64,000 nt of DNA from Rebecca billardiae RCC1528 (GCA_965240325.2 OZ251232.1:496001-560000), one strand, 5' to 3'; numbered from the stretch's first letter, positions 1 through 64,000 are shown. A program made the numbers and translations. Notes: generated by a model from the letters alone, not told the origin.

Positions 1-200
1 GGCGTTCCCGGGATCCTGCCACACGCTCCCGAAAAGCAAAGCCCCCCCTGGGGGGGCTTTGCCTTTTTCCGTATTCAATGTACCCGCTTCAAATGGACGA
101 AGCCCGTTCCAATAGGAAGACGGTTCAATTTGGCGTATGACCGATGCGGGGAACGCCCCTGAAGATAGTTCAGGAGATCTCCCGGACTCTCTCAACTGCC

Positions 201-1079
201 GTGACGAAACACAAGAAGTTGGTCCGCTGGGGCCGCGGGGCGCGATGGCAGCCGTGCCCCCGTGCGCTCGGGCGGCCACTTGCCCGCCGTGTGCGTGGCA
301 ATGTGCGCGTCAGCACCGGCTGAGACGTGCCTACGGGATGATATGGGCTATGAACGTCCCATCAGTGCGCTTGAATGACCGTGTTGCGCGCGCGTGATGC
401 AGTACGCGTGCACCGCTGTGCTTGTTCGCCCGTGCTCGTCGCTTGCGCCGAACGCGCGGCTGGCACGAGGTTGTGCTCGGTGAGCGAGTACCGACTTGGG
501 CCGTTGACGGCATGTACATGGCATCTGCCCTTGTTCCTGCCGCGCACCATCCCCTACAGCTGCATTCTCCCGAGGAGCACGCATGCCAAGCTGTCTCAAG
601 CATTATACCAATAGACAGGCCATTGCTGGCATTTGCTGCTCAATTTGAAATACCTTTGCGCGCGGAATACACCATGCAGCATGCGTGCTTCGAAGTGCCC
701 CGAAAGATGCGATGCGACGCTACCGTGGAGATGGTGAAGCGTTGAGAGAGCGGCATCATCTCACACAAACGCTTGGTGGCTTCAGTCAGTACTCGCTCAC
801 CGAGCACAACCTCGTGCCAGCCGCGCGTTCGGCGCAAGCGACGAGCACGGGCGAACAAGCACAGCGGTGCACGCGTACTGCATCACACGCGCGCAACACG
901 GTCATTCAAGCGCACTGATGGGACGTTCATAGCCCATATCATCCCGTAGGCACGTCTCAGCCGGTGCTGACGCGCACATTGCCACGCACACGGCGGGCAA
1001 GTGGCCGCCCGAGCGCACGGGGGCACGGCTGCCATCGCGCCCCGCGGCCCCAGCGGACCAACTTCTTGTGTTTCGTCAC
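201..1079. mobile_element. Foldback/MITE-like element with ~296-bp terminal inverted repeats
   Basis: 201-496 is the near-perfect reverse complement of 784-1079 (ends GTGAC...GTCAC; two mismatches seen). Unique spacer of ~287 bp; no transposase ORF. Confidence 0.75.
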
Positions 1080-1337
1080 CTCCCGGACTTTCTGCCCTGA
1101 ACTATCTTATTATTATCATGTGGGGAACTGGGGATCCATGATTGAGCCATATCATGAGCCATATCAACCACTCTGAACCACGACAAAATACCGCCTTGAA
1201 CAACACCTACACTCAACTTGAACATGTGATTCAGTCAGAGGGCAAGTTGCCACTGAAAACCAACCGACAAGAAATACTTTCTGGAACCTACCCTCGGTCG
1301 GCTTTTAGCTAAACCACATTTCTACCCACCCGGACTA

Positions 1338-1389
1338 CTGTCTCGCCTGCCCGAGGCCTGAGCTGTGTGCGTCTCTTATTCTTAGTAAA
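1338..1389 (-). repeat. Short dispersed repeat, also present downstream of the 5S gene
   Basis: 1356-1389 gcctgagctgtgtgcgtctcttattcttagtaaa is the exact reverse complement of 38733-38766; 1338-1351 resembles the reverse complement of 38764-38779. Confidence 0.8.
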
Positions 1390-1606
1390 CTGTACTCTGA
1401 TCCGACTCGGACCAGCCTCTGCCAACGGACTGTCGGTCGGTGTCCAACTCATAGTCATTAGTTGTCTGCATTGAGGGCATCCTCCGACCCGGCGAGCCCG
1501 ACCTCTGACCGACGGACTGCTAAGTACTGTATAGTAGGCTTAACTGTCCTCGATCTCGACGACAGCAGGACTTGCCATGCGGCCCGTGCCGGCCGATCGC
1601 TCCGCA

Positions 1607-4600
1607 TCAGAGGCTTAGCAGCGCACTCTCGCTCCCACGGCCTGCGGCTGCGCCGCGTCCGCGCGCCGCCTGCGGCTGGGCCGCGGCGGCGGCGGCGCCC
1701 GCACTGGCCGTCCGCGCGGCGCGCTCGCGCCACGGCTGCTCGTGCGCGTGCACGCGCAGCGCGCTCAGCGCGCGCAGGCCCGCTCGGCGCGCGCTTGGCG
1801 CCGCCAGTGCGCCGCCGACGGCAGCCGCCTCGCGCCATGCCGCCTCCGCCGCGCGCGCGTGCGCCAGCAGCCGCGCGCGGTGCAGGGCTCGGAGCGCGCG
1901 CGTCGCGCCGTGCGCGCGCCGCAGGGCGGCCGCGCGCGCGCTCAGCCGTGCCGCCGCGGCGCGTCCCCGCAGCGCGCTCAGCCCACGCCGAGCCCGGGCG
2001 GTCGTGCGCCCCCACTCCGCGCGCGCGCTCAGCCGCGCCGCCTCCGGCTCGACCGCGCCCGACGCCGCCTCCGCGCACCACGCGCACGCGAGGGCGGGCT
2101 CGAGCGCGGCAGCGCGCGCCGCGTCGATGGCGGCGTGCGCCTCGCGCCGCGCGCCCGCTGCCGTGCTCGTGAGCTGCGGCTCGTGCGAGGCGTGGCGTGC
2201 GGGGGGCTCGGCGCCGCCGGCGCTCAGAAGCGCGGCCGCGCCGGGCGCAGCCACCGCCACCAGCCTCGGTCCGATCAGCTCCAGTGCGCCCGCGCGCGCC
2301 GCCTGCAGACGCGCCGCGCGCGCAACCCACGAGCCGCGCGCGCGGCCGCCGCGCGCCGCCGCGCGCGCGAGCGGCTTGGCGGGCGCGGCCGCGCGCGGGG
2401 AGGCGTCGGCGGACAGCGCGCGCTCGCGTAGGATCGCCGGAGGGGGCGCCCAGCTCGGAGCCCCCAGCTCGCCGTCGCGCGGCGGCTGCGCCCAGACGGA
2501 CGGCGGATGCGGCGCGCCCCAGCGCGCGAGCGGCGGCGCCGACGCCGGCGGCCCGGGCGCCGGCCGCGGCCGCCGGGGCGGCGTCTGAGCAGAGGGCTCG
2601 CCGCCGGCAGGGGCCGCGCCATCATCTCCGGAGGAAGGCTGCGCGTCCGCGCGAGCCCGGCGTGTCGGCCCGGCCGCGCGCGCTCGGGCCGGCGCCGACG
2701 GCCGGCGGCACTCCTCCACCTCCCCTCGCCACGCCGCCGCCGCACCCGCCCCCTGCGGCCGTGCGGGCAGCTGCGCACGTGCGCTGTGCTCTGTGACACT
2801 GTGGACGGCGCCCAGCCTGGCTGCGCGCGCGCCGCACCCGCCGCACGCGCCGGCACCGAGCCACGCGGCCGGTGGCGAGTCTGGCGGGACGCTGGGCTGG
2901 CGGGACGGCGCAGTGGCCGGCGGTGCCGGCGGCGAAGGCAGCGGCGCGCTTGGCGGCGGGCTCGGCGCCGCCGAGGCCTGCCGCGCCGGCCGCTGCGCGG
3001 CTGGCGCGTCCGGCGCGCGCGTTGGCTGAGGCGGTGGCGGTGGCGGCGAGGAGGACGAGGCGCGCGGCGCCCCGCGCGCGGCCCGCGCGGACGGCGCCGC
3101 CCGCCCGTCCCAGCCCGCGCGCGCGCGCCCCGCGTGCGCCGAGCGGTCCGAGCGCGCGCGCTCTGCCGCGGCGGCGAGGGCACCGGCCGCGCCGCCGCGG
3201 GCGCCGAGCAGCTGAGGCAGGCTCGGCGTCGGCGGGGCGGGCGGCGATGCGCGCAGACGGCCGGGAGCGCCGCCGCGTGACGCGGCCGGGTGCGCCTCCG
3301 GCGTGCCCCAGCGCTCGGCTTCGCACGCGTCGCCATCCGCCCAGCGCACGCCGCCGCGCGCGCCCTCGCGCGCGCGCCGCGCCGCGCCGCGCGCCGCGCC
3401 GCCGGCAGAGTGCGCGCGCTGCGCCAGCGGCGCACGGCGTGCACGCATGGGCGTCGCCGCGTCCGGCTGGGCAGGCGCGGGGAGCTGCGCCGGCGCGGAC
3501 CGCGCTCGGCTCGCGCGCACGCGCGCGGCGGACGCGGCGGTGGCAAGCGCAGCGAGGCGCGCGGCAGCGGCCGCGCCGCCCGCCGGCTGAGCCGAGGGCG
3601 GCGCAGCGCGCGCGGCGCGCGGCGCGCCGCCTCGGCCGCGGTGCGCGAAGGGCGCATCAGCCAGCGCCAGCTGCGCGCCACGCGTGGCGTGCCAGGCAGG
3701 GCCGTGCAAGACGCCCGGCCCCGCGCGCGGCGACGCGCCCGCGTCCCACGCCGCGCTCGCCGCCGCCTCTCGCGCGCGCGCGCGCTCGGCCGAGGCCGCG
3801 TGCGCGCGCGCCACAGCGACACGGCGCGCGGCGCGCGCGGCCGCCAGGGCTGGGCTGTCCGTGCCGTCGGCGTCGGCGTCGGTGGCGGCGCTCGCGGCGG
3901 AGCGCGCGGCGAGCGCGCGTGCGCCGAGCCGCTCCGCCGGGCTGCGTGCCGGGCCATCGCGCCCGCCGCGCGTCTCTCGCACCGCCGGCCAGCCGGCGGC
4001 GGCGGCGGCGGCGGGCGGCGCGTCGGCGCGTCTGCTGCCGCAGGCGCGCAGCAGGCGCGCGCGCACGCGCGTGGTGGCCCCGCCGTGGCCGGCGGGAGGG
4101 CGGCGCAGGCGGGGCGAGGCGCTGCCCAGCGCGCGCGCCGCCCTGGCCACGTTGCGCAGCGCGGCGCCGCCCGCGGCCCCCTCCTCGGCCCCCGCCGCCG
4201 CCGCCGCTCGGCGCGCGCGCGCCGCCGCGCGCGGCCACGCGCGCGCGGGCGGCGCGGGCGGCGGGTGCGCGCGGTGGCGCGTGCGCACGTGCCATGCGCG
4301 CAGGCAGTCGCGCGCCGCGCCGCGCCGGCCGAGCACGCTGGCGATCCGCTGCACGTGCCGCGCGTACGCCGCGCCGCGCCACGCGTCGAGCGCGCGCACC
4401 GCGCCCAGCATCGCCACCAGCGCGCACGCGTGCGTGCGCACGCGCGCGCGCAGCCGCGCGCGCGCCCACCGCCGCCACGCGCCGCCGAGCGCGCCCGGCG
4501 GCGCGGCGCGCGGGCGCGCGAGGGCGCGCGGCGGCGACGCGAGGGCGGCGACGGCTGCGGCACGCGGGACGCCGAGCGGCTCGCTCGCAGCCGCCGGGCG

Positions 4601-4673
4601 CTGCGCCGAGCGCGCCGCGACGGGCCGCGCCCAGCACACCCCCTGCCGCGCGCCGCCGCCCTCCGCATCGGCG

Positions 4674-4719
<46 letters not shown>

Positions 4720-7700
4720 TGCCGCGGCGCTCGGCCGCGCCCGCCGACGCCGCCCGCGGCGCGGCGCCGCCCCTGCCGCTGCCCTGCGCCGCGTCGGCGT
4801 CGACGTGGTCGAATGGCCAGGCGAAGCGCGAGGGCGTTGCGCCGGGCGTGTGCCGTGCGCCGCGGCCAGAGCCCGCTCCGACGGGCGGCGACGGCGGCGC
4901 AGCCGCCGCCTCGCCGCGCGCGCCCGCCCCCGCCGCCGCCACTGGCACGGCGCGCGGCGGCAAAGCGCGCGCGGCCGCCGCCGCGTCAGCCGCACACCGC
5001 CCGCCGGACCGGGCGGCGAGCGCGCGGGCGGGTGTGCGCACAAGCGGGCTCGGCGTGCGCACGGGCGGGCTCGGCGTGCGCGCGGGCGGTGTGCCGCCGT
5101 CGCTGCCGCCACCCCCGCCGCCGCCCCTGCCCGCCCCCAGGCCGCCCGCCGCCAGCCGCAGCGCGGCGCAGGCGTGCGCGCCGTCCGCGAGCCCTGAGCG
5201 CGGCTGCGCACCGCCCGCGCCGCGCGCCGAGGCGTGGGCCGCGGCTCGCGCGGCCTCGCGCGCGCGCACGTGCGCCGCGAGCGCAAGCAGCGCAGTCCAC
5301 AGCCGCACACGCCGCTGCAACCGGCGGTGCGGCGATGCCACCCGGCGCAGCTCGCGCGCGAGCGCGCGCGCGCCGTGCGCGCGCCGCCAGCCGCGCCAGC
5401 CGGCGGCGAGCGCGGCCGCGGCGTGGAGCCATGCCGCCATCCGGACCGAGAGCTCGGCCGGACTGTGCGGCTGCTGGGCGGACGCGCCGTCGGCGGCGGT
5501 GGTCGCGCCGGCGGCGGAGGCGCCCCCGCTCCGAGCCGCGCCGGCGTGGCCCCCGCCGCAAAGCCCAAGCGCGGCGCTCACGCGCGCGGGCGCCGCCGCC
5601 GAGTGCGCGCGCGCCTGCGCCGACGCGGCCGCCACGCGCAGCGCACCGAGCGTGGCGCGCGCGCGCGGCGAAAGCGTCGGCGGCGAGGGCGGCTGCTGGG
5701 GCGCGGGGTGCGCTTCGCGACGCCGCGCCGGGCGCGCCGCGGCGAGCGCGAGCGCGTGCCGACGCTCCGCCGCCGCGCGCCGCTCGGCGAGCGCCGCCAC
5801 CAGCGCGCTCATGCTCCGCAGCTCGGCGCTGCCGCCGCACGCCGCGCGCGCGCTGCCGCGGCGTGGCCGTGCGCCGTGCTGCGCGCGCCCCTCCGCGCCG
5901 ACGCCGGCGGCAGCGGCAGCGGCTGCGGGCGGGGCGGGCGCGTCAGGCGCGACGCCGGCGGTGCGCTGCGCGCTCGCCGCCTCGGCGCACGCACCGGCGT
6001 CACCGGCGTCGGCCGCGGGCCCGGCGCGCACGCCGCCCTCCTCCTCCTCCTCCTCCACAGGGGCGGCGGCAGGGGCGGCGGCAGGGGCGGCGAGGTGCGC
6101 GGCTGCGCCCGCCGAGCGCGGCGGCAGCAGCAGCAGCAGCTGGCGATGGGCGTCCTGCGCGCGCGCGAGCGCGGCGGCCGCGCCGGCCGCGCCGGCGTGC
6201 CCCACCGGCCCGCTCTCGGGCCGCCCGCGCCACACCCTCTCCGCCGGGACACTTGGCCGAGCCGCATGGCGCGCGTGATGACCCGCATTACCCGCATTAC
6301 CCGCATTACCCGCGTGACCCGGCTGGGCGTGAGCGCGCGCACTCGGCGGCGTGGGCTGGCGCGGCACCGGGCGCGGGGGCGGGCTGCGGGCGCCGGCCGT
6401 GCGCGGGGCTGCGCCGTGCTCGAGCCCGGCGAGCCGCGCGCGCCACGCGCGCGCGGGCTCGTCGTGCACCGCGCGCCACGCGTGCAGAGCCGAGCGCGCG
6501 CGCCCTTGCTGCGCTGTCGCCGCGCACCGCGCCGCGGCCGGCGCGCCGCGCGCCGCGTGCAGGTGCAGCCCCGCGCGCGGCGGCGGCGTGCGCGAGCGGC
6601 GCGCGGGCCCCGGCGCCCCCGAGGCCTCGCGCGCGGCGTGCAGCCGCCCCGTGCTCGCCGCCCGCCGCTCCGCGCCAGCCACCGCCGCAGCCGCGCGCCC
6701 CTCGCCGGGCAGCGAGCGGGGTGGCCCGGCCGAGCGCGCCGCGGCCGCGCGGCGCGCAGTCGGGACGTGAGGCGAGCTCGGGCGCGCGCCCGCGCCGACG
6801 ACGGCTGCGCGGGCGCTCGAAGGGGCGGCTGGCGACCATCGGCGCGGCAGCTCGCGAGAGGCAGCTGCGCGCGCGCCTCCGTGCGCGCAGCTGGCCGCCG
6901 CGCCGGCCGCACGCGGCGTGGCGCCGCGCGGCGCCGCGCCCGCGCGCCACGCGCGCAGCGCCCGGCCAGCGCTCGGCGCGTGTGCAAGGAGCGTGCTGCG
7001 CCCGCCGCCCAGCAGCGCGTGGGCGAGCAGCGCGCGGAGCGCGCCGCGCACGCGCCGCAGCACGCGCCGAGCCCTCACGCCCGCGACCGCCTCGGCGCCG
7101 CGCAGCGCCGCGCGCAGCCGCCTCACGGCCGCCCGCAGCCCGGAGCGCCGAGCGGCCGCGCGCGCGACCGAGCTGAGCGCGCGCGCGCGCGCGCGCTCGA
7201 GGGCGGCGTGCGCGGCGCGCGTGCGCCAGGCACGGCACGCGCGCAGGCGCGCGCGCGCGTGCAGCGCTCGCGCGTGCGCCTCGGCGCCGCGCAGCAGCAG
7301 CGGCACCGCGCCGAGCGCCGCGTGCTCGCCCAAAGACACGGCGCCTCCGCCCGCGCGCCGAGCGTGTGCGGGGTGCGCGCGCTCGCGCCAGGCGCGCACG
7401 GCGAGCGTGAGGCGCACGCCGCGGAGGTGCGAGCACGCCATGCGCTCGTGCGCCCGCGCGCGCCTCCACGCCATCCACCGACGCACCGCCAGCGAGCGCG
7501 CGCGCACGGCGTGTAGCCGCGTGCCCGTGCGCACGTGCGCGCTGGCCGCGTCGAAGCTCGCGCCACGAGCGCGCCACCGTCGGATCGCGGAGGCGCGGAT
7601 GGTGGAGAGCATCGTGTGGTGCGCGTGTCCGAGCGCTCGGCCCTTCCCGTGCTCCCGCCGCCACGCGCGCAGCGCATGGCGTGCCCGCAGCACGCGCTGC

Positions 7701-7855
7701 GCGCGCAGCCGCCGGGTCTCCGCACCCGGCGGCCTCACGAGCTGCGATGCGGCGAACGCGACGGGGGCGCGGTGCGCGGACGAGGAGTGGGCGGCGTTCG
7801 CGTCGAGGTACGCGCGCAGCTCGGTCACCTCCGTCTGCACTGTGCCGCTGCCCAT
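1607..7855 (-). CDS. Large Ala/Arg-rich protein with Sfi1-like (centrin-binding-type) Trp repeats
   Basis: Open ~2080-codon frame from ATG 7855 (MGSGTVQTEVTELRAYLD). Periodic ALRAWRR, AIRRWR, LAVRAWRE, ALHAWR, ALDAWR, CLRAWH motifs are separated by low-complexity linkers. Hidden introns cannot be excluded. Confidence 0.5.
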
Positions 7856-8117
7856 TCGTGCGGCGCCCACGCGGGCGCGGGCGCGGCCGGCCAGGCGGGC
7901 GTGCTCACGGCCACCCTTTGAATCACGCGAGCGCCCGAGCCCGCCTCCGCGGCTTGCTTGCTGGTCCGGCCAACCGAGCGGGAGGGCGTGCGTACAGCCG
8001 TACACCCGTCCGTCCGGTGCTCCGGTGAAACAGGCAGTAGAAACCGCCTTTCTCGTCCTTTTGCATCCCGTTGCCTCCTGGCGGGTGTCCACCGCGACAC
8101 GCGAGAGGCGACCGGCC

Positions 8118-8939
8118 ATGCGCATCGCCTCACCGCGCCCGGCACCCGCGGTGGCGACGGGCAACTACGCCGTCGACTACGCGCCTCCGCGCAGCCCGCG
8201 CGTGGCGAACGCCAGCTCGGTGCTGCTCATCTCGCCGCGCGCGGTGCGCGAGCGCTCGAAGAGCCGGCTGCGCGAGTCTGCTGCCTTCAAGTCCGCATCC
8301 ACGCGCTTCCCAGTACACGGCCTCAGCTTCTCGGGTCCGGCGTACAACCCGCTCGACACGCCGAGCGTGGGCGCGTACTCGCCGCTCTTGCTGTCCGGAG
8401 GCCGTCCCGCCTCCATCGAGCTCTCGGCCGCCTCCCCCGAGCGGCGCGCGCTGCTGCTCGGAGACCAGGGCGGGCGGCTCGGCTCTCCCCGCGCGCCCTT
8501 CGGCTCGACGATGCCGCGGGGCGGATTCAGCGCCGTCGGGGGGCAGCTGTTCACGCGCGAGCAGCTCGACTCCCCCGGCCCGGCCGCGTACTCGCCCGCG
8601 GTGCACCCGCGCACGGGCCGCAGCCTCGCAGTGGGTGCCTCCGGGTACGAGAAGGAGGCGCTGAGGGCGGCCGGCCGGCTGGGTGGCTCTCACTCGGGGC
8701 CGCTGGGCGCGCTCGCGCGCCGACCGAGCTCGCCGGGCAGCCCGCGCGGAGGCGGGTGGGAGAATGCCGAGCTCAGCCCGACGGAGGTCCGCCGGCTCAC
8801 GACCGCCTTCCGCTCCACCTCCCCCGCGCGCCCGCCGCCCGCCCAGCTGGGAGCGCCCGGGCCGGGCGAGTACGAAGACGTCCTCACGCGCACCGGCTCG
8901 AGGCGGCAGATCTCCGAGTCGGCGTTCGAGCCCTTGTGA
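8118..8939 (+). CDS. ODF3/SHIPPO (sperm-tail PG-rich repeat)-like ciliary protein
   Basis: From ATG 8118: TPSVGAY, SPGPAAY and APGPGEY motifs plus AFKSASTRF, PFGSTMPR and AFRSTSPAR motifs typical of the family. Confidence 0.65.
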   Translation: MRIASPRPAPAVATGNYAVDYAPPRSPRVANASSVLLISPRAVRERSKSRLRESAAFKSASTRFPVHGLSFSGPAYNPLDTPSVGAYSPLLLSGGRPASIELSAASPERRALLLGDQGGRLGSPRAPFGSTMPRGGFSAVGGQLFTREQLDSPGPAAYSPAVHPRTGRSLAVGASGYEKEALRAAGRLGGSHSGPLGALARRPSSPGSPRGGGWENAELSPTEVRRLTTAFRSTSPARPPPAQLGAPGPGEYEDVLTRTGSRRQISESAFEPL

Positions 8940-9403
8940 TGGGCTGGCGATGTGGCGGTGTCGGCGGCGTCGGCATCGATGGCTTCCGACTTCACTCTTC
9001 AGTGACACTTGGCCCGCCCGGTCGCCCGGGCAGTCGGCGGTCGCGCGGGACTATCGTCAGGCGTGCCACGCACCAGGGCCCAGCGTGCCCCTCGGGCGGT
9101 GCGTTCCGCCGGCGCCGTTCAGACTTCACCGTAACGCAGTGGGCAGGGCGTGAGCCGTCGTGTTCGTGCTGTGCCGCTGCTTTTGACATCGGGCTGTCGT
9201 AGCCGTGGACTGCGGTCGAGTCCTTTCAGAAATCAGAGTTTCATCACTCCTTGAGGTGAGGCTGATGAGGCTCTACTGCTTGAAAGCTCCTCAGCTCCAT
9301 CAGCCAACGGCAGTTTCCCGGCAATCTCGAGGCCGCTTGTAATCATTGGCGACTGGCTTCGGACTGGCCGCTCCCGCATCCGCGTCCTACCCGCGCGCCG
9401 ACC

Positions 9404-9950
9404 ATGCCTAAGGCGGTGCTCAACGGCGAGGTGATCGCTGAGGCGGAGCAAACCGTGATGGTGGAAGGGGGGCACTATTTTCCACCCGACAGCATCAAGG
9501 TGTGAGCCAGCGAAAACTCGCAAGCACGCGCACTCCGTACGAGCTTGCGCGCGGGCCTGCTTTGCGCGCGCATCGTGCGACAGACTGAATCCCCGCCCTA
9601 AATGCGTGCATGCCCTGCCCCGCCTGCGCCACTCATCATGCCCACTGCAGAAGGAGCTCTTCACGCCCAACCCCAAAACGACCGTGTGCGGGTGGAAGGG
9701 CGTCGCCAACTGTGCGCGCGCGCGCGCGTGCGCACCCAGCAACGAGCTATTCGCGATTAGTGCCGCTTGCGCCCCAGCTGACGTCCGCTCCATCCCACGC
9801 CGCGCGGCGGGCACAGATTACGACGTGAAGGACCCGGCATCGGGAGAGGTGCAGAAGGCCCTCGCGTGGCAGTACAACCAGACAAAACCCGCTGCCTCGC
9901 ACTTCCAGTCATACATTGCCTTCTACCCTCCCGTCCGCGTGCAGCCATGA
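9404..9950 (+). CDS. DUF427 domain protein (exons 9404-9499, 9651-9711, 9817-9950)
   Basis: Spliced product MPKAVLNGEVIAEAEQTVMVEGGHYFPPDSIK-KELFTPNPKTTVCGWKGVAN-YYDV...AWQY...IAFY matches the DUF427 consensus; GT-AG introns keep the frame. Confidence 0.88.
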
Positions 9951-10447
9951 GCCCAGGCGGGCCAGAGGCCGACGCGCTGGCCCACGCGCTGCTTGCCTGT
10001 GCAACGCGGCGCAGGATGGGCACGGCAATCATAATGCCGATGGACATAAGAAGCAGCTTCGCCTCCAGCATGCGCGCGCTGGCGGCAGAACAGTGATGCT
10101 CATATTGTGTCAAGGGCGTGGTCTCAGCCCGCGCCGCTGATAATGAGCGCGTAACAGTCGTTGGCACCGCGAACGTCCGATGACTCGGACTCAGTCGTCT
10201 GCACTCGCGGAGCATTACTAAGATTGTGCACTGCTGCTGGCAGTGTCTGAGCAGGCTGGATTCAGCCTCAGGCGACCTAGCAGCAGTACTCATCGATCTG
10301 ACCGTACCGCCCGACTTGTGACCGGTCATGGAGCCGGATTGGCGGCGCCGGCGACGTCGCGCGCGATTCGTCGGTCGTCGTCCGAAAACGACACTCGCCT
10401 CGTCACTCGTGTGTGCAGTCCGAGTCCGAGCAGGAGAGTCGTCGGAC

Positions 10448-12208
10448 TCAGCCCCGCTCAGCGGCCTCAGCCGCGCGCCCCTCGGCCCGCTCGGCGAGGG
10501 AGCGGTTGGCGTTGCCGTTGAACAGCAGCACGGGCAGCAGGCAGCCGAACAGCGCCGTGCCCATGATGAAGAGCCGCGGGCGCGAGGCGAAGCCGCCGCA
10601 CTCGTCCCCCTGCGCCTCGAGCAGCAGCTGCAGCGCAAACGTGAAGAAGATCTGCAGCACGTTGGACGAGGTGAAGAGCAGCGCCGCGGGCGCGTCCGCG
10701 GGCGCGGGGTACGCCTCCTCGACCGCGTTGGCGATCAGCGCGGGGAGCGCGGCGACCAGCCACGCGCCGAGGAAGGCCGCGCTGCCGAGCAGCTCGCCGA
10801 GCGCGGCGGGGCGCATCGCGCGGAAGAAGAGCACCCCGGCGAAGCTCGCGCCCACCGCCACGACGCGCAGGCTCGCCTTGTACGCGCCGGTCGCGTCGAG
10901 CACGCGGCCGATCGCGAGCGCGCCGCCTGCGCCCGCCAGCATGAAGAGACCCGACGCGTCGCCCGCTGCGGAGGGTGCGTAGCCGCACTTCTCCACCATC
11001 TGGCCGAGGAGCGTCATGATCGCGGCCGCGACGCCCAGGCCGACGTTGAACGCGAGGAGCAGCAGGAGGAACTGCGGCCGGCGCAGCAGCGTGCCCCACA
11101 GCGCCAGCGTGCTGCCGGCGCCGCCGCCGCCGCCGTCGCCGCCGCCGCCGCCGCCGACCGCGGCTGCCGCGCCGCCGCCGCCCTCGCCGCCCTCGCGCGG
11201 GCGGGCAGTGTGCCCGGGCGGGACGGGCTCTGCCGCGTGCGCCGCCATGCTGAGCATCTCGCTGCTCGCGCTCTCGCCCTCGCCGCCCACGCCCACGCCG
11301 CTCGCCGCCCCCGGCGCGCCGCCGCCGGCCGCCGACTCGTCCTCAGTCTCCCAGCCCGTGGCCGCGTGCGCGGCCTGCGGCGTTTCGGCCGTGGCGGCGG
11401 CGTGCGCGCGCGAGGCTGCGCGCGCGGCGCCGGACGGCGGCGTGGGCGGCGACGACTCGAACGCGATGAGCGCCCACATCCCGAGCGCAGCCGCGAGCGC
11501 GAGCTGCATCATCAGCAGCGCGGTCGTCCCGTCCGCCGCCGAGCCCGTCACGAGCGTGCCGGCGAGCGCCGAGCCCGCGCCCTGGCCGAGGAGGGAGGAG
11601 AGGGTGCCGATGGCCATCGCGGCCTCGCGGCCGGACGGGTCGAACCAGTTCTCCGCGACCACCGCCGGCAGGTTGAGGAACACCGGCGCCGCGAGCGAGG
11701 CGAGCGTCTGCCCGCCCGCGAGCACGGCAAAGCCCGTGTGTGCCGACACCCTCGGCCGCACCAGCCCGTCGGCGGCGACGCGCACGAGCGCGCCGAAGGC
11801 CTGGGCGGCCGAGGCGCAGAGGACGGCGCGTCTGAGCCCCGACGTCGCGAGCACGCGCGCGCACAGCCACGCGCCGGGCATGAAGAGCGCAGCCGCGCTC
11901 GTGTTGAGCGCCGTGATCGCAATCACAGACACGCCGTATCGCGCGGCGGTGCTGTCGGCCGTGGGCGCGAAGGAGAGCCACATCGCCTGGTTGATGAAGG
12001 CGAGGGACGAGTAGATGGCTAGCATGTGGTAGCGACGCGGGTACACGCGAAACGCGGCTGGAGGCGTGGCCGCGCGCTGCGGCGGGGCTGGCAGCGCGGC
12101 GGCGGGCGCGGCCGGCATGCCCTCCTCCTCATCGGCCGTGCCTGGCTCCGCGCGGAGCAGGCTCTCGCGCAGAGCGGCGCGCTGGGGCGCGCCTCCCAGC
12201 TCGCCCAT
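10448..12208 (-). CDS. MFS transporter, FLVCR/SLC49 family
   Basis: FRVYPRRYHMLAIYSSLAFINQAMWLSFAP, GQTLASLAAPVFLNLPAVVAENWF, AVEEAYP; about 12 hydrophobic segments. Confidence 0.85.
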   Translation of the reverse strand: MGELGGAPQRAALRESLLRAEPGTADEEEGMPAAPAAALPAPPQRAATPPAAFRVYPRRYHMLAIYSSLAFINQAMWLSFAPTADSTAARYGVSVIAITALNTSAAALFMPGAWLCARVLATSGLRRAVLCASAAQAFGALVRVAADGLVRPRVSAHTGFAVLAGGQTLASLAAPVFLNLPAVVAENWFDPSGREAAMAIGTLSSLLGQGAGSALAGTLVTGSAADGTTALLMMQLALAAALGMWALIAFESSPPTPPSGAARAASRAHAAATAETPQAAHAATGWETEDESAAGGGAPGAASGVGVGGEGESASSEMLSMAAHAAEPVPPGHTARPREGGEGGGGAAAAVGGGGGGDGGGGGAGSTLALWGTLLRRPQFLLLLLAFNVGLGVAAAIMTLLGQMVEKCGYAPSAAGDASGLFMLAGAGGALAIGRVLDATGAYKASLRVVAVGASFAGVLFFRAMRPAALGELLGSAAFLGAWLVAALPALIANAVEEAYPAPADAPAALLFTSSNVLQIFFTFALQLLLEAQGDECGGFASRPRLFIMGTALFGCLLPVLLFNGNANRSLAERAEGRAAEAAERG

Positions 12209-12422
12209 GGCTCGCTCGCGGCGCGCGAGGGCGCCGCAGGCAGGGCGAGGAGCGGCCGTGCCGAGCGAGCGCCAGGGCGGGTGCAGCGCGGGAGTCCGAC
12301 CGCCCTTGGCGAGATTCGTCGCAAGTCCAGTTGCCGGCGCAGGGCCGCGCGCTTGGCCCGGCCCGGCTGCGGAGCTCGTCGTTGCCCGGCCGCATCGCCG
12401 ACGGTCGCGGCGTCGTGCGGAC

Positions 12423-15400
12423 ATGCCGCGCTCGAAGAGCCCGGCACATCCTCGGGCGGGTGACGCGCCGCCGGTGCCGCCCGCGGACGATGTGGCGCGT
12501 GGCCTCACGCCCCTGCGCCCGCCCACGGTCGAGCCGCCGCCGGACGCGGGTAGTGACCACGGCGGCGGCGGCCAGCTCACGCCCTCGCGCGTCAGCCCCG
12601 GCCAGCGGCTGTGGGGCCGCGCCGCGCGCGCGACGCTGGACCGGCTGAGCGACGACGACCTGCAGCGAGGCGCGGCCTTCGTGCTCGACGCCCTCCACGG
12701 CCGCCTCGAGTCCGGCCTCGCCGCCGTGCACGGCCAGCCGTGGCACGTGCGCCGCGCGTTTGCCGTGCAGACGCACTCGGGCTGGACGCTCGCCGTGGGC
12801 TGCGCGACCGCGGCGCACTGCGCGCTGCTCTTCGACGGCGTGCGCGCGCACGCGCGCGCGTGCGAGCTGCTCTGCCTCGCCGTCTACGCCTCGGACATCT
12901 GCCTCAAGGCGGCGTACATGGGGCGGCGCAAGTTTGGCTCGAAGCGGTGGCAGCTGCTGTACGCGTGGCTGTGCGCGCTGCTGGGGCTGGAGTGGGCGGC
13001 GTCGGTGGCGTGGGCGGGGCGCGCGCCGCGTGCGGTGCGGCTGCTCCGCGCGGCGCGCCCCGTCATCGCCGTCGTGCGCAACCGCACCGTCCGCCGCTTC
13101 TTCGACGCCGCGACGCGCGTGACGATCGAAGCCTCGCCCGTGCTCGCGGCCGGCGGCGCGTTTGCGCTCTGCATGGGCGCGGTGGGCGCGCGGCTGTTCG
13201 GCGCGCACGTGGACGCGCTGCGTGGGTCGACGGTGTCGGCGACGCGCGAGATCCTCACCCTCGTCCTCTCCCTCGACAACTACGCCGCGCTCTCGCCGTT
13301 CGTGCGCGCGGACGCGGAGGGCGCCGCGCCCGCGCCGCTCGCCGCCGCCACCGCCGATGCGCCGGGCGCGCGCCCCGCGCCGCTGGCGTGGGGCGGTGGC
13401 GGCGCGGCGGCGGCGGCGGGCGGCTGGGCCGCGCGGGCGGCGGCGTCGCTCCTCGCGCGCGCGGGCGCGGGCGGCGCCGAGCCCGCCAACCGCCCCGCCG
13501 CCCTCGAGCCCGCGGGCGGCGGCGCGCTGGCGCCTCACGGCCTCGGGTGCGCGCGCGCGCTCGACGGCGCGCGTGCGCTCTACGGCGCCTTCTTCGCCCT
13601 CGCCATCCTGGTGGGCGTGTGCTACCTGCTGCAGCTGGTGCTGGTGGTGACGATCCTGCACTTTGGCGCGATGACCCGCCGCCAGCTGCGCAGCGAGCGG
13701 CGCAAGCAGCTGCAGGCGCTCACCAGAGCGTACGCGACGCTCACGCCGCCGCCCGCGGCCGAGGGCGGCGCGGCGGCGGCCGGCGGCGCGCTCGGCTCGG
13801 CCGGCGGCGGCGCGAGCGGCGGCGGCGGCGGGCTCGACCGCTCGACGTGGCACCGGCTCTTCCCGCTGCTCCGCCCACCGCCGCGCGCCCGCCGCGCGTG
13901 GCCCCGCCTCGCGCGCGCCGCGCTCCCGCGGCCCAGCAGCGCCGCGCAGCAGCTGGCGCACTGGTGGGAGGCAGAGCTGTACTATGAGCTGCTGGCCAAT
14001 GGGGAACCGTTTATTGACGCGGTCGACTTCTTGAGGCTGCCGTACGTGCTGAGCGCGGACGTGAGGCTGAGCGCGGAGGAGGCCGAGGCGGAGCACGCCG
14101 CGAGGTACGGCGGCGCGCTCTCGCCCTCGCCGCTGCGCCAGCCCGCGGCGGCGGCGGACACCGAGCGGCCGGGCGGCGCGCCCGCGCCGCGCCGCCTCGG
14201 GTGCGCGTGGCAGTGCGAGGAGTGGCGCGCGGCAGCGGTCCGCACGCTCTCGCTGTGCACGCTCGCGGCGGAGCTGCTCACCCTGCTCGCCGACCTCGAC
14301 CGCACCGACGCGCCCGCGTGCGGCCCCGGCGGCGCCGAGCAGCCCGCGACGGCCGCGCTGCCCGAGGCGCCGTGCGCGCCCGCCGGCGCGGCGCGCGCGC
14401 GGCGCGTGGGCGCGGTGCTGTGCGCGCTCGCGCTCGCCACCGCCGCGGACGCGTGCGCGCAGAGCGCCGCGCTCGGCGGCGCGCGCCGCGTGCTCCGCGC
14501 CGCGCGGCGCGCGCTCGGCCTCGGCCCGGCCGCGCGCTCGCGCGCGCACCCGGCCGCGAGTGAGCTCTGTGTGATCGGCTCGCTCGCGTGCTCGGCGGCC
14601 GTGTATGGCGCGCGCGGCGCGCTGTGCGGCGCGCGCGCCGGCGCGGCGCCGCTCGCGCGCGCGGGGCTGTCCGCGCTGAGCGTGCTGCTCTGCTCGGTGC
14701 GCGCGTGCGCGGAGTGGGCGCCGGTGCGCGCCATGGCGTCGCCCTTCCTCACCGTGCTGCCCACGCTGCTCCAGCTCGTCCTCTTCGCGCTCCTCATCCT
14801 GCTGTCCTTCGGAGTGCTCGCGCACGCGCTGTTTGGAGGCGCCGTGCCGAGGCTGGACACGCTCGGCGGCTCGCTCGCGTGGCACGTGGGCCTGTTCCTG
14901 GGCGTGGGGCTGGGGGACGAGCTCGCGGCACCGGAGGGCGCGCCGCCGCCGTCCGGCCGCGCGCCCGAGCTGCTGCGCTGGTACGCGCACGGCTTCTACG
15001 TGGTCGGCCCTCTGATCGCCTTCAACCTGCTCGTGGCGCTGGTGGCCGACTTCCAGCTGGCGAGGGTGGTGGCGTCGACGGGGAAGGAGGCGGCGGGGGC
15101 GGGCGGCGCGCCGCGGGAGCCCGCGTGCGAGCGCGCGGGCTCCACCGACTCGCTCGCGCGCACCTCGACCGCCCTCGGCCACGCCGCGCAGCCGAGCGCG
15201 AGCGCGCGCCACAGCGTGGTCGCCTCGACCGTTGTGCGGCTGCTCAAGGGAGGCGGGCAGAGCGCCTCGCCCGCTGCTGCGGCCGCCGCCCGCGCCGCCG
15301 CCGGCGCCGCCGACGCCGCCGATGCGAGCGGCGACGTGGGCGGCGCCAACTCGGGCGCGCTCGCGAGCGCCGCGGCCGCAGCCGGCGCCGGCGCCGAGGG

Positions 15401-15689
15401 CCTCGGCGCGTGCGCAGACGGCGGCGCGGCGCGTGGCCGCGCGCCGCGCTTCAGCCTCTCAATGCGCAGGCCGACGCCCACCGGGCTGCAGCTGCTTCGC
15501 GAGCTGCAAGGCGCCGACGACCGCTCGGCCGACGGTGCGGGCGTGGCGTTCGTCGACCCGGAGGAGCTGCGCGCGTGCCAGCGGTACGCGCGCGTCGACC
15601 TGCTCGACGTGTTCGCCTCCCGCTGCCGCGAGTACATGGCGCTCGAGGGCTGGGCGAGCATCCTCGAGGGCGGCGCGAACGGCGAATGA
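12423..15689 (+). CDS. Divergent two-pore (TPC-like) cation channel
   Basis: N-terminal GAAFVLDALHGR resembles the TPC N-terminal motif. Two 6-TM repeats; S4-like RAVRLLRAARP; EF-hand-like linker (LANGEPFIDAVDF); S6-like GPLIAFNLLVALVADF. Confidence 0.65.
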   Translation: MPRSKSPAHPRAGDAPPVPPADDVARGLTPLRPPTVEPPPDAGSDHGGGGQLTPSRVSPGQRLWGRAARATLDRLSDDDLQRGAAFVLDALHGRLESGLAAVHGQPWHVRRAFAVQTHSGWTLAVGCATAAHCALLFDGVRAHARACELLCLAVYASDICLKAAYMGRRKFGSKRWQLLYAWLCALLGLEWAASVAWAGRAPRAVRLLRAARPVIAVVRNRTVRRFFDAATRVTIEASPVLAAGGAFALCMGAVGARLFGAHVDALRGSTVSATREILTLVLSLDNYAALSPFVRADAEGAAPAPLAAATADAPGARPAPLAWGGGGAAAAAGGWAARAAASLLARAGAGGAEPANRPAALEPAGGGALAPHGLGCARALDGARALYGAFFALAILVGVCYLLQLVLVVTILHFGAMTRRQLRSERRKQLQALTRAYATLTPPPAAEGGAAAAGGALGSAGGGASGGGGGLDRSTWHRLFPLLRPPPRARRAWPRLARAALPRPSSAAQQLAHWWEAELYYELLANGEPFIDAVDFLRLPYVLSADVRLSAEEAEAEHAARYGGALSPSPLRQPAAAADTERPGGAPAPRRLGCAWQCEEWRAAAVRTLSLCTLAAELLTLLADLDRTDAPACGPGGAEQPATAALPEAPCAPAGAARARRVGAVLCALALATAADACAQSAALGGARRVLRAARRALGLGPAARSRAHPAASELCVIGSLACSAAVYGARGALCGARAGAAPLARAGLSALSVLLCSVRACAEWAPVRAMASPFLTVLPTLLQLVLFALLILLSFGVLAHALFGGAVPRLDTLGGSLAWHVGLFLGVGLGDELAAPEGAPPPSGRAPELLRWYAHGFYVVGPLIAFNLLVALVADFQLARVVASTGKEAAGAGGAPREPACERAGSTDSLARTSTALGHAAQPSASARHSVVASTVVRLLKGGGQSASPAAAAAARAAAGAADAADASGDVGGANSGALASAAAAAGAGAEGLGACADGGAARGRAPRFSLSMRRPTPTGLQLLRELQGADDRSADGAGVAFVDPEELRACQRYARVDLLDVFASRCREYMALEGWASILEGGANGE

Positions 15690-16411
15690 TGATCGAAAAC
15701 GCGCTAGCATCTCCCCTTGCTGTACCGCAGTCTGCTTCTGTGCGAAGCGGATTTGGGTGGGCGACCGGCCGACCGCGGGGTCGTGCGCTCGGCGCGCTGA
15801 GCGGCATGACGGCGCAAGCGGGCACGCGCACGGCTGGGGGCATAGATCTTCGGGACCATTCCCAATCCCATCGACGACCCGAGCCTCACCGCCGCCGCCC
15901 TTCCCCCGTTCTCCTCACGCCTGTCACCTGTGCCACGGCGCCCCGGAGACGGAGTGCCAAACGAGCATTTGCCGTCGGACCGCGCTTTGCCCGCGTGAAC
16001 CGCGTCGACGCGGTGTCACGAGCCGGCAGCCACTGCCAGTGAAGCCGATTTTGGAATCACGGGTGCTCAAAACCGCGCTGCGGAGGCCATCGTCTGGCTG
16101 CGGCGCCGTGTGGGAGGGGTGTCACACCTTAATCGACGACGGTCGCTACCCGCCCGCCGGTCTGTAGGCTGCTAGCGCCCGTGGTGCTAGTTGACGCTTG
16201 CTTGCACCTGGCTGCCGTGCCGCCTGTGGTACTTTCCGCCATCGCACGCGCTCCACCGGAAGAGACCTGCAGACCGAGTTGAGTCATGGTTGAGTGGGCC
16301 ACGATGGATCACTTTACTATCCATACCATACTGCTTACAATCTTGAGCGCCCACCGCCCACCGCCCCCGCCGCCCGTCGACTGGCGTCCATCGCGCAGCG
16401 AAGTGACCACG

Positions 16412-18773
16412 ATGGCCCCCGCGCCGTGCGGCTGCGCCGCCGCCGGCGGGCACAGCGACACGGGCTCGGACACCGACGCGGACGACAGCGCGCTCGCAGG
16501 CGCGAGCCATCAGGACCGCCTCGCCCGCCACCCGTACCCGATGTACGTCGTGCGCGTGGCGGACGTGCTGAGCATGCGCGCGGCCGACGGGCTGCCGGCG
16601 CACCAGCAGCTGCGCGCGGACGGGCGCGCGCGCGTGTGGGACGGCGAGGGCGAGGTGCTCTTCGTCTCGCACGTCTGGGTCGGATCGGCGCATCCGGACC
16701 CGCACTATGGTCGCGAGTACGACCCCGACGCCGACGGCGACGAGGGCGGCGGCGGCGGATACCTCACGCGCGTGTCGCAGTTTGCCGCGCTGCAGCGCGC
16801 GCTCGGCGCGCTCGCGCGCGGCGAGCACGAGACGCCGCATCACCCGTCGGTGGGGCCCATGCACAGCCTGGTCGTCCGAACCGCCGCGCAGTGGCGCGCG
16901 CTGCTCGCCGCCCCCGACACGTACGTGTGGCTCGACTGGTTCTGCGCGCCGCAGCCGGCGGTCGAGCGAGGGCGCGCGGGCGAGCGCGCGGCGCGCCGCC
17001 AGCTGCGCAAGGCGGTGGCGGGGCTGCACACGTACATCGCCCGCGCGGCGCAGCTGCTGATCCTCGCGCCGCCCGTCCAGCACGAGTCAGGCGCGCGCTG
17101 GTGCACGTACGACGCGTGGCTCGGCCGCGGCTGGTGCCGGCTCGAGGCGGCGGTGCATGCGCTCGCGGGCAGCGCGGCGCGGCCCACGGCGCCTGTGCTG
17201 GTGCAGGGCGGCACCGGGCCGCGCGCGGTGCTCGTGGTGCCGCCCGCCGGGATCTCCGCGCCCGTGGGGCAGGGCGAGCTCACGGTCGAGAGCGACCGCG
17301 CCTCGGTCAGCGCCGTGCTGCGCGCCTTCCTCTCGCGCCGCATCGCCGCGCTCGGCAGCTCCGTCGACGAGCCCGGCCGCGGCGCGGACGGGCGCCGTGA
17401 CGAGCTCACGCGCTACCGGCTGCTGCGCGCGCAGCGCCACGTGCTGCTCACGGGGCTGCCCGCGCCGCGCGACGCGCGCGACGACCCGCTCAGCCGGCTG
17501 AGCGCGGAGGAGGCCGATTGGCCCGGCTTCGCCGCCGCGCTGCGCCTGCCCGGCGGCGAGCGCGGCGTGTCCGCGCGGTGCGAGTCTGGGTTTGCGCCGC
17601 TGCACTGGGCGGTGATGGCCGACCGGCCGCACCTCGTGCAGGGGCTGCTCGCGCGCGGCGCCGACCCCAACGCCGAGCGCACGGGCGACCTGGCGAAGGG
17701 CCTGGCCATGGTGTACTTGAAGGCGTTGACCGGCGCGCCCCTCGCGCGCGGCTTCAACGACGAGCACAGCCTGATGCTCTTCATGGACACGGTGCGGCCG
17801 CTCGACATCGCGTGCGCGTTTGCGTCGGGGGCGGTGGTGCGCGCGCTGCTGCACGCGCGCGCCGATGCGCACCAGCTCTCGGTGGTGAGCGGCGGCACGG
17901 CGCTCAGCTGGGCAGCGGCGACGGGAAACGTGGAGGCGATACACGAGCTCTTCGCCCATCTCGGCCCGGCGTACGCGGCGTTCCCGCCCGTGCTCGCCGG
18001 CACGGCCCACCGCGCGCCCCTGATCGCGACGCTGAGCGGGCAGTCTGGCGCGCTGCGGCTGCTCGTGCAGAGCGGTGCGCCCGTGCTCTCGGAGAAGACG
18101 GTGGGCGAGCACCACATGCGCGTGAGCGAGCTGCACGCCGCGGCGCTGTGTGGGATGCACGACGTGCTGTACGATCTGCTGCAGCTGCCCAGCGCGCGCG
18201 CATACCTCTCGCACCTCCCGCGCGCCAACTTGTGCGCGCGCCCCGCGCCCGCGCCCCGCGCGCCGTGCGCGCGCGCGCGCGTGCACTGCCAACGCGCGCG
18301 AGCACGCCGCATCCCGCGCACACAGGCCGAAGCTCAGCATGGAGCGCCTCTTCCTCGGCATCGCGGACGCGTGGCTGGCGCTGGACCCGCGCGAGCGCAC
18401 GTTTGAGCGCGCCTTCTTCCACGAGTACCTCGAGGGCACGCCGCTGCACGCGGCGACCGCGTTCAACAGCGCGCCATGCGTCGAGCTGCTGCTCACGTAC
18501 GGCGCCGACCCGACGCAGCGCTCGCGCCGCGGCGAGACGGCCGCCCAGCTGGCGCACCGGGCTGGCATGCGCGACCTCGCCGCACGGCTGCGCTCCGCCG
18601 AGCGCGACTTTGTCGCTGGCAAGCAGCCCGCCCCGTTGCAGCTCGTCGAGCCGCGCGCGTCGGCGGACGCGATGCAGCGGCGGCATCCGCTGCCGCTGGC
18701 AAACCAGCAGCACTCGCAGAGTCGCGACAGCGACGCTCGGCGGCAGTCGTACCGGCGGCGACTATTTCTCTGA
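16412..18773 (+). CDS. HET-like domain + ankyrin repeat protein (intron 18232-18325)
   Basis: LFVSHVW..HPDP, YVWLDWFCAPQ and RGWCRLE motifs, then ankyrin repeats (APLHWAV..GADPN, TALSWAA..GN, TPLHAAT..GADP). Splicing joins ANL to PKLSMERL. Confidence 0.8.
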
Positions 18774-18925
18774 TATTGATGAAGCAGGCCGTGTCGTCAG
18801 GCCCTCGCCGAGTCGCCGACCGGGTCCGGGACGGGCGCGGGCTGGCATCCATGATGCCAACTGATTCGCGGGCGGACGACGACTTGCGGCCTCTCCGCTG
18901 CTCTCGCCCTCGCCCTCGGAGTCGA

Positions 18926-19021
18926 TCGGACGCGGAGTCTGGTCCTGGTGGACCTGCCGTCTGTCCTGCGGCGTCGGACGCGGAGTCTGGTCCTGGTGGA
19001 CCTGCCGTCTGTCCTGCGGCG
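18926..19021. repeat. Tandem duplication, 2 x 48 bp
   Basis: tcggacgcggagtctggtcctggtggacctgccgtctgtcctgcggcg occurs twice in tandem. Confidence 0.9.
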
Positions 19022-19585
19022 CTGGCTGCGGTCATCATCCGGGACCGGGCGCGACGAGTGACGCGCCGCGACGACGAATCGCGTAGTCAGTCGTCGTCGA
19101 TTCATCACGATTGACACTTTGACTCACTGTTTGAAGTCACAATGGTCGTAGTATATAGTATATCGTCATCGCGATCTATAGAGTAATGCTGCTAAACTTA
19201 TGTGCTACACTCTACTAGCTCAGTCGGCGCGGTTAATTATATACACTGTTACAGTCGCGGCTATGGCAGGCTGTACTGTATATATACCGTGATTGACTCT
19301 GATGAGTGACTCAGTGCCGGGGCCCGCCAGGCGCCACCGCGCCAGTGACGACTCACTCAGACGAGTAATCACTTAATAATATGTGGCCGCGCGGTCATAA
19401 TAATCGTCGACGATCTGACAGTAGTATATATGTGACCAGTTTACGACTCACGACTGTCACCCCCTGACCCTGACCCTAGATCGTCCGTCGGCATCATCTG
19501 TCAAGTGGCATCATCAGTCGCCAGTCGATCGCACAGGCCCGGCCCCAAACTGCGGCCGGTGCTGGCCGTTTGGAGTGAGTGAGTG

Positions 19586-20293
19586 CTACGCAGCTCCTGT
19601 GAACTTGTCGTCGTACCACATCGCCGTCGGCGAGTTGCGCACGGACACCTTCGCGCGCGGAGCCTTCTCGTATCCGAGCGAGACGACGACGGGCACCGCG
19701 TACCGCTCAGGCAGCCCGACCGCCTCGCGGATGGCCTTCTGGCCCTCTTTGGGCGAGAACCCCTCCATCGGGTTGGTCGCCAGCCCGTGCGCGGTCGCGG
19801 CGAGCAGGAAGGTGGAGACGGCGAACGAGGTCTGCTTGAAGGCCCACGCCTCCGGGGTGGTGCACTGCCCCAGGAACAGTGGCAAGGCGTTCTTGACGAA
19901 CTCTGGCGTCGCGTCGGTGAAGAGCTTCTGCGGCTGCGTGTCCGCGGCAAACACGATGTTGACCGGCGACGAGTCCGCCTTGGGCTGATTGCCCGGCGCG
20001 AGCGCGCTGACGAGCTTGGCCTTTGCCGCGGGCTCGCGCACGACGACCGCCACCCACGGCTGCGTGTTGAAGCTGGTCGGAGAGCGCTGCGTGAGCTCGA
20101 TCAGCTTGGACAGAAGAGCGTCCGGGACCGGGCGCGCGGGGTCGAACTCCTTGCACGCGTAGCGCGCGTTCACGAGATTTGTGAAGGCCTCCGCCGGCGT
20201 CGGCGTGCGCGAGAAGCCGCCGAGCACCAGCGCGAGCGCGACACCGCCGACGACGATCGCGCCGAGCGTGCGCGGATCCGCGAGCTGGTCCAT
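19586..20293 (-). CDS. Nitroreductase (FMN-dependent) with N-terminal membrane anchor
   Basis: RYACKEFD, RSPTSFNTQPW, GLATNPMEGF, VVVSLGY; hydrophobic N-terminal helix. Confidence 0.9.
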   Translation of the reverse strand: MDQLADPRTLGAIVVGGVALALVLGGFSRTPTPAEAFTNLVNARYACKEFDPARPVPDALLSKLIELTQRSPTSFNTQPWVAVVVREPAAKAKLVSALAPGNQPKADSSPVNIVFAADTQPQKLFTDATPEFVKNALPLFLGQCTTPEAWAFKQTSFAVSTFLLAATAHGLATNPMEGFSPKEGQKAIREAVGLPERYAVPVVVSLGYEKAPRAKVSVRNSPTAMWYDDKFTGAA

Positions 20294-21489
20294 TTTCGCC
20301 GATGTGGTCGTTCGATCCTTGGTCCGTCCTCGCCAAAAAAGCCTGCTCCAAAGCAGGCAAAGCTCCAAAAGGCGCGGAAGTTTCGCCGAAAGCGACGAAC
20401 CTGGGCGCTCTCGCCGGGCGCGCAGTCTTTCACGGCGCGAGGAGAGTTTTCAGTTTTCGCCCGCGAGGGAGGCTCGCCAGCGCGGGCCACCCGCCGCTGA
20501 ACATTGGCTGTGAAACAACACCGTGAACACGTGCGCCCACAACCTCCCGACGGACCTGGGCACTGACGCCGGCGGTCTGCGGAGAGGAGCACAGCAGGGC
20601 GTTGGGTCATCGCATACGCATAGTAGTACCGTAGCTGTTGCCAAGCACTGACACTCGCATGAGTACACGATGTACTTGGTGTGGTGCCAAGCTGCAAGCA
20701 CTCACTCGCATGTACTTGCGGCCAGAATGTGCGCGCCACACTATGTGAGCCGAAGCGGAAATCTCATGGCTCGTGCCACGCTGTGAGCTTCGTGAGCCAC
20801 TAACCCTGTGACTCGCTGAATGCTAGAGCGCGGCGCAGCCATATCCAGCTCATGTGCAGCGTGCAGCGCCGATCTTGCCACACGTCATGTGGTGACTACT
20901 GTCTCGCTGATGGGCGCACCATTCATGCATGCACAGTCCCTCCACTCCTGCACTCCGTGCGCGGCTCAATGACAATGAGCACGCATCACGCGCAGCTCGC
21001 CTCGCAAGCATCTACCTCATGCCACGGCTCGCGCGAAATGCGGTCGCGCGGCCCGGTTGTGCATGGATTGAGCAGGCTACAAAGGTATGGAGACTAGTCC
21101 AGCAAAAGGCACGTGGCGTCTGCTGCATCAGAGGCTGGTCTTGAATGACTTGAATCCTCGTGCACAACCGCCCTCCGGCTCGGCTCAGGGCAAGCTATGC
21201 AGACATCCCACATCCGCGGGGACAGGAGCCGCGCTGCGTCACGAGTCGAGGCACAGGCACTCATGAAACACGTCTCTTGCGATTCCACCCGAGGGCTGGC
21301 GAGGCCAACCTTCCATCGATGCCGCCTCCTTTCCCACCTGGCCCACCCAACGGTGGGTTTGCCGGACGCCAACCGAGCGGGAGGGGAACCACCCTGACCA
21401 GTCCGGTGCTTTGACGCAGCAGTGCCCCGACCGGTACTGACCGGTAACCCCTGCACGATCGCAAGACCGAGCTCGGCAGGCGGCGCAGC

Positions 21490-23889
21490 ATGGCGTCGAA
21501 AGCTTCCGCGCCAGGCGCGACCCTGGAGCGGTTGCGCAGCCTCGTTGGCGACAGCCTGGGCAAGCACATGTATGCGAATGCGGTGTTCTTCGCGGACAAG
21601 CTCGTCTCCATCTCGGGCGGTGCGTGCGGCCCGCGCTGATCCCGGGTGTGCTCGCGCAGGTGCTCCGGCGCTGACCCTTGGCGAGCGCGTGCGCTCGCGC
21701 CCGCGGCCCGCGGATCCCTTCGGCGGCAGGCCACGCGGACGACGTGTACCGATTAGCGCAGGCGTATTTCTACACCAAGCAGTACCGCCGCGCCGTGCAC
21801 GTGCTGCGCGCCTACAGCATCTCCCAATCATCCGTGCGCTGCTGCTACCTCTCGGCCAAGTGCTTGCTCGAGTCGCGCGACTACGACGAGGCGCTGGCGC
21901 TGGTCGCGCGCGGGCTCGACCTGGTGCAGGAGGAGGAGGGGAGCAGCGCGCGCGCCCATGGCGCCGAGGGCCGCCTCAGCTCCGCCGCGTGCCTGCACCT
22001 CGTCGCCGCGCGCGCGCACACCGCGCAGGACTGCCTGTCGCTCGCCGCGCGGCAGTACGTGCTCGCCGTGCAAGCGGACGTGTTCTGCGTCGAGGCGATC
22101 GACGTGCGCGCGCGCGCGCTGCTGGCGGCCAGGCGACGCGCCCGTCCGCTGCCCTCCTCGCCCAGCGGCGGCCGCGCGCCGGCCGACCCCGCCCGCCGCC
22201 TCACGCACCCTGCGCGTGCCGCCTGACGCGCCGCGCCGCCCCGCCGCCCTCGGCCGCAGGCGCTGCTCGCGCACCGCATGCTGGCGAGCGAGCAGCAGGC
22301 GCTGCTGCTGCAGGAGCTGCTACGGCGGGTGCCGTCGTCTGATGCGTGGCTGGCCTGCTACTACCGCTGCAAGCTCGACCAGTCCTTCGCCCTCGAGCTC
22401 TCCGACACGGTCGGCGCCGTCGGCGCGTCAGGCGGCGGCGTCGCGGTGACTGTGGCTCGGCAGCCCCACCCGTATGCGGCGCACGTGCACCCGTCGTCGA
22501 CGGAGGGGGCGGCCCCCGCGCTGGGCGTCGGCGGCGGCGTCGGCGGCGGCTCGGCAGCGCCGGACCCCGCCCCGCGCGCGAGGCCCTCCGCCTCCGCACA
22601 GCGCGCGCACACCGAGACGTTTGGGCTGGAGCACAACTCGGACGTCCTCTCCTCGATCGCAGAGTCGCACTACGACGTGGGCGACTACGTGGCGGCGTAC
22701 GCGATCAGCTCGCGCGTGCTGCAGGCGGACCCGTACGAGCTGGCGTGCGTGCCCGTGCACTGCTGCACCCTGCTCCAGCTGCGGCGCAAGCCCGAGCTCT
22801 TCGCCCTCGCGCACAAGCTCGTCGAGGGCTACCCTCAGCGCGCAGAGTCGTGGTTTGGTGCGCGGGGCGCGCGCGCGCCTGGCCGCGAGGGCCCCGCTGC
22901 GGCGGCGCGCGGCGGCGCGCCGCGCCACCGCACGCGCGCTCCGCGGCGCCAACCCGCGGCGCGGCGCTCTCCGCGCGACGCGCGCGCGCGCGCGCGCAGC
23001 CGTGGGCGTGTACTACCACCTGATCGGCGAGCACGAGAACGCGCGCCGCTACTTCTCAAAGGCGACCTCGCTGCAGCACCACTTTGTGCCCGCGTGGGTG
23101 GGATTCGCGCACGCGTTCGCCGCGCAGGACGAGTCGGACCAGGCGATGGTCGCGTACCGCACGGCGACGCGGCTCTTCGCGGGCTGCCCGCTGCCGTGGC
23201 TCGGCATCGGCGTCGAGTACCTGCGCACCAACCACCACGCCCTCGCCGAGCAGTACATCCGGCAGGCGCACGCGCTCGCGCCCGAGCACCCGCTCGTGCT
23301 GCACGAGCTGGGCGTGGTGCACTACTGCAAGGGCGAGTACGAGGACGCGTGCGCGGCGTTCGGCGCGGTCGCGCACGCGGCGGGGCACAGGGCGCCCGCG
23401 GCGGCGGCGGAGGCGCGGGAGCCCTCCCTGTGCAACCTGGGGCACTCGTACCGCAAGCTCGGCCGGTACGCCGAGGCGGTGCGCTGCTACGAGGACGCGC
23501 TCGCCATCTCGCCGCACGCGCCCGCCACGTACGCCGCGCTCGGCTTTGCGTGCCAGCTGATGGGCGACCTGCACGCCGCCATCGTGCACTACCACCAGGC
23601 GCTCGCGCTGCGGCCGGACGACACGTTCACCGCCGAGATGCTCACGCGCGCGCTCGAGGAGGCGCTGGACGGCGACCCGTACGAGCTCGGCCCCGGCACT
23701 GGCAGCGCCCACTTTGCGCCGCCCGTCCCGCCGGCCGGCCGAGCCGGGCTGAGCGGAGCTGCGTCGGGCCGGGCGACGCGCGCGGCCGCTGGCAGCGGCG
23801 CGCGAGTGCCGCGCACGCGCGCCTCGGTGGCGGACGTACGCGACGACGACACCGATGAGCTGCCGGACATGGAGGTGACGGCGACATAG
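21490..23889 (+). CDS. CDC16: Anaphase-promoting complex subunit 6 (exons 21490-21619, 21730-22103, 22260-22857, 23000-23889)
   Basis: HMYANAVFFADK, LFALAHKLVEGYPQRAESWFAVGVYY, ARRYFSKAT, AWVGFAHAFAAQDESDQAMVAYRTATRLFAGC, LHELGVV, NLGHSYRKL; three GT-AG introns keep the frame. Confidence 0.95.
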
Positions 23890-24337
23890 CCGGCGCACCG
23901 CCCGGCCTCCTGGTCAGCCAACCTCCTCGGGCGCGCCTCGGTCCAACGCTCCAGGCGCCGATGATGCTTGGCATCGCCATCGTCCACTCCGGTCTGACCG
24001 CACGATACCTGTTCGAACGACGCGGCGGACGCTTCGACCTTGCCATTGGCAGCCTCGTCGGGCCCTCAACTGCCGCAAAACCTGCAACTGCCACTACACT
24101 CTCTGAAGCAGGACGACACGAGGGCCTCACACGAGCCGAGGGCTCGGAGGAGCGATCCAGATCCGGCAGTCAGACTCAGCCGGAGACGCGTCACGAAGTA
24201 ATACACGAGACGGCCGGACGAGACCTACTTCATATGCACTCGGGTCTCGGCCACTCGCGCCGCCTGCGACGGCCGCCTGGTAGTATTGAGTATCTACTAT
24301 CACCGTATAGCGCTGAGCTATATACAACTTTATTTTA

Positions 24338-26717
24338 TGGCCCGCGGTGCAGGGCGGAGCGCGTAGCGTGGAGCCCCGCCGGGGGCCCTCACTACGTTGT
24401 CAAAAAGATCTTTTGATCAAAGAAAAGGGGACGGGGGACGATTTTGAGGGGTGTTGGAGGGTGAGTTTTCGCTTTTTCGAGGGGTACGTTGGCCCATAGT
24501 GCTCTGCATTAGCAACTACGCGCTTGACGAAATAAGCGCGCCCACGCCATTCCGCATAAGTCGATGGACGGACGTGGGATCAGATACCCCGGGGGTGAAA
24601 CAAGTGAGTATTTTTGTCCTTCTTGTATGCTGGAGTACGAGTTTGCCGAGCGACGTTTGATTGTTTTGGGTCGAAAACAGCTATGAGGCCAGATTCTTTT
24701 GAATAGCGCTTGCGAAAAGAAGTTACCCGCCTGTCTCGATGGATGAACCGCCTCATGGTATTGAAAGAGATTCTTTTGAATAGCGCTTTTAAACCAAGTT
24801 ACCCACCTGTCTCGTTGGATGAACCTCCTCATCATATTGAAGAGATTCTTTTGAATGGCGCTATTTAAAGCCAGTTACCCGCTTGCCTCGATGGATGAAC
24901 CGCCTTGATAATATTGAAAGATATTCTTTTGAATAGCGCTTGTCACAACCAAGTTACCCGCCTGTCAGCTGTCTCGTGCTCGCGAGCGGCGCGACGACAT
25001 CGGCCCGAGCGAGGATGCCGCCTTCAAAGGCGCGCACCGAGTGCGTGCGCGACGGGTGCCGGCCGGCCGCTGGTCTCGACCTATCGCCCTCGGCCCTCCC
25101 CGAGCGCGCCTGCAGGTACCTCCGGACGCGCATTCGGCTTGCTCACTCGATCAGCTCACTCACAGCTGCCGGTCACGCAGCCGCGCGGCGGCCCCGCGAC
25201 CAGGTCCGCGGCCCAAAGTGTGTGTGCGCGCCGCGCCGGTGCCCTCGCGCCGGTGGCGTGGGCTGGCTGGCCGCTGGTCTCGCCCACGCGCCCCACTCGC
25301 CCCAAGCGCGCAACGCCTGCGGGAAGCGCCGGCACCTGCGCGTCGACGCCCGTCCCGCCGCGGCCCGCGCCATCGTCGATCGGACCGCGTGCGTGCGACT
25401 CCGTCCGCGCCCGCGCGCAGGGTGGGAGGGGCTGATGCAGGAGCAGATGCAGGACTACCTCGAAATTGCACGCGACGAGGAGGTGCCCAGCGCGCACTTT
25501 ACGCTGCGCGCATCATCGAGTGGTCGCCCAGCGAGCGCGGCAGCTGGCCACCGGGCCGGCTGACGGCGGGCGCAGCTGCCAGCTGCGGACGCGCAGCGGG
25601 CGCGGAGTGGAAGCCGGCGCAGCGGCCGGGCAGCGGCGGCCGGCGCGGCAGCACGCTCGTATACATCGCGGCAGCTACCGCCGTCGTGCGGGGAAAGCAC
25701 ACGCTCTCGGCGGCTTCCAAGATGCCGACGGGCCACGGCGTGCACTCCGTGCAGGCTGCGTGCGCACTGCAGTGGCTGTGTCGAGCTGCTGCGGCGTGTG
25801 CTCGAGGCGCGGCGCTCGCACGGGCTACGCGGGCGCAGCGGGTGCGCGCAGCTGGCGCACGCAGTGCCACGTCCTGCGGCGCCAGTTTGGCGGCCGTCCG
25901 CCCCCCCGAGCTCGAGTTCTGCGCGCTTTGCGACGGCGCGGCCGGCAGCGCCCATCTGCCTGCTTGCTTGGGCACGCCAGCATGTCCGCCGCCGGGCCTG
26001 CTGCGCGCGCCGAAGCTGGAGGGCGGAGGAGGGCGCTGGGCTGCTCCTACGGCGTGCTGCAGCCCGGGCAGGCTCTACCGCGGCGCGGCGAGGCCGTCGC
26101 GCCTGCTCGCCGCCGTCGAGTCGCCCGTGCTGCGTGACCCTCGGCCGCACGTGCTCGCTCGGCGGCACCGCAGCACTAGCAGGCGTCCCATACCAGTATA
26201 CTCGAGCCGCTGTGCGCACCCAAGGCGCGAGCTGCTCGAGCGGGCCAGGTGGGCCCAGGGGGTGCGTGCAGCTGGCACACGCAGCCCCGGCCCGTGTCAT
26301 GGGGTGTCGGTTTGACGGTCGCCAGCCCCTGTGGGCTCGAGCGCTGTGCGCTTCACCACGGAGGTGCTGGCAGCGCCCCGCGGCGCGCAACGGCGGGGCA
26401 GCATGGCCGCCGCCGGCGCCGCCGCACATGCCGCCGCTTACGGGCAGTCGAGAGCTTGGGGCAGCACCTACGGCGCATGCTGCAGCTCGGGGCGGGCTCT
26501 GCCAGCCTGCTGTGGCGTGATCGCGCATTTTCCAGACCGTCGACTCGCCCGCGCTGCATAATATTCCATTATTCGTTTGCCGCGCGTGCTCGACGGCGCT
26601 CCGCGCTGCTGCTGCCGCTACGGCCGCGCGTTGGACGGACAGCATATGCCGACGGAGGGTGCACCGCGGGCCCCTAACTACGTTGGTTCTACGGAAGGAC
26701 CGCGGAACGCGGTCATA
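24338..26717 (+). mobile_element. Non-autonomous Helitron2/Helentron-like element, copy 1
   Basis: Boundaries set by the empty site. 5' TGGCCCGCGGTGCA; its inverted partner TGCACCGCGGGCC is subterminal (26660-26672); 3' hairpin GACCGCG-GAA-CGCGGTC then ATA. Ends shared with 39463-41078. Confidence 0.75.
24691..24965. repeat. ~76-bp tandem repeat (about 3.6 units) inside the element
   Basis: Unit agattcttttgaatagcgct..aagttacccgcctgtctcgatggatgaaccgcct..tattgaa starts near 24691, 24768, 24843 and 24921. Confidence 0.9.
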
Positions 26718-28050
26718 TATTAGGCCGTCCCGCCAGACAGACGCCAATGGCAGTGCTGTGCCCATGTCTAGCCCATCAGTGTCACTCATCCTCTGAACGG
26801 ACATTGAGTCACAGAGTCACAGCAGACACAGTGAGAGGCACGACGTTAGGTGGGCCCATCACTGGCTACTGTGGGATTATAGTGGCGCAGAGCGCGAGCT
26901 CATAGCGCGGAATGTTTACTTTCGTCTCGAGCTGGATTCCAGCCCCAGGAGATGGCCCCTGGCCTGCCTGGAGGAGCGATCCAGATCCGGCAGTCACGGA
27001 CTCAGCCGGAGACGCGTCACGAAGTAATACACGAGACGGCCGGACGAGACCTACTTCATATGCACTCGGGTCTCGGCCACTCGCGCCGCCTGCCCGCCGC
27101 CTGGTAGTATTGAGTACGTACTATAGCGCTGAGCTATACAACTTTATTTTATATTAGGCCGTCCCGCCAGACAGACGCCAATGGCAGTGCTGTGCCCATG
27201 TCTAGCCCATCAGTGTCACTCATCATCTGAACGGACATTGAGTCACAGAGTCACAGACACAGTGAGAGGCACGACGACGACGTCACCGCCGCGCGCGACG
27301 ACCCGCGTCACGACGTCGTCTGCCGACTCTGCCGCAGACTCATCAGTGACATCAGCAGTCTGCCGCAGACGCCCGCAGCTACAGCGCAGTCTTCGTCCGC
27401 GCCTAATATATATTATAATATATATTCAGTCTATACATATTCGTCGTATATTAACTATATATTGCGCACTGTCTGACCTGGACGGAAGGCGCGGACGCAT
27501 TCTATGTGTCTGTTGCACTCTGAGCCTGACGCTTGTCCGATGCTGCCACGTCGTTAAATATATATATAATATATCAATAATGTACGTGTACCGCCTGTCG
27601 ACCGCCAAGCCCAATTACAATACGGGCTAGCTACTAATAAGCACGCTCGTCGATGATACTATAAGCTATTCACAGCCGAAATAAGAGCCGCGCTGCTGAT
27701 GACGCGACAACAGACACGCGAAATTGATATAGTTGACGATTGCTGTCGTCTAGTCGTGTAGTCTGCTTAGAACTCGGAGATGATATCCATGATGAAAAGA
27801 ACGTCGACGATGGTTTTTGGCTCGCGCACGCCAGCACGAGCGGGAGCGCGGCGCGCAGTGCGCACGCGCGGCGCGGCAGGCGCGCCGAGGCGGTCCGGCC
27901 GGCGGAGGCCAGCGTCGAAAACGAGGAGCGCAGCGGCGCATCGGTGCGCCGAGTGCACAGTCAGGGCGCGGTGCCGGGGCGCGGCGGGTGCCCGCAGCGG
28001 GCACACGCCGCGCCCTCACGCCGCGCGTGCGCGCGGCCACTGCCGCTGCC

Positions 28051-31000
28051 TCATTCGCACCGCGCGGGCGGGCACGGCGGCAGGCCGACCAGGCCACCGA
28101 AGAGCAGCGCCCGCCTCGTCGGCTTGTGCGCCGCGGCACCGCTGCTGCTCGCGCCCTTCGCGGCCGCTTGCGTCGGCGCCGCAAAGAGGGACGCTGCCGC
28201 GTCCTCGAGCGTGGGCTTATGCGCCGCGCGCGCGCGCGCTCGCTCCGCCTCCGCCCGCTCCTCATCGCCGCTGCCGTCGCTCAGCAGCCGCCCCGCGCCC
28301 GCGCCCGCGCCCGCGCCCTCCGGCAGCTTGAGCGCCGCAGAGCGCAGCTCGTCTTCCCGCGACGCGTCGGTGTCCGACGTGAAGACCTCGGCGGCGGCCT
28401 CGCGCAGCGCGCGCCGGCCGCCGTCCGCGGGCGGCGCCGGGCAGTAGCAGTCTGCGCCGATCACGAGCTTCGCGAGCTCCTTGCTGATGGACAGTTTGAG
28501 GGGCGGCGGCGAGGTTGGAGGCGAGGGCGGCGGCGGCGGGCTCGGCGGCGGCGCGGGTGGCGGGCTCGGCGGCGGCGAGGGCGGCGGTGGCGGGCTCGGC
28601 GGAGGCGATGGCGGGCTCGGCGGGCTCGCGGGTGGCGGCGGCGAGGGCGGCGGTGAGGGTGGCGGCGGCGGTGGTGCGGACGGAGGCGGTGACGACGGCG
28701 GCGGCGACGGCGGCGGCGACGGCGGTGGCGAGAACGGGATGCAGCCGCCGTCGTCGAAGGTGGCGCTCGGGTTGTAGTTGCTCTGCGTGGAGTCGGTGCA
28801 GCCGCCGTACGTGCACGAGCCGTCGTCCGTGGTGGCCGTGGCGTCGTAGTTGTTCGCGGAGGCGTCCGTGCAGCCCTCGATCGTGTCCACGCAGCTCGAG
28901 TCGTCCACGGTGGCGGTCGAGTCGAAGTTGAACGCGCTCGCGTTCGTGCAGCCGGAGAACGTGCACGAGCCGTCCTCCGTGTTCGCCGAGCCGACATAGT
29001 TGAAGGCGGCCGAGTCGGTGCAGCCGTCGACCTGCGCCACGCAGCCGCCCGAGTCTGAGTCGGCGGTCGAGTCGAAGTTGAGCGCAGTCGAGTCGGTGCA
29101 GCCCGAATAGCTGCACGAGCCGTCGTCCGTGTTGGCGCCCGAGTCGTAGTTGACCGCGCTCGAGTCGGTGCACCCGTCGATCTGGTCGATGCAGCCGCCG
29201 TCGTCCGTCGTCGCGCTCGAGTCGTAGTTGAGCGCGGCCGTGTCGGTGCAGCCGCCGTACAGGCACGAGCCGTCGTCCGTGTCAGCCTCCGAGTTGTAGT
29301 TGGTCGCGTTCGTGAGCGTGCAGCCCTCGACCGGCGTGATGCACGTGTAGTCGAGCGTGTTCGCCGTGGAGTCGTAGTTGGTCGCGTTCGTGTTCGTGCA
29401 GCCGAGGTACACGCACGGGTCGTCCGGGTCGTCTGCCGTCGCGCCGCTCACGTAGTTGGGCGCGCTCGTGTCGGTGCAGCCGTACAGGTAGGTGCACGAG
29501 CCGTCGTTCGAGTTGGCGGTCGAGTCGTAGTTGGTCGCGTCCACGTCGGTGCAGCCCGAGAGCACGCACGCGCCGTCGTCCTCGGTGGCCAGGCTGTAGT
29601 AGTTCTCGGCGAGCGTGTCCGTGCAGCCCGTCACCGGGTACACGCAGCTCCCGTCGTCCTGGCCCGCGGTCGAGTCGTAGTTGCTCGCGCTCGTGCTGAT
29701 GCAGCCCGCGTACACGCACGAGCCGTCGTCGACGGTCGCGTTCGAGTTGTAGTTCTGCGCGGTGCTCGCCGTGCAGCCCGTCGTGTCGTACGCGCACGTG
29801 CCGTCGTCCACCGTCGCGTTCGACGCGTAGTTCGACGCCGTCGACGCCGTGCAGCCGAGCACGGTCGCGATGCACGAGCCGTCGTCCAGCTCCGCGAGGG
29901 ACTCGTAGTTGACGGCGGTCGAGTCGGTGCAGCCCTCGACCGCGTACACGCACGAGCCGTCGTCGACTTCTGCCCTCGAGTCGTAGTTCTGCGCGACGGT
30001 GGAGAGGCAGCCCTCCCGCGGCGCCGTGCAGTTGCCCGCGTCGATCGTCGCCTTGACGTTGTAGTTGGTCGCGTTGCTCTCCGTGCAGCCCACGACCGCG
30101 CACGAGCCGTCGTCGATAAACGCGGACGAGTTGTAGTTGAGCGCCGTCGAGTCGATGCAGCCCGAGATGATCAGCTTGCCCGTTGCGATGGCGAGGTTGA
30201 TCTCGGCCTCCGATGCGAGCTGGCGCCCGTGCGTCGACGCCACCTCGGGTGCCGGGCGGAACATCGGGCGGCCCAGCTCGGCCTCGGCGTCGAGCAGCGA
30301 GCGCCGCCCCGCGATGATGTCGAGCAGCACGTTGAGGAAGCGCGTGTTGAGCGCGGCGACCGCGGTCGCGTTCGACTCGAGCGTCTCGGCGGGGATGGCG
30401 ACGGCGGGCGGGTTCTCGGCGTAGCACTCGGCGAAGAGGCGCGAGACGACGGTGGCGTTGTACAGCGCGTTGTTCTCCGTCAGCGCCGAGATCTTCCTGA
30501 TCCCCTGCGACGTCGGGGTGCCGACGAGCGACTGGAGCGCAAGCACGGTCGAGTTGATCGCGTTGGTGGCCGAGATGGCGTACGCGGCCGACGTCTCGAA
30601 GTTGAGGTACTCGATGAGCGGGTTGTACGTGAGCACGTCGATGGGCGCGGTGCCGGTCATGTGCACGCTGTTCACGCGCGCACTCGCCGCCGCCGTGTCG
30701 CCGCTCAGCTCCTCGAGGATGTACACGTACGCCGTCGTCATCGGGTTGATCTCCGCCGAGCCCGCGGGCGCGCGCAGCTGCCACTCGAGCTTCTCCTCAA
30801 TGTAGATGTCGCCGCACACGCCGTCGGGCTCGATGACGAAGTCGGCGTCGGTGGGGTACTTGATGGAGTAGATGCCCGAGCGCGAGTCGGTGGTGGTCGA
30901 CGAGCGCGTCGTCGTGATCGTGCAGCTGCCCAGGTAGCCGATGATGTGCGAGACGCCCGCGACCGTGTTGAAGCGGCACGACTTGTCCTTGATGGTCGCG

Positions 31001-32754
31001 GTCGAGTCGTAGTTGAGCGCGGCCAGGTCGGTGCAGCCGCGGTACTCGCAGAGCATCGGGTCGTGCACCTCGGCGAGGGACTGGTAGTTGAAGGCGCTCG
31101 TGTCCAGGCAGCCCTTGATGAAGGGGATGCACGACTTGTCGTTCCGATTGGCCGTCGGGTTGTAGTTCTTGGCCGTCGAGTCGGTGCAGCCGCGGTACTC
31201 GCACGAGCCGTCGTCCACGTTGAAGCGCTTCTGGTAGTTGTTCGCCTTCGAGTCGGTGCAGCCCGGGATGGGGTAGGAGCACAGGTTGGCCTGGTTCACC
31301 GTCGCCGCCGAGTTGTAGTTGAGCGCGGTCCTCGCCGTGCAGCCCACGATGGTCGGGATGCACGAGCCGGTGTCCACGTTCGCGGCCGAGTTGTAGTTGA
31401 GCGCGGTCGAGTCGGTGCAGCCCGTGACGCCGAACACGCAGCCCTGGCGCACGTTGGCGGCCGAGTTGTAGTTGAGCGCGTTCTTGAGGTCGCAGCCGCG
31501 CACGATGGGGATGCACGTGCCGTCGTCCACCGTGGCGAGCGGCTTGTAGTTCAACGCAGTCGAGTCCGTGCAGCCGCCCCGCTCGCACGAGCCGTCGTCG
31601 GTGGTCGCGGCCGAGTTGTAGTTGGGCGCGTTCACGTTCATGCAGCCGAGCACGGGCAGCGTGCACGAGCCGTCGTCCTGGTTGGCGGTGGAGCGGTAGT
31701 TGAGGCCGAGCGAGTTGGTGCAGCCGCGGATGCGCCTGATGCACGGGTTCGGCTTCGCCAGCACCGTCGCCGTCGGGTTGTAGTTGAGCGCGGTCGGGTC
31801 GTTGCAGCCGGGCACGTCGTACTTGCAGCTGCCGTCGTCCTGGTTCGCGTTCGCCTTGTAGTTGCGCGCGAGCGAGTCGGTGCAGCCGGGGAAGATGATG
31901 ACGCAGTCGCCCGCCTCCTGGTAGTTCGCCTGCGAGTTGTAGTTGCTCGCGAACGTGATCATGCACCCGCGCACGCGCGGGACGCACGGGTTTGTCGGGT
32001 CGTTCACGTTGGCGTCCGAGCGGTAGTTGAGCGCCGTCGAGTCCATGCAGCCCGGCACGGGCAGAGTGCACACGCCCGCCGCGGTGGTGCCTGGCGGGCC
32101 CGGCCGGGTGGCGGTCGGGTCGTAATTGAGCGCATTCGTGAGCGTGCACCCGTAGTAGTGGCACGGCGCATCCGAATTCGCCCCCGAGTTGTAGTTGTCC
32201 GCAGCCGGGTTGCGGCAGCCCGGGCGGAGGTAGAAGCACGCCGACGCGTCATTCAGCACGACCGTCGACTCGTAGTTCTGCGCCGTTGGGTCGCGGCAGC
32301 CGGTGGTCGGCGGCGGTGGCGATGGCGGCGGTGTTGGCGGCGGCGGCGGCGGCGGCGTTGGCGGCGGCGGCGGCGGCGGCGACGAGGGCGGTGGCGCGGG
32401 AACATCCGCAACGACAGGGACCACGGAGATCGGCGCAGAGAGGATCGACGACGGGAAGCTGAAGGCGGGCTCGGACAGGAACGAGGTGATATGCGAGGGG
32501 ACCGCAAACCCCATCGTCGCCTCGTGCAGCATGCGCGCCGGCGGCTCTTGCAGCTTCCGCAGCGGCGGGTGGCTCGAGCTGTCCGCATCCTTGTCGGCGA
32601 GCGTCGCGTCCGCAATCCGCGTCGGCTCGCCCGCGACCTCGAGCGCGCGGCCCGAGGGGGTGGGCGACATCTGCAGATCTGGCGGCGCGCCCGACACGGC
32701 CACAGCGTTCACCAGCGCCGCGAGCGCCAGCGCGAGCGCCGTGGGGCGCCCCAT
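28051..32754 (-). CDS. Secreted ~1567-aa Cys-rich repeat protein (about 36 GCxDxxAxNYxxxAxxDDGSC repeats, Pro-rich linkers)
   Basis: Signal peptide MGRPTALALALAALVNAVAVSG; 17 + 19 repeats counted in two arrays; SPPP tracts; intronless ORF. Confidence 0.85.
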   Translation of the reverse strand: MGRPTALALALAALVNAVAVSGAPPDLQMSPTPSGRALEVAGEPTRIADATLADKDADSSSHPPLRKLQEPPARMLHEATMGFAVPSHITSFLSEPAFSFPSSILSAPISVVPVVADVPAPPPSSPPPPPPPTPPPPPPPTPPPSPPPPTTGCRDPTAQNYESTVVLNDASACFYLRPGCRNPAADNYNSGANSDAPCHYYGCTLTNALNYDPTATRPGPPGTTAAGVCTLPVPGCMDSTALNYRSDANVNDPTNPCVPRVRGCMITFASNYNSQANYQEAGDCVIIFPGCTDSLARNYKANANQDDGSCKYDVPGCNDPTALNYNPTATVLAKPNPCIRRIRGCTNSLGLNYRSTANQDDGSCTLPVLGCMNVNAPNYNSAATTDDGSCERGGCTDSTALNYKPLATVDDGTCIPIVRGCDLKNALNYNSAANVRQGCVFGVTGCTDSTALNYNSAANVDTGSCIPTIVGCTARTALNYNSAATVNQANLCSYPIPGCTDSKANNYQKRFNVDDGSCEYRGCTDSTAKNYNPTANRNDKSCIPFIKGCLDTSAFNYQSLAEVHDPMLCEYRGCTDLAALNYDSTATIKDKSCRFNTVAGVSHIIGYLGSCTITTTRSSTTTDSRSGIYSIKYPTDADFVIEPDGVCGDIYIEEKLEWQLRAPAGSAEINPMTTAYVYILEELSGDTAAASARVNSVHMTGTAPIDVLTYNPLIEYLNFETSAAYAISATNAINSTVLALQSLVGTPTSQGIRKISALTENNALYNATVVSRLFAECYAENPPAVAIPAETLESNATAVAALNTRFLNVLLDIIAGRRSLLDAEAELGRPMFRPAPEVASTHGRQLASEAEINLAIATGKLIISGCIDSTALNYNSSAFIDDGSCAVVGCTESNATNYNVKATIDAGNCTAPREGCLSTVAQNYDSRAEVDDGSCVYAVEGCTDSTAVNYESLAELDDGSCIATVLGCTASTASNYASNATVDDGTCAYDTTGCTASTAQNYNSNATVDDGSCVYAGCISTSASNYDSTAGQDDGSCVYPVTGCTDTLAENYYSLATEDDGACVLSGCTDVDATNYDSTANSNDGSCTYLYGCTDTSAPNYVSGATADDPDDPCVYLGCTNTNATNYDSTANTLDYTCITPVEGCTLTNATNYNSEADTDDGSCLYGGCTDTAALNYDSSATTDDGGCIDQIDGCTDSSAVNYDSGANTDDGSCSYSGCTDSTALNFDSTADSDSGGCVAQVDGCTDSAAFNYVGSANTEDGSCTFSGCTNASAFNFDSTATVDDSSCVDTIEGCTDASANNYDATATTDDGSCTYGGCTDSTQSNYNPSATFDDGGCIPFSPPPSPPPSPPPSSPPPSAPPPPPPSPPPSPPPPASPPSPPSPPPSPPPPPSPPPSPPPAPPPSPPPPPSPPTSPPPLKLSISKELAKLVIGADCYCPAPPADGGRRALREAAAEVFTSDTDASREDELRSAALKLPEGAGAGAGAGRLLSDGSGDEERAEAERARARAAHKPTLEDAAASLFAAPTQAAAKGASSSGAAAHKPTRRALLFGGLVGLPPCPPARCE

Positions 32755-32968
32755 CGGTTGTGTCCGAGGGGTTGGCCTCGCCGCAGCCTTGCAACTGACC
32801 AGCAACCACAGCCAGGTCGCGCGGAGCGGTAGAGTAACGCATAGTCGTCCGGACAGCTCGAGGCTTGAAAAGTGAGTCCGGGCGGCTTTCAAAGCGCGCG
32901 TAAAATATTGGGGAACCGAGTTTCTTACTTTCTTTTCTCCAACAGAAATCATTTAATTCGAGAGCAGC

Positions 32969-33868
32969 ATGGCGCCCGCTCGCCGGCGAGCTCAGCCCCT
33001 GCAAGTCCTCCTCCTCATCGGCATCTGGAGCCGCCATGGTGGCGCGGCCTCGCGGTGCGGACCTTACATCCGCAGGCCACGTGCGTTCCGCGTCACAGCG
33101 CGCTGCCGCGACGGCCCCGCGCTCGGCGCTCAGCGGCCCGCCGTGACGCTCTCCGCCGCCGACCAGAGGCGACGGCACAATCGCGTGTGCGCGCGACTCA
33201 TCACCTGGATGCGCGAGGACCTGCGCGCCAGAGTCGCGCTTGGGGGCATCCCTCTCGGCTCGCTCCCACTGCCCGCAGGCACGCGCCTCGATGGGCTGCG
33301 CGCCAAGAGCCGAACGCCAGACGTCATCGCGTGGCTGCCGCGCGGCGGACAGCTGGAGCGCACGGCCGTGCGCGATGACGCAAACGAGCCGCTCGCCAAG
33401 TCGGCAAGGGCGGCGCGAGGTGCGGCTGCAGGCTCACGCAGCCCACCGACGGAGCTCGTCCTCCTCGAGGTGACGGTCTGCCGTGAGGCTGCGCTGGCGG
33501 CGCGCGCGCGCGAGAAGGCGCGCAAGTACGCAGACGTCCACCCGGCGCTGAACTCTGCGCTGGGCGCGCACGGGATGCGAGCGCACGGGCCCGTGGTCGT
33601 TGCGCTGGGCGAGCTCGGCACGGTGCATGAGCCCACGCGCGTGGACCTCGCGCACCTCGCGCGTGAGCACGCCGGCGAGCTCGCGGAGGCCGGCGTGCCG
33701 GCTCTACTGGCCGATCTGCAGCTCATCGTGCTCGATGCAGCTGGGCAGTGTCCTCTTCATCAGGCGGCCTCGCACTCGCAGCGCGCAGCCGCAGTCGGGC
33801 CGGGCCAGGAGTCACGGCTCAGCGATGGCGCGGCGTCGCGGCGACGTCGGCGGCGACGCTCTCGGTAA
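32969..33868 (+). CDS. Stand-alone restriction-like (PD-(D/E)xK) endonuclease of non-LTR retrotransposon RLE type
   Basis: Ordered motifs RRRHNRV, RTPDVI, LLEVTV, EKARKYAD, VVALGELG; no RT or CCHC knuckle upstream. Confidence 0.65.
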   Translation: MAPARRRAQPLQVLLLIGIWSRHGGAASRCGPYIRRPRAFRVTARCRDGPALGAQRPAVTLSAADQRRRHNRVCARLITWMREDLRARVALGGIPLGSLPLPAGTRLDGLRAKSRTPDVIAWLPRGGQLERTAVRDDANEPLAKSARAARGAAAGSRSPPTELVLLEVTVCREAALAARAREKARKYADVHPALNSALGAHGMRAHGPVVVALGELGTVHEPTRVDLAHLAREHAGELAEAGVPALLADLQLIVLDAAGQCPLHQAASHSQRAAAVGPGQESRLSDGAASRRRRRRRSR

Positions 33869-34300
33869 ATGACGCTTGCTGGGCGGTCACTCGGTGTCGG
33901 AAGCTCAGCAGTCTGAGCACGCCCGCACGGCTGAGCAGCTCGGCTGTCAGCCGATCTGCTAGCTCGGCAGACAATGCATGACTAACAGCACACACATGAC
34001 CGGCTGTGACACGCGTCAGGGCCGCGCTAAGCTGTAGCTGATCGCGCGAGGATTGTGATGATGATCGAATCGAGTGCGGCGGGACTACTGCGGGCGAGAA
34101 TTACTCCGCCGAGGGGGAAAACAATAAAACAAAAGTGAAAAGTCGTTACACACGACGTACCAATCACGCTCAATTGTCCGGCGGAAAGGTGGTGAGAAAG
34201 TCCGGTCGCGCTGACGCCAGCCGCCGCTGCAAAAGGCTTTCAGTCACAGGGCGAGGGCTCCCGCGTCCGCGGCTGACGGTCGACACCTCGGCCACGCGCC

Positions 34301-35056
34301 ATGGCGGGCAAGGGCCTCTCGTTCCTGCACAAGAAGACATGGCACACGCAGCGCTTCGACAACATCGAGAAGAAGTGGCACGCCGAGCAGAAGAAGGCCT
34401 CCGAAGAGCGCATGGTCGAGCAGCTGCGCAAGGAGCGCGAGGAGGACCGGCAGCTCGAGGAGCTGCGCCGGATGCAGGAGGTGGCGACGGGCAAGAAGTC
34501 GGCACCGCGGCTGGACTGGATGTACGAGGTGCCGAAGACGTCGCAGGACGAGTACTTACTCGGCAAGCGCGTGCCCGACAAGGTGGAAGACTCTGCGGTC
34601 AAGCAGGTGAGCAACGTGCCTGGCTCCGCGTTCCTCGCCAAGCCCTCCACCAGCGAGAACGAGCGCTTCCACCTGATGAACGAGGACCCGCTCGTCGCGA
34701 TCCGCCGGCAAGAGCAGCAGGCGCTCGAGTCGGTGCTGTCCAACCCCGTCAAGATGCGCGAGATCAAGCGCGCGGCCGAGCATCGCGGCCCGGGCGCGCG
34801 CGGCGGCGGCAGCGAGTCTTCCTCAGGCAGCGGAAGCTCCGCCGCGCACAAGCGGCGGCGCAAGGAGAAGCGAGAGCGCGACGACGGCGAGCGTCGGCAC
34901 GGGAAGAAGAAGCACAAGAAGCACCACAAGCACAAGGACAAGGACAAGGACAAGGACAGGGACAAGGACAAGCACAGGCACAGGGAGCGGGAGCGGGAGA
35001 GGGAGAGGGACCGGCCGCGTGCTGAGCGCGACGAGCCTGGCGCAGGAGGCCCAGCA

Positions 35057-35097
<41 letters not shown>

Positions 35098-35756
35098 CGT
35101 GGCGCCTGGAGCGAACGGGCAGGAGCACGGGCGGCCGGCCGAGGCGCAGGGCGCGCCCGGCGGCCTGGCCTACGGCCTGCAGCACACGCGTGACCCGTCT
35201 CGCGTGGGGACGGATCGCTCCACCGACGACGCGCAGGAGGCTGCAGCGCACAACCGCGCGCTCCTGCAGAGCCTGCGCGATGGGCGGGCGCACGCGCTCG
35301 GGCCGGGCCGGGGCGCGGCGGGTGCGGTCGCGCCCGCTGCTGCTCGCCGGGGCGGCGCCGCTCCTCCCCGCGCGCTCACGGCGGAGGAGAAGGCCGCACG
35401 GCTGCAGGTGCGTGCGGCCGTGAGCGCGAGCGCCCACCCCGCCGCACCGCGCGCACGGCCACTCGCTGACACACGCCACGGCCTGCGACCGACCCGACGC
35501 GCTGCAGGAGATGCGCGCGGCGGCCGACGCCAGTGACGAGGCCCGCTGGGCTCGCGTGAGCCGCGCGCAGGCCGAGGACGCCGTGGAGCAGCCCAGTGGC
35601 CCGCTGAGCGGTGGCGCGCCCTCCTTTCTGCACGGCGTGCAGCAGGCGGCCATGGGCGGCGACGGCGGCATGTCGATGGAGGAGGCAGTGCGCCGGCGGC
35701 AGCACTACGTGCAGCGAGGGAGCGGTGCCTCCGAAACGAATGCCTTCCGGCGGTAG
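34301..35756 (+). CDS. CWC25: Pre-mRNA splicing factor CWC25 (intron 35408-35507)
   Basis: LHKKTWHT..NIEKKWHAEQK, RLDWMY, DEYLLGK, EDPLVAIRRQEQ, NPVKM; C-terminal AARLQEM..A and VRRRQHYVQR. Confidence 0.93.
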
Positions 35757-35935
35757 GCGTCGGCACGTGCTGGAAAGTGGAGTCTCGTGCGCACTGGACA
35801 TCATCGTCGTCGTCGGACCGTTGCCGTGGCAGCTTGCAATATTCCGCCGCCTTGCATTCATCGACTGCGATTCAAAAATGAATCGTCATCAGCATCGCGG
35901 GTGGATCGTACGTACGTCGTGGATTGTGGATGGCC

Positions 35936-37192
35936 ATGGCGTCCGCGACCGATCTTGCCGGGAAAGCGCTGGCCATTGGGCAGTACGTCGGGCTATCAGT
36001 CGGGCTGATCCTCTTCAACAATTGGCTGCTGAACGATGGTGGCTTCCCTCTGCCGCTCTGCCTTGTGGCCCTGCACCAGGCCCAGAGCATGGTCCTCGCA
36101 GGTGCGCTGCGACTCGCGGGGTACGTGCATCCATTACTGCCGTGGAGTGCAATCGTGCGTCTCGTGGTCCCTATCGGGGTGCTCTTCGCCGGCGCGCTCT
36201 CGACCGGCACGGTCTCGTTCACGTACCTGTCCGTCGCCTTCATACAGATGATCAAGGCGTGGACGCCCGCGGTCGTCCTCGCACTCTCGATTGCGTTCGG
36301 TCTGGAGCGAGCGTCGCCGCAGCTTGGGCTCATCATCTTCATCACGAGCAGCGGAGTGGCGCTCACGATCTACGGGGAGCTCAGGTTCGTCCTCGTAGGT
36401 TTTATCGTGATGATCGCGTCGGACTTCATCGAGGCATTGCGCCTCGTGCTTGTCGAGCTGCTGTATAGGCACCGCACCGAGAGGCTGAGTGGGCTGTCAG
36501 GCGTCTATCATCTCTCGCCCGTGTGCTTCATTTGCGTCGCGCCCATCGCGCTCTACTTCGAGGGCGAGAAGCTGCGCACCGTCATGCAGGATGGCACCGT
36601 CAGCATGTGGGTGCTCACCCTGAATGGCGTCATCGCCTTCGCGCTCAACATTTCCAGCCTCGTGCTCATCCAGCGGACATCTGCGCTCACCCTGAGGGTG
36701 CGCACACCGACGCGCCGCGCTGCAGCCGTGCCGGCAGCCGAGCGCAAGCTGCGCCAGGCTCGACACGGTGGATGGGCCGCGCGCCCAGCCCGCGCTGACA
36801 GCCCCGCGCACGCCCCGTCCACGCCCCGCCCGCCGCAGGTGGTCGGCGTGCTGAAGGACTGGGTCGTGATCATCGCATCCACGTGGATGTTTAACACGAG
36901 CGTGTACCCCACGCAGTGGGTGGGCTATGCCATCGCCTTTGTGGGCGTCGCGCTGTACACGCACTTCAAGTACACGCAGAGTGCTGCGTCGCAGCACCTG
37001 ACGCTGGTGGACGCAACCGGCCCGGCCCGACAAGAAGTGAGAAGAGGAGCAGCCTACTGCTGCTGCTGCTATGACGATGACGAGGCCGTCGCCAACATCA
37101 TTGTGGATGCGTCATCGTGTGACACTCGCGAGCAGGAGCTCGACCCCATCCTGACCGCTCCCAAGTCGCATGCCGACGACACCGACCGCTGA
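35936..37192 (+). CDS. Triose-phosphate/nucleotide-sugar transporter family (TPT/SLC35); in-frame intron 36698-36838
   Basis: LILFNNWLL..FPLP, YLSVAFIQMIKAWTP, GELRFVLVGF, EALRLVLVE, TSALTLR-VVGVLKD. Confidence 0.9.
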   Translation: MASATDLAGKALAIGQYVGLSVGLILFNNWLLNDGGFPLPLCLVALHQAQSMVLAGALRLAGYVHPLLPWSAIVRLVVPIGVLFAGALSTGTVSFTYLSVAFIQMIKAWTPAVVLALSIAFGLERASPQLGLIIFITSSGVALTIYGELRFVLVGFIVMIASDFIEALRLVLVELLYRHRTERLSGLSGVYHLSPVCFICVAPIALYFEGEKLRTVMQDGTVSMWVLTLNGVIAFALNISSLVLIQRTSALTLRVRTPTRRAAAVPAAERKLRQARHGGWAARPARADSPAHAPSTPRPPQVVGVLKDWVVIIASTWMFNTSVYPTQWVGYAIAFVGVALYTHFKYTQSAASQHLTLVDATGPARQEVRRGAAYCCCCYDDDEAVANIIVDASSCDTREQELDPILTAPKSHADDTDR

Positions 37193-37602
37193 TCGATGGA
37201 TGTTACCATACAACGGCGATCAAGCTCGGTGTCGACCGGTGCCAGTGTGACGACGCCCATCAGCATTATTAGATATAAGTCCGCCGCCACTAATATATTA
37301 TAGTATTAATTCTAAATTCCGCCAGCCGGACCATCATCAGCCGCACCGCAGGTGCGCAGACCCGAGTCCTGACGGATGCACTATACTACGACAATAATTG
37401 CTTAGCTGAGGCTAACTACTGCTGACTACCGCCGCTGTAGCTGTCACTAGCAGCTGTGAAGTGTGAGTGTGCCAGTCCGCCGGGCGACTGCGGACTGAGA
37501 CGGCGCGGCGCGGCGGCGGCGGGCCACTGAGTACTGACACTTGACTGCTCCGAGCGAGAGTGCGACGAGTGTCCGCCGGTAGTGAGTTACACTCGTCATA
37601 CG

Positions 37603-38180
37603 ACAGGCAATCGCGGGCAATATTAGGACGAGCTGTCACGTTAAGAAACGGATGGGCGGGCTTCGGCTCAGATCTGCGCACCTGGCCTATAGAAACTGAG
37701 ACTAGCGATTGATGATGGCTGGTTCGGTATACGCATAGTCCGACACTACAGTGACTAAGAAACCGGGACTATACTGTAGTCGTCGCGGCTGATGACGGGG
37801 TCCGCCGAGGCGCAGTGCCCGTGGGACGCGGCGCGCGGCCCGACTACGAGTACAGACTACACGGGCTGCCAACTGTCCCGACGACTCTCTGACTGACTGA
37901 CTCCTGGCCAGTGCACCGCTGCATCGATCCATGCAACACCATATGCCAGATTTGCTCCAAAATGGCCCAAAGCTATTCTCGGCCTCGCCGGCCGGGCCTA
38001 AACTCTAAAGACTCAGCTCGGGGGCTCTGCCCGCCTGCCGCTTCCCGCGCCTGCGCGGCGGGCGGACCTAGCTAAGAAACTGAGACCCCGTAGGCGCTCG
38101 GCGGCTCGGGCTACCGAACGGCTAAGAAACCGAGGGCTAGCCGTGAGATCTCTGACTTCTTATTGCCCGCGATTGCCTGT
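37603..38180. mobile_element. Possible MITE with perfect 20-bp terminal inverted repeats
   Basis: acaggcaatcgcgggcaata (37603-37622) is the reverse complement of 38161-38180; an internal AGAAAC(C/T)GRG-type motif recurs; no TSD seen. Confidence 0.5.
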
Positions 38181-38556
38181 GGTGTAGGCCGCCCGGCCTG
38201 ATGATGATGATCTTGAATAATCTTATTGATTGATGAGAGTACAGCAATCAGCATGAGACTCGCCGCCCTGCCGCCGGGGCTGCCGTCGCAGAGCTTCAGC
38301 TATAGTGAACGGAAAACTGAACAGTATAGCCGGCGTACTCGTCCGGCGCTCGACCTCGCCAGCGGCGGCGACGAAGCTCGGGCGCCAGCAGCACGAAGCA
38401 CGCGTGACGCAGTCGCGCTCTTTGACCCCGGGCAGGCTGCGTGCGAGTGGTCAGTGGTCCTCCCGCGCAATCCTCATCTACATGGTTGCCCGCCGTCATG
38501 ATTATCGCCGCCGCTGCTTATTGATGTACTTGTACTCTTGTTCACATGTGACCTCC

Positions 38557-38675
38557 AGCTACGGCCACAGGTGCGCGAAAACACCGGATCCCATCCGAAC
38601 TCCGCAGTTAAGCGCGTAACCGGGAAGGTAGTAGTCCGGTGGGGGACCACGGGCGAAGTCTTCCTGCTGTAGTTT
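38557..38675 (+). rRNA. 5S ribosomal RNA gene (single copy in window)
   Basis: 119 nt; AGCTACGG pairs with CTGTAGTT (helix I); CACCGGATCCCATCCGAACTCCGCAGTTAAGC (loop C/box A); box C-like GTGGGGGACC. Confidence 0.95.
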
Positions 38676-38679
38676 TTTT
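38673..38679 (+). terminator. RNA polymerase III oligo-T terminator of the 5S gene
   Basis: T7 run at the 5S 3' end. Confidence 0.85.
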
Positions 38680-38696
38680 CCCGCCGAACACAGTTG

Positions 38697-39010
38697 ACTA
38701 AGAAGAAGAGACGCACACAGCTCAGGCAACAATTTACTAAGAATAAGAGACGCACACAGCTCAGGCAGGCGAGATACAGTTTATTTGTTTTAACGTGCGT
38801 AAGGCTCACGGTGGCAGGCTGCCGCGCCATCCTTCATCCGTCATCGCACGCTCTCCGAAGAGAGACCTGGAAACTGGTTTTGAACCCATGACCTCAGATT
38901 ATTATTGGATTATTCTCGCGGCGCTACAGCTTTTTTAGCGTGCGTAGTTACGGCTCACGGTGGCAGGTTGCCGCGCCATCATCCTTATCGCACGCTCTCC
39001 GAAGAGAGAC
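38697..39010. repeat. Two pairs of short direct repeats downstream of 5S
   Basis: actaagaa(g/t)aagagacgcacacagctcaggc twice (38697-38766); ggctcacggtggcagg..gccgcgccatc..atcgcacgctctccgaagagagacc twice (~38803-38868, ~38952-39011). Confidence 0.85.
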
Positions 39011-39462
39011 CAGTCGTACTCCAGAGCCACTAGCCGGCTCAGGGCTGGGAGTTCGTGATGATCCGAAGTGCGCGTGACGGTGATATATATATCACGGCGT
39101 GATCACGTACGTCACGTGATCCGTCACGTCACATCACGTCCCGCGCCGGCCATGGGCGGGCATGGCCTCATCCCGTCAGCTGCACTGTGATGACTGAGTC
39201 CGGTACGGCTTAGTACTCATAGAATAGTACTCCCGGTACGGTCATCGTGATCGTCGCCCGGTCCGGGTCGTCGCGGCAGCATGTGCGGCGACACAGCCCG
39301 GGCTAATGCTGCTGGCTTCTTAATCTTATTATTATTATTATTATTATAGCAGACTTATTGCATGCGTCAATCGCAGGCACACCTGCCGCACGGTGGGGTC
39401 GTCAGCTAGTTTTGATGACTCACCGGGAGCGGCGCCTTTGACGTAACTTATCGTCGGTATAA

Positions 39463-41078
39463 TGGCCCGCGGTGCAGGGCGGAGCGCGCAGCGTGGAGCC
39501 CGCACCAGCGGGCCCGAACCACGTTTCAAAAAGATCTTTGATCAAGAAAAAAGGGACGGGGGGCGATTTTTAGGGCTGGCGGAGACCGAGTTTCGAGTTT
39601 TTGAGATCGCATAGAGAGGTCTATTAGGCCGAAAATAACCGCGTCCAGCTGATTCCCTTAAGTAAAGTGCGATCTGGACGTCAGCTGGACGTGACATTAG
39701 TGTAACGGTTCGTTACGAGCGCGATTTTGTGGGTAGACTCTCGTTCATGTGTGATAGTTTGCCTCCGCCTTGATGAATATGAACTTGGCTTCGCGGCGGT
39801 TGGTATCTAGAGTCTAAAACCCGCAAGCCTTATTGAAAATACCCGCGCAGCTATTCGTTGCCAGCCCATTCCATAGTCACTGACTTACCGAGCTGGCGAG
39901 CTCAAAACCTGCCGCCGTCGCAAGCACGTGACGCGCAGGTTCCTTCGGGGTGGCGAGCGAGCCGCGACGACTCTTGGTCCAAGCCTCCAAGGGGGCGCTC
40001 GATGGGCAGGTGCGCGTGGCAAGTGCCGAGTGGCGCCTGGAGCGCGCGTCTGCGGCGGGTCCCGACGGCCGTCGACATCGCGTTCGTGCCCGCTCACTAG
40101 TCACTCCGCACGCCCCTGCCGCGCCCTGTCGATGCCTGCGCGGCCGGCCGGCGCGCGGCCGCGCCGCCGCCGCCGCAGCCGCCGCCCTGTGTTCGGGCTC
40201 TCGCAAGCTCGGGGGCAGCGGCGCATGATGCCGGACTGATCGATCTCTGAGTCTCCGACTTCACCACACGCCCCCCTTGCCATGCCTCTCCGCCAGGGTC
40301 TCCCAGAACTCTTCTTCAGAGCAGGCGCAAGTCGAACTCGGAACTGGCCGCGGCCCCGCGCGCCGTCGGCTCCCCGTGGCTGTCAGCTCCGCGTGGCCTG
40401 GGCGCCTGGCGTGCCCAGAGCTGGCCGTGCCTCTGCGACGCGTGCCGAGCCTGACCGAGGTGTGTCACCCCGTGCACGCGCGGCGCGCGCAAGCACCGGT
40501 GCTGCATGGCTGCTCGCACCGTGCTCCCTCGGGCTCGCGGTCAGTCAGCTCGGCCGCGTGGTGCCTGGTGTGCACGTAGAGTCGCGCTCATGCGTCGCTC
40601 ACGCCTCGCGCCCGCCTGTCGGCCGTCGCGCAGGCGCGCAGGTCGAACCCTACTGACCTGCAGATCATCTACTCCTGCGCTGCTGGCGTCGCGGCGACGA
40701 CGGTCAGCGGCAGGCCCGAACGAACGGTCGAATCCGCGCGGTCCCGCGCCGTCCGGCTCCCTGGCTGTCAGTCAGCTCCGCCGGTGGCCTGGCGTGCAAC
40801 AGTCGCGCTCGTGCGTCGATCACGCCGAGTCGCATCCGCCTGTCGGCCGTCGCGCACGCGCAGGGGGTCAGGTAAGGGCCGTCTGTGATGAGGGCAGCTC
40901 GGCCGACGACCGACATCCACACTCGGCGCACGCCGGCGGCGGCGCGGCGCTGGGGCGGCGCGCCGCTGGATGGAGTCTAGTTACACGTGTACGGGACGAC
41001 TGCGACGGAGGGTGCACCGCCACCGCGGGCCCCGAACTACGTTCGTTCTACGGAAAAGGACCGCGGAACGCGGTCATA
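39463..41078 (+). mobile_element. Non-autonomous Helitron2/Helentron-like element, copy 2
   Basis: First ~120 bp and last ~75 bp match the ends of 24338-26717, including the subterminal inverted repeat and the GACCGCG-GAA-CGCGGTC hairpin. Flanked by A (5') and T (3'); interior differs. Confidence 0.75.
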
Positions 41079-41313
41079 TATATATGTATATGTATATATA
41101 CATATATAATTTATTAACTAACTAGTCCGCGTGAGCCGCCAATTCAGATTAGTGAGTAGTAGCAGGGTAACCGCTAGCGGCTAGGGCTGGAGCCGCTGAA
41201 TGGCGCTTCGGCCGCCAGTCTGATCACCCGGACGGCCCGCCATTAATAATAATAGGAGCGCGTCGTGCCCTGAAATAAGAATACGTCATTGATGGACGAG
41301 CATATCCATCAGA

Positions 41314-42507
41314 TCAATCATGCGCACGTGCATCGACAGGGACAATCCGCGGCTTGCAGCCAGTCTCGATGAGCACGGCATTCTCGGCGAGATTGACGGT
41401 CGGGCAGATATGGCGTGGGCACAGTAGCAGCGGCTCGTCCAGCTCGAGTAGCGGCTTGGACTCTGACACTGCGCCTGCCCGTGCGCGCCCGCCCTCCGCG
41501 CCCGCCGCGCGCGTGAGAGGGAGGTGTTCTTCTGACGGCGTGAGCGCGAGGAGGTCCGGGCGGCCGAGGACGTGCACGCACGGATCGCCCACCTCGGCAG
41601 CGAGGGACTTGGATCCAGCATCGCACGTGGCGCGCGCAGGCGCCGGGCGCGAGACCACGCGCGCCAGCACGAGCGCCGCGGGCCGCAAGTCGAGCTCCTC
41701 GCTCGTCTGCTCGAGCGTGCGGCCGTCCGTGAAGACGACAGTGCCGGGCGAGACCGCGTGTGCGCGCCCGCGGAAGCCCGCAAAGCTGAGCGCGCCTTCG
41801 AAGGTGGGCGTGCCTGACGTGACGAGGAGCGGCGGGCGTTGAAGAGGCAGGCGGTCGATCAGCTCGCAGAACGCCGCGTAGTTCCCCTCCACCGGCCCGT
41901 GGCCATCGTAGAAGTGCAGGCCGTGCAGCCGCTCACCGGCGGCGCGCACCGCGGCGTGCACTCGCTCGGTGTCGTGAAGCTCGCAGCCGGTGCGGTTGTA
42001 CGCGCCGGCGCCGTCCGCGGCGTCGGGCGGGCCGGGTGGGTTCAGGTCGAGGAAGAGCCGCAGTGACTCCGGCGCTCGGCGGGCCGAGAGCTCGTCCTCG
42101 ATGAGGACTGACACGATGCTGCGGCCGCCGCGCGCCCGGTGCGCGCACACAACGTCTGCGAGCGCGAGCAGGTTGGGCTTCGAGAGCGGGTGGGCGACGA
42201 GGAGATCGACGGGGCGCGTGAGGCTCTCCTCCCGCTCGACGAGGTCGAGGAGCGTGCGGGCCTCGCGCACCGTCGCGCACTTGAACGAGTGCACGCCCGC
42301 GCGGAGCAGCTCACGCCACACAGGCGCCAGCTTGGTCGTCTTCAGGTGAGGCCGCCACCTGTCGGCCGTGCCGACGGCCTGGAGCATGCGAGAAACGTTG
42401 TGACGGACCACGTCCATGTACACCAGCAAGCTGGGGGTCGGGAGGCGATCGAGCAGCGCTGGAGGCAGCTGCGCCCAATACGACGCGGCACTCGCGAGGC
42501 GCGCCAT
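41314..42507 (-). CDS. PLP-dependent D-threonine aldolase / D-serine dehydratase (DSD1)-like enzyme
   Basis: LPTPSLLV, WRPHLKTTK (PLP lysine), FKCATVRE, RTG, HFYDGH, TSGTPTF, DAGSKSL, SEEH, PRHICPTVNL; intronless. Confidence 0.9.
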   Translation of the reverse strand: MARLASAASYWAQLPPALLDRLPTPSLLVYMDVVRHNVSRMLQAVGTADRWRPHLKTTKLAPVWRELLRAGVHSFKCATVREARTLLDLVEREESLTRPVDLLVAHPLSKPNLLALADVVCAHRARGGRSIVSVLIEDELSARRAPESLRLFLDLNPPGPPDAADGAGAYNRTGCELHDTERVHAAVRAAGERLHGLHFYDGHGPVEGNYAAFCELIDRLPLQRPPLLVTSGTPTFEGALSFAGFRGRAHAVSPGTVVFTDGRTLEQTSEELDLRPAALVLARVVSRPAPARATCDAGSKSLAAEVGDPCVHVLGRPDLLALTPSEEHLPLTRAAGAEGGRARAGAVSESKPLLELDEPLLLCPRHICPTVNLAENAVLIETGCKPRIVPVDARAHD

Positions 42508-42677
42508 CGCTCCGTCGATGGGGACGAGAATTATGGTAGGACGCGAAAACGTTACGATATCCCGCCATCCGACCTAGTAACGGCATTGCTGAGCAATATA
42601 GTGTCGTTCCGACTACTCAGTATGAGAATACGTACTCACCCAGCAGGCGCGGCTTGACGGTGCCGGTGCCGGTGGCA

Positions 42678-45600
42678 ATGAACGAGGGCGCACCGCCGCG
42701 CGCCCAGCCGGCCTACATCGTGCGAGGGCACCGCGCGCGGCGCGCCAGTGCGCCCATCGGCATCGACGCGCTCGCCGAGGCGCACGCGCTCCTGCTCAAG
42801 GCGCGCAAGGAGGAGGCTGAGCTGCTCGCTCAGCCGCTGCCGCCGCTGCCCAAGCTGAAGCAGCCGCTGCCGTCCGAGGCCACCGCCGCGCCAAAGCGCA
42901 GGGCGTCGTTTGCAGCGGGATTACCCGGCGCTGGAGCGGGTACTGGGCATCGGCGCCCACCAGGCGCGGACCGCCGCCGATTCAGCGTGCAGGGTAGCGG
43001 GGCTGCGGCGGCTGCGGCGGCGGCAGCGGCGGCGGCCGCGAGCGCGCGGGCCGGCAGAGGCGTCGCGCTCGGCCGAGACGGTGGGCGCAGCACCGACGCG
43101 GGCGAGGCGTCGGGTGGCGTCAACGGCATCGCCGCCGCTCTCGCCGCCGCCGCCGCCCCCGCGCCCGAGCCGCCGCCGCCGGCCCCTCTGCAGCGCGGCC
43201 CGTCCAGCTCGTCCAGCCAGCGCCGCCCTCCGCTCGTGCGGCAGCAGTCGAGCAGCGGCTCGCTGCTGCGGCGCACGTCGTTCAGCAACACGGCGAAGGC
43301 GTCGGCGGCGATCCGCTCGCTCGTGGCCGAGCGCGAGCGCGTCTTCTCGGACAAGCACGTCGAGCAGCCCGTCCTCGGCGCCGACCTCTTCGACTTTGAG
43401 GCCGAGGCGGCGGGCGGCGCGCGCTCGCTCCGTCTGGCGTACCACGAGCATGGCTCTGCGCTCGAGGCGGCGCGCGACCTGGACAAGCGCGCCGCGCTGC
43501 TCAAGCGGCCGGGCGTGCTGCGCGCGATCGCGCGGTACTGGCAGGTCGCCGGGCTGGGCGAGGACGACCGCATGCCGCGGCAGGTCTACCTCACCATCAT
43601 GACGCGCGCGGCGCGCGCGCTCGGCGTGGTGGGCTCCGGGACGTCTGCGATGGCTGACGCGGTCGAGCTGGCGATGGCGGACTGGGCGCGGGACACGCGC
43701 GCGCTGGACGACGGCGGCAGGTCGGGGATGCCGCTGCACGCCTTCACCGCCAGCATCTTCGAGCTCGCCGACACGTGGACCGAGGGCTCCGACGAGACCG
43801 TGCTGACGATCTTCCTGGGGAAGCTCTTCCGCCGCATCACGCGCGTGATCGGCCGTGCGCGCGTGCGGCGGGAGAAGTTCGAGCACGCGGCGGAGGACGC
43901 GGGCGCGGCGGTGGAGGACGCGACGGCGCGGCTGGAGGAGCTGCGCGAGCTCGCGAGCGCGCCGCGCGCCTTCCGCACCCTGCAGGCCGTGCGCAGGCCG
44001 AGGGCGAGCACGGCGCCCGCGCCGCGCGCCGCCCCCGGCTCCGCGCGCGGCCGCGCCGCTGCCTCCGAGGAGGCAGACACGTTCTACATGGCGGAGGGGC
44101 TGGGCGGGCGGCGGGCGCTGCAGCCGGGGCACGTGCGGCTGGTGGTGGAGGGCGCGGAGCGCGAGGGCTCGGTGTCGACCGAGCGCCCGGAGCCCTGGGC
44201 CGAAGCAGCGAGCAGCAGCGCGGCCGCAGCCTCGCAGCCGCGCGCGCTGGCAGAGCGGCTGCCCGCTGCCCCCGCCCCTGCCACCGCTGGCCCCGACGCG
44301 GCTGAGCCCGAGCCAACGGGCGCTCGGCCCTCCGCGCAGCAGGGGCAGGACGACCCCGCCGCCGTGCCCTCAGGCGCGCAGGAGCTGCTGCGCGCGCTCG
44401 AGCTCGCGACTCGGCGCGCGCTCGCGATGAGCGCGAGCGCGCCCGCGCACGGCGGCAGCCGCGCCGCCGGCCTGCCCGCTGTGAGCAGCTCGCAGCTGAG
44501 TGCGCTGCTGGACGCGGCGGAGGCGGCCGGGCTCGAGGAGAGCGCGGACGTGGCGGACGCCGCGGACGCGCTCACGCGGCTGCTGGCGCTCGAGGCCGTG
44601 CGCGCCGCCGCGAGGGCGGTCGAGGCGGAGCGCTCGAGCGTGCACGCCGCCGCCATGCCCCCCTCGGTGGCAGGCGCGCAGCTCGAGGCGGCGCTCGCTG
44701 TCACGCAGCAGCTCGACTCGGCGCTGGGGATGGGGGAGGAGGCGGAGGACGCCGCGGATGCCGCCGCAGCCGACGCAGACGCTCGCGCCACGCGCGCGCT
44801 GCTCGCGCTGGACCAGCTCACCGACGCCGGCCCGCCGCTGGTCGCGCACGAGCGCGCGCAGCGCGCGTATGCGCGCGGCCGCGCGGCGCGGGGCGCGAGG
44901 CTGGGCGTCGAGCCGCGCGCCGTCCGCACCCGGCGGCGGTCGACGGACGGCGCGCTGCCGACGCAGTACCGCCCGCCGCCGCCGCGCGAGCGCCACCCGC
45001 CGCCGCCGCTCCCGCCGCCGCCAGCGGAGCCGGCCGAGCCGCCGCCGCCCGACGCGCTCTTGTCGGTCTCACTGACGCCGCTGGAGCCGTGGGCGGCGGC
45101 AGAAGACGTGCTGCCTCCGCCCTCGCCGCTGCAGCCGCCGCCGGCGTTCCGGCTGTCCGGCGCGGAGGAGGGAGGGGGGGAGGAGGACGACTCCCCCCGC
45201 GAGCCCTCGGGCTGGCCCTCGCCGCGCGGGCCGGACGAGCCCGAGCCCATGTTCGTCGACCCCGACCTGCTCGCCCTTGCTAACGCCTCGCCCGAGGAGA
45301 TCTGTGCGGAGCCGGGCGCGTGGGAGATGGCGGCGGGGCTGCACGAGGGCGCGGGGTTTGACACGGTGCACACGCACGTGCGCGCGGCGGGGCAGCGCGT
45401 GCGCGGCGCGCGGCACCACTCGCCGCGCGCGCTCCGCCACGCGCCGCCGCTGCCCGCGGGCTCGCTCTCGCGCACGGCGCCGCCCAGGTTCAACTGGGCG
45501 CCGCTGGACGCAGCCGCGCGCGCGCCGCGCGCCGAGCGCGAGCAGGACGCGGGCGGCGCGGCTCCCAGGCTGCCGCGCTCGCCAACGCGGCTCAGCCCGC

Positions 45601-45905
45601 TGCCCAGGGTGCGCGCGTCGGTAGCCACGGGCGGGAAGCGCGGCAGCGCGGGCGGCGGCGGCGGCGGCGGCGGCGCGCGCAGGCTGGCCGGCGCCGAGCA
45701 GATCCCGGACGACGTCGCCGCGTGGAATGAGCGGCTGCACGTCGCGCGCCATCGGCCGCACCACGCGCACGGCCACCTGAAGCACGAGCTCGAGCCGGTG
45801 GCACGGCGGCAGCACCATCACCATCAGCACAGCCCAGTGCCTCGCCCCGCCACGCCCAGCTTGTCGGCAGGGCCCACGGCCGACCGAGGCTGGCGCACGC
45901 TGTAG
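42678..45905 (+). CDS. Hypothetical protein with a folded core (degenerate EF-hand-like) and low-complexity flanks
   Basis: ~1075-codon ORF with host-like codon use; core YWQVAGLGEDDRMPRQVY..DWARD..FTASIFELADTWT..FLGKLFRRIT. Confidence 0.6.
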   Translation: MNEGAPPRAQPAYIVRGHRARRASAPIGIDALAEAHALLLKARKEEAELLAQPLPPLPKLKQPLPSEATAAPKRRASFAAGLPGAGAGTGHRRPPGADRRRFSVQGSGAAAAAAAAAAAAASARAGRGVALGRDGGRSTDAGEASGGVNGIAAALAAAAAPAPEPPPPAPLQRGPSSSSSQRRPPLVRQQSSSGSLLRRTSFSNTAKASAAIRSLVAERERVFSDKHVEQPVLGADLFDFEAEAAGGARSLRLAYHEHGSALEAARDLDKRAALLKRPGVLRAIARYWQVAGLGEDDRMPRQVYLTIMTRAARALGVVGSGTSAMADAVELAMADWARDTRALDDGGRSGMPLHAFTASIFELADTWTEGSDETVLTIFLGKLFRRITRVIGRARVRREKFEHAAEDAGAAVEDATARLEELRELASAPRAFRTLQAVRRPRASTAPAPRAAPGSARGRAAASEEADTFYMAEGLGGRRALQPGHVRLVVEGAEREGSVSTERPEPWAEAASSSAAAASQPRALAERLPAAPAPATAGPDAAEPEPTGARPSAQQGQDDPAAVPSGAQELLRALELATRRALAMSASAPAHGGSRAAGLPAVSSSQLSALLDAAEAAGLEESADVADAADALTRLLALEAVRAAARAVEAERSSVHAAAMPPSVAGAQLEAALAVTQQLDSALGMGEEAEDAADAAAADADARATRALLALDQLTDAGPPLVAHERAQRAYARGRAARGARLGVEPRAVRTRRRSTDGALPTQYRPPPPRERHPPPPLPPPPAEPAEPPPPDALLSVSLTPLEPWAAAEDVLPPPSPLQPPPAFRLSGAEEGGGEEDDSPREPSGWPSPRGPDEPEPMFVDPDLLALANASPEEICAEPGAWEMAAGLHEGAGFDTVHTHVRAAGQRVRGARHHSPRALRHAPPLPAGSLSRTAPPRFNWAPLDAAARAPRAEREQDAGGAAPRLPRSPTRLSPLPRVRASVATGGKRGSAGGGGGGGGARRLAGAEQIPDDVAAWNERLHVARHRPHHAHGHLKHELEPVARRQHHHHQHSPVPRPATPSLSAGPTADRGWRTL

Positions 45906-45982
45906 CAGTCGCCGCATTACTGACGGGCCATAAGAGCGAACGGTAAGCCCGTGATGCTGCTATCTATACTATATATCTTTTA

Positions 45983-45986
<4 letters not shown>

Positions 45987-46041
<55 letters not shown>

Positions 46042-46283
46042 TATAAAATATAAATAATGCATAGCTTATATATATAGTTATCATGTCGTCGCGTTGATGT
46101 TGACTTGACGATGCGCTGCTGCTGCTGCTCGGCTCAGTATGATGATCCGCTGTAGTCCGGTCGCGTAGTAAGTAGAGAGAGAGAGAGACGAGACACGAGT
46201 AAGAGCTAGATCGAGGACGTGATCAGATGAGTAAGTATTATCGCCAGAGAGATCGAGAGATCGAGAGATCGAGAGATCGAGAG

Positions 46284-46339
<56 letters not shown>

Positions 46340-46365
46340 CGAGAGAGAGAGCCAGAGAGAGAGAG
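45987..46365. repeat. (CT)n tract 45987-46039 and (GAGATCGA)n/(GA)n tract ~46246-46365
   Basis: Directly visible microsatellites. Confidence 0.9.
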
Positions 46366-46525
46366 TACGTATCTATCATATATCGCGCGTCATAGCAGTG
46401 GCGGTCTGTTTTTAATTTCCCCTTTATTATAATAACGGGCTCCGGGTGATCGACGGTGTGACTGACCAGTAGTATAGCAAATCACATCGTCATTGACATC
46501 ACCATCAGCATCAGCAGCAGCATCG

Positions 46526-49500
46526 TTACCATGGCGGGGCCGTCACTGTCGCGGACGCGCCCAGGTCGAAGCGGTTCTTCTTGCCTGACTGGAGCGCCCA
46601 CTTCGAAGGGTCGCTCACACGCGCGAGCACCTCCGCCCTCGTCCCACCCAGCCCGTGCGTTGCAAAGTCGAAGAGGCCGTTGTCGTTGTCTCCGAGCACG
46701 ACCGCGCTGTAGCCCAGCGACAGCGAGGCGGGCAGCGCGCCCGACGCGGGGTTGTTGCTGCGTGCGTCGACAGAGAAGCCCCCGGGGCTGTTCGAGACGG
46801 CGTACACAAACTTCGGCGCGGCGGCGCTGCCCTTGTAGATGTAGAAGGGCTCGTTCTCGAGCTTCATCCATGCCGGCACGCTGAACAGCACCAGCGTGCC
46901 CGCGGCAAGCGGCGCAGCTGTGGTCCATGTGAGCGTGCCGTCCTTGCGCGCTCCGGCAAACACGCCGTCCGAGCGCCAGCCCTCGTCGCTCACGTAGTAC
47001 GTCGTGCCGGCGGGGATGTCGGCGGTGGCGAGCAGCAGCAGCTCGTCCGGGTCGGCCGTGTTGAAGCCGATCACGGCGAGCTCGCCCTCTGGCCCCACGG
47101 GTGGCGGCGAGGGCGGCGGTGGCGGGCTGGGCGACGGGCTCGGCGGCGGCGAGGGTGGCGGAGGCTGCGGTGGCGCGGATGGCGGAGCGCTCGGCGGCGG
47201 CGGGCTGGGCGACGGGCTCGGCGGCGGAGATGATGGCGGGGCGGACGGCGGCGCCGACGGCGGAGTGCTCGGCGTCGGCGGGCTGGGCGACGGACTTGGC
47301 GGAGGTGGTGACGGCGGTGCGGACGGTGGCGCCGACGGCGGAGCGCTCGGCGGTGGCGGGCTGGGCGACGGGCTCGGCGGCGGCGAGGGCGGCGGAGGCC
47401 GCGGTGGCGCGGATGGCGGAGCGCTCGGCGGCGGCGGGCTGGGCGACGGACTTGGCGGCGGTGGCGACGGCGGTGCGGACGGTGGCGCCGACGGCGGAGC
47501 GCTCGGCGGTGGCGGGCTGGGCGACGGACTTGGCGGAGGTGGTGACGGCGGTGCGGACGGTGGCGCCGACGGCGGAGCGCTCGGCGGTGGCGGGCTGGGC
47601 GACGGGCTCGGCGGCGGCGAGGGCGGCGGAGGCCGCGGTGGCGCGGATGGCGGAGCGCTCGGCGGCGGCGGGCTGGGCGACGGGCTTGGCGGCGGTGACG
47701 ACGGCGGTGCGGACGGTGGCGCGGACGGCGGAGCGCTCGGCAGGGGTGGGCTCGGCGAGGGCGACGGCGACGGCGGCGGCGGGCTCGGCAGCGACGGCGG
47801 CGGGCTCGGTGGGCTCCGATCGACGCGCAGCCGCACGGGCACCGTCGTCGCCGCGGAAGGCACGTTGGCGAGCAGCGTGACCGTCGCCAGCGAGCCCGTG
47901 CCGAACGCGAACGTGCTGCCCGAGCTGCTCAGCTTAGCGTGGTGCACGGCGCGCGTGTTGCCGTCGTCGCGCTGGCTGACCTGCACGACGCCGCACCAGC
48001 CGCCCGCGCTGCGCCAGTCGTACCCGGTGCACGCGCGGTAGCTGACAAACCACGAGCGCAGGCCGTCGTGCACCTCGGCGCCCCACACGGCGCCCGCCGG
48101 CAGCGTGGCCAGGTTCGCGTCGGCGAGGTCGAGATCGACCGTTGTGTCGAGCTGGTTGCCGTCCGCGTCCGTGTTCACGTGCATCGAGCTGGGCAGCCCG
48201 GGCAGCCAGTGGAACATCATGCGGTGCGCCATGCTGATCGTGCTCGTCACGTCCGAGAGCGCAAAGCCCATCACGTTCGACCGGTCGCCGTACTCCGAGC
48301 CGCCCACGATGCCGCCGTGGTGGAAGCCGATGTTGTGCCCGAGCTCGTGCGTCACGATGGTCGGCATGTTCTCGCGCACGCCTGCGCGCAACGCACCAGT
48401 GGCGCGGGGCGCGGGCGAGATGAGCGCTGCTGCGGCGTGCGCGCGCAGCCGTCGCGCGCGCTGCCACCTCGGCAGGGCACGCACCGGATGCGGGGCACGC
48501 GGCCGTGATGGTGTACTTGCCCGGCAGGTTGCCCTGGCCGATGTAGCAGTGGCTCGGGATGAACGCCGCGACGTGCTGGAACGTGCGGTAGTCGTACGTG
48601 CCGTCCGCGTCCAGCGCCGCGCGGATCGCGTTCCAGATGGACGACCACGAGCAGAAGTCGTCCGGCCAGCCCGTGACGAGGTTGAGGTAGATCTCCGCGC
48701 TCGCGCCGGTGTCGATGCTCACGGCGCCACGCGACAGCGAGGCAAGCGCGTCGCGAGCCTGCAGGGCGTCAGGGCGTGGGGGCAGCGGCAGGTGCTGAGC
48801 GCGGAGCGTGCTGGGCGGGCGAGGGCTGCGGGCGGCTCGCGCGTGGGCGCACGCGCGCGCGCGCATGCGCCGCGGCGCCGCCGTCCGTACGTTGTATGAA
48901 CACGTGCCGTCGGCCAAGTCGCGGCACTCGGAGCGCGATGCCCAGGGCGAGGCGCCGATGGTGAAGCGCACGCCGTCCGGGTCGCCGTACATCAGCTTGC
49001 TGATCTCGCCCACCGTGCAGTCCTTGCCGCTTGGCCACGTACGCACCACGCCGCCCACGGCCTGCGACGAGCCGACGATCACGGTGAGCACCGAGCGCGG
49101 GCCGTGGTAGGAGGTGCGGTCAAGGAAGCGCGCGCCGCCGGTGGCGCTCTGCAGTGCGCGACGGTCGCCCGTGCCGAAGCCTTTGCCCTTGCCCTTGCCG
49201 CCCGCGTTGCCGGGGTGCTCGATGAAGATCGGGTGCAGCGCCTCGTGCTCGCCAAACGCGCCGCGCGCGCCGCGCCGCAGCTGCCCAGGGGGCACGTCCC
49301 GCGCGTGGGCGACCGTGGCGTCGAAGTCGACCGTGACGACCTCGCCCGAGTCCATGTCGCCGAGCTCGTCCACGATCTCGCCGTACAGCACCTTGCACCG
49401 ATCCGAGGTGCCGTCGTCCTCGTCAAGCGGGCAGCAGAGCCACGCGGGCGACGCCTCGACAAAGCCGCCGTCGATGGAGTAGTCGACCTCGCCCATGTCG

Positions 49501-49613
49501 ATGGCGATCTTGCGCAGGATGCACTCCTCGGCACCGCCCGAGGGCAGGACCGGGAGCGCGTGGACGCCCGCGGCGGCGCCGAGGACGAGAGCGGCGAGCG
49601 TCGTGCGCGGCAT
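46526..49613 (-). CDS. Gametolysin-type M11 zinc metalloprotease, copy A (exons 49613-48891, 48758-48485, 48381-46526)
   Basis: Signal peptide; HELGHNIGFHH zinc motif; EYGDRSNVMG Met-turn; long SP/SPPPP linker; C-terminal beta domain. Confidence 0.88.
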
Positions 49614-50184
49614 CGTGTAGCCCGAGGTGAACGAACGACGAGATGACGCGGCGGAACGATGCAGTCGTTCGGAGGTGCAAGGTGGACAGGTGGAGTGCCC
49701 CCTTACTGGCGCGCCAGTACAAGCTCATGGCTGAGCCTTGCCGTCTGATTGGCTGGTTGAGTCTGAAATAGGGTTCGCCAGCCAACCACATGCCGCGAGG
49801 AACTTGCCTCGAGCATATCACAGGTATGAAGAAAGGTAAGATTGATACGGCAGACGATCTCGAGATCAGACTTGCCGTTGTGCGGAACTTGCCTCTCGCC
49901 GATCCGGGATTTCGGGGCCGCACACGAAAAAGCACGTTGTCCGAGAATTCGAGAAATCGGTTCTGAGGGCACGATGGAGGCTGCCACCGCGTCGGTTTCG
50001 ACCAAGGAGACCAGCTGTTCAGGTGGTGTGTGTCGCGGTGAGCGCCAGCTCCCAGTGCCTCGAGCGCCCGTTGCGGCTGCGCGCTCTCGGCGGGATCGCT
50101 GACGCGCGCGGTGCCCGTGCGCGTCCCACCCCTTGGCCTGCCCGCAGTGCTCGCAGCCGGCCACACAGCCGCCTACGGGCGACG

Positions 50185-51878
50185 ATGGTGCTCGATGCAG
50201 CCTACCTCAAGGCAACGGTCGGCACGGCGCTCTCCGAGGGCATCGCGCAGGCCGTCACGCAGTACCCGGCGGACCCGGTGGAGTTCCTCGGCGAGTATCT
50301 GATACGCCACGCGGATGCGGCCGCACAAGCCAAGGCCGAGGCGGCCGAGGCTGAGCGCGTCGCCAAGCTGGAGGTGGCGCATGCCGAGGCGGCGGACGTG
50401 AAGAAGAAGCAGGCGGAGAAGGCGACCATGCTGCGCGACTTCCAGCACCAGCAGGAGGCCGACCACTTCGCCGAGGCGCTGGGGGCGGCGGACTCGCTGG
50501 ACACGCTGTACGACTCGATCCTCGAGTACATCCGCTCGCGCCTCGGCGCGAACGCGTACGTGGCGCTCGCCGACCGGCCCGAGAGGTCGGGCGCGGACGC
50601 GCCGTCGGCCGAGCCCGAGCCGGCGCCGCCAGAGGGGGAGGGGGAGGAGGGCGCGCCGGGGGCGGAGAAGCCGAAGCACCGTCCAACCTCGCTCTGGTAC
50701 GTCGCGGCGACCGCGGGGGACGTGCCGCTGCTCCTGGGCAAGCTGCTCGAGCGCGTGGAGCCCCCTGCCGAGGACGAGGAGCCCGTGGACGAGGACGACG
50801 AGGAGGGCGCCAAGCCCAAGATCGGCGTGGGCGAGGGCGTGTCGTTCGGCGCGATCGACAACGCGATGAAGGGGGTCGCGCCGTTCGCGCTGCACCTCTC
50901 CGCCATCACCAACCCCTCCGTCAAGTTCTGGTACACGCCGCGCAAGGGCGACTACCTGTGCGTCCCGATCCTGGACGCGTCGGGCGAGTGCATCGGCATC
51001 CTCGGGGTGGACAACCTGGGGCAGCCCAGCCACCTCACCGAGGCGGACGGCCAGTTCGTGCTCGAGCTCGCGCAGAAGCTGGCGGAGAAGTGGGTCGGCC
51101 TCGAGGAGGCGCGGCAGGCCAAGGAGGCCGCCGAGCTCCAGGTGATGGAGGAGCAGTTCACGAAGCAGCAGGTGCGCGCGCGGGCGAGCGCGAGCGAGCG
51201 CGCGCGCGGGCGCATGCGCGCTGCGCCGCCTCGGCCAGCGCCGCGCCGCGCACGCGCGCGCGCGCGCGCGCGCCGCTTCCCCGCTGAGCGGCGCGCCTCG
51301 GCCCGGCGCGCGCGCACCGTCCGCAGGCCGAGCTCAGCACGGCGCTCGAGAGCGCGGGCGAGGACCCGCTCGCCGTGAACAAGGCGAAGCTGAGCGCGGC
51401 GCGCGCCAACCTGCTCGCGCTGGACAAGAACAAGCTGGCCGAGATCAAGGGGTACCGCGTGGTCAAGCCCGAGGTGGTGCGCTCGGTGAAGGCGGTGTTC
51501 TACACGCTCGGCCTGGCGAAGCGGCTGCCAGGCTGGCAGAAGACGAAGTCGTACTTCGACAACAAGCTGCCGTGGGGCGGCGAGCTGCTCGAGAAGATCG
51601 CCAACTTCGAGCCGGCCAAGAAGAAGAACCCCAAGCCGTTTGCGCGCGCGATGCGGCGGTTGGACGGGCTGTCGGACGAGGACATCAAGCGCTCGTCGTT
51701 TGTCGCCTTCCTGCTTGCCACGTGGGCGCGCGCCGCGAACGAGCTCTTCCAGGAGGCGCTCAAGGCGCGCGAGGCGGCGGAGGCGGAGGGCGCGCCCGCG
51801 GCGGACGAGATCGCGCCAGAGGACGAGCCGGTCGAGGAGGAGGCGGAGGAGGAGGAGGAGGAGGCAGAGGAGGACTAG
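50185..51878 (+). CDS. Dpy-30 + GAF-like flagellar protein (radial spoke RSP2/EFCAB5-like); intron 51172-51326
   Basis: DAAYLKATVGTALSEGIAQAVTQYPADPVEFLGEYL (Dpy-30); coiled coil; GDYLCVPILDASGECIGILGVDNL (GAF); LAEIKGY..PEVVRSVKAVFYTLG; acidic tail. Confidence 0.75.
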
Positions 51879-53952
51879 GCCGAGCTGACTCGATCCGACG
51901 GCGACGGCTGCGAATGGGACGCGACGGCGGCACGTGAGTCCAGCTGCGCCACCAGGGCTGAAAGCAGTACAGGCCCGATGGCGCGGCGGCAGGCGGCCTG
52001 TGGCCAGCAGGCTGCTTCCGCGTGTCACACAGTGACAGTCACAGTGTGATTGATTACGTCAGCATATAACTACACGTGTGCAGTCACAGTGACGACACGA
52101 TATAGATCCGTCCTCAGCACTTCGTCGTCAGCATCAGCGGCCTGGAGTCACCGGGACCCGGAGTAGTCGGTCACTGACTCACTGAGTGACTACTTGAAGA
52201 GTACACTCAAGCCTACAGTACTTGCAGCAGCAATACTCTTATTGCACTCACTGCGTCTGCTGGCTGGACGGCGCGGCCCGCGTGCCGGCGCGCGTCACAC
52301 GGCCGGAGTCGGATGACGACCGGAGCCCGCCGGACGGTCCGGACGCCGGCAGACCGGACGCAGCCAGTCGTCGGAGTGATGGCGGCGGGGCGGCCGGCGG
52401 GCGGACGCGGTCCGCGTCATTAGCTTAGTCAAGACTCAGGCCTCAGCTGCTGCCCGCGCGGCAACTATACCCTTTCCGTAGTACCTTGTCACGTGTGGTG
52501 AGTGACACACTAATAATATGACTATACTGACTACAGCAGTGCCTAGATCGAGCCCTGAGAGTGAGACGTGACACGTGTGCCGACTGTGCCGCAGTGCCGT
52601 CCGCCCGTCCGCCGGGCGTCGTGACATTGACAGTGTGCGACCCGCGTGAAAATCCGTGATCAGACCTGGCAAGAGGCAAGACCGGCGGACGACGACAGTG
52701 TGAGTGATGTGATGACAATGATGGCCGTGCTGCTGACATGCATGCACGACTGAGTCTGAAAAGCTGGATAGAGTAGTACAGTGCTGACCCGTGCTGGCGC
52801 GAGTCGGAATCGTCGTCGAATGCTGCGTGGGGCCCCGCCCCCGCCTCGGGGATTGGGGTCATGATGGGGAAGAGCCGTAGTCCGATTACCCGCCTACATC
52901 ATGTGCCGTCGTCCGTGACAACGGCTGGCGCGAGTCTATCAGCCAACGGTATAGTCTGAGCTGATTCAGACTGAGACTGGCCAGCCTCTATCGGCGACCG
53001 GGTGGGGCCCCGGCCCGGGGAACGGATCCGGCGGCAGCGCGAGCGGCCAGCCGCCGTGTCGAGCGGCGAGACTTGGCACTTGCTGAGGCCGCGCCGGCGA
53101 GTGTCCGTTCGTCAGCTGACCGATTCGATACGGACAGTCCCACTGGGAGCACTATAACTCCCTGCGATCTTCTCGCGGTCCGCCGGACCAAGTGATTCAC
53201 GCGAGCGCGTGCCGGTGTCCGAGGGACCGGCAGATGAGTGCGATCCCGTACTCCCGACGAATCTGACTCTCCGTCCCAGGATGTCCGAGTCTGAAGGCGC
53301 GGTGAGCCGTGCCATGACGGGTCGCGCCGCCTGTGCGAGATGAGTTCCGCGTCCCGAGCCAGCGGGACACGGATCGGCGCCGTCCTGCCGCGGTGGGCGC
53401 GGAGTCAGTCTCACTTCTCAGAACCGCGTCAATCGTTTCATGTGTGACTGGCCTGAAGGGCGCCATCAGAGCGTTTGACAGTTTGCGTTGTCAGATTAGC
53501 ACCCCTGTCTGCACGGCGACGTCCCGCCGCCGGTCGGCTAGCCAAGGGAAGCCAGGCCTTTGCCGTCCTTGCTGGATGTGGCGCCGGGAGTGAGGCCGCC
53601 ATGTTGCCGCCTAGGCGCAGCTAAGTCCCGACGACGCCAGTTCGGTCACGCGTGAGCACGCGTGAGTTCCGAGTCGCGAAGATGATGAGCTACTACTATT
53701 GTACTCGCATAATTATTGCTATTTGGAGCCGTATTCCCGTATTCCCGTGCCTAGTTCGGACTTTACGTCGGCCAAAATGCGAGGCAAGTTCCTGCCTGCG
53801 CGGATTATTGCGAATTAGTGGCCAGTTCGGAGCCCGCCAACCAACCACCTGCCGCCCTTGAACCAACCACAGAACTTCAGCTGGTACCGGAAGTGGCCAC
53901 CGATTCGAGCCGTCGTCGCCGCCGATCTCGCCAGACGCGCTCGTCCTCATCG

Positions 53953-56662
53953 ATGCCGCGCACGACGCTCGCCGCTCTCGTCCTCGGCGCCGCCGCGGGC
54001 GTCCACGCGCTCCCGGTCCTGCCCTCGGGCGGTGCCGAGGAGTGCATCCTGCGCAAGATCGCCATCGACATGGGCGAGGTCGACTACTCCATCGACGGCG
54101 GCTTTGTCGAGGCGTCGCCCGCGTGGCTCTGCTGCCCGCTTGACGAGGACGACGGCACCTCGGATCGGTGCAAGGTGCTGTACGGCGAGATCGTGGACGA
54201 GCTCGGCGACATGGACTCGGGCGAGGTCGTCACGGTCGACTTCGACGCCACGGTCGCCCACGCGCGGGACGTGCCCCCTGGGCAGCTGCGGCGCGGCGCG
54301 CGCGGCGCGTTTGGCGAGCACGAGGCGCTGCACCCGATCTTCATCGAGCACCCCGGCAACGCGGGCGGCAAGGGCAAGGGCAAAGGCTTCGGCACGGGCG
54401 ACCGTCGCGCACTGCAGAGCGCCACCGGCGGCGCGCGCTTCCTTGACCGCACCTCCTACCACGGCCCGCGCTCGGTGCTCACCGTGATCGTCGGCTCGTC
54501 GCAGGCCGTGGGCGGCGTGGTGCGCACGTGGCCAAGCGGCAAGGACTGCACGGTGGGCGAGATCAGCAAGCTGATGTACGGCGACCCGGACGGCGTGCGC
54601 TTCACCATCGGCGCCTCGCCCTGGGCATCGCGCTCCGAGTGCCGCGACTTGGCCGACGGCACGTGTTCATACAACGTACGGACGGCGGCGCTGCGGCGCA
54701 TGCGCGCGCGCGCGTGCGCCCACGCGCGAGCCGCCCGCAGCCCTCGCCCGCCCAGCACGCTCCGCGCTCAGCACCTGCCGCTGCCCCCACGCCCCGACGC
54801 CCCGCAGGCTCGCGACGCGCTTGCCTCGCTGTCGCGTGGCGCCGTGAGCATCGACACCGGCGCGAGCGCGGAGATCTACCTCAACCTCGTCACGGGCTGG
54901 CCGGACGACTTCTGCTCGTGGTCGTCCATCTGGAACGCGATCCGCGCGGCGCTGGACGCGGACGGCACGTACGACTACCGCACGTTCCAGCACGTCGCGG
55001 CGTTCATCCCGAGCCACTGCTACATCGGCCAGGGCAACCTGCCGGGCAAGTACACCATCACGGCCGCGTGCCCCGCATCCGGTGCGTGCCCTGCCGAGGT
55101 GGCAGCGCGCGCGACGGCTGCGCGCGCACGCCGCAGCAGCGCTCATCTCGCCCGCGCCCCGCGCCACTGGTGCGTTGCGCGCAGGCGTGCGCGAGAACAT
55201 GCCGACCATCGTGACGCACGAGCTCGGGCACAACATCGGCTTCCACCACGGCGGCATCGTGGGCGGCTCGGAGTACGGCGACCGGTCGAACGTGATGGGC
55301 TTTGCGCTCTCGGACGTGACGAGCACGATCAGCATGGCGCACCGCATGATGTTCCACTGGCTGCCCGGGCTGCCCAGCTCGATGCACGTGAACACGGACG
55401 CGGACGGCAACCAGCTCGACACCACGGTCGATCTCGACCTCGCCGACGCGAACCTGGCCACGCTGCCGGCGGGCGCCGTGTGGGGCGCCGAGGTGCACGA
55501 CGGCCTGCGCTCGTGGTTTGTCAGCTACCGCGCGTGCACCGGGTACGACTGGCGCAGCGCGGGCGGCTGGTGCGGCGTCGTGCAGGTCAGCCAGCGCGAC
55601 GACGGCAACACGCGCGCCGTGCACCACGCCAAGCTGAGCAGCTCGGGCAGCACGTTCGCGTTCGGCACGGGCTCGCTGGCGACGGTCACGCTGCTCGCCA
55701 ACGTGCCTTCCGCGGCGACGACGGTGCCCGTGCGGCTGCGCGTCAACCGCGCGCCGACGCCTTCGCCGAGCCCGCCGCCCTCGCTGCCGAGCCCGCCACC
55801 GCCCTCGCCCTCACCCTCGCCCAGCCCGCCGCCGCCGAGCCCGCCACCGTCGAGCCCGCCACCGCAGTCGCCGCCACCTTCTCCGCCATCCCCGCCACCG
55901 CCGCCATCGCCACCGCCTTCTCCGAGCTCGCCGCCGTCAGCGCCGCCGTCCGCCCCGCCATCATCACCGCCGCCGAGCCCGTCGCCCAGCCCGCCGCCGC
56001 CGAGCGCGCCACCATCCGCGCCACCACGGCCTCCGCCGCCCTCCCCGCCGCCGAGCCCGTCGCCCAGCCCGTCACCGCCGCCCACGCCGCCACCCGTGGG
56101 GCCAGAGGGCGAGCTCGCCGTGATCGGCTTCAACACGGCCAACCCGGACGAGCTGCTGCTGCTCGCCACCGCCGACATCCCCGCCGGCACGACGTACTAC
56201 GTGAGCGACGAGGGCTGGCGCTCGGACGGCGTGTTTGCCGGAGCGCGCAAGGACAGCACGCTCACATGGACCACAGCTGCGCCGCTTGCCGCGGGCACGC
56301 TGGTGCTGTTCAGCGTGCCGGCATGGATGAAGCTCACGAACGAGCCCTTCTACATCTACAAGGGCAGTGCCGCCGCGCCGAAGTTTGTGTACGCCGTCTC
56401 GAACAGCCCCGGGGGCTTCTCTGTCGACGCACGCAGCAACAACCCCGCGTCGGGCGCGCTGCCCGCCTCGCTGTCGCTGGGCTACAGCGCGGTCGTGCTC
56501 GGAGACAACGACAACGGCCTCTTCGACTTTGCAACGCACGGGCTGGGTGGGACGAGGGCGGAGGTGCTCGCGCGCGTGAGCGACCCTTCGAAGTGGGCGC
56601 TCCAGTCGGGCAAGAAGAACCGCTTCGACCTGGGCGCGTCCGCGACGGTGACAGCCCCGTGA
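53953..56662 (+). CDS. Gametolysin-type M11 zinc metalloprotease, copy B (exons 53953-54675, 54808-55081, 55185-56662)
   Basis: Near-identical inverted paralogue of 46526-49613 with a shorter Pro-rich linker. Confidence 0.88.
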
Positions 56663-56995
56663 GCGATGAATCAGGCCTCAGGGCCCGTGAGTGTCAGTGG
56701 AGCCAACGCGAGGAACTCTACAGCTTGAAGTAGTTGTTAGCCTTGTCAGTCATGTTCGTCGTGAATGAACTGCAGCCTCATGATGATCAATTTGAACAGA
56801 CAGGCAGCGCACTGAGTCAGCCCTGTGACGCGGCCTGCCGACGATGACCCGCGCTGAGAATGCTGAGAGTGCACGAAATAAAACAATCCTTCGCCTGCGA
56901 GAAGAAAAAAAAGGATGCCGCCTTTCGCCGCTGTCGACGACCGCTTGGAAACTGGCAGCAGCTTTTGCTGTGAGCCCGTGGACGGAGCACCTCGC

Positions 56996-58535
56996 ATGTC
57001 GTCCACGTGCACGCTCACTGTCACCTGCGCGCTCGCGTTGCTCTCGTCGCCGCACGCGGGCGTGCGCGGCTCGATGCGCGCAGTGGCACACCGCTTGCAC
57101 ACTCGCGCGTTCTGGCGCGCGCCTTCGCGGGCCGTCGCGCGGGCGACGTTTGCATCGGGTGCGCGGCCGCCGATGAGTGAGCGCCACGAGATCATTGCGC
57201 CGGCGGGCAAGCCCATGTTCGCCGTCGACCCGGCCGACGCGGTGCGACCTGGCGAGTGGGACCTCGTGTGCGACGTGCGCTCCCCCGCGGAGTACGCCGA
57301 GGACCATCTGCCCGGGGCCATCTCCTGCCCGGTGCTGGACGACGCAGAGCGCGCCGAGGTGGGCACGATGCACAAGCAGGTGTCGCCGTTCGAGTCGAGG
57401 CGGCGCGGGGCGGCGATCGTCTCGAAGAACCTGCACGCGCTGCTCACAGGGCCTCCCTTCGACACGCTCGACCCCGACGCGCGCGTGCTCGTCTACTGCT
57501 GGCGCGGCGGCGAGCGCTCGCGCTCGATCGGTCACGTGCTGTGCCGCATCGGCTGGGACGTGGGCGTGGTCCGCGGCGGGTACAAGGGGTACCGCACGCA
57601 CGTGCGCGGGGCGCTCGAGCGGCTCAGCGAGCTGCAGTACCACGTGATCGGCGGCTCGACGGGCTCCGCCAAGGGCTTGCTCCTCGACCAGCTCGTGGCA
57701 TGCGGGGCCCAGGTGCGCGCGCGGCATCCGCAGCGCGGGCGCGCGCGGGCCGCCCGCCGGCTGCGCACGCCTCACGTCCACGCGCGCCGCGCCGGGCCGC
57801 TCGCAGGTGATCGACTTGGAGGGCCTCGCCAACCACAAGGGGAGCATCCTCGGGAGCAACCCCTCCTCGAGCCAGCCCTCGCAGAAGCGCTTCGAGTCGC
57901 TCCTCCTCCACGCCGCCTCGAGCTTCGACCCGCGCCGGCCGGTCTTCATCGAGTCAGAGTCCAACCTGGTGGGCAGGCTGCACGTGCCGCCCGGCATGTT
58001 CCGGCAGATGCAGGCGGCGCCGCGCACGGTCCTGGAGCTGCCGATGGGCGCGCGCGTGGGCTGGATCCGCCGCTCGTACCGCTACTTCGAGACCACCCAC
58101 GTCGACATGCTGCGCACGGCTCTCAGCGGGCTCACCCGGCTGCAGGGCCGAGAGCGCGTGGCGGGCTGGCAGCAGCTGATCGACGCGGGCCGGTGGGAGG
58201 AGCTGGTGGAGAGCCTGCTGCTGCACCACTACGACCCGGCGTACGAGCGCTCGGCGCAGGTGTTCTACGAGAGCAGCGTCGCCGCCGCCGATCGCATGCC
58301 GCTCCCAGACACGTCCGAAGAGACGTACCGCGCCGCGGCGCAGCGGCTCATCGCCGCGCACGACAGCGGCGCCGATGCAGCGAGCGGCGCGGCGCAGCAG
58401 CAGCAGCAGCAGCCATCATCGTCGTCATCAGCGTCTGGCACCGCCGATGGCGCAAAGTCATCGGCCTCAGACGAGTCGCCACCGCCGGCGACGGAGCAGC
58501 AGCCCGTCGTGCCAGCACGAATGCTGGGCCAATGA
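56996..58535 (+). CDS. selU: tRNA 2-selenouridine synthase (MnmH/SelU/YbbB), with N-terminal leader; intron 57713-57806
   Basis: Rhodanese DVRSPAEYAEDHLPGA, ERAEVGTMHKQ, YCWRGGERS, GGYKGYR; P-loop-like GSTGSAK; Q-VIDLEGLANHKGS, QPSQKRFES, FIESES..VG, LLLHHYDPAY. Confidence 0.93.
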
Positions 58536-58800
58536 TATCGTACATTTATTGCCGTGCGCACTGTTATGCTACGACTGCGCTGTAAGAGCAGTATCGTCGT
58601 GTTAAGAGAGACATGCGCGCAGTAGAGTCGGATGCTGTCAGTGCAGTAGTGGCTAGTGCTGATGCGCGCGGTCGTTGAAGCGCTCCGGCGCCTCCGGGCC
58701 AGCCGCCAGCACCGGCACCGGGCCCCTGGCTGAGCCTGGCCCAGCAGGCGGCTGGCCGTTTCCGCCGGCGCCTGTCCCACGGGGCGACCCGCGCACGTCA

Positions 58801-61395
58801 TCACGCGCGAGGCAGCTTGGAGAAAGCGTACGGCCGGTCGCGCATCCAGTCGCCGCCGCCGCCGAGGCAGCACGGGAGGCACGCGCACGCGCGCTGGACG
58901 GCCGGCAGCCGCGCGCCCCACCGCGCTGCGCCGCCGAGCAGAAGGAGGAGCACGGCGAGGGCGGCGGCGCGCACGGCCAGCGCGCGCGCGCCGGACGGCG
59001 GCACCTCGGCGTGCACCGTGAAGGCGAAGAGCTTCGCCGGGCCGCACAGCTCGAAGCGCAGAGCCACCCTGCGCCCCACGAGCGCGGACAGGTCGGCGCC
59101 GCGCGCGCCGTGCGCCGCCTCCCAGCGGAGGACGAGCCGCGTGCCATCCGCGTGGGCGAGCGTGTGCGCGCGCAGCTCGGGCGGCGTCGCGTGCTCGCCG
59201 CCGCGCGCGCTGGCATTCGCGCCGCGCCGCGCCGGCCCCGCCGCGCCGTCGAGGATCTCGAGCACCGCCTCCAGCCTCGGCGGCGTCGGCGTCGCCGCGC
59301 GCGCGTTGCCCGCCCCGCGCGGCGCGCCCTCCGCGCCCGCCGCCGCCGCCTCGGCCACCAGCCGCGCGTTCAGCGAGAGCGCCGGGCCCTCGAGGAGGAA
59401 GGGCTTGGTGCGCAGCTGCGCGCAGCGCGCGCCCGCGCGCGCGCTCGCGCCCCACGCCGCGTCGTCCGGGTCCGCGCGCACCGCCGCCCAGCGGTGCCGC
59501 TCCCAGCTCGCGCGCGCCACGTGCACGGGCACGCGCCAGCGCTTCTCGTGCTGCGCCGGCCTGCCCTCGTAGTAGAGGTGCTCGCGCCCGTCCGGGCCTG
59601 TGACGAGCTCGGAGGCGGGCTGGACGAAGCCGTGGTCGAAGTCGCACACGCGCTGCTCGAGCTCGGCGCGCTCGAGCTCGGAGCGCAGCGGCTGCGCGCG
59701 CGCCTCCGCCGAGCAGCCGCCCCTGTGCACCATCCGCTGGTACGCGTACACGCTGCTCAGCTCAAAGTGCACGCCGTCGCGCGAGGGCAGCAGGTAGATG
59801 GAGGAGTAGTCGGTCGGGTAGGGCGGGCCGAGGTGCGTGGTGTTGAGCAGCCGCGAGGCCTTGGGCCACTCGAGCACGTTGGCGATGCCGAGGTACAGCC
59901 CCTCCGCCGGCAGCGCCGACACGCTGAACGCGTACATCTGCCGCTGGAAGCGCTCGGCCTTGCCGCGCCGGTCAAAGTACCACGTGGACACTTCCGAGAA
60001 CGTTCCGGGCAGCCGCGCGTCCGAGGCGCGCGGCCGCGCGGCCGAGATGCTCACGCCGCGGATCTCGCGCCAGCCCTTGTGCGAGGTGGCGAAGTTGCGC
60101 CGCTTCACCAGGTGCAGCGGCAAGGGCGGCCGCGCGCCGGCCGCGCCGCCGCCGCGCGCGCCGGCGCGCTCGGCTGCGGCGCCGCCGGGCGCGCCGCCCA
60201 GCACCCCCGGCGCCCTGTAGAGGCAGTTGGACGAGTCGGCGCCCGCGTCGCACGGCGCGCCGCAGCACTGCGAGAGCTCGGCGCACGTCGAGTTCTTGCG
60301 CACGGGACTCCCCACGCCGCCCGCCGTGCGCGCCCGCGGCGCCGCCGCGCCCTCGCCGAACTCGAGCGGCTCCCACTGCAGCCCGTCGTCCGAGGCCGCC
60401 ACGCACGTCGACTCCCAAAACTTCCAGTTGCCGCAGTGGTACCCCATCAGGAAGCGCGAGGGCGGCGCGGCGGGGGCGCCGGACTCGCGCGCCGCGGCGT
60501 GCGCCGCGCTCTTCGCCCCGCGCCCTTCGCCGCCGCCGCCGCCGCCGCCGCCGCCCGCCCCGCCGCGCCCGCCGCGGCCGCGCGCGCCCTCGGCCGCGCC
60601 ACCGCCCTCTAGCGCGTGCTCGCGCTCGGCGCCGAGCTCTTTGTCCGCGGCGTCGCGCATCACGCACACGTTCTGCGGGTGGAACTCGACGCGCTCGTGG
60701 TCGGTGTGCTCGGAGAGCGGCGTGGCCGGGCCCCAGTGCAGCCCGTCCGCGCTCTCCGCGTACCGCGGGTCGAACTCCGAGCGCCACATCCGGTACACGC
60801 GCCGCGCCCGGTCCCAGAGCACCGAGCCGTAGAAGCCGCCGTACTGCACGCGCCCGCCCCACTCGCGCGGCGCGCTCTTCTTGAGCTCCCAGCGGTGCTT
60901 CTTGAGGAAGCCGTAGTAGTTGCGCGCCTTCTCGCGCTTCGAGATGCAGTTGCTCTCCTCCTCCGCGCAGCCGATGTCGGTCATCGCCTTGCTCGGCGCC
61001 TCGCGCGTGCGCACGAGCGCGCGCCAGCCGTCGACCGCGTGGTCGTCCAGCAGCAGCTGCGCCGCGCCGGGCGCGCAGCGCAGCGGCGGCGCGTGCACGG
61101 ACGCGCGGTACGCGTCGTCGAAGCACGAGGTGCACCGGCCGAGGTGCTCCAGGTTGAGCGAGTACCCTGTCGGCTCGGGCTTGCCCACGTCCACGCCGCG
61201 CCGCATCTGCGCGTTGAGCAGCCGCTCGCGCAGCTCCGAGTGAGACGCCTCGTCCGCGGCGGAGGGTCGCGGCCAGGGCGGGATGGGCGAGGTGCGCGCG
61301 TCGTGGAGTACCGCGGCGGCGCGGCGTGCGGCGGAGCTGCACGCCACGCACGCCCACCACAACCACCACCGCGCGCGCGGCGGCGCGAGCGCCAT
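58801..61395 (-). CDS. Secreted/membrane-anchored glycoside-hydrolase-like five-bladed beta-propeller (GH32/43-like)
   Basis: Signal peptide; QLLLDD, GSVLWD..YRMW; Asp-boxes AESADGLHW, ASDDGLQW, PSRDGVHF; C-terminal LRTKPF..LSLNA..VALRFEL..LFAF sandwich; terminal TM helix. Confidence 0.7.
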   Translation of the reverse strand: MALAPPRARWWLWWACVACSSAARRAAAVLHDARTSPIPPWPRPSAADEASHSELRERLLNAQMRRGVDVGKPEPTGYSLNLEHLGRCTSCFDDAYRASVHAPPLRCAPGAAQLLLDDHAVDGWRALVRTREAPSKAMTDIGCAEEESNCISKREKARNYYGFLKKHRWELKKSAPREWGGRVQYGGFYGSVLWDRARRVYRMWRSEFDPRYAESADGLHWGPATPLSEHTDHERVEFHPQNVCVMRDAADKELGAEREHALEGGGAAEGARGRGGRGGAGGGGGGGGGEGRGAKSAAHAAARESGAPAAPPSRFLMGYHCGNWKFWESTCVAASDDGLQWEPLEFGEGAAAPRARTAGGVGSPVRKNSTCAELSQCCGAPCDAGADSSNCLYRAPGVLGGAPGGAAAERAGARGGGAAGARPPLPLHLVKRRNFATSHKGWREIRGVSISAARPRASDARLPGTFSEVSTWYFDRRGKAERFQRQMYAFSVSALPAEGLYLGIANVLEWPKASRLLNTTHLGPPYPTDYSSIYLLPSRDGVHFELSSVYAYQRMVHRGGCSAEARAQPLRSELERAELEQRVCDFDHGFVQPASELVTGPDGREHLYYEGRPAQHEKRWRVPVHVARASWERHRWAAVRADPDDAAWGASARAGARCAQLRTKPFLLEGPALSLNARLVAEAAAAGAEGAPRGAGNARAATPTPPRLEAVLEILDGAAGPARRGANASARGGEHATPPELRAHTLAHADGTRLVLRWEAAHGARGADLSALVGRRVALRFELCGPAKLFAFTVHAEVPPSGARALAVRAAALAVLLLLLGGAARWGARLPAVQRACACLPCCLGGGGDWMRDRPYAFSKLPRA

Positions 61396-61487
61396 CCCCG
61401 CAAGCAGCGCCGAGGTTGATGGCGCGGGCCGGTGAGCTGATCAAGAGCGACTTGAGCCAGCGGGCGAGGCCGATACTGTAGCGCACG

Positions 61488-62911
61488 ATGGCCGACGGCG
61501 CCGAGCACTCGGTGCTGAGGGTGCCGCTGCCGCTGCCCGGGCTGCCAGCGCACGAGGCGCGGCAGCAAGCTGTCGCTGCGCTCAGAGTGCGTGCGCGCTG
61601 CCCACCCCCGGAGCGCCCACCGCTCCCGATGCGCTCACGACCCCAGCGCCGCGCGCGCGCCTCTCGCCGCGCGCCGCGGTGCACCAGGCCCTCGACCGCG
61701 CGTCCGAGGACGTGTTCGCGCAGCTCTCGACGCGCATGCAGGGCTCGCGCGAGAGAATAGCAGAGCTGACCGCGCGCGTCGACGTCGTCGAGCGCCGACT
61801 CCAGCTCGTCGCCGGCAGCGAGCGCGCGACCACTGTGTACGCGCCGGCTCGCTACCCGGCGGCGAGCGCGCCTCCGGACAGCGCCGCGCTGCGAGACGCG
61901 AGGTCCTACGGCCTGCCGCCGCCGGACGAGCCGTGCCGCGTGCAGGCCGACGGCGGCGCGTCCCGCGAGGCTTGGCTCTCGCCCCCCGACGAGCACAGCG
62001 CCGCCGACGCGGCGTCACACGGCGGCGGCAGCGCGGGCGCGGGCGGCGGCGCTCTCGGCAGGAGCGCAGTGCCCCGAGACCCTCTGCAGGAGTACGTGTA
62101 CGCTGCGCTGCACGGCGGCAGCGGCGTGGGGCTGCGCGCGCGGCGCGCCTCGCTCGGCGCGCAGGCGCTCGAAGGTGCGCGCCGCGCGCGCGACGCGCTC
62201 ACCGTCGGAGCTGGCCCGCGCGCCGCCCCCGCCTCGCCCGAGCCCACGTGCGCGCCTGGCCGCCCGCCCACGCGCGTGGCCGCCCGGCTGCGGCGCGGGC
62301 CGAGCCCTGACCGCGCGGCTGCCCGCGCGCACGGCATCGTGCACGGGTCGATTGCGCAGGGATGGGCGCGCAGCCGCGCGAGCTGCGCTCCGCCCCCAGC
62401 CTGCTGCTGTACAACACGGCCGAGAGCCCGTACCGGCGCAGCATGCCGATCGACAACCTCGGCAGGTCGGAGCGCGAGCAGCGCGCGCGCGGCGGCGGCG
62501 CCGACGGCGGCGCCGGGCCGGGCGCGGACGGCGCGGCCGCGCTGGCCGACGCGCCCAAGTCCGTCGCGGGCGGCGGGCCGCCGCGCCCGCTGGGCGAGCT
62601 GCAGTACGTGTACCGCCCCGAGCTCGGCAACGTGCCCGGCTTCGACGACCTCCCGTCCGTGCTGCCCAACCTGCCCAACGTGGCCGCGGACGTGGGCTGG
62701 GGCAGCGCGCTGGATGGGCAGCAGGGGCTCTCGATCGCACCGTCGGACGCGCACCGGCGCATGAGCGTGGCGTCCTCGGCCGGGGGGCTGGCCGAGGGCG
62801 GCGCGGGGTGGCTGCCGGATGTGGCGGGAGCGCTCTCGCCCCGACCGGCCGGAGGGCCGCACGGGGCTGGCGCTGCCGCAGCGGGGCTCGGTGAGGGTGC
62901 ACGGCCGTCGC

Positions 62912-62952
<41 letters not shown>

Positions 62953-63657
62953 ATGCTCGTGCCCCGCCCGCCACCTCCGCCGCCGCCCTCGCTCGCCGCG
63001 CTAGACGGGCAGCTGACGCCGCCACCGCACGGTGGCACTGGGGGGCACCAAGCGGCTACGCCGTCCGCGGCGCAGCCGAGCGCTCGGGCGCCGCCGGCTC
63101 CGCCGCCGCCACCGCCGCCGCCGCCGCCGCCCGCACCGCCGCCCCCGACCGGATCGAGCGCGCAGCTGCCAATGCAGCTCCCGGAGGCGCGCTCGGCGCT
63201 GCTGGACGCGATCCGGAGCCCGGATGTGACGCGGCAGCTGCGCAAGGTGAGCGAGCGCGCGCCGGGGCTGGGCGAGGCTGGGCGCAGTGCCACGCTGCCG
63301 ACCTCGGAGCCTGCGGGCGGTCGGGAGCCCGCCGCGCCGAGCGCCGGCGATAGCAACATGCTGGACGAGCTGCGCTCGCGCATGGTGCTTCGGCGGAAGA
63401 GCATGAGCGGCGCCGTCGACACCGCCCGCGCTGAGCCGGGCGGCACCGGCCCGCGCGACGGAGGGGACAACAGCGTGCCGCGCGCGCCACAGCGCTCCCT
63501 CAGCATCAGCTCGCCGCCGAGTGGCAGCCGAGCTGATCTCGCCGGCACGAGCTCGCGCGTGGAGGCGATGCTGCGCGCGACGCGCGCGGCGCAAGCAGCG
63601 ACCAGCGCCAACGCAGGTGAGGGTGATGGTGCCGACGAGGAGGAGTGGGATGACTGA
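61488..63657 (+). CDS. WASH1: WASH complex subunit 1 (exons 61488-61586, 61688-62174, 62360-63657)
   Basis: SLLLYNTAESPY, YVYRPELGNVPGFDDLPSVLPNLPNVA; poly-Pro; WH2 RSALLDAIR..LRKV; C region MLDELRSRMVLRRKSMSG; acidic EEEWDD end. Confidence 0.92.
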
Positions 63658-63829
63658 CTGGATCGGGGTCCCCCGACGGCTAGTACTTAGTAGGCGGCAA
63701 TCTATATCAATATGTAGGGCGCAGTATGAGCAGTCTGAGCAGCAGTAAACTCAGCCGGCCGTCGGATCGGCGGATGATGATGATGACGATCGATGATGAT
63801 GATTGATATGATGACGCGACGATGCAATA

Positions 63830-63855
63830 TATAATAATAATAATAATAATAATAA
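63830..63855. repeat. (TAA)n microsatellite
   Basis: About 8 TAA units after the WASH1 3' end. Confidence 0.85.
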
Positions 63856-64000
63856 GTCGTACGACGTAGCGTCGTCGTGACGGTGCACGGTATCAGCGGG
63901 GTCAACCCCGGGGGCAGCGGCCGGGCGGCGGGCGCGGGCTGCTGGGCGCTGGCGCGGCCATCACTTCATTCACCGCGAGTATCATCCGCCGATTGGCTGG

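What the first reader, a model, noticed from the sequence alone, without database searches (positions are those of the whole stretch)
56996..58535. Nuclear, spliced SelU/MnmH: possible selenium or geranyl tRNA modification in a eukaryotic organelle
Seen: full rhodanese + P-loop SelU with active-site CWRGGERS and a host-type intron, so not bacterial contamination. It has a ~60-aa leader (hydrophobic TLTVTCALALLSS then Arg/Ala-rich, acid-free) and a variant Walker A, GSTGSAKG versus GxTGxGKT. Established: SelU converts 2-thiouridine-34 to 2-selenouridine via a geranylated intermediate using selenophosphate, and is characterised in bacteria and archaea. Inference: plastid or mitochondrial tRNA(Lys/Glu/Gln) may carry Se2U or ges2U, which would need organellar selenophosphate supply.
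Basis: partly seen in the sequence, partly recalled or inferred. Interest (0 to 1): 0.75.

Follow-up and report, generated by a model that had tools for sequence, protein, structure and literature searches.

The report
Algal nuclear tRNA selenouridine synthase gene
This alga's nuclear genome carries an intact, intron-containing gene for the enzyme that puts selenium into the wobble base of some tRNAs. The enzyme is treated in the literature as bacterial and archaeal, but the gene belongs to a widespread, single-origin clade in algae and probably acts in the plastid.

Summary
Window 56996-58535 (+) is a two-exon gene: exon 1 at 56996-57712, a 94-nt GT..AG intron, and exon 2 at 57807-58535. It encodes a 481-aa SelU/MnmH. 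The two exons match adjoining halves of the NCBIfam MnmH profile, and the splice junction is gapless against every homologue.

The catalytic Cys, the G67-equivalent and the Walker A Lys are conserved. The gene is not unique. It belongs to one well-supported eukaryotic clade of about 46 sequence clusters. Named members include Diacronema, Aureococcus, Pelagophyceae CCMP2097, Bathycoccus, Cymbomonas, Trebouxia and Klebsormidium. NCBI already names the last two as selenouridine synthase.

The clade is sister to betaproteobacterial SelU. A cyanobacterial origin is rejected (AU p = 0.005).

Gly-to-Ala is common in bacteria. The clade-specific change is Lys-Ser/Thr to Lys-Gly.

N-terminal leaders are signal-peptide-plus-transit-like in algae with complex plastids and transit-like in green algae, which favours plastid import. 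This is not tested. No RNA reads were listed, and the location of selenophosphate supply is unknown.

Verdict: a real, probably functional, organelle-targeted SelU. It is a new variant of a known kind, and its biology is undescribed in the literature I could search. Other windows of this scan report selenoproteins in the same genome, but this SelU appeared only on this stretch.

The parts
56996..57712 (+). Exon 1: leader, rhodanese domain and Walker A (residues 1-239)
   Evidence: matches MnmH profile positions 15-169 at 197 bits. Pfam Rhodanese covers residues 89-200.
56996..57172 (+). N-terminal leader (residues 1-59): a hydrophobic segment TLTVTCALALL at residues 6-16, then an acid-free Arg/Ala/Ser-rich stretch
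   Evidence: KD 2.13 over 11 residues, first Asp/Glu at position 62. GC by codon position 0.63/0.73/0.86, a coding-type periodicity.
57260..57595 (+). Rhodanese-homology domain (residues 89-200), including the MnmH-type insertion with the G67 equivalent (Gly138)
57497..57499 (+). Catalytic Cys168 codon (TGC) in the loop CWRGGERS. It is equivalent to E. coli Cys97, which is required for selenation.
   Evidence: alignment and sequence. The role of C97 is from PMC4830565.
57653..57676 (+). Walker A GSTGSAKG (residues 220-227). Lys226 equals E. coli Lys155. Gly227 replaces the Ser/Thr found in all sampled bacteria.
   Evidence: 8/8 algae have Gly and 79/79 bacteria have Ser/Thr; the eukaryote-type clusters carry Lys-Gly, apart from one with Lys-Thr and two where the motif pattern was not found.
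57713..57806 (+). Spliceosomal-type intron, 94 nt, GT..AG, 87% GC, with a possible CTCAC branch site 32-36 nt before the 3' splice site
   Evidence: Splicing is inferred from the frame and profile continuity, not from RNA.
57807..58535 (+). Exon 2: the rest of the P-loop (AAA_SelU) domain, the helical C-terminal region, the tail and the stop codon
   Evidence: matches MnmH profile positions 171-353 at 178.5 bits.
58302..58532 (+). Non-conserved low-complexity C-terminal tail (Gln6 and Ser6 runs)
   Evidence: GC3 falls to 0.76. Homologues end earlier.
56915..56995 (+). In-frame upstream ATG and 27 codons, probably 5' UTR rather than coding
   Evidence: no codon-position periodicity (0.67/0.59/0.67).

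Best explanation
[quoted passage not shown] An ancestor of several algal lineages acquired it once from a proteobacterium. Since then it has gained a spliceosomal intron and an N-terminal import leader. After import, most likely into the complex plastid through a signal peptide plus transit peptide, the mature enzyme would act on the wobble 2-thiouridine of organelle-encoded tRNA-Lys, tRNA-Glu and tRNA-Gln. The P-loop (Lys226) binds geranyl diphosphate and the sulfur is geranylated. The rhodanese Cys168 then uses selenophosphate to replace the S-geranyl group with selenium. Shown: gene structure, family membership, conserved residues, single eukaryotic clade, non-cyanobacterial origin. Inferred: splicing, translation start, targeting compartment, enzymatic activity. 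My estimates are 0.95 that it is a SelU orthologue, 0.75 that it is organelle-targeted, 0.55 that the organelle is the plastid, and 0.6 that it really selenates tRNA.
For: Both exons match adjoining halves of three MnmH equivalog profiles. The summed scores are 375.6, 300.1 and 269.8 bits, against cut-offs of 266, 219.75 and 241. Intact algal relatives pass the same three cut-offs. E. coli G67, C97 and K155 are conserved as G138, C168 and K226; their roles are described in PMC4830565. The careful ML tree shows the 8 algae as monophyletic (100/99) and sister to 64 betaproteobacteria (98/90). In the extended tree, 28 eukaryote-type rows form one clade (100). The AU test rejects an algae+cyanobacteria clade at p = 0.005. 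Leaders: algae with complex plastids have a hydrophobic N-terminus, namely the window (KD 2.13), Aureococcus (1.96, with ...THA|W), P0209 (2.55) and P0224 (1.99). Green algae have long, non-hydrophobic, hydroxylated/basic leaders. The leader of the Diacronema orthologue is disordered in the AF2 model (residues 1-65, pLDDT <50). The same genome uses selenium heavily and is reported to hold a SufE-MnmA gene (these notes are unchecked). Chloroplast tRNAs carry mnm5s2U (PMC9976899). Orthologues are transcribed: an MMETSP fragment exists for the Aureococcus cluster, and one Diacronema entry has a UniRef record but no contig, which I take to be transcriptome-derived.
Against: No RNA-seq run could be listed, so splicing, the transcription start and expression are unverified here. 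No targeting predictor was available. The window's best signal-peptidase-type site (ALA|L) lacks the aromatic +1 residue typical of complex-plastid signals. From Met27 onward the leader reads like a mitochondrial presequence. A Diaphanoeca (choanoflagellate) transcript in the same subclade has a mitochondrial-looking leader. The homology-based algal NADH-SPS (SelD) models in PMC4561486 show no leader, so organellar selenophosphate supply is unexplained. The Walker A Ser/Thr, the usual Mg2+ ligand in P-loop proteins, is Gly in the whole clade, and E. coli SelU needs Mg2+ (PMC9105526). Activity could therefore differ.
Confidence: 0.5

Rival explanations
1. Same enzyme and chemistry, but imported into mitochondria (or dual-targeted), acting on mitochondrial tRNA-Lys/Glu/Gln that carry xm5s2U.
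For: From Met27 the leader is Arg/Ala-rich, acid-free and presequence-like. The Diacronema leader is Arg-rich with only a weak hydrophobic segment. A choanoflagellate transcript in the same subclade has a basic, presequence-like N-terminus.
Against: The leader type changes with plastid type: hydrophobic start in algae with complex plastids, plain transit-like in green algae. Plastid import predicts this pattern and mitochondrial import does not. The Diaphanoeca sequence could be contamination or a secondary transfer.
Confidence: 0.15
2. The clade has changed function. With Lys-Gly in the P-loop it uses a different co-substrate or performs only one half-reaction. For example, it might geranylate or otherwise prenylate plastid tRNA without selenation, or carry out sulfur transfer.
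For: The Ser/Thr-to-Gly change is fixed in 8/8 algae against 0/79 bacteria and holds in nearly all ~46 eukaryote-type clusters. No leader is seen on the algal SPS models. Geranyl diphosphate is made in plastids (established knowledge).
Against: The catalytic Cys needed only for selenation (PMC4830565) is invariant across the clade. Only two other columns differ consistently from bacteria. All members still pass the MnmH equivalog cut-offs. The host genomes are heavy selenium users.
Confidence: 0.15
3. It is a cytosolic enzyme. Translation starts at Met60, or the leader is not a targeting signal, and the enzyme modifies cytosolic mcm5s2U tRNAs using the cytosolic selenophosphate made for selenocysteine.
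For: Met60 would give a bacterial-length N-terminus. Selenophosphate is certainly made for Sec synthesis. E. coli SelU also converts anticodon-stem RNA that carries plain 2-thiouridine without a C5 group (PMC9105526).
Against: The leader codons show coding-type GC3 periodicity. Nearly all full-length eukaryotic homologues carry a non-conserved extension of about 55-190 residues, which fits a selected targeting function.
Confidence: 0.1
4. It is bacterial contamination or a dead gene.
For: The nearest non-eukaryotic relatives are bacterial at about 45% identity.
Against: The intron is obligatory. The gene sits within 64 kb of uniformly GC-rich DNA that also carries a 5S rRNA gene. It lies in an all-eukaryote clade. 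The frame is intact, GC3 is 0.94-0.98, and all key residues are conserved.
Confidence: 0.02

Closest known systems
E. coli / Salmonella SelU (MnmH, YbbB), tRNA 2-selenouridine synthase
   Same: Same two-domain architecture (rhodanese plus P-loop/AAA_SelU). The active-site loop C-x-R-G-G-x-R-S has the catalytic Cys, the G67 equivalent and the Walker A Lys.
   Different: The window gene is nuclear, has an intron and an 88-residue N-terminal extension, and carries Lys-Gly instead of Lys-Thr in Walker A. It also has a 57-residue low-complexity tail. E. coli sits on a very long branch in the tree.
Betaproteobacterial SelU (Burkholderiales, Nitrosomonadales-type), often encoded next to selD
   Same: These are the closest bacterial relatives: 41-48% identity to Diacronema, and the sister group in the careful tree. 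Many share the TGSAK form of the P-loop.
   Different: All keep Lys-Ser/Thr and lack a leader. selD is adjacent in 22 of the 80 bacterial loci, nearly all betaproteobacterial, whereas no SelD homologue lies in the 64-kb window.
Eukaryotic algal SelU homologues already in databases (Klebsormidium nitens GAQ87259.1, Trebouxia sp. KAA6423438.1, Aureococcus EGB11558.1, Diacronema KAG8467142.1, Bathycoccus, Cymbomonas)
   Same: They share one clade with the window gene, the Lys-Gly Walker A, N-terminal extensions and a nuclear context.
   Different: The window protein is only 57-63% identical to its nearest relatives (Diacronema-like). Its intron position is not shared: the Diacronema and Mamiellales genes are intronless, and the pelagophyte introns lie elsewhere.
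Archaeal split SelU (Methanococcales)
   Same: Same chemistry and domains. There are weak hits to the archaeal N- and C-terminal subunit models.
   Different: The archaeal enzyme is two separate polypeptides. Here the protein is fused, as in bacteria.
MiaA / tRNA isopentenyltransferase P-loop (prenyl-diphosphate-binding P-loop acting on tRNA)
   Same: It offers a mechanistic analogy for a P-loop that holds a prenyl diphosphate. Foldseek gives a weak structural match of the C-terminal domain to 3exa (E about 0.02).
   Different: The match is weak and falls in the same range as nucleotide kinases. It is not evidence of homology beyond the P-loop fold.

Membership tests
SelU/MnmH tRNA 2-selenouridine synthase (NCBIfam NF008752, TIGR03167, NF008750) | Full-length match above the curated equivalog cut-off | tested here: met
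The exon halves score 197.1+178.5, 157.7+142.4 and 149.5+120.3 bits, against cut-offs of 266, 219.75 and 241, and cover adjoining profile positions. The sums are a rough addition. Six intact clade members score 370-391, 295-327 and 272-311 bits.
SelU/MnmH | Rhodanese-homology domain with the catalytic Cys (E. coli C97) in the loop C-x-R-G-G-x-R-S | tested here: met
   Cys168 lies in CWRGGERS. It is invariant in 8 algae and 79 bacteria.
SelU/MnmH | MnmH-specific insertion in the rhodanese domain that contains the G67 position | tested here: met
   Gly138 aligns with G67 and is invariant. Profile positions 15-169 are matched as one stretch.
SelU/MnmH | P-loop domain with the Walker A lysine (E. 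coli K155, needed for geranylation) | tested here: met
   Lys226 aligns with K155. Precomputed Pfam AAA_SelU (PF26341) is found on all homologues.
SelU/MnmH | Canonical Walker A ending G-K-[S/T] | tested here: not met
   The window has A-K-G. Gly227 replaces the Ser/Thr seen in 79/79 bacteria. The same change is found in nearly all eukaryote-type clusters. The Gly-to-Ala change before Lys is common in bacteria.
SelU/MnmH | Selenophosphate-dependent S-to-Se exchange and geranyl transfer on tRNA | not testable with these tools
   Needs enzymology or complementation.
SelU/MnmH | Co-occurrence with a selenophosphate synthetase in the genome | not testable with these tools
   tblastn finds no SelD in the window. 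Only this window is readable. Other notes report selenoproteins in the same genome, which implies an SPS (unchecked).
Complex-plastid bipartite presequence (signal peptide plus transit peptide) | N-terminal hydrophobic signal-peptide-like segment | tested here: met
   The KD mean is 2.13 over residues 6-16. Aureococcus and three pavlovophyte-like relatives show similar segments, and green algae do not. This is a hydropathy calculation only.
Complex-plastid bipartite presequence | Cleavage site followed by Phe/Trp/Tyr/Leu, then an acid-poor, hydroxylated/basic transit peptide | tested here: inconclusive
   ALA|L is possible, read by eye. The acid-free stretch runs to residue 61. Aureococcus has THA|W. 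No SignalP, ASAFind or HECTAR was available.

The most novel reading that the evidence does not exclude
Marine and some freshwater or lichen algae possess a complete selenouridine trait. A SelU taken once from a proteobacterium was spread across green, haptophyte and pelagophyte lineages, retargeted to the plastid, and given a fixed Lys-Gly P-loop. Plastid tRNA-Lys/Glu/Gln would then carry Se2U (or ges2U). That would add a second, translation-level use of selenium in eukaryotes. It would also supply the missing enzyme behind the 1980s reports of selenium-containing tRNA in plant and algal cells.
Probability: 0.4. Interest if true: 0.75.

Novelty: new variant of a known kind. Interest (0 to 1): 0.55.

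Why it matters
The selenium literature I could search treats selenouridine as a prokaryotic trait. This includes reviews and surveys from 2015, 2022 and 2024 (PMC4561486, PMC9312934, PMC11227280). The 2015 survey searched for ybbB only in prokaryotes. Selenium-containing tRNAs were nevertheless reported in Chlamydomonas and plant cells, with no enzyme or position known (PMC7216251).

A conserved, single-origin, leader-bearing SelU clade in ecologically dominant selenium-requiring phytoplankton (Aureococcus, Mamiellales, haptophytes) makes this directly testable. It bears on why these algae need selenium and on organellar decoding of NNG/NNA codons. It also raises the question of how selenophosphate reaches an organelle.

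The fixed Lys-Gly P-loop is a natural experiment on what the SelU Walker A motif does.

The finding is tempered because the sequences are already public, and two are auto-named as this enzyme.

Tried and rejected
- RNA evidence: two run searches (RNA, then any kind) listed no run.
- Organism identity: an exact look-up of the neighbouring 864-aa ORF found nothing. The protein groups with Diacronema-like (pavlovophyte-type) sequences.
- Neighbouring ORFs gave no Pfam hit. The sigma-70 promoter and terminator scan found nothing.
- Cyanobacterial (plastid-ancestor) origin: rejected by tree and AU test. One caveat is that the bacterial sample is the 80 best matches to Diacronema. Another is that the group was named after a first tree, although the hypothesis is a natural a priori one.
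- Giant-virus vector: the IMG/VR scan gave three hits, all with bacterial-type Lys-Thr.
- Shared intron as an orthology marker: not shared with Diacronema, Mamiellales or pelagophytes.
- 'Gly-to-Ala Walker A variant' as unusual: rejected, because it is common in bacteria.
- Structure: there is no solved SelU beyond an N-terminal domain (3g5j). Foldseek hits for the P-loop domain were weak. The fold used the Diacronema orthologue, because the spliced window protein has no reference.
- The big representative search was not run. The family is not in doubt, and the claim does not rest on an absence of relatives.
- 'Host-type' intron: only GT..AG ends, length and GC content were checked. It was not compared with other introns of this genome.

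Full report
**Gene model.** The stretch holds ATG at 56996 and TGA at 58533-58535. An ORF in one frame runs to 57712, and a second frame opens at 57807. Removing 57713-57806 (94 nt, GTGCGC...CGCAG, 87% GC) joins them into a 481-aa protein. NCBIfam places exon 1 on MnmH model NF008752 positions 15-169 (197.1 bits, E 3.6e-58). Exon 2 falls on positions 171-353 (178.5 bits, E 1.6e-52). The same adjoining split appears on TIGR03167 and NF008750. Pfam finds Rhodanese at residues 89-200.

In a multiple alignment the junction (...LVACGAQ|VIDLEG...) is gapless against algal, betaproteobacterial, cyanobacterial and E. coli SelU. Read-through would add 31 Arg-rich residues and break the frame. So the intron is required for a functional product. 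It is inferred, not seen in RNA, because no sequencing run could be listed.

**Start codon.** An in-frame ATG lies at 56915, but its 27 codons lack codon-position GC periodicity (0.67/0.59/0.67). The leader from 56996 shows a coding-type pattern (0.63/0.73/0.86), and the core has GC3 of 0.94-0.98. The flanks are about 50-53% GC. I therefore keep 56996 as the likely start.

**Family membership.** Aligned with E. coli SelU, taken from NC_000913.3, the experimentally mapped residues are all present: G67 = Gly138, C97 = Cys168 (in CWRGGERS) and K155 = Lys226. All three are invariant in 8 algal and 79 bacterial sequences. According to PMC4830565, C97 is required for selenation, and K155 (Walker A) is required for geranylation and probably binds geranyl diphosphate. 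Six intact relatives from the same clade pass three MnmH equivalog cut-offs.

**The Walker A variant.** The Gly-to-Ala change is ordinary: 51 of the 120 best hits, mostly Burkholderiales-type, read TGSAKS. The distinctive change is the residue after Lys. It is Gly in 8/8 algae and Ser or Thr in 79/79 bacteria. Of 48 sequences compared with the window, 44 read Lys-Gly. One eukaryote-type sequence (P0233) reads Lys-Thr. One bacterial-type sequence (P0235) reads Lys-Ser. In two the motif pattern was not found. In classical P-loop proteins this hydroxyl ligates Mg2+ (established knowledge), and E. coli SelU needs Mg2+ (PMC9105526). Only two other columns separate algae from bacteria consistently. 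The functional meaning is open.

**A eukaryotic clade.** The first search found the best hit in Diacronema lutheri, plus Cymbomonas, Pelagophyceae CCMP2097 and unnamed long-leader proteins. Cluster look-ups added the following:
- Aureococcus EGB11558.1, with an MMETSP transcript fragment.
- Diacronema KAG8467142.1.

A profile of the algal sequences separates about 46 eukaryote-type clusters (440-686 bits) from bacteria (437 bits or less). Named members include Bathycoccus prasinos, Klebsormidium nitens GAQ87259.1 and Trebouxia KAA6423438.1; NCBI already names the last two "tRNA 2-selenouridine synthase". A Diaphanoeca grandis EukProt transcript is also among them.

The genomic contexts are nuclear. 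The green picoalgal contigs carry CRM1, Gar1 and ANAPC4 beside the gene, Aureococcus has a dynein heavy chain, and Diacronema has PHO4 and a CH-domain gene. The Diacronema and green picoalgal genes are intronless. The pelagophyte genes have introns at other positions. The window intron is therefore lineage-specific.

**Origin.** I drew 80 named bacterial SelU genes from GTDB species genomes. In a careful ML tree the algae are monophyletic (100/99). The window pairs with Diacronema (100/98). The algal clade is sister to 64 betaproteobacteria (98/90), and cyanobacteria are distant. Forcing algae plus cyanobacteria into one clade costs 61.7 log-likelihood units (AU p = 0.005).

In an extended quick tree, all 28 eukaryote-type rows form one clade (100). 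The window lies in a 97-supported group with Diacronema-like sequences and Diaphanoeca. This fits a single transfer from a proteobacterium followed by spread among algae. There are caveats. The bacterial sample is biased to the best matches, the root is not inferred, and the sister relation is unresolved in the smaller quick tree. In 22 of the 80 bacterial loci, selD sits next to selU. The window has no SelD.

**Targeting.** Bacterial SelU has a median of 19 residues before the core. The window has 88, and the other algae have 66-191.
- Algae with complex plastids start with a hydrophobic segment and continue with an acid-poor Arg/Ser/Ala-rich stretch. Examples are the window (KD 2.13), Aureococcus (1.96, ...THA|W) and two pavlovophyte-like relatives (2.55 and 1.99).
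- Prasinophyte-type green algae have long, non-hydrophobic, hydroxylated/basic leaders.

That switch is what plastid import predicts. The Diacronema leader is disordered in the AF2 model.

Three things count against plastid import. The window lacks an aromatic +1 residue at its best cleavage site. Its leader from Met27 reads like a mitochondrial presequence. The choanoflagellate transcript has a mitochondrial-type leader. No predictor could be run.

**Pathway context.**
- Chloroplast tRNAs carry mnm5s2U (PMC9976899).
- Geranyl diphosphate is made in plastids (established knowledge).
- Notes from this scan report many selenoproteins and a SufE-MnmA fusion in the same genome (unchecked).
- Algal SPS is a bacterial-like NADH-dehydrogenase-SelD fusion in Ostreococcus, Aureococcus and Emiliania. 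The published homology-based models show no leader (PMC4561486 supplement). How selenophosphate would reach an organelle is therefore unresolved.

**Literature.** I found no paper describing a eukaryotic SelU. A 2015 survey searched for ybbB only in prokaryotes. Papers from 2022 and 2024 call selenouridine prokaryotic. A microalgal review lists mnmH without analysis. Selenium-containing tRNAs in Chlamydomonas and plant cells were reported long ago, with no position or enzyme identified (PMC7216251). Only open-access papers were searchable, and Gobler et al. 2013 could not be read.

**Structure.** No SelU structure is solved beyond an N-terminal domain, 3g5j. The AF2 model of the Diacronema orthologue (pLDDT 80) matches 3g5j and rhodaneses in its N-terminal domain. 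The P-loop domain matches nucleotide kinases and MiaA only weakly.

**Verdict.** The gene is a new variant of a known enzyme and belongs to a public but undiscussed algal clade.

Noticed in passing
window 38557-38675 (+): A full-length 5S rRNA gene (Rfam RF00001, 101.7 bits) sits alone in the window. No tRNA genes were found in the 64 kb.
   Followed up: no
window 2001-8000: An extremely GC-rich stretch (83-87% GC in 2-kb windows), against 71% for the window overall.
   Followed up: no
window 56915-56995: An in-frame upstream ATG has a purine at -3 and follows an A-rich run. Its 27 codons show no coding periodicity. It could be an alternative start that buries the hydrophobic segment.
   Followed up: partly
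window 58302-58532: A 57-residue low-complexity C-terminal tail (Gln6 and Ser6 runs) is absent from all homologues, and GC3 drops to 0.76. A TGTAA lies about 48 nt after the stop codon.
   Followed up: no
P0009 (NCBI MDC1215452.1, labelled 'bacterium'): This MAG protein has a 108-residue transit-like leader and the Lys-Gly P-loop, and it clusters with green picoalgal sequences. The contig is probably a mis-binned eukaryote.
   Followed up: partly
P0228 (EukProt EP00040 Diaphanoeca grandis): A choanoflagellate transcriptome holds an algal-type SelU with a basic, mitochondrial-looking leader, sister to the pavlovophyte-like group. It could be contamination, a transfer, or a hint of mitochondrial use.
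   Followed up: partly
P0233 (ENA metagenome, 349 aa): This is the only member of the eukaryote-type clade with a Lys-Thr Walker A (GVTGCQKTK). It could be a reversion or a relative of the donor lineage.
   Followed up: no
P0173 versus P0175 (Aureococcus), L090 6001-7480: Two Aureococcus annotations differ by a 22-residue insert just upstream of Walker A. It looks like a retained intron in one gene model.
   Followed up: partly
L002-L081 (bacterial selU loci): selD lies within 1.5 kb of selU in 22 of 80 loci, nearly all betaproteobacterial, forming a two-gene selenouridine cassette.
   Followed up: partly
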